From Candidatus Zixiibacteriota bacterium (GTDB lineage: Bacteria; Zixibacteria; MSB-5A5; UBA10806; 4484-95): a DNA stretch of 27,236 nt. Each line of letters starts with the position of its first letter. Position 1 is the first letter of the stretch. Below are positions 1 through 27,236 of this stretch, piece by piece. The stretch lies in NCBI GenBank assembly GCA_029932605.1, contig JAOZPT010000025.1:6937-34172 (forward strand), given 5' to 3'. The notes beneath the pieces are model-generated. The model was not told where the DNA came from, ran no database searches, and saw only the letters and a program-made list of their open reading frames with translations. The position numbers and the translations under genes are program-made.

Positions 1-12
1 TACTAAATAAGC

Positions 13-828
13 TTAATTAATACCCAGGTTTCTGACCTTTACGCTTGTCTGTAAGTTTCGGGTCCTGTATTGATTAATGAATTCATCATCGGGTTCGTCC
101 GTTCTGGCTGTAATATAAATCATGACTTCTCTCACCATATCGGCCAATGGTGGTACATCCACCACTACACCGGATGATAACAGATATTGAAACTGCAGGT
201 CGGATATGTTGTCTGCATATATCAGTGGTGGCTGGCCAAGATTCTGTACCATCAGCCGAGGATGGTTAGGGTCTGTAGTATTGTCAATGTAGTATTTAAT
301 CTTGTTCATCTTGATAATCTTACTTCCCTTTGGATAGGATTTAGAAAGTGGCATGGTATTGTGCTGTATATGGCCTGCGGCATACTGCACATGGGAGACT
401 TCAAAAAACTCCCCGGTCTGGGTATTGGGGTCATAAATATATATCCAGTCGCCATCATGAAGAGGTGTTAAATCATGGCCATCGCACCTTAGTTCTGCTG
501 ATGGCTGAGGCATATCATGTTCTATTTCCACACTATCTAATTGATCGGTATCGTAGATGATTTCAATTGTGTCGGGATTAGTGTTATAGGCACTTAAAGC
601 GCTTATCCCTGTTGGCACGTTATAACCGGCCATCCTGATTTTTGTCGCAAGCTCCTGCATACTGGCTCTTATGTTCTGTTGCATATCCGAAATCTGTTCC
701 TGCACCAAAAGATGTTTATGTTGAGTAAGGTAAACACTTAAAGCTGAACCTACGATTATCATTGAAATAGACGCCGCTATCAGCATCTCGATTATAGTAA
801 AACCTTTTATGTTGTGTATCTTACCCAT
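13..828 (-). CDS. Type IV pilus minor pilin, PilW-like (prepilin-type N-terminal cleavage/methylation domain)
   Basis: Class III signal peptide MGKIHNIKG|FTIIEMLIA with Glu at +5 and a hydrophobic helix; 'MQQNIRASMQELATKIRMAGY' and C-terminal 'ADNISDLQFQY...VMIYITART...VKVRN' are typical of PilW; SD-like AAGGA upstream; lies directly downstream of the PilV-like gene. Confidence 0.85.
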   Translation of the reverse strand: MGKIHNIKGFTIIEMLIAASISMIIVGSALSVYLTQHKHLLVQEQISDMQQNIRASMQELATKIRMAGYNVPTGISALSAYNTNPDTIEIIYDTDQLDSVEIEHDMPQPSAELRCDGHDLTPLHDGDWIYIYDPNTQTGEFFEVSHVQYAAGHIQHNTMPLSKSYPKGSKIIKMNKIKYYIDNTTDPNHPRLMVQNLGQPPLIYADNISDLQFQYLLSSGVVVDVPPLADMVREVMIYITARTDEPDDEFINQYRTRNLQTSVKVRNLGIN

Positions 829-846
829 TATAATTTCCTTTCCGGA

Positions 847-1203
847 TTAATCTACCATCATATATGAGACCATACTGTTGCTATGACTTCTACCATCGCG
901 GTCGGTCCAGTTTATCTGAACTACCAATCTCTTCAGGTTAGAACTGACGTCACTTACTGTCCATGTCCTATAAACGGCGTTAACCGTATCAGCTCCGGAT
1001 ACCGGTATATTCATGTTTTTCAACTCTTCCATTTTATCTTTAATTAGCATTGAAGCCTCGGTAAATCCATGGGCAAGGTCATTGCCCTGCATTGAAACCA
1101 CCATCATCGGCAATAGTAGAAGCAGTCCCACCGATAGAATGAGCATTCCTGCTAAAACCTCAACCAGGGTGAACCCTTTGTCTTTTTTAAATATTTTCAT
1201 CAT
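847..1203 (-). CDS. Type IV pilus minor pilin, PilV-like
   Basis: KDKG|FTLVEVLAGMLILSVGLL prepilin motif, 'KMEELKN' and 'LVVQINW' typical of the PilV/GspI group; GGAGG SD upstream. Confidence 0.85.
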   Translation of the reverse strand: MMKIFKKDKGFTLVEVLAGMLILSVGLLLLLPMMVVSMQGNDLAHGFTEASMLIKDKMEELKNMNIPVSGADTVNAVYRTWTVSDVSSNLKRLVVQINWTDRDGRSHSNSMVSYMMVD

Positions 1204-1230
1204 TGCTATCCTCCATTTTTACTTCTGGAA

Positions 1231-1246
1231 AGCAAGCCTTATGCCT
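1231..1246 (-). promoter_or_regulatory. Sigma54 (-24/-12) promoter of the pilV-pilW operon
   Basis: Minus strand reads AGGCATAAGGCTTGCT = GG-N10-GC, a close match to TGGCAC-N5-TTGCW, about 28 nt upstream of the pilV start codon. Confidence 0.75.
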
Positions 1247-1284
1247 GTAATTAAAATATCGTCATATATGTATCTCTGGTTAAT

Positions 1285-1297
1285 TAAGTGCTTTATT
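1285..1297 (-). promoter_or_regulatory. Putative IHF site upstream of the sigma54 promoter
   Basis: Minus strand AATAAAGCACTTA, one mismatch to WATCAANNNNTTR, between the promoter and the upstream palindrome. Confidence 0.4.
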
Positions 1298-1352
1298 TTT
1301 AATGGATTATTGTAAAAGGTAAAGAATATAAGATCGCTTGTTTTCTGTATTG

Positions 1353-1368
1353 CATACTTGTAAGTATG
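1353..1368. promoter_or_regulatory. Palindrome CATACTT-gt-AAGTATG, candidate enhancer (bEBP binding site)
   Basis: Perfect 7-2-7 inverted repeat about 140 bp upstream of the predicted sigma54 transcription start. Confidence 0.4.
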
Positions 1369-1466
1369 GGGAAAAGCCAATAATTGTTGAAAAAAGAGTA
1401 TAATTCTTCTCTAACTTTAAATATAAACGACAGTCGGGGTTGGAAACCGGACTACATTTTTAAGAG

Positions 1467-2933
1467 TTAATCAAGGTCAATGTAATTGGCAGGATCGATA
1501 TTATACTTATCTCCGTCTATGACGTTCTGGATATGGATGTTAGAGGCTTCCTCCGAGGCTAAGTCAATTATTTTAATTTGCGGTTTTAAACCATCTCGGT
1601 CGGCGATAACCTTAACCTCAGGATTTTCCAAATCATCCGGGTTAGTGCGTGAGACGATTGCTATCTCTTCGTTGTTGAGTTTAACAACGCTTCCCACCGG
1701 ATAGATACCGATAGTATTGATAAAAACCTTTAATAGAAGGGGATTGAAATCGGTACCGGCTCGATTTACCATATTGGTGATAATCTCATCCCCGACCATT
1801 CTCCGTTTTTGATAAACCCGGCCCGAATTCATGGCGTTGAAAGTATCAGCAATAGCTACTATCTGAGCAAACAAACATGGTGTCCTTTTTTGTAGAAGCT
1901 CGGGGTAACCTCCGCCATTTATTGTGATATGATGCTCATAGGCGACAGACATGGCTCTGATGGAAGAGCGGTCCGTGCCCCGGGTTTTGAGAATAGTTTT
2001 AACTCCATAAACTGGATGCATTCTCATTTGCTCCCAGTCCATTTCGTCATAAGCTGAGGGTTTATTGATTAGGTCAGGGGGAAGGTTAATCTTTCCGATA
2101 TCGTGCAATAACGAACCTAATCCCAGGTCCGACAGACGTTTTTTATCAAAGCCGAGGTGGTAAGCTAATAACAGGGACAACACACAAACATTAACAGAAT
2201 GAACATAGGTGTAATCATCGAAATTACGGAGAATTGTCAACTCAACCATAGTAGATTCATCTTCTATGATCTGGTCAACCATTGCCTGAACGACTCTCTT
2301 GGTTTTAGCTAAATTTATTTTATTGCCCGATTTTGCCTGGGTGATTATTTCTTGAACCACATTGATTGCTTTAAAAAATGTTTTTCTGGCTCTTATCTTG
2401 GATGTTTCGTCTTTGACTTTTGTTCCTTTGCTATCATCTTCTCTGTCTGAGACTTTAACAGGAACGACGTTCTCAATTTGTAAACTGTCAAGTTTTTCTT
2501 TGAAAAGCTCAAAGGCATCATCGTCTTCATTGGGCAGTTTGAAATGGGTAAGGCTGAATATGAATTTATCGATTTCACGGGAATCCGCACGGGAGAATAT
2601 GTTAAAACCGCTTATCTTGAGCTCGTTGAACTTTTCTTTGAAGAACTCCCCAATTTGCTGGTCGGGGGTTTCGAGTTTTATGCGGAAGTTATTTAAGAAA
2701 AAATAACCATCCTTATATACGAATGAGAGTCGCGAATCCTCGGTAAAAATTTCAGCTATCAACTGGCGAAGTTTATTGGCCCGCGAGATATAGCGGTTGT
2801 TATTGGCCTCATAAAGAGAGGCTGTCTTTAACGTAGAATAAAAATTGCGGAAAAACTCAAGACCCAACAGTGAAAACTTTTCCTCGGTCTCTTGTTGTTC
2901 TTTTTCGATGTCTTTTTGTGGTGGATTTGTCAT
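1467..2933 (-). CDS. HD-GYP domain protein (putative c-di-GMP phosphodiesterase) with uncharacterised N-terminal domain
   Basis: DDYTYVHSVNV, LLHDIGK, HP, EHHITINGGGYP, IADTFNAM..RVYQ, followed by the YPVGSVVKL C-terminal extension typical of this HD-GYP subgroup. Confidence 0.9.
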   Translation of the reverse strand: MTNPPQKDIEKEQQETEEKFSLLGLEFFRNFYSTLKTASLYEANNNRYISRANKLRQLIAEIFTEDSRLSFVYKDGYFFLNNFRIKLETPDQQIGEFFKEKFNELKISGFNIFSRADSREIDKFIFSLTHFKLPNEDDDAFELFKEKLDSLQIENVVPVKVSDREDDSKGTKVKDETSKIRARKTFFKAINVVQEIITQAKSGNKINLAKTKRVVQAMVDQIIEDESTMVELTILRNFDDYTYVHSVNVCVLSLLLAYHLGFDKKRLSDLGLGSLLHDIGKINLPPDLINKPSAYDEMDWEQMRMHPVYGVKTILKTRGTDRSSIRAMSVAYEHHITINGGGYPELLQKRTPCLFAQIVAIADTFNAMNSGRVYQKRRMVGDEIITNMVNRAGTDFNPLLLKVFINTIGIYPVGSVVKLNNEEIAIVSRTNPDDLENPEVKVIADRDGLKPQIKIIDLASEEASNIHIQNVIDGDKYNIDPANYIDLD

Positions 2934-2934
2934 T

Positions 2935-4704
2935 TCAATCTTTCTTCTTTATATGAATCGCCCGCATTGCGGCGGACGATAATTTCTTGTTCCTTCCTGA
3001 GGCTAGCTTATTAATAAATCGAACGGCTTCACTTGTTTTAATCCTGGCCAAGGCGTTAACGGCATTGAGTCTTAAACGCTCTTCGTTTGTTGATGGGAAG
3101 AAGTATTTTTTTGTCGCAAGAGTTTTCAAGTAGGCAAAAGCTTTTGATTGTCCTAAAATGGCATAAGCCTCTAGAAAATCGCGAATATGTTCAGGTGATT
3201 TATCTTTGAATTTTTTGTTTTTAATGATATTTTCAATGGCCATGAAGGCTCGCGTATACTTTTTTTCTGTTAAAAGCTTTAGACTGTTTAATTGGATTTT
3301 AGGATCGGGATCTGATAAAGCAATGATCATAAAATCGACGCTCTCATTAGTATTCATTTTGGCTGCCGCCGCCAGAGTCTCTTTTCTAACACGGTAATCA
3401 GGATGTTTTATTGTTTTTTTCAGGTAGTTGATAACACGAGGATTTGCCAGCTCGCCCAAGATCTTGACAATGTTGCGAACAACGTACCATCTTTCGTCAT
3501 CCAGTCCTTTAGCGACAATATCGACGTGGTCTTTACCGAGTTCTATTAAGACCTTGCATAGGACTCGACGAGTCTGGTAATGTTCCAGTTCACCGAGGCT
3601 TGAAAGCAACGGGTCAATCGCCGCCCAGGGTAGTTGTTTAAGGTAATTTTCTAAACCTTCTGTATCTATATCCTTGTGCTTATTAAGAGTCTGCGTTAAC
3701 ATCTCTATTTTTTCCTTGGAAGCGCAGTCTAAAAAGAATTCCTCGATCTTCTCGACCCGTGAACTTTTCAGGTTTTTTAGAACATCGAGCAACTCATGCA
3801 TCCTGTTCAAAAGCGAGGAAGCACTGCTAAAATCGCATGAAGCAATATAACTGTCTCTAACTTTACCGATAAAACTTATCACCTCGATATAACCCGAAAG
3901 TTCTTTTTCCATCCCCAGTATCTCGAAGATGACCGTTAGTAGATACTGGGTGTGGTTGAAACTAACGTCGGTAGCTAATAGATCAGCCAACTGTTCTTTT
4001 TCTTCCTTGGAAAACTCTGAAATTCGGGAAAGAAAATCATGAGATTCTTGAGGCATCCGGGCATAGGCGCTACCGTGAAGATTTATCCCCTCTTTTTGTT
4101 GGTCGGTATCCGTGTCATCATCTTCAAACTTTATATGTGCTTCATCCAGGAAAAGTGATTGTATGTCATCATCGCTAGGATTGATATCGGTTTTGAATGT
4201 GTTCGTGGAATATTCAAAAGTTTCTATTTCAAAATCTTCGTCGATAAGATCATAACTTATATACTGGAAATTTTCCTCCCAGAGCAGGGTGGCTAAATCG
4301 TCATCAATGTAAATAGTCCGCATCATTCTAGCCAGAAGGTCAACAAATCTTCCCATCTCGTCGTCGTCAATACCAGGAAGAAAATGCAAACCAACTATGC
4401 CGTCGCGGAAGAAAACATGGGCAAAATTCTCGGTTCGGCTACTGCTCTCATATACGGTTATGTTACCATAGGTGATGTTGTTGGATGATATCTTAAAAGA
4501 TAAATCTTCAATTTTTTCCAGTATTGAGGATGTTTTTTTGATAAGGTTCCCTTTGAACTGTTCTGGAAGTTTTGAACTGGAGGGGTAAACAAGCTTTGCT
4601 TTGACCGCCTTGACAAGTAAATTGAAAAACTCGATAACCTGCTTAGTGTCCGGTTGTTTCAGGTCATCTAATTCTATTTCAAGATAGTCTATTTTTTGTT
4701 CCAT
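2935..4704 (-). CDS. HEAT/PBS-lyase-type repeat protein
   Basis: Tandem repeats such as LDDERWYVVRNIVKILGEL, IKHPDYRVRKETLAAAAKM and LSDPDPKIQLNSLKLL; its stop codon is 1 nt from the HD-GYP start (TGAaATG). Confidence 0.85.
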   Translation of the reverse strand: MEQKIDYLEIELDDLKQPDTKQVIEFFNLLVKAVKAKLVYPSSSKLPEQFKGNLIKKTSSILEKIEDLSFKISSNNITYGNITVYESSSRTENFAHVFFRDGIVGLHFLPGIDDDEMGRFVDLLARMMRTIYIDDDLATLLWEENFQYISYDLIDEDFEIETFEYSTNTFKTDINPSDDDIQSLFLDEAHIKFEDDDTDTDQQKEGINLHGSAYARMPQESHDFLSRISEFSKEEKEQLADLLATDVSFNHTQYLLTVIFEILGMEKELSGYIEVISFIGKVRDSYIASCDFSSASSLLNRMHELLDVLKNLKSSRVEKIEEFFLDCASKEKIEMLTQTLNKHKDIDTEGLENYLKQLPWAAIDPLLSSLGELEHYQTRRVLCKVLIELGKDHVDIVAKGLDDERWYVVRNIVKILGELANPRVINYLKKTIKHPDYRVRKETLAAAAKMNTNESVDFMIIALSDPDPKIQLNSLKLLTEKKYTRAFMAIENIIKNKKFKDKSPEHIRDFLEAYAILGQSKAFAYLKTLATKKYFFPSTNEERLRLNAVNALARIKTSEAVRFINKLASGRNKKLSSAAMRAIHIKKKD

Positions 4705-4783
4705 TTTACCTTTGTAAACTAACTTAACGAAACGTTAATATAGCCTAAAAAACAAAGCGCTTTTAGAACACAGTACAATATTT

Positions 4784-4810
4784 TTATCGGCATATAAAGA
4801 TTACAATTCA
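4784..4810 (-). promoter_or_regulatory. Sigma28/FliA-like promoter of the HEAT/HD-GYP operon
   Basis: Minus strand TGAA-N15-GCCGATAA (consensus TAAA-N15-GCCGATAA; perfect -10 box). Confidence 0.55.
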
Positions 4811-5047
4811 AACCAACATGTTAAAATGAAACATTTTACAGCTTATTGTAAAATATTATTTCTTTATGGAACATTGATAGCCTGTTGTTACGGATTGCAT
4901 CCTTTTTAAATTCATATTATTTCCTGCTAATTATCAGCAGTGGCATGTATTTTAATTCTTTTCAACCGATGCTGTCATTATAACCCATTGTACATCAATT
5001 TGATTGCAATGAATGGGAATTCTAAGGTGATGTTTCAGTTTGAAAAG

Positions 5048-5974
5048 TTATTCAAGTGCTTTATAGACGAAACCACCGGCTTTTTCTAACAATTCCTCAG
5101 CCACAGCGATATCGCACTTGAGCTTTGCCATGACTATGGCGGTCTTAACATGACCACCGGCTTTATCCAGAATGTTACCAGCGGTCTCGTAATTGCAACC
5201 GACAACCTCCATTATGACCCTCTTTGACCTTTCGATAAGCTTCTGGGAGGTTGCTTGAAGGTCGACCATCATGTTTTTAAATGTCTTGCCAAGTTTTATC
5301 ATAACAGTAGTGGTTATCATGGTAAGAATCATTTTTTGTGTCAGGGCTGATTTCATACGGGTTGAACCGGAAAGCACCTCGGATCCTACAACAGGAGTGA
5401 TAACTAAGTCGTATCCCTCGGGCTGTTCCTCAGCGGGATTACAACAAAGAAGAATCGTTTTTGCTCCCCTTGAAACAGCTTGATTCAAGCCGGCAATGAC
5501 ATACGGTGTCCGTCGAGAAGCAGTTAATCCCATTACCGTATCTTTCGGTCCGGCTTCTATCTTGTTAATATCCCGAATACCCGCCTTGATATCATCCTCG
5601 ATTCCCTCCGCCGAGCGAATAAGAGTTGGCGGGCCACCAGCTATAAGCCCTACTACTTTCTCCGGTGAGATACCAAACGTTGGAGGGCATTCGGCAGCAT
5701 CCAGAACTCCCAACCTGCCGGAAGTGCCAGCGCCAATGTAAATCAAACGTCCATCCTTACTTAAAGAATTATAGACTATTTCAACCGCCTGGGCTATCCT
5801 GGGAATTTGCCGTCGAACCTCTAAAGCTACCGTGGCATCCTCGGAATTGATCAGCTCAAGGATCTCCGTGGTTGAAAGGCGGTCGAGGTTTTCGCTTTTA
5901 GGATTGGCCGATTCTGTCACCAGTTTCTTTAGATAATCGAAAAGTTCCTTACCATGAAGAGGTGGTTTATTCAT
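5048..5974 (-). CDS. murQ: N-acetylmuramic acid 6-phosphate etherase
   Basis: SIS-domain motifs TESANP, GAGTSGRLGVLDAAECPPTF, EGIED, GSTRMKS, NMMVD. ATG at 5974 preferred over the upstream TTG at 5998. Confidence 0.95.
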   Translation of the reverse strand: MNKPPLHGKELFDYLKKLVTESANPKSENLDRLSTTEILELINSEDATVALEVRRQIPRIAQAVEIVYNSLSKDGRLIYIGAGTSGRLGVLDAAECPPTFGISPEKVVGLIAGGPPTLIRSAEGIEDDIKAGIRDINKIEAGPKDTVMGLTASRRTPYVIAGLNQAVSRGAKTILLCCNPAEEQPEGYDLVITPVVGSEVLSGSTRMKSALTQKMILTMITTTVMIKLGKTFKNMMVDLQATSQKLIERSKRVIMEVVGCNYETAGNILDKAGGHVKTAIVMAKLKCDIAVAEELLEKAGGFVYKALE

Positions 5975-6014
5975 TGCTTTTGTTGTGTATTTCCTCAAGT
6001 TTTCATTTTAACTA

Positions 6015-6043
6015 ATTTTATGCCGTTACCTTCTTTTTGTCAA
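6015..6043 (-). promoter_or_regulatory. Sigma70 promoter of murQ
   Basis: Minus strand TTGACA-N17-TAAAAT. Confidence 0.75.
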
Positions 6044-6083
6044 CCACCCATACTGAAAGCAATCAAATTTGTGAAAAAATAAC

Positions 6084-6112
6084 TTGCTTGCGATAAATTT
6101 TCATTCCATAAT
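6084..6112 (+). promoter_or_regulatory. Sigma70 promoter of the membrane protein gene
   Basis: TTGCTT-N17-CATAAT, ending 6 nt before the GTG at 6119. Confidence 0.5.
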
Positions 6113-6118
6113 TCGGTC

Positions 6119-6682
6119 GTGAATGAAAAAAATGATTCTGTAGAGCAGAACATGTCCGAGAGACAACCAGTGGATTCACAGCCCAGGAGACCATCGACCG
6201 GTCAGTTAATAACCGGCATATTACTGGTTCTTCTGGGTATAATTTTGCTATTAGCACAGCTATTGGGGCAGTGGTTTATAAACGGTTTCTGGCCTTTCTT
6301 TTTGATAATAGGCGGGTTGATTTTCTATGCCGGCTATTTCGCCCGTTCGGATAAACCCTCAGGCTATGAGGGCATGCTTTTCCCGGGCACTTACCTAATC
6401 GTTCTGGGAATACTGTTTTTGTTAATGAACATCCTGGGCTGGCACTATATGGGTTATCTCTGGCCTACATTTGTTCTGGGAGTGGCTCTATCATTATGGT
6501 CGATGTATCTTTTCGGGCCCTCAGAGCCGGAAAAGAAAAGAAAGGACCTCCTTGCCAGCGTAAAGGTGCTGTTTATAATTTCAGTGGTATTGTATTTAAT
6601 AACCATTGGCGGTATATATCTCTGGCCTTTGGCGTTGATAATTATCGGGCTGATTATAGTTATAAAAGGGTTTATTAAATAA
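6119..6682 (+). CDS. Multi-pass membrane protein (LiaI/LiaF-TM or DUF5668-like repeats)
   Basis: About six hydrophobic segments with repeated 'GI..LL ... [F/L]WP..LI..G' motifs (FWPFFLIIGG, LWPTFVLGV, LWPLALIIIG). Start is GTG 6119 or ATG 6152. Confidence 0.7.
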   Translation: MNEKNDSVEQNMSERQPVDSQPRRPSTGQLITGILLVLLGIILLLAQLLGQWFINGFWPFFLIIGGLIFYAGYFARSDKPSGYEGMLFPGTYLIVLGILFLLMNILGWHYMGYLWPTFVLGVALSLWSMYLFGPSEPEKKRKDLLASVKVLFIISVVLYLITIGGIYLWPLALIIIGLIIVIKGFIK

Positions 6683-6703
6683 AAGTCAAAACCATATTGT
6701 TTC

Positions 6704-6814
6704 TTATCTGCTGCTTTTCAGAAAAACCGAATATAATATCAAGAACATTACCTGAAAAACAACCCTATCTGTTTTATTAATTAAGTACAATGGAGTCTGG
6801 TGATTATATCTCAA
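6704..6814 (-). CDS. Putative 36-aa small hydrophobic peptide (unannotated)
   Basis: Perfect SD TAAGGAGGTGA followed by ccat-TTG; ORF MRYNHQTPLYLINKTDRVVFQVMFLILYSVFLKSSR*. May instead be the antisense of an anti-SD sRNA. Confidence 0.3.
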   Translation of the reverse strand: MRYNHQTPLYLINKTDRVVFQVMFLILYSVFLKSSR

Positions 6815-7011
6815 ATGGTCACCTCCTTATTTTGAAACCATTTGATCATTCTGATGATTATGGGGGGCCTAAAACCAACCTGTTTTAAGTTTTAACTCAT
6901 ATCATCATATTATCTATCTTGAAAAATTGAAAAATATCCCCTAACGTAATATTTAAAGTGCTTAAGATACTCTGGGAAATTAAATGATAAGAAAAAAAGA
7001 AAAGGCAAGAT

Positions 7012-7926
7012 ATGAGGTTTGAAAATGTCATTGAGGCTATTGGTAGAACACCATTAATAAAATTAAACAAGCTACCTAGTCCTAATTCAGCCACAATTTA
7101 TGCTAAGATGGAAAGCTTTAATCCCTGTCATTCGGTTAAAGATCGAGTTGGAGCAGCAATGGTTGAGGCAGCTGAAAAGCAAGGCAAGCTGAAACCTGGA
7201 ATGACTATTATTGAACCAACCTCAGGCAATACAGGCATTGCTTTAGCAATGGTGGCTGCCTGTAAAGGATATAAGGTTGTTTTTACTATGCCTGAGACTA
7301 TGAGCGTTGAACGGCGGAATATTCTCAAACTTCTTGGAGCAGAGATCATTTTGACACCTGGTTCCGAGGGGATGAAAGGCGCTGTCAAAAGAGCTGAAGA
7401 ACTGGCTAGTACGAAAGGATATTTTCAGCCACAGCAATTTTCTAATCCGGCCAATCCAGAAATTCATCGTAGGACAACGGCCAAAGAGATAATAAAGGAT
7501 TTGGGTGAATTACATCTTGACGCTCTTGTGGCGGGTGTAGGAACCGGTGGAACGATAAGCGGCACAGGGGAGGTATTAAAACATAAGTATAATTGCAAAG
7601 TTTATGCAGTTGAGCCGGATGATTCGCCAGTGCTATCAGGTGGAGAACCGGGGTCTCATCCGATTCAGGGAATAGGTCCAGGTTTCATTGCGGATAATTA
7701 CAATTCTGATATGGTTGATGAGATAATCAGGGTTAAAAGTTATGACGCATTTAAGACAGCTAATCGTTTGGCCAAAGAAGAGGGCATACTTGGAGGTATT
7801 TCATCGGGAGCGATAATCTGGGCAGCACTTCGGGTTGCCTCCGAGCTTAAGGCAGGGAAAATAGTGGTTACATTTGTATGTGATACTGCCGAACGTTATC
7901 TTTCGACTGATTTAGTTAAGGTTTAA
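7012..7926 (+). CDS. cysK: Cysteine synthase A (O-acetylserine sulfhydrylase)
   Basis: IGRTPL, KMESFNPCHSVKDR (PLP lysine), EPTSGNTG, GVGTGGT, HPIQGIG, ERYLST. Confidence 0.96.
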   Translation: MRFENVIEAIGRTPLIKLNKLPSPNSATIYAKMESFNPCHSVKDRVGAAMVEAAEKQGKLKPGMTIIEPTSGNTGIALAMVAACKGYKVVFTMPETMSVERRNILKLLGAEIILTPGSEGMKGAVKRAEELASTKGYFQPQQFSNPANPEIHRRTTAKEIIKDLGELHLDALVAGVGTGGTISGTGEVLKHKYNCKVYAVEPDDSPVLSGGEPGSHPIQGIGPGFIADNYNSDMVDEIIRVKSYDAFKTANRLAKEEGILGGISSGAIIWAALRVASELKAGKIVVTFVCDTAERYLSTDLVKV

Positions 7927-7963
7927 CGTTAACATCATTTCACTTTTTCCGATTAAATAACAT

Positions 7964-8497
7964 ATGCTGAAAATTATTGAGGATATAAAAGCAATATATC
8001 GTAACGACCCAGCTGCTAAAAATCTTGAGTTTTTACTTTACCCCGGTTTTCATGCCATAGCCTTTCATCGGTTAATTCATTGGTTATGGAAAGTTGGTGT
8101 GCCTTTTATTCCTCGTTTGTTTTCTCAGATTTCACGTTTTTTAACTGGCCTTGAGATCCATCCAGGGGCTACGATCGGCAAGGGATTTTTTGTTGACCAT
8201 GGAGCCGGGTTGGTAATCGGCGAGACAACGGAGATTGGGGATAATTGCGTGCTTTTCCACAATGTAACTCTGGGTGGCACCGGTAAACAGAAAGGGAAAC
8301 GTCACCCTACACTTGGTAATAATGTCCTAGTAGGAACGGGAGCAATTCTTTTAGGGCCAATTAAGGTTGGTGACAACGTTAAAATAGGCGCAAACAGTTT
8401 TGTGTTTATGAAAGATATCCCTTCAAACTGCACCGTTGTCGGTACACCGGCGAAAATTGTCAGGCGTAATGGTGTTCCCTGCAGTGAAGAACTGTAA
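7964..8497 (+). CDS. cysE: Serine O-acetyltransferase (short, EpsC-type)
   Basis: [48 protein letters not shown] hexapeptide repeats; adjacent to cysK. Confidence 0.95.
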
Positions 8498-8623
8498 AGG
8501 TTGTTTATAGGTCAATTTTCACAGCTAAATTTTGCATGAGTGGTTTGTATTAAATAAAAATCCTCAAAATCTTGGGTTTGGTGTTTCTCTAACAGGCAAG
8601 CAAGGGAAAAGCAAGAAAACAAT

Positions 8624-9622
8624 CTATCTCAGTGTTATCTCACCTGCAGTGTATGACTTTAAGCCGCTCCTGTTTTTTATCAAAAGTCCGCCGTTATCGT
8701 CAAAACCAATCACCTTACCAGTGATTTTTTTCTTACCCAACGAAAGTGTTACCCGCTTGCCTAAAACCGCTGAGTGCTGGTTGAGTTCTGAGGCGATATA
8801 TTTAAATCCATGTCTGCAAAAATTTCCATAAAGTTTCTCAAACTGCACTAATATATTCTGCAGTAGGGAAATCCGCGAGACCTCCTTTTTAGTTATAATT
8901 TTCAAAGAGGTTGCCGTCCTGTGCAAAGGACGTGGGAAATCTTTTTTGATGTGATTGACGTTTATACCTATTCCGACGACGACGTATTCTACTCTATCGA
9001 GCTCGGCGGCAAGTTCAATAAGTATTCCAGCCAATTTCCTTCTGTTATATAGGATATCGTTTGGCCATTTCATCTGGGTTTTAAGGTTTAATGTAGTATA
9101 TATTGCCCGGATTATCGCCAAACCTGCTGTTAATGATAATCCGGGAGTTTTATCGGGTGGCAATTTTGGGCGAAGTATAAGCGAAAAATAAAGCCCTTTA
9201 CCAGCTGGCGAATGCCATTTTCGCCCCAGCCGTCCACGTCCTTTGGACTGGGTATTGGCTATTATCAATGTCCCCTCGGGAAGGCCGGTTTTAGCGAAAT
9301 AATGAGCGGTCTTATTTGTTGAGCCAATCGTTTCATAAGAGAAAATCCGGCAGGCAAAAAACCGGCAGGAAAGCCCAGCAGCTACCTCAAGTGGCAAAAC
9401 AACATCGGGTGAATGAACCAGTTTATATCCCTTGTTACGACCGGCCTCGATTTGATAACCGCAATCTCTAAGATAAGCAACATTCTCGTAAACCAGCTGG
9501 CGGTTTATGTTCAATGATTCGGATATCTCCCGTGACGGCACAAATTTATTGTTGGCCCTTTTGAAGTAAGCAAGTATATCGGCGGCTATGCCAGGTCTGC
9601 CATCGTAGGGATAAAGATTCAT
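8624..9622 (-). CDS. birA: Bifunctional biotin--[acetyl-CoA-carboxylase] ligase / biotin repressor
   Basis: N-terminal winged HTH (SREISESLNINRQLVYENV), STN, QSKGRGRLGRKW, KWPND, KLAGIL, GIGINV; ATGA overlap with nadC. Confidence 0.95.
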   Translation of the reverse strand: MNLYPYDGRPGIAADILAYFKRANNKFVPSREISESLNINRQLVYENVAYLRDCGYQIEAGRNKGYKLVHSPDVVLPLEVAAGLSCRFFACRIFSYETIGSTNKTAHYFAKTGLPEGTLIIANTQSKGRGRLGRKWHSPAGKGLYFSLILRPKLPPDKTPGLSLTAGLAIIRAIYTTLNLKTQMKWPNDILYNRRKLAGILIELAAELDRVEYVVVGIGINVNHIKKDFPRPLHRTATSLKIITKKEVSRISLLQNILVQFEKLYGNFCRHGFKYIASELNQHSAVLGKRVTLSLGKKKITGKVIGFDDNGGLLIKNRSGLKSYTAGEITLR

Positions 9623-10449
9623 CTGATATATCTCATCGATAAATCGACTGCCTTAGCCGAGTGCGTTAAAGCGCCGATTGAGATGTAATCAACACCTGTT
9701 TTGGCGATGGTTCTAATATTTTCAAGGTTGATACCACCAGAAGCTTCGACCTTTATTCTGGGGCTCTTAGACTTTATCATCTTAACCGCTTTTGAAAGTT
9801 GGCTTATTTTAAAGTTATCAAGCATTATGATATCTGGTTGATAATCAAGGACTGTTTTAAGTTGTTTCAAATTGGCGACCTCGATCTCGACTTTATATTT
9901 GATATTTTGTACCCTAGTAAGAACCTGCTTTATTCCTCCAGCAGCGGTGATATGATTGTCCTTGATGAGGACCATATCGTAAAGCCCCATTCTGTGATTG
10001 AATCCACCACCATGCAAAACCGCTTTTCTTTCAAGCCAGCGTAAGCCAGGAGTTGTCTTACGTGTATCGAGAATTTTTGCTTTCGTGTCTTTAATCTGGT
10101 TTGCATATTCAGCCGTTAGTGTAGCTACTCCGGAAAGATGGCTTAATAGGTTCAAAGCAAGTCTTTCACCTTTAAGGAGGGCTTGAACCGGGCCTTTGAT
10201 GGTAGCGATTTTTTCCATCGCCTTGAACTTTTTTCCCTCCCTGCAGTGAAATGTTACTTTGGTTCTGGGAGAGGTAAGTTTGAATGCATATTTAAATGCT
10301 TCAATCCCAGAGAGTATACCGCTGGATTTGGCAATTACAATCGCTGTACCTTTTCTGAATTTCGGTATTAGGGTTTCAGTTGTAATATCACCAGTTTTTA
10401 TGTCTTCAAAATAAGCAATTTTTATAATTTGCTGGCATAGTTTATCCAT
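9619..10449 (-). CDS. nadC: Nicotinate-nucleotide diphosphorylase (carboxylating), quinolinate phosphoribosyltransferase
   Basis: GDITT, ERLALN, DTRKTTPGLR, HRMGLYD..LIKDNH, EIEV, IMLDNF, EASGGI, GALTHSA. Start is ATG 10449 or TTG 10452. Confidence 0.96.
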   Translation of the reverse strand: MDKLCQQIIKIAYFEDIKTGDITTETLIPKFRKGTAIVIAKSSGILSGIEAFKYAFKLTSPRTKVTFHCREGKKFKAMEKIATIKGPVQALLKGERLALNLLSHLSGVATLTAEYANQIKDTKAKILDTRKTTPGLRWLERKAVLHGGGFNHRMGLYDMVLIKDNHITAAGGIKQVLTRVQNIKYKVEIEVANLKQLKTVLDYQPDIIMLDNFKISQLSKAVKMIKSKSPRIKVEASGGINLENIRTIAKTGVDYISIGALTHSAKAVDLSMRYIR

Positions 10450-10457
10450 CAACAGGT

Positions 10458-10527
10458 AAATTAGGAGAAACGAGATTTTTTTGTCAACGGGAAAAGTATT
10501 GACAAGGTTTACTTATAATTCTATCTT
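10458..10527. promoter_or_regulatory. Back-to-back divergent sigma70 promoters (nadC-birA and histidine kinase-receiver)
   Basis: Minus strand TTGACA(10487-10482)-N18-TAATTT(10463-10458); plus strand TTGACA(10499-10504)-N17-TATCTT(10522-10527). Confidence 0.65.
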
Positions 10528-10558
10528 ATGATTAACGATTTTTAGCATTGGGGTTTTT

Positions 10559-12220
10559 ATGACTTCCAATAACTTTTGTATTCACCCAGAATATCAAGAT
10601 AAGCTATGTTGGATTTCTATGTTGTCCAATCCTGAGCCTGAAATCACCGATCAGCAAGGCCCTTCTGCTATACAGGATGACATAACGATTTGTTATGAAT
10701 GCCAGCGGTTCAAAACCAATACTGAAAGGGGCTTTGGAAGGCGATCTGCTGATCAGGCTATTGGCCTCACCGTTATCAAGCTTTTAGAACAACTTTTACT
10801 TAAAAAACGGAACCTCCAGCAAACGGCTGACGAACTAAAGAAAACGATAGAACAACTAAATCTTCTTAAAAATATTACCGATGCTCTTGCCCGAAGCGAA
10901 AGCCTTGAAAAAAGCCTGAAGATTATTCTTACCGGCGCATCCTCTGGGGATGCTTTTGGTTTTAATCGAGCGGCGGTTTTTTTGGTAAACGATAATAACA
11001 ACATGCTTGAGGGAAAATGTGCTATCGGACCAGAAAGCCCGGAGGAAGCCAACAGGATTTGGGAGGAGATATCGAAAATTCCCTTAAACCGTCTTTTAGA
11101 GGAAATTCTTAACGGAGAAGAATTCGTACCCTGTTCCCTTGAGACGATGATTTCCAAAGTAAGGGTTCCCATGTCTGATAAGGAAAATCCCCTTATTAAA
11201 ATCCTTAACGATTCCAAGGAAAAAGTAATAGATATAAAAAAGGAGTTATATCCGGATTTTGATATGTCGTGGTGGCCTGGGTTTGAGAAGGCCGTAGCAG
11301 TGCCTTTAATCTCCGAGGGAAAACCGCTGGGACTGATTTGGGCAGATAACGCTATCACCGGTAAACCGATCACCAACGAATTGATCGATTCTTTAAAATC
11401 TTTAGCCAATGCCTGTGCCTCAGGTTTGCAGAACGCTATTTTACATCAGAAACTTTACGCCCAGCTCAAAGAGCTTGAAAGAGTACATGAACTTTTCAAA
11501 TCGAATCAAGCTTATCTCGTTCGTCATGAAAGACTTGCTGATATTGGAATGCTGGCCACTAAAGTAGCCCATGAATTTAGAGTTCCTCTGGTCACGATCG
11601 GCGGCTATGCTCGAAGGATGAAAAAAACCATAGGCACCGAAAACTTCGACAGGCTATCCGTAGACGTTATTATTTCGGAGGTCGACAGGTTATCAAAAAT
11701 CACCTCTGATATTCTGGAATATTCACGGGGTGCTAAGCTCAATATAAAAGAGTGCGATCTGAATACCGTAATTAATGATTCGTTAAACCAGCTCAAAGAT
11801 AAGTTGGAAACCTCTAGCATCATACCCGAAAAAAAGTTTGTAACCAAAAAACTTACGATCAAAGCTGATCCACAGAGGTTAAAACAGGTGATATTCAATC
11901 TTGTTGATAATGCCGTTGACGCTATGAACAATGGCGGTAAACTTACCGTAAGAACATCAAAGAAAAAAGGATACGTTGTTTTGGATATAAAAGATACAGG
12001 GGTTGGTATAAGTAATAAAGAGCTTGAAAACCTGTTCAAGTTATTTTACACGACTAAGGAGAAGGGATCCGGGTTGGGGTTAGCCGTTTCGAAAAAAATT
12101 ATTGATGACCATGGTGGTTATATAAGTGTGGATTCTCAGCCAGGTGAAGGCACTGTTTTTTCTGTTCATATTCCAGCTTTAAACGGGCTTGAAATGAATA
12201 AGAACAATCAGATACATTAG
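10559..12220 (+). CDS. Cytoplasmic GAF-domain sensor histidine kinase (HisKA + HATPase_c) with Cys-rich N-terminus
   Basis: GAF (GFNRAAVFLV...AVPLISEGKPLGLIWADN), H-box AHEFRVPL, N-box QVIFNLVDNAVDAM, G1 DTGVGI, F-box FYTTK, G2 GSGLGL; no TM helix seen. Confidence 0.93.
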   Translation: MTSNNFCIHPEYQDKLCWISMLSNPEPEITDQQGPSAIQDDITICYECQRFKTNTERGFGRRSADQAIGLTVIKLLEQLLLKKRNLQQTADELKKTIEQLNLLKNITDALARSESLEKSLKIILTGASSGDAFGFNRAAVFLVNDNNNMLEGKCAIGPESPEEANRIWEEISKIPLNRLLEEILNGEEFVPCSLETMISKVRVPMSDKENPLIKILNDSKEKVIDIKKELYPDFDMSWWPGFEKAVAVPLISEGKPLGLIWADNAITGKPITNELIDSLKSLANACASGLQNAILHQKLYAQLKELERVHELFKSNQAYLVRHERLADIGMLATKVAHEFRVPLVTIGGYARRMKKTIGTENFDRLSVDVIISEVDRLSKITSDILEYSRGAKLNIKECDLNTVINDSLNQLKDKLETSSIIPEKKFVTKKLTIKADPQRLKQVIFNLVDNAVDAMNNGGKLTVRTSKKKGYVVLDIKDTGVGISNKELENLFKLFYTTKEKGSGLGLAVSKKIIDDHGGYISVDSQPGEGTVFSVHIPALNGLEMNKNNQIH

Positions 12221-12262
12221 GAATATAATGAAAATTGAAGATAAAAGAAATGGAGGTCGGGC

Positions 12263-12616
12263 TTGCCCAGAGTTTTAGTGGTTGAGGATGAAAAGTATCT
12301 TCTCGAACTATATAAAAATGAGTTGGAGGATGAAGGTTATGAAGTGATACCGGTTGACAATGGCAATGAGGTTTTAGAAAAGGTAAAAGATTTTCATCCG
12401 GAAATAGTTATCCTTGATATCCGCCTAGGGGGAACAGAGGGTCTGGAAGTATTAGAGCAGATAAAAAGTTATGACATGAAACTTCCGGTTATATTGAATT
12501 CAGCTTATGCAACATATAAGGCAAATTTTTCTTGCTGGATTGCTGATGAGTATGTCGTTAAGTCACCGGATTTGACCGAGTTAAAAACAACTATAAGGAA
12601 GTATATTAAAAATTAA
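12263..12616 (+). CDS. Single-domain response regulator (receiver only)
   Basis: VLVVEDE, ILDIRL (phospho-Asp), SAY, VVKS; TTG start with GGAGG SD; directly downstream of the kinase. Confidence 0.93.
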   Translation: MPRVLVVEDEKYLLELYKNELEDEGYEVIPVDNGNEVLEKVKDFHPEIVILDIRLGGTEGLEVLEQIKSYDMKLPVILNSAYATYKANFSCWIADEYVVKSPDLTELKTTIRKYIKN

Positions 12617-13050
12617 ACAAAAAATTGTTTTTCTTTAAGGGTTAAGCCCGACTATTCATTAAGGCAATTTCGTTTTTTGAAAACAGCACCCAAATCAAAA
12701 GCTTATAGGTATACAGCCAGAAAACAAGAAATCATAAAATAACGGTATGTGTTTATGAGGTTCAAAATCGATTCCGGCTGATGTTAACAAATCGAGCACT
12801 CAAGCACAAGGGGCAGAAACAGCTTATGCTCTCGTTAATCAGAGTTTACGTATAAAAAGATTGAATCTCATAATTCAACCATCCTTGTAATGAAGAGCCA
12901 TGTTGATTTTCTTAGCGATAATAAAGATCACTGGTGAAAATTAGAAATTTGAGAAAATAATATACCCCGATATCCAGTTTGCCCGAAAGCAATCTCCAAT
13001 TTTGATAAGTGGTGTTTCCCAATGAAACAATTAAAGCAATAGCATTTAGT

Positions 13051-13494
13051 TCAAGCTGGGTATTTACCGGATATGTAATCGCTGAGATACCGGTTTTCCG
13101 CTTTGAAATCTTTTAAGAGAGATTTTACTATGTCTCCTATTGAGATTATGCCAGACAACTTATTGTCCTGCAAAATCGGTACATGGCGAATGCGGTTGGA
13201 TGTCATAAGTTGCATAATATATTCGACGTCATCCTCGGGAAAACCAATGATGATATTTTTCGTCATCACTTCACCAACAGCGATTCTCTGCCAACTGCTT
13301 TCATATTTTTCGAAAACCAGCTTTATTATGTCTCTCTCGGTGATTATACCGACAGGACAGTGGCTAGAGTCCACAACGACCAGAGAACCAACTTTATTTT
13401 CAGTGATATTCTGTAGGGCTTGTTTGATAGTGCTATGGGGAGTGATGGTATTAACACCTGAACCTTTTGTTTTGAGTATATCGGCTACTTTCAT
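13051..13494 (-). CDS. Tandem CBS domain protein
   Basis: VGSLVVVD..PVGIITERDI, VGEVMTK, RIRHVPI..LSGIISIGDIVK; AAGGAG SD. Confidence 0.93.
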   Translation of the reverse strand: MKVADILKTKGSGVNTITPHSTIKQALQNITENKVGSLVVVDSSHCPVGIITERDIIKLVFEKYESSWQRIAVGEVMTKNIIIGFPEDDVEYIMQLMTSNRIRHVPILQDNKLSGIISIGDIVKSLLKDFKAENRYLSDYISGKYPA

Positions 13495-13724
13495 TTATTG
13501 TCTCCTTGATGGTTAACCTTGTTGTTACTTTTCTAAAACTTATACAAACTCAACTTTCAAATATTTTTGCATCCTAATCATTAAAGAATAGATTTTTGAT
13601 ATATCAGCATTATCATTTGATCCATATTGATGGCAGGTTATGATGTTCTGAAATTTTGGAGATGTATAAACCTATCTGAATGAATTATAGTTTTATTTAA
13701 TAGAAAAATTATTGTTACATTGAT

Positions 13725-13751
13725 TAATGTTGATTATAAACCATCCGATAT
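13725..13751 (+). promoter_or_regulatory. Sigma28-like promoter of the zinc-finger microprotein gene
   Basis: TAATGTTG-N11-TCCGATAT versus the extended consensus TAAAGTTT-N11-GCCGATAA. Confidence 0.45.
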
Positions 13752-13783
13752 AAAATATTGAATCATAAATCAGGAGGGTGAAA

Positions 13784-13882
13784 GTGAGAAAGACACGCTG
13801 CAAAGCCATAACCAAAAACAAAAAACGCTGCAAGAACTGGGCTCGGGGCAATTCCAAATATTGCTGGGTCCACAGACATTAG
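13784..13882 (+). CDS. 32-aa basic C-x9-C-x10-C-x2-H zinc-finger microprotein (DUF5763-like)
   Basis: AGGAGG SD 6 nt before GTG; MRKTRCKAITKNKKRCKNWARGNSKYCWVHRH*; followed by an intrinsic terminator. Below the ORF-track size cut-off. Confidence 0.8.
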   Translation: MRKTRCKAITKNKKRCKNWARGNSKYCWVHRH

Positions 13883-13907
13883 TTTTTGAAAGCAAGGTAT
13901 TAAGTAT

Positions 13908-13938
13908 AGGGTTTAGTTGCTAACTAAACCCTTTTTTT
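13908..13938 (+). terminator. Rho-independent terminator
   Basis: AGGGTTTAGTT-gct-AACTAAACCCT perfect 11-bp stem followed by a T run, 25 nt after the microprotein stop. Confidence 0.85.
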
Positions 13939-14027
13939 ACTTTTGTCTTAAGTTGCCAAAGATACATCATCAAATTTTTTTACATGATAATAAATATAAT
14001 CAGGAAGTTCAATAAATAATTATAAGG

Positions 14028-14199
14028 TCACTGGGATTCAGAGTATCTTTTTTGGGGATACGAATTAAGTATTATAGCCGCGATTTGTTCGGGAAGTATG
14101 TTTGTGCTGTTTATTATAAGATCATAAGCGTTGGGAATGTTTTTTTTCAAATTCCCATCTCTTGATTTGCTGGTCAACGATAAGTTCGATCGCTTTCAT
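14028..14199 (-). pseudogene. Remnant of a cytidylate-kinase-like family gene (N- and C-termini only, out of frame)
   Basis: GGGGAGG SD plus ATG gives MKAIELIVDQQIKRWEFEKK...; in the +1 frame across an A8 run the sequence continues IPNAYDLIINSTNILPEQIAAIILNSYPQKRYSESQ*. Both parts resemble the termini of cytidylate-kinase-like proteins (by recall, not by search). Confidence 0.55.
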
Positions 14200-14263
14200 A
14201 AATGACCTCCCCATCTCTATAAAAAGCAAATCTTGCATTTTATATAACAGTGCCGTCCTTTAC

Positions 14264-14281
14264 GTCAATTATATAATTGAC
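14264..14281. promoter_or_regulatory. Perfect 18-bp palindrome GTCAATTATATAATTGAC (divergent -35 boxes or operator)
   Basis: Exact self-complement between the divergent remnant gene and the serpin; each half contains TTGAC. Confidence 0.55.
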
Positions 14282-14407
14282 TTAAATAATTCCAATATGG
14301 AACAATTTGCATGTATTTGAATTAGAAAATTTAAGGGAAATATGTTGCTTATCGTATTTAAAACTGGTAAAATCCCAAATGCATGTAAATAATAAAGGAG
14401 GTTTATA

Positions 14408-15643
14408 ATGTGTAAGTCGTCTATCTTTTTTGTAGTTATGTTGGTTGGTGTTTTGATTATGTTTTGTTCTAAAAATTCTATCTATGCCGAGGAGGATTCT
14501 CCACGAGAACTTAACGCGGTTGAGAGCAAGCTTGTAAAAGCGGACAATAAGTTTGGATTTAACATATTTAAGGAAATAGTTAATGAGGACAAGGACTCGA
14601 ATGTATTTATCTCGCCTTTGTCTATATCGATGGCTCTGGCAATGACCTACAACGGTGCCGATGGTAACACCAAACAGGCGATGGCCTCGACACTTGAACT
14701 GTCTGATCTATCCATTACGGGGATGAATGAATCCTATCAAAGCATGATTGAGTTATTAATGAACCTTGATCCTCAGGTGATATTTCAGATAGCGAACTCT
14801 ATATGGTATCGTCAGGAATACGATGTCGAACATGATTTTGTTGACCTGAACAGGACACATTTTAATGCTGAAATCAGGGCTTTGGATTTCAATAAGCCGA
14901 ATTCTGTTAATATAATCAATAACTGGGTTGATAAAAACACCAACGGTAAAATTAAGGAGATCGTGCAGCCACCAATTGACCCGCAAACCGTGATGTATTT
15001 AATTAACGCTATCTATTTCAAGGGCACCTGGACCTACGAATTTGATAAAAAAGATACCCGTGATGACAAGTTTAATTTAGTTAACGGTTCTCAAGTACCA
15101 TGTAAAATGATGGTTCAGGAAAAGAGATTTCGTTATTTTGAGAATGATGAGTTTCAGGCTATCGATCTGCCATATGGAGATAAAAAATTCAGTATGATAA
15201 TTTTTTTACCTAAACCCAAGGTCGATGTAAATACCCTAATAAGTATGCTCGATTCAGAGGATTTTGATATCTGGCTTGGTCGTTTTTCAAAGCGGTCTGG
15301 AACATTATATTTACCCAAATTCAAAATTGAATATGGGCTATCTTTGAACAGAGCCTTGAGCGCTCTTGGTATGGGAATAGCCTTTACCGACAAAGCTGAT
15401 TTTACAAAGATAAATAAAAGGGGCGGTTTATTCATAAGCGAGGTTAAGCATAAGACTTTTATTGAGGTCAATGAAGAGGGTACCGAAGCGGCTGCGGTTA
15501 CCAGCGTGGGAATGATGAAAACCTCAGTGGGTCCAACCCCGTTCGTTATGCGTCTTGACCGGCCTTTTATATTGATGATTAGAGAGAACCATTCGAGGAC
15601 AATCCTTTTTATGGGGAAAATAATGGAACCAACCCTGGGTTGA
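14408..15643 (+). CDS. Serpin (serine protease inhibitor), exported
   Basis: NVFISPLSI, INNWV..NTNGKI, LINAIYFKGTW, LPKFK, hinge VNEEGTEAAAVT, DRPF; N-terminal signal peptide; AAGGAGG SD. Confidence 0.96.
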   Translation: MCKSSIFFVVMLVGVLIMFCSKNSIYAEEDSPRELNAVESKLVKADNKFGFNIFKEIVNEDKDSNVFISPLSISMALAMTYNGADGNTKQAMASTLELSDLSITGMNESYQSMIELLMNLDPQVIFQIANSIWYRQEYDVEHDFVDLNRTHFNAEIRALDFNKPNSVNIINNWVDKNTNGKIKEIVQPPIDPQTVMYLINAIYFKGTWTYEFDKKDTRDDKFNLVNGSQVPCKMMVQEKRFRYFENDEFQAIDLPYGDKKFSMIIFLPKPKVDVNTLISMLDSEDFDIWLGRFSKRSGTLYLPKFKIEYGLSLNRALSALGMGIAFTDKADFTKINKRGGLFISEVKHKTFIEVNEEGTEAAAVTSVGMMKTSVGPTPFVMRLDRPFILMIRENHSRTILFMGKIMEPTLG

Positions 15644-15952
15644 AAGTGATATGCAATTATCTTAAAAATTGAATTCAAAAGTAATATCGCGTTTTTGCAA
15701 AATGCAACAGAAGAGATTCGTATCCGATTCGGGTGTTTCAACCAATGTTGTATTAATTCTACGGTATTTACAGATTACTTTTTATATTATAACAACAAGC
15801 TTCAGTAGGCAGAATCATCCATTCTAACTACGAGGATAGAAAGCCTCGCCCATTATCTGTAATTCACACAACCTTTGTTGATATGACACTGGCTTTTAAA
15901 AACTTGTGACTAAAATCTGACTTTACGGATATCAAAAAACAAATATTAATAC

Positions 15953-17341
15953 TCATTTTCTTTTATACGGCACCTGCGGTCGGGAGAAGTAATCATTAGT
16001 TATATTTTTTGTGATTTTAGAAAGGGCTAATATGGCAATGAGGTTGGGGATTGTCATCACGCCAAGTCCGATATCGCCGAATCCCCAGACCGCCTCCAGT
16101 TTGGCCACGGCTCCGATAAATAGCACAATACAATAGATATACCTATAGGGCATCACCGCACCATTGCCAAAAAGATACTGCACCGACCGGTCTCCATAAT
16201 ATGACCAGCTTATCATGGTTGAGGTGGCAAACAACAGCACTCCCGCGGTTATAATATATCGTCCATAGCTGCCCAGAAATGCAAGGCCATGTTGGAAAGC
16301 GTAGGCTGTCATCGGTGAACCGTTGAGTGGTTGTCCATCGACGGTGACTGTCCAGGCACCAGTGATGATAATACATAAACCAGTAATTGTGCAGATTAAT
16401 ATAGTATCGATATATGGTCCCATCATTGCCACGGCGCCCTCGCGGACGGGTTCTTTAGTTTTGGCAGCTGAGTGGGCGATGGCGGCCGAACCAAGACCAG
16501 CCTCGTTGGAAAATAGCCCACGTTTAACACCCCAGATAAGTGTATGCATAAAGAACGAACCGGCAAATCCGCCAACCATACCAGGGGGCGAGAAAGCATA
16601 CTTGAAGATCAGGTCAAACGTAGCTGGAATCTTGTCGGCATGTATAAGAAGTATTGTAAGACCCCCAACGACGTAAATTATAGTCATGGTTGGCGCCAGA
16701 ATTCTTGTTACCTGGCCAATTCGCTTGATGCCACCTATTATAACCATAGCCACCAGGGTTGAGAGGACCAGACCTGTAAACCATGTAGGGATGGTAAAAT
16801 CGGAGCGAAGCTGGTCGGCCACGGTAAAAGCCTGGATTGAGTTACCTATGCCAAATGAGCATACAGCCGCTCCTGCAGCAAAAATAACCGCCAGAGGTTT
16901 CCAGCCCAAACCTTTTTCAATGTAATACATTGGTCCACCCGAGGCTGAACCATCAGGGTTTATCCTGCGATACTTCATCGATAAAGTGCATTCAGTGAAT
17001 TTCAATGAGGTGCCGAATATACCAGTAACCCACATCCAGAACAATACACCGGGACCACCATAGTGAATCGCAGTAGCCACCCCAGCGATATTGCCGATTC
17101 CAATTGTTGCAGACAGGGCGGTGGAGAGCGCCTGGAAATGGGTGATATCACCCGCATCAGCAGGGTTGTCGTATAGGCCACGAGTGACATCAATTGCATG
17201 CTTGAGGCGCCTTATCTGAACCCAGCCCATACGAAACGTGATGAATATCCCCGTACCTACCAACAGTATAACCATAAGGGGCATTTGCGAGGGGAAATTC
17301 CAGACGATTTCAGCTAGGCTATCTATTAATGATTTAATCAT
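15953..17341 (-). CDS. Alanine/glycine:cation symporter (AGCS family)
   Basis: FQAL..ALSATIGIGNIAGVATAI..GGPG.LFWMW, GGPMYYI, GVKRGLFSNEAGLGS, DT..ICTIT; GGAGG SD. Confidence 0.95.
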   Translation of the reverse strand: MIKSLIDSLAEIVWNFPSQMPLMVILLVGTGIFITFRMGWVQIRRLKHAIDVTRGLYDNPADAGDITHFQALSTALSATIGIGNIAGVATAIHYGGPGVLFWMWVTGIFGTSLKFTECTLSMKYRRINPDGSASGGPMYYIEKGLGWKPLAVIFAAGAAVCSFGIGNSIQAFTVADQLRSDFTIPTWFTGLVLSTLVAMVIIGGIKRIGQVTRILAPTMTIIYVVGGLTILLIHADKIPATFDLIFKYAFSPPGMVGGFAGSFFMHTLIWGVKRGLFSNEAGLGSAAIAHSAAKTKEPVREGAVAMMGPYIDTILICTITGLCIIITGAWTVTVDGQPLNGSPMTAYAFQHGLAFLGSYGRYIITAGVLLFATSTMISWSYYGDRSVQYLFGNGAVMPYRYIYCIVLFIGAVAKLEAVWGFGDIGLGVMTIPNLIAILALSKITKNITNDYFSRPQVPYKRK

Positions 17342-17406
17342 CTCTATAAGACCTCCGGGGAACTAATGATTATCGTTCCTACAATAATTCCCATGAACAC
17401 TTTTTT

Positions 17407-17435
17407 ATTCTATTAAATATAGAAATTTATGGCAA
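17407..17435 (-). promoter_or_regulatory. Sigma70 promoter of the AGCS symporter gene
   Basis: Minus strand TTGCCA-N17-TAGAAT. Confidence 0.55.
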
Positions 17436-17603
17436 TAGAAATGTCAGGAACATAGGAAATTAAGTATGGTTATCGTGTAGTGAGTCAATGACATTGGGAT
17501 AATTTTAGAATACAATACAAAGGATTATTTTAAATTCATCATTACCCACCAGCTGAGTGGATTACATTTATCGCCTGTAAAATGACGTGCTAGCCCCTTG
17601 AAT

Positions 17604-18728
17604 TCAATCTGTTATTCTATTATACTCTACTTTCGTAATCTCCAGCTCATACCACGTAAAATCTCCCTCTTTTAATTTCCATGTCACCGTTGACCTGGTG
17701 GGAATCCTTACACCTTCGAATTCCCTATAACTGGTTTCGTCTATGGTTATAACCCAGGTCTCTAAGGTTGGGCCTGCCTTCCGGTTGTAATAACGCTGGG
17801 CTTCAAAACTTATAACATCACCGTCTGCATTAAATTTGAATATACCAGATGCTGTTATCCCGCCATAGCTCATGGTTGCCTTGGCAGTAATAGAATCTAT
17901 TTCTTGCCAGGTGATATAATTACTCAATGCAGCCGAGGGGAACCAAACGATCTCAGCTATATATCTTAACAAGGAACCTTGGTCTGTTTCTTTTCCCCTG
18001 GCATTAGCAACAGGGAAGAGCGAAAGCAGTTTAATAAGCATGTTCCCTTTGCCATCTTGATATTTGTCTCTTCCGATAAGGTGCACAAATGGTGCGACCT
18101 TAACATCGGCGACCCATATAAAGCTGGGTTTCTCAACGGTGAAGTATTGTTTAGCATCTACGGGCATCCAGTGGCCATCAAGTTTGGTTTTCATTTTGCC
18201 TTTCTGTTTCAGTATAACAGTTCGAACGATTTCTTTACCGATGATGTTGGATCGCTCAAACCATTTCTTCACGACTGGCGGAAGTTTTGCAATATCAACT
18301 GCGGTTAACACTTTTTTCTCTTGGCTGGTGCTTAGCAATAATGAATGAAGTTCGCTGTTTACCATTTTATTAAAGTTCCATGTTCCATAGGATAGAAAGC
18401 AGGTTAGAAGTATAATAATATTAACAAAGCTTCCAAATCTGGCATCTTGCCAGTAAATGATAATGAGGGTTTGAGAAAAAATAATTGCAACAGCAGCAAT
18501 CATCCACCACCATTCTTTTCTTACCAAATACATAGCAACAGAAGAAATGAAAAGTAAACCACCGATCAGCCAAAATAATCCCACCGTTTTAGATAACATG
18601 CCCGATAAAGGAATAAGTGTTTTTCCTGTTAGTTGTTTTATTTGAGCCAACTGCCATTCTTTCACAAAACCCAGCAGGTGGATTAATCCATGAACGAAGA
18701 TGATAAATGCGAGCATTAATCTGAACAT
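17604..18728 (-). CDS. DUF6544/DUF6920-like protein with N-terminal transmembrane helices
   Basis: HGLIHLLGF and WQDARFG TM region, then LPPVVKKW, QKGKM, AKQYF..PSFIW, GRDKY..GKG.M, RYIAEIVWFPSA; AAGGAGG SD. Confidence 0.7.
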   Translation of the reverse strand: MFRLMLAFIIFVHGLIHLLGFVKEWQLAQIKQLTGKTLIPLSGMLSKTVGLFWLIGGLLFISSVAMYLVRKEWWWMIAAVAIIFSQTLIIIYWQDARFGSFVNIIILLTCFLSYGTWNFNKMVNSELHSLLLSTSQEKKVLTAVDIAKLPPVVKKWFERSNIIGKEIVRTVILKQKGKMKTKLDGHWMPVDAKQYFTVEKPSFIWVADVKVAPFVHLIGRDKYQDGKGNMLIKLLSLFPVANARGKETDQGSLLRYIAEIVWFPSAALSNYITWQEIDSITAKATMSYGGITASGIFKFNADGDVISFEAQRYYNRKAGPTLETWVITIDETSYREFEGVRIPTRSTVTWKLKEGDFTWYELEITKVEYNRITD

Positions 18729-18810
18729 GATTTATTTCCCTCCTTTTTCGCTTTTTTATTTCCGCATATGCTATGATAGGCAATGTTTCTATCGTGACAA
18801 CGTATTTTTA

Positions 18811-19680
18811 TCATGCGGTTTTCCAGGCCGTCACTTCAATACTTGGTGATAGCGTTGGGTAAAAAATCCTAATCATAATAAAAAATGGTAAAAGGAGAGC
18901 ATCCACTAATTTTGTATATTTACTTCCTAAGACACCGTGTTCTTTTGAATTTGACTCGAGAAATCGCAGGAGGCTATTAATCTCGAGAGTCAAACTATCC
19001 CAGACGGGGATTCTTGTTTTTATTTTCCTGAATCCCGCTGTTTTCAACATTATACTTATAGACTGGGGAGAAAAAAACCTTATATGAGTTGGATCCTCTA
19101 AATTCCACCATTTATCCTTAAAAACAGTCAATCCTTTTGAAAGGCTATTTGGTGTGAGAAAATATAAAAAACCTTCCTTCTTGAGAGCATCATGACATTT
19201 CTTAAAAACCTCTACGGGGTTTTCAAGGTGCTCTATCACATGAATACCATATATCGAATCGAATTCATTTGTTGGTAATTGGCTATTCTCGATTTTTTCC
19301 CAATATAACGTGGCAGATTTTTCTAACGATTCGTCTATATGAACCCTTAGATTATCAGCATCAACTCCAGAAACTTTATATCCTTTTTTAAGAAACTTTG
19401 TTAATATTTTTCCGCTTCCAAAGCCAATCTCTAATAAATTCAACTGTATATTTTTAGGAAGTAGTCTATCAAGTCTTCTAATTGTTAGAAGGGCTCTTAT
19501 TTTGTCAAAAAATTCACTACCTCCCCAAGCGTGCTCTCGTGCCCGGGCTTTACAGCGTTCAAGTTCACGCATGACATGAAAACACCGAGGACACTTTAAC
19601 AGAGTGCAATTTGAACTTATATTCCATTCTAACATGAGATGACCACATGCCTCACATTTCTCTTGCTTATTAAATTGCAT
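18811..19680 (-). CDS. Class I SAM-dependent methyltransferase with N-terminal CxxC...CxxC zinc ribbon
   Basis: CEACG...CPRC, motif I LEIGFGSG, GVD, HVIEHLENP, G.LY..TPN, PTHIRFF; AGGAG SD. Confidence 0.88.
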   Translation of the reverse strand: MQFNKQEKCEACGHLMLEWNISSNCTLLKCPRCFHVMRELERCKARAREHAWGGSEFFDKIRALLTIRRLDRLLPKNIQLNLLEIGFGSGKILTKFLKKGYKVSGVDADNLRVHIDESLEKSATLYWEKIENSQLPTNEFDSIYGIHVIEHLENPVEVFKKCHDALKKEGFLYFLTPNSLSKGLTVFKDKWWNLEDPTHIRFFSPQSISIMLKTAGFRKIKTRIPVWDSLTLEINSLLRFLESNSKEHGVLGSKYTKLVDALLLPFFIMIRIFYPTLSPSIEVTAWKTA

Positions 19681-20049
19681 AGGATTCTCCTAATTATAAG
19701 ATTTGAAGTATTTCGTTTTGAAATGAAACATAAGATTTCGAGGCTAAAAGAAGTTATGAACAGAAAGCGGAAGATTTGGAGGTAATGATTAAATCTCTTT
19801 TCTTTTAGTCTCTGTCATCTGATTTTGGTGGCTTTTTTAAGCATCAACAGATGATTTCTTTTTTTCCCCAACTTAAAAAACCTTTCATCGATCTCATCGC
19901 TCAAATCATATAAGCTTTTTATTGTCCGCCTCTTAAAAAATTCAGATGGATGAGGGTTATGGTGCGATATCCAACCGATAAATAGTTATGACCTTGGCAA
20001 TATACCATTTCAAGTAAGGTTTGAATATTTTCACCATTATCTTGATTTA

Positions 20050-20391
20050 TCACTTCTCCAATTCTTCTAAAAATTCCACCGCCCGTCTCATGTGTGGTAT
20101 CATAATCGAACCACCGACAATCAAAGCTACGCTGAATACATCGAAGAATTCATCCTTTGTCAATCCATTTTCATGACATTTAATTATGTGGTATCTGATA
20201 CAATCATCACACCTGAGAACCATCGAGGTTGCCAACCCGAGCATTTCTTTGGTCTTTTTGGGTAGTACTCCATCCTTATAGGTTAGGGTATCAACCGCAT
20301 AAAACCTCTTGATGGCTTTGTTATCCGTTTGCAGGATCTTTTTATTCATCCGATCCCGGTAGCTGTTGAATTCATTTACTAATTTTCCCAT
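20050..20391 (-). CDS. Carboxymuconolactone decarboxylase / AhpD-like family protein
   Basis: KTKEMLGLATSMVLRCDDCIRYH (E...CxxC..H AhpD core), VGGSI.IPH; ATG at 20391 preceded by GAGGA. Confidence 0.88.
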   Translation of the reverse strand: MGKLVNEFNSYRDRMNKKILQTDNKAIKRFYAVDTLTYKDGVLPKKTKEMLGLATSMVLRCDDCIRYHIIKCHENGLTKDEFFDVFSVALIVGGSIMIPHMRRAVEFLEELEK

Positions 20392-20455
20392 ATTGTTCCT
20401 CACAATTTTTTTAATCAGTGGTTCAGTCTTTCAATTGCTTAGGTATAAAAAAATG

Positions 20456-22501
20456 CTAATCCTGCTTGAGATACTTCTCCAGCCAGTCAAGTTGGACCTG
20501 GTAAAAATATCTTATGTTCTGAAGTTTCCGTATGAAATGTCCCTCATCGGGGAAATATAAAAGCTGTGAGGGGACTCCCCTTGTCTGAAGGGCGGTGAAC
20601 ATCATCAACCCCTGACTGACATCAACGCGGTAATCATTCTGCCCGTGTATTACCAAAGTAGGGGTCTTGAAATTCTTGACGTATTCAGATGGCGAAGCTT
20701 GGCGGTATGTTTTTTCGTTCCGCCAAGGCGGACCACCAAACTCCCAGTTAGGAAACCAGAGCTCATCAGTCGAATAATATTCGCTTATCTGGTCAAACAC
20801 ACCTTCTACGCTGATAAGGCAAGCAAACCTATCGGTATGTCCGCATATCCAGTTGACCATGAAACCACCATATGAGCGTCCCAATGCTGCCATCTTGGTT
20901 GAATCGATGAAATTGTACTTATCAATAAGGTAATCTAAGCCCAGCATCAAATCCTGGTATGGTTTTCCTCCCCAGTCTCCAGTTACAGCGTCGGTGAAAG
21001 CCCGGCCATAGCCTTTACTGCCATGGGGGTCGATCTGAACGACGATATATCCCTGAGCGGCCACAAGCTGTGTATTCCAGCCGTAGTAATTGAAATCACT
21101 CAACCAGCACCACTGTGGACCGCCATGAATTAACAAAACCAGTGGATATTTTTTGAGAGAATCGAAATCAGGAGGCAATGTTAGTAGACCATGAATGCTG
21201 TCGTCAGCGGCACCTGTAAACCAGAAATCCTCGGCTGCTGATAGTGTTAGTTGTGAAAACAGGCTATCGCTAAAGAACGTAAGCCTTTTCTGTTTGTTGT
21301 TTTTATTATTATATTTATAAATTTCATAGGGCTGGATTGAGGTGGATTTCAAATAATACAGATAATTGCCATCGTTTGATATAACTATATTCCAGCAAAC
21401 AGCATCGTCAACTAATGTTTTAATTTTGCCATTTTTAATCGATAACCTGTAAATTTTACTTTTCCCTCTATCGATTGCCGTAAAATAGATATATTTTGAA
21501 TATGGTCCCCATATATATTGCCCTACCGACCTATCGAAATTTTTTGTAAGGTTGACGGTAGTATATTTGGCCCTATCGTAAAGCACCAGGTTTTGTTGGT
21601 CGGATTCGAACCCGGCCTGTGCCGTTGACTTATAAGCGATATATCTGCTATCCGGTGAATATTTTGGGTCCGTATCATTTCCGGGATTAGTGGTTATTCT
21701 TGATAAGTGCCCTTTCGGTAGGGAAATAGTAAATATATCATTATTGGTGCTGATGGCGATAACTGAATCGGTGTTCATTGTAAAACAGACCTCGCTGCCG
21801 TCGGTTGAAAAGCAATATTCCTGACCCCCTGCTAAGGCAATTGGAGGAACATCGTTATCAAACGGTGTAATGTCGGAAAGCTTTCCGGTCTGGCTATCGC
21901 AAATAAAAAGGTGATTTCTTTTACCGTTTTCCCAGCTTTGATAAAGACGAAACATAAGGTTATCGTAAAGCTTGGCTTTTATATTTGAACTCTCTATTTT
22001 CTGGGTGCGGTTTTTATTGCATTCATCATCGGGGCAGTCGGGAAAAACCGACGATTTAAACAGTATCATTTTGTTATCATGCGACCACACCGGAGAGCTT
22101 GCCCCGGTTGAGATATCCGTAAGCCGAACAGCCTCACCGCCATTAACTGAAATTAACCATATCTGAGCGGTGCTTTCACCGGTTTTTTCATCTGGTCGCT
22201 TGGAAATAAAGGCTATGGTTTTACTATCATGTGACCAGGCTGGTTGTGTATCATATTCACCGTTGGTAAATCTCCGGGGCATACCGCCCTTAGTTGATAT
22301 CATCCAGAGACTTGTGCGGGAACTGTTGTTATCTAAATCGTTCTCAGTAAGTTCAAATATAATCTTTTTGCCATTTGGTGAAAGAGCGATATTACCAATT
22401 TCTTTATACCTGTAAAGATCATCAAATGAGATATTTCTTTGTGATGAAACCAGTGCTGGAAATGCGAAAAATGATAAACAAATTAACAATAATTTCTTCA
22501 T
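20456..22501 (-). CDS. Exported S9 (prolyl oligopeptidase family) dipeptidyl/acylaminoacyl peptidase
   Basis: Signal peptide, PD40/beta-propeller repeats (SPNG, PAWSHDS, YSPDS), IHGGP, nucleophile GRSYGG, NDYRV (Asp), DEGH (His). Confidence 0.93.
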   Translation of the reverse strand: MKKLLLICLSFFAFPALVSSQRNISFDDLYRYKEIGNIALSPNGKKIIFELTENDLDNNSSRTSLWMISTKGGMPRRFTNGEYDTQPAWSHDSKTIAFISKRPDEKTGESTAQIWLISVNGGEAVRLTDISTGASSPVWSHDNKMILFKSSVFPDCPDDECNKNRTQKIESSNIKAKLYDNLMFRLYQSWENGKRNHLFICDSQTGKLSDITPFDNDVPPIALAGGQEYCFSTDGSEVCFTMNTDSVIAISTNNDIFTISLPKGHLSRITTNPGNDTDPKYSPDSRYIAYKSTAQAGFESDQQNLVLYDRAKYTTVNLTKNFDRSVGQYIWGPYSKYIYFTAIDRGKSKIYRLSIKNGKIKTLVDDAVCWNIVISNDGNYLYYLKSTSIQPYEIYKYNNKNNKQKRLTFFSDSLFSQLTLSAAEDFWFTGAADDSIHGLLTLPPDFDSLKKYPLVLLIHGGPQWCWLSDFNYYGWNTQLVAAQGYIVVQIDPHGSKGYGRAFTDAVTGDWGGKPYQDLMLGLDYLIDKYNFIDSTKMAALGRSYGGFMVNWICGHTDRFACLISVEGVFDQISEYYSTDELWFPNWEFGGPPWRNEKTYRQASPSEYVKNFKTPTLVIHGQNDYRVDVSQGLMMFTALQTRGVPSQLLYFPDEGHFIRKLQNIRYFYQVQLDWLEKYLKQD

Positions 22502-22534
22502 CGTTTAACCTCGCTCGGGTTTTTCATTTACAGG

Positions 22535-22563
22535 ATTATAAGCCTAACCTTATGTTATTTCAA
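22535..22563 (-). promoter_or_regulatory. Sigma70 promoter of the S9 peptidase gene
   Basis: Minus strand TTGAAA-N17-TATAAT. Confidence 0.7.
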
Positions 22564-22720
22564 ATGTAAAATATGAAAATTGTTATTCAGATAAATCAAA
22601 TCTTAAAAATTATGTTTACTATTTTCGTTGTTAATATTATTTTGGTTGTGTTGAGTTGCTAACGATATGTTAGATAAATGGTCATTGTAGACAGATTAAG
22701 TTTTATTTAAGTCGGTAATC

Positions 22721-23830
22721 TTGTTACAGATTGGCATAATAGGTCTGGGGCAATCAGGTAAGACCACTGTATTCAACGCTCTTTGTTTTGCCAATGCCAA
22801 AGTGGGCGATTTTTCATCTTCAAAAACACCCAATATTGCCGTAATTAAGGTACCAGATAAACGCTTAGACCGCTTGGCGGAAATATTTGCCTCGGGTAAA
22901 GTAACCTATCCTGAAATCGAGTTTATCGATATAGCCGGGATGTCATCCAGCAGACATGGTATCTCCGGGGCATCATCGGATAAATTTTTTAAGGAGGCCT
23001 CCTACGTACATGCTATTCGTATGGCGCAGGCGCTACTTATTGTGGTGCGTTGTTTTGAGGATGATAATATACCCCATCCTCTAGGTTCGGTTGACCCAGC
23101 TCGAGACATCATCGAACTTGAGTCAGAACTCATTATCTTGGATTTAATACAGATAGAGAAACGAATGGAGAAGTTAAAACATTTGCTCAAGGTTAGGCCA
23201 TCCTCCGAGTATAAAAGCGAGATGGTTTTGATGGAGCGGATGAAGGCTCATCTTGAGGAGGAAAAACCACTCCGTGAACTTGAGTTCTCCAAGGAGACCA
23301 AGAATTTCCTTGCCGGTTTTGGTTTTTTAAGCATAAAAAAAGCGCTTTATCTTTTAAATTTGGGCGAAAAACAGATTGCCCAAGCTGACCAACTTGAAAA
23401 AAGATATTTTCCCCAGATTTCTGATAATATGGCCATAGCCTCACTTTGTGGGAAAATCGAAATGGAGATAGCCGCTTTTGATGAAAGCGAGCGTGGAGAA
23501 TTTATTAAGGAGCTCGGTATTGACCAGCAGGCTTCTGTTAAGGTTATAAAGAAATCGTTTGAACTTCTGGGGCTTATAAGTTTTTTAACGGGTAACGAAA
23601 AGGAGGTTCATGCCTGGGCAATACCGAAAGGATTAACCGCACTTGAGGCCGCTGGTGAAGTCCACTCTGATATACAACGAGGTTTTATCAGGGCTGAGGT
23701 AATTGATTTTGAACAGCTTGATGCTGCCGGTGACTGGGCAACAGCTAAAAAACAGGGCAATGTTCGCCTTGAGGGCAAAGATTATATTGTTCGTGATGGT
23801 GATGTGATTTTATATCGATTTAATGTTTAG
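22721..23830 (+). CDS. ychF: Obg-family ribosome-binding ATPase YchF (divergent G1/G2)
   Basis: GLGQSGKTT P-loop, VPDKRL, DIAG, VVRCF, NLGE (NxxE), EVHAW, AAGEVHSDIQRGFIRAEV, LEGKDYIVRDGDVI.YRFNV; TTG start. Confidence 0.92.
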   Translation: MLQIGIIGLGQSGKTTVFNALCFANAKVGDFSSSKTPNIAVIKVPDKRLDRLAEIFASGKVTYPEIEFIDIAGMSSSRHGISGASSDKFFKEASYVHAIRMAQALLIVVRCFEDDNIPHPLGSVDPARDIIELESELIILDLIQIEKRMEKLKHLLKVRPSSEYKSEMVLMERMKAHLEEEKPLRELEFSKETKNFLAGFGFLSIKKALYLLNLGEKQIAQADQLEKRYFPQISDNMAIASLCGKIEMEIAAFDESERGEFIKELGIDQQASVKVIKKSFELLGLISFLTGNEKEVHAWAIPKGLTALEAAGEVHSDIQRGFIRAEVIDFEQLDAAGDWATAKKQGNVRLEGKDYIVRDGDVILYRFNV

Positions 23831-24042
23831 GTTTTGCAACTTTTACTTTTAATATCTTAAGTTCTCCGATAATGTTCTGATCCATGTGAACCATATTGAT
23901 GAAATTTCATTTTTGATGAGTAACGATTATTTTTCTTTACATTGATTGCTTTCAGTCGGGAGAAAACCATTTAAGCAATAGATTTTTAGCAAGCCCTGGT
24001 AATCTGGGTAGTTTTTACTACCTTGCTTGTGAAAAATGGTGC

Positions 24043-24070
24043 TTGACTATAAGTTTAAATTTTATATTAT
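24043..24070 (+). promoter_or_regulatory. Sigma70 promoter of the transketolase gene
   Basis: TTGACT-N16-TATTAT; GGAGG SD at 24103-24107. Confidence 0.55.
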
Positions 24071-24111
24071 ATCACGTTATGCAATTCGACTAATAAAAAC
24101 ACGGAGGAACG

Positions 24112-26478
24112 ATGTCCGAGAATAAAATCATTGGGAAAAAATTAGAACTGGGTCCTCGAAGAGGGCGATATATTGACATGACTGAATATCCGAATAAACC
24201 GATATCTGTCTCTAAAAAGACGATAGATGCACTGGATAGATATGATCTCTGGTATCGAACGTTATGTTCCATACTTTATAACTTCGTACCTACATCCGGG
24301 CATCCCGGGGGAAGTATATCCTCGGGGCATTTTGTTGCTTCGGTTATTATAGAGACCATGGACTACAATATTGGCGATCCTGACCAACCCGATGCTGATT
24401 TAATCAGTTATGCTGCTGGTCACAAGGCTCTTGGTTTATATGCGATGTGGGCATCTCGTAATGAGATGGTTCGAATCAGCCATCCTGAAATTTTACCCGA
24501 ACCGTCCAAGCAACTACGTCTTGAGGATATGCTCGGTTTCCGTAGAAACCCGATTCAGAATACACCTCTTTTTAAGAAATACAAAGCTAAAGCCCTTGAT
24601 GGTCACCCGACACCCTTAACCCCGTTTTTAAGGCTTTCTACTGGCCCGTCAGGTGTGGGAATACCTGCGTCATTTGGGATGGCTCTGGGGGCATTGGATA
24701 GATATGGCGAGAATGCTCCAAAAGTTCATATCATCGAGGGAGAGGGTGGGCTTACCCCAGGGCGCACCTCAGAGGCATTAGCCGCTGCCGCTTCCGCGCA
24801 ATTAAAGAATATCATTGTTCACGTGGATTGGAACCAGGCCTCCATAGATTCTAATCGTGTCTGCCGGGATGGTGATATACCGGGCGATTATGTCCAGTGG
24901 AACCCGCTTGAATATTTCTACGTCCATGATTGGAACGTAATATGGGTTCCCGAGGGATTTAATTTCGATATGGTTATTCGTGCTCAGCAAATTGCCAAGG
25001 AGGGATTGAATGACCAGCCAACAGCGGTGATTTATCGGACGATTAAGGGATGGAGATACGGCATAGAGGGTAGGAAATCACATGGTGCCGGTCACAAATT
25101 TTGCTCGCCAGAATATTACCAATCGTTAAGGGAATTTGAGAATTTCTTCGATGTAAAGTTTCCACGATTTGGTGATGATAATTCACCGACAGCGATTGAA
25201 CGGAATTTCTATGATACATTGATGGTGTTACGTAACGTTGCCGAACATAATAAAGATATGTCCGGTTATGTTGGCAGTCGCGTTGCTGAATGTAAACAAC
25301 GCCTGCAAAGTCTTAACCGCCAACCCCTTCCGAATAGACCAAAACTTTCAGTCCTTTATGAAAACGACTCTATAAATCCACAGGTTATTCCCAATGAGTT
25401 AAAACTTGAACCGGGAAATAAAACGACCCTCCGTAATGAACTTGGGAAAACTCTCGGCTATCTCAACAAAAAGACCAATGGTGCTTTTATAGGTGCCGCC
25501 GCTGACCTTCTGGATTCTACCTCTGTAAGTAAGCTCAATGCTGATTTTCCCACCGGTTTTTATAATTTCATCTCTAACCCTAATGCCCGATTGATAGCTA
25601 TAGGTGGAATATGCGAGGATGCCATGGGCGCTTTCATGACAGGTCTTTCGTCTTACGGTTATAATATTGGTGTTAGCTCCTCGTATGCCGCTTTTATCGC
25701 TGCTTTGGAGCATATTGCAGCTAGGGTTCATTGTATAAGCCAGCAAGCAAGGCATGAGTTTTCAGGCGAACCGTTTAAAACGTTCATCATGATTTGTGGA
25801 CATGCCGGACTTAAAACCGGTGAGGACGGTCCAACTCATGCTGACCCGCAAGCATTACAGCTTCTGCAGGAGAATTTCCCCGAGGGTAAAGCTATCACCC
25901 TTGTCCCCTGGGACCCGCAGGAGTTATGGCCCCTTGTTGTTGAAGGGTTAAAAAAGAGACCAGCCGTTTTAGCTCCGTTTGTAACCCGTCCAAACGAGGT
26001 TGTTTTCGATCGGCAGAAACTAAACCTGCCCCCGGCAACCGCCGCCATTGATGGGATTTATATGTTTCGTAAAGGTGACCCGAATAAGAAACCTTATCAC
26101 GGAACAATAATCATTCAGGGTAGCGCGGTAGCCAATGACTTCGTATCTTATGTCCTGCCTCGAATCGATGAGGAGAAACTCAATCTCAATGTCTATTATG
26201 TTTCCAGCACCGAGCTGTTTACATTCCTGCCGGAGGAAAAGCAAAAATCTATCCTGCCGGAGGAAAGAAAACGCGAGGCGATGGGTATTTCCGATTTCAC
26301 TATACCCACAATGTATCGCTGGATATTATCTGATTTCGGGCGTAAGCATTCGTTGCACTCGTTCTTCCGAGGGATTTACCCGGGAAGCGGTAAGGCGGAA
26401 AAGGTGCTTGAAGAGGTTGGCTTAAACGGCCCCGCCCAGTGGCAGGCAATACAGAAATATATTAAAGATAGGGGATAG
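24112..26478 (+). CDS. Transketolase-family ThDP-dependent enzyme (divergent)
   Basis: SGHPGG, AAGH, GHP, STGPSG.G, GEG...DWN.SID, TIKG..SHG, ADL..S, GICEDAM, HAG..GEDGPTH, TRP. Confidence 0.85.
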   Translation: MSENKIIGKKLELGPRRGRYIDMTEYPNKPISVSKKTIDALDRYDLWYRTLCSILYNFVPTSGHPGGSISSGHFVASVIIETMDYNIGDPDQPDADLISYAAGHKALGLYAMWASRNEMVRISHPEILPEPSKQLRLEDMLGFRRNPIQNTPLFKKYKAKALDGHPTPLTPFLRLSTGPSGVGIPASFGMALGALDRYGENAPKVHIIEGEGGLTPGRTSEALAAAASAQLKNIIVHVDWNQASIDSNRVCRDGDIPGDYVQWNPLEYFYVHDWNVIWVPEGFNFDMVIRAQQIAKEGLNDQPTAVIYRTIKGWRYGIEGRKSHGAGHKFCSPEYYQSLREFENFFDVKFPRFGDDNSPTAIERNFYDTLMVLRNVAEHNKDMSGYVGSRVAECKQRLQSLNRQPLPNRPKLSVLYENDSINPQVIPNELKLEPGNKTTLRNELGKTLGYLNKKTNGAFIGAAADLLDSTSVSKLNADFPTGFYNFISNPNARLIAIGGICEDAMGAFMTGLSSYGYNIGVSSSYAAFIAALEHIAARVHCISQQARHEFSGEPFKTFIMICGHAGLKTGEDGPTHADPQALQLLQENFPEGKAITLVPWDPQELWPLVVEGLKKRPAVLAPFVTRPNEVVFDRQKLNLPPATAAIDGIYMFRKGDPNKKPYHGTIIIQGSAVANDFVSYVLPRIDEEKLNLNVYYVSSTELFTFLPEEKQKSILPEERKREAMGISDFTIPTMYRWILSDFGRKHSLHSFFRGIYPGSGKAEKVLEEVGLNGPAQWQAIQKYIKDRG

Positions 26479-26504
26479 GCTATGTTAAATATAGATTATG
26501 GAGA

Positions 26505-27236
26505 TCACAAATAAAGTTGAACGTCTACCCGGTGATGTTCGGGTGATTCATCCCAGTATTTACCCTCAAGCAGACGGCCGTTTTTCTTTTTATTGACACC
26601 ACCCCATTGTTTAAAAAAAAACGGGATACCATTTTTAATACATTGATTCCTTATTTCTATGACCCAGCTTTCCTTCATTGGTCTTGCATAAGGGCCTGAT
26701 TCACCTCCCACGATGATCCAGTCAACATATTCGTAGGGAAACTCATGAATGGGACCTAAAAGAGGTTCCATTGAGACAAAACGCACAAAAGCTGGAACAT
26801 TACAGAGATCATTAATTCTGAATATCTGTTTTGATGTCTCAACTGTTACACCCATCCATATATTTTCAGGCCAGTTTAATTTATCTGCTATCTTAGCTAA
26901 ACGTTTGGACCTTTTTGTTAAAATTTGAAAAGTATGCCAGTAAGCTTTATTCATTGTGTTAAAGACTTCCATTATAAATTCATCAGGTATATCCTCATGG
27001 AACAAATCACTCATTGAATTGACAAATATGACATTTGGTTTTTTCCATTTTAACGGCCGATACAGTTCATCATAGTGAAGGGTTACATTGAAGCCGTTTT
27101 TGTATTTCTTCTGCCCCATTTTTTGAAGACGCAGTGCAAGACGTTCAGCATAACAATTGCGACAACCGATACTGATCTTACTGCATCCGGTAGCAGGATT
27201 CCATGATGATTCTGTCCATTCTATTTTAGTTGGTTG
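26505..27236 (-). CDS. DUF5131 / phage Gp37/Gp68 family radical-SAM-like protein (5' end outside the window)
   Basis: The frame stays open to the window edge: QPTKIEWTESSWNPATGCSKISIGCRNCYAER precedes the annotated Met; then FVNSMSDLFH, FQILTKR, W.GVTVE, SMEPLLG, WIIVGGESG, FFFKQWGG. Confidence 0.92.
   Translation of the reverse strand, partial: QPTKIEWTESSWNPATGCSKISIGCRNCYAERLALRLQKMGQKKYKNGFNVTLHYDELYRPLKWKKPNVIFVNSMSDLFHEDIPDEFIMEVFNTMNKAYWHTFQILTKRSKRLAKIADKLNWPENIWMGVTVETSKQIFRINDLCNVPAFVRFVSMEPLLGPIHEFPYEYVDWIIVGGESGPYARPMKESWVIEIRNQCIKNGIPFFFKQWGGVNKKKNGRLLEGKYWDESPEHHRVDVQLYL

Follow-up and report, generated by a model that had tools for sequence, protein, structure and literature searches.

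In the genome of a Candidatus Zixiibacteriota bacterium, a 32-codon open reading frame (ORF) stands by itself between a flagellar-type promoter sequence and a hairpin with a T tract. The locus raises the question of whether so short a frame is a gene and, if so, what its product might do. The window considered here is the whole stretch of 27,236 nt that was analysed, from contig JAOZPT010000025.1 (GCA_029932605.1), and all coordinates below refer to it. An initial annotation had described the locus as a transcription unit for a zinc-finger microprotein, and its promoter, Shine-Dalgarno (SD) sequence, GTG start, reading frame, Cys/His spacing, charge and terminator agree with the DNA position for position and base for base. 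The unit consists of the following features:

13725..13728, plus strand: predicted -35 element TAAT of a sigma28 (FliA)-type promoter (TAAT, TAAA or TTAT at a 15-nt spacer in 12/13 orthologues)
13744..13751, plus strand: predicted -10 element TCCGATAT of the same sigma28-type promoter (NYCGATA 39-53 nt upstream of the start in 13/13 orthologues)
13772..13777, plus strand: SD sequence AGGAGG, 6 nt upstream of the GTG (6/6 match in 13/13 orthologues)
13784..13882, plus strand: ORF for a basic 32-aa microprotein, GTG start and TAG stop, under purifying selection
13799..13873, plus strand: Cys3-His finger C6-x9-C16-x10-C27-x2-H30, a predicted zinc knuckle with a Mcm10-ZnF1-like fold (four invariant ligands; model; fold match)
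13908..13938, plus strand: intrinsic terminator with a perfect 11-bp stem, 3-nt loop and T tract (hairpin and T run in 13/13 orthologues)

The spacer between TAAT and TCCGATAT is 15 nt in the window. The terminator is a stem-loop at 13908-13932 followed by six T, with a fold of -15.6 kcal/mol (z -3.65) that one of 200 shuffles equals. The encoded protein has 12 Lys/Arg and no Asp/Glu in its 32 codons, five residues ahead of the first cysteine, no Lys/Ala tail and a C-terminus of H-R-H. A second in-frame GTG at 13778 abuts the SD sequence and is unlikely to be the start codon. The upstream neighbour is a divergent CBS-domain gene (13051-13494, minus strand), and the downstream neighbour, 525 nt 3' of the microprotein gene, is a full-length bacterial serpin gene (14408-15643, plus strand; Pfam 411.6 bits) with a hydrophobic, signal-like N-terminus. 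A response regulator gene (12263-12616, plus strand), itself preceded by a GAF-histidine kinase gene, lies 1.2 kb upstream; its nearest relative in the same genome (50% over 92 aa) is the regulator that opens the flagellar cluster on contig C10. A known structured RNA at the locus was considered and dropped, as an Rfam scan of 12200-14500 gave chance-level matches only.

Taken singly, the promoter pattern, the terminator and the cysteine motif are each within chance. The promoter pattern has five occurrences in the window where 2.3 would be expected (at least five turn up in 12 of 100 shuffles), 2.5 kb hold one terminator against 1.5 expected, and a loose C-C-C-H motif appears 20 times in the genome's six frames, just two of these being members of the finger family described below. 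A third own-genome match (C82), without the cysteine motif and internal to a long reading frame, was rejected. We judge the gene to be real because relatives retain the unit in its entirety and their differences follow a coding pattern. A six-frame search gave matches in 22 of 41 related genomes, and a profile search found the family in 135 of 285 Zixibacteria genomes, leaving 150 with no match. Thirteen loci, the window included, form an orthologous, monophyletic subclade (UFBoot 99) in a midpoint-rooted tree of 104 unique fingers, from which L017 was left out and in which the shortness of the alignment (90 nt) limits the deeper branches. A profile of 11 subclade members, which favours its own members, scored at least 67 bits in 13 of the 285 genomes, with the next match at 49 bits, and these 13 genomes all belong to two families of one Zixibacteria order. 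Every orthologue has an ORF of 32-35 aa, a start 5-6 residues ahead of Cys1, a 6/6 SD sequence and a hairpin with a T run. The description of a stand-alone single-finger gene in the initial annotation holds: with the start fixed, the SD sequence perfect and a terminator present in all 13, a truncated fragment of a longer gene is ruled out.

The pattern of substitution points the same way. Over 29 codons and 78 non-independent pairs of the 13 orthologues, pN is 0.118 and pS 0.627 (pN/pS 0.19), and 26 of 29 third positions are variable, compared with 12 and 12 at the other two. Other frames over the finger are often open, and one reverse frame is free of stops in 13/13; despite this, the synonymous pattern tracks the microprotein frame. 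Eleven metagenome loci added seven new orthologues, the rest being near-identical to the window, a repeat of L004, a different longer ORF, or cut off. One could still regard the ORF as an unexpressed chance product or decaying fragment, pointing to the chance-level frequency of each element, the open alternative frames and the absence of the protein from a predicted-protein collection. Against this stand the synonymous excess, the fixed positions of start, SD sequence and stop, and promoter boxes kept around divergent spacers in the 13 orthologues and the seven new ones, and we consider a fragment scarcely credible. The 32-residue ORF is almost certainly a real protein gene.

Of ten queries against that collection of 15 billion proteins, three were present; the window protein, the paralogue in its genome and three subclade relatives were absent. 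The expectation that standard gene callers would miss such a gene stands for the subclade and fails elsewhere, where a protein search returned 449 clusters of short relatives that had been called. Among the 120 matches listed of these clusters, all contain the 25-residue finger, and all lack a Pfam mark and are unnamed or titled 'hypothetical protein'. One apparent relative, a 2056-aa Salmonella adhesin (P0126) clustered with a 36-aa family member, has no finger and is a clustering artefact.

The sigma28 consensus comprises a TAAA-like -35 element, a 15-nt spacer and a GCCGATAA-like -10 element. The pattern that we used, TWAW-N15-NYCGAWA beginning 55-75 nt before the start, was derived from these same loci, which are kin and non-independent. 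It is present in 12/13 subclade loci, 1/77 other stand-alone members, 0/15 remaining loci and 5/1761 own-genome ORFs; the count covers 105 unique loci of 118, and five of the 15 'remaining' loci are short stand-alone ORFs misfiled by a composition filter. By eye, the box lies at N15 in six of the seven new metagenome orthologues and at N16 in one, and L186, one of the seven, has the full TAAA-N15-GCCGATAA. A position-weight scan built from 12 promoters left the window site outside the top 60 of 193, and the fixed pattern with spacer and background controls was used because that scan was too unspecific. The genome encodes FliA (TIGR02479, 276 bits vs a cut-off of 189.6) in its flagellar cluster, after flhA/flhF-like genes. 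The same box precedes the flagellin gene (PF00669) as well as genes that we take to be flgL, motA and a flagellar-cluster response regulator. It has 67 intergenic matches genome-wide, and with the 15-nt spacer it precedes 39 ORFs, whereas each of the other spacer lengths from 11 to 20 nt gives 13-26. Box conservation, the FliA gene, the flagellin box and the spacer enrichment together make it very probable that FliA reads this promoter, and the sigma28-like call in the initial annotation is supported. Other candidate readers in the genome are a second alternative sigma factor (C97) and several shorter sigma factors that are probably of the ECF type. Co-occurrence gives the link between FliA and the microprotein no support, because all 41 relatives tested match FliA (40 above the cut-off), while the subclade is found in 13 of 285 genomes.

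Upstream of the sigma28 box, 11 of 12 relatives carry a 17-bp dyad, YGTTHCARWWDTDRACR, at a fixed distance, and the window copy has lost it. The dyad lies 44-46 nt from the -35 box in L005-L014 and L016, and 52 nt from it in L004; it is also seen at L187-L192, at L137 and at G000:C10 (about 2183-2199). In G004 it stands 44-48 nt upstream of the sigma28 box of a flagellar-cluster response-regulator gene, and the corresponding copy in the window's own genome is degenerate. The dyad is likely to be the site of a co-regulator of some FliA promoters.

The best Pfam match of the microprotein is DUF5763 (PF19067; E 3e-4, residues 4-30 on profile positions 2-27 of 39). The likeness to DUF5763 proposed from the letters alone holds as far as the Cys3-His core, which aligns, and falls short as an assignment, the score of 20.6 bits lying below the gathering cut-off of 26.3; six of 20 aligned family members match DUF5763 at E<=0.1. 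The protein also matches zf-TRM13_CCCH weakly (E 0.014), zf-primase weakly (PF09329; E 0.02, 15.1 bits, below the cut-off of 28.8), HGGxSTG at 14.6 bits (NF041373; cut-off 29), without the motif after the His, and the GvpO N-terminal domain at 21.8 bits (NF045806; cut-off 52). WRC matches five of the 20 aligned members (best E 0.003) and not the window protein, which has K-R-C at its second cysteine and no W-R-C, and family members also touch zf-C3Hc3H. The four Cys/Cys/Cys/His ligands are invariant in 64/64 aligned members. Non-ligand Lys, Thr, Trp and Ser positions are near-invariant too, the Trp being strongly conserved in the subclade. To judge by this ligand pattern, the motif very probably is a zinc finger.

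AlphaFold models have a pLDDT of 88.8 for the window protein and 81.7 for the paralogue, and the sole PDB matches of both are chains of the Mcm10 internal domain (Foldseek E 0.7-3.2, rmsd 0.9-1.7 Å over 29-30 columns), the match of the window model being weak (E 1.3-3.2), at an rmsd of 1.3-1.8 Å over 29-32 residues when the VIA alignment is included. VIA aligned all 32 residues of this predicted model with Mcm10 376-408 at a weak score (Z 3.4, rmsd 1.8 Å), and identity to the Mcm10 finger is about 28-31% over 29-32 residues. The paralogue model had no match at Z>=2 in a wide VIA search, and two profiles searched against PDB sequences had none at E<=10. The weak fold match of the models agrees with the weak zf-primase match, and homology to the Mcm10 CCCH finger is likely.

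Within a wider finger family, the ORF represents the tail-less, Trp-rich type. In its own genome, the 41-aa paralogue has a short Lys-rich tail and a TTGACA box. The other 77 stand-alone loci put 3-101 residues N-terminal to the same finger, and the longer of these extensions contain a Lys/Ala repeat. A TTGAC[AT] element lies 55-85 nt upstream at 39 of these 77 loci vs none of the 13 in the subclade, and each subclade finger has 2-3 Trp vs none in 86 of 88 other short members. The sigma28 box and the 2-3 Trp per finger are the hallmarks of the subclade. Forty further Zixibacteria loci picked from profile matches, some of which duplicate earlier loci, are all stand-alone (29-99 aa); none belongs to the subclade, and two have a sigma28-like box. 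Beyond Zixibacteria, record titles assign stand-alone members to Nitrospirota, where they are numerous and mostly short-tailed, and to Glassbacteria, Gemmatimonadota, a deltaproteobacterium and Thermoplasmata archaea. Ignavibacteria are not counted as a host phylum, since records so titled match genomes of the Zixibacteria phylum. ESM Atlas leads, all under 0.9, include clusters of 34-47 aa, some with zf-TRM13_CCCH or DUF5763. The bare finger is therefore a recurring form in a large family and not peculiar to the window locus.

Longer relatives are common as well. HMMER returned 887 representatives, and the best 150 of these are mostly longer, multi-finger proteins. A domain scan of 101 longer proteins (95 of the best 150 and six from the loci) found fusions to DnaJ in 10, to a non-specific endonuclease in five, and to T5orf172 and WS/DGAT in two each; nuclease fusions thus make up seven of the 101, and TPR, ankyrin and trypsin-like domains are also partners. 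Many of these proteins match several finger families jointly, which suggests that DUF5763, WRC, zf-TRM13_CCCH and their kin form one finger superfamily. Among the 118 loci no conserved partner gene was seen, and neighbours differ between families: orthologues in family f2 mostly sit between a GAF-histidine kinase gene and a PD40 protein gene, and the neighbours of the window copy, L004 and L016 are unlike these.

Among described finger types, DUF5763 shares the Cys3-His core, and longer relatives of the window protein exceed its cut-off; the best-scoring of these are mostly multi-finger stretches, whereas the window has one finger with its own promoter and terminator. The plant WRC (PF08879), zf-C3Hc3H, zf-TRM13_CCCH, HGGxSTG and GvpO N-terminal fingers are similar Cys3-His fingers and are mostly domains of larger proteins. 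They cross-match family members weakly and match the same longer proteins jointly, but the window protein reaches the cut-off of none of them and has neither W-R-C nor the HGGxSTG tail. WRC is described as binding DNA sequence-specifically (PMC10613670), and in the account of human Trmt13 cited here, deletion of the CCCH finger left tRNA binding almost unchanged (PMC8922252). Mcm10 ZnF1 (PDB 3ebe, 3h15, 7y01) likewise combines basic and aromatic residues on its surface, and its CCCH fold is the weak match of the window model. In the descriptions cited, Mcm10 binds single- and double-stranded DNA irrespective of sequence on a surface shared by its OB-fold and CCCH finger, by way of lysines and aromatic residues (PMC5333062, PMC6731595); the window protein differs in being bacterial and stand-alone, with no OB-fold or replisome context. 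The one-domain zinc-finger microproteins of Haloferax volcanii also stand alone at <70 aa, and 5 of 14 purified Cys-motif microproteins are listed in that report as holding no zinc (PMC11241148). These differ in being archaeal and in having two C(P)XCG ligand motifs, of which the window protein has none, and there is no visible sequence relation.

Histone-H1-like proteins offer a second comparison, as the paralogues of the microprotein carry Lys/Ala tails of up to about 100 residues. Chlamydia HctB/Hc2 is one such H1-like protein. Chlamydia sigma28 drives hctB and, within the survey cited, binds hctB and tsp only (PMC12282069); in the family described here, the sigma28 box belongs to the tail-less form instead. 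In Streptomyces DdbA, the H1-like domain, which condenses DNA, is linked to a DksA-like one (PMC3643593); in the present family, the second domain is instead a predicted Mcm10-like finger.

The explanation that we prefer, tentatively and with confidence somewhat short of even, is that a one-gene unit transcribed by FliA gives a 32-aa zinc knuckle that binds nucleic acid, probably DNA, with low specificity. FliA-RNA polymerase would read TAAT-N15-TCCGATAT while the late flagellar genes are on, the short one-gene mRNA would terminate at the hairpin, and the peptide would fold on a single Zn2+ ion as a Mcm10-type CCCH knuckle. The Lys/Arg loop T-K-x-K-K between Cys1 and Cys2 would grip the backbone, and 2-3 Trp and one Tyr would stack on bases. 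The protein might then serve as the tail-less, motility-stage counterpart of the sigma70-type paralogue with its H1-like Lys/Ala tail. That the microprotein binds nucleic acid of some kind is, in our estimate, probable, and given such binding, DNA or the nucleoid is modestly favoured over RNA as the target. This is supported by the fold match to Mcm10 only, together with the basic and aromatic DNA surface of Mcm10, and by the nuclease fusions; HctB is a precedent for a small basic DNA protein driven by sigma28, and DdbA for the H1-like domain. It is weakened by the low fold scores, by the partnership of the Mcm10 finger with an OB-fold that is absent here, by the dispensable Trmt13 finger and by DnaJ, no nucleic-acid enzyme, being the commonest fusion partner. 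The zinc-free Haloferax microproteins weaken the metal-folding step. Any nucleoid role would be accessory, since the family goes unfound in 150 of 285 genomes and the window's own genome has two HU-family genes.

The same knuckle could instead bind RNA, as a translational regulator of flagellar mRNA or a small ribosome-associated factor. Tryptophans in such number suit stacking on single-stranded bases, the zf-TRM13_CCCH match points toward tRNA-associated fingers, and the size and charge of the microprotein are like those of small ribosomal zinc proteins. The flagellar cluster also has genes that we take to resemble CsrA and FliW, which would mean RNA-level control there. However, the nearest solved fold is that of a DNA-binding finger, the Trm13 finger was itself dispensable for tRNA binding in the account cited above, and by eye no ribosomal-protein-like gene occurs among the neighbours of the 118 loci; we regard an RNA target as unlikely, if plausible. 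Rather less likely, in our view, is a protein-binding module that regulates RNA polymerase, a sigma factor, a chaperone or an acidic flagellar protein, its basic charge meeting an acidic partner. The fusions to DnaJ, WS/DGAT, TPR, ankyrin and trypsin-like domains would fit such a module, as would the likeness to the GvpO N-terminus and the conserved Trp of the subclade, which lies on the surface. Neighbours that vary between families, with no constant partner gene, speak against it, and the near absence of acidic residues and the H1-like tails of the paralogues point to a polyanion as the target.

A further alternative is a sequence-specific DNA regulator like plant WRC, whose site might be the 17-bp dyad that precedes the microprotein promoter in relatives. 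In its favour are the WRC matches among aligned members, the specificity described for WRC and the steady spacing of the dyad in 11/12 relatives. The window copy has nevertheless kept the gene and lost the dyad, K-R-C stands in place of W-R-C, and 32 residues leave no dimerisation or activation region, so that we find such a regulator improbable. We are just as doubtful that the protein serves mainly to store or buffer zinc, or to sense metal or redox state, with a fold that gives way when zinc is lost. Four invariant ligands on a minimal scaffold would suit such a role, and so would one relative, L017, in which a hairpin lies after a TGA at the third cysteine and whose genome encodes SelB. 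One metal per peptide makes for poor storage, though, non-ligand residues are near-invariant too, and the locus has a sigma28-like promoter, with no metal-transport genes seen among its neighbours.

L017 (G009:C113:6316-6420, minus strand) is a subclade-like ORF from a bin with 9% contamination, and its 6-bp hairpin, with an AGUU loop, lies ~26 nt downstream of the TGA and precedes a terminator. This single case may be either a nonsense mutation or a selenocysteine ligand; none of the 40 further Zixibacteria loci has a TGA at a cysteine.

A literature search, with subscription journals mostly outside its coverage, found no description of this finger family or of Zixibacteria small zinc-finger proteins, and no paper on DUF5763 or HGGxSTG. 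Neither the finger type, as a module, nor the class of single-finger microproteins is new; the window protein appears akin to the Mcm10/DUF5763-type finger, yet by cut-off it falls in none of these families. What seems new is the FliA-linked, Trp-rich, tail-less subclade, its contrast with the sigma70-type tailed paralogues and the predicted Mcm10-like fold. The protein is a likely non-structural addition to the flagellar sigma regulon in an uncultured phylum. At 32 residues, it could be synthesised as a test case for a finger type that cross-matches DUF5763, WRC, Trm13-CCCH and Mcm10, which opens the question of whether one such finger alone can fold and bind DNA or RNA. The family to which it belongs, conserved in 135 of 285 Zixibacteria genomes, has been omitted or left nameless by annotation.

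A bolder proposal, which we think unlikely, is that Zixibacteria and several other deep-branching lineages share a class of nucleoid proteins with an H1-like tail of tunable length on a single Mcm10/WRC-type knuckle. In one order, a tail-less copy rich in Trp would have come under the control of the flagellar sigma factor, and motile cells would exchange the tailed form for a DNA binder of protamine size. On this proposal, the protein would in addition be the smallest version of the eukaryotic Mcm10 finger to stand by itself. The window's own genome encodes tail-only, finger-only, tail-plus-finger and tail-plus-SWIB proteins, which hints that these basic proteins are a modular, chromatin-like set. 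A Lys tail is no proof of a nucleoid role, however, because unrelated proteins of this genome carry such N-terminal tails, including one of 951 aa that presumably resembles pyruvate phosphate dikinase. A tail with no finger is seen at G000:C1:14254-14358 (plus strand), a 34-aa ORF of Lys/Ala/Thr repeats only, with a perfect SD sequence and a downstream hairpin.

The finger also varies in copy number and in setting. G004 and G012 have five matches each (one of those in G004 a fragment), G015 four and G147 three; L091, L093 and L094 are multi-copy examples, and one Nitrospirota chromosome has three separate copies with identical protein. As a terminal appendage, it is found on longer proteins (L022, L027, L023, L076, L080, L071 and L136), the carriers being signal-bearing small proteins, a TPR protein, a wax-ester synthase, a 508-aa archaeal protein and two-finger Bacteroidota proteins. 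A long-tailed subfamily (L069, L070, L073, L074, L079, L105, L107, L113, L121, L122 and L124), with tails of 22 to 101 residues, occupies one constant genomic slot. At loci with enough flank, the gene upstream of this slot encodes up to about 900 aa, and a convergent gene on the other side encodes about 890-975 aa.
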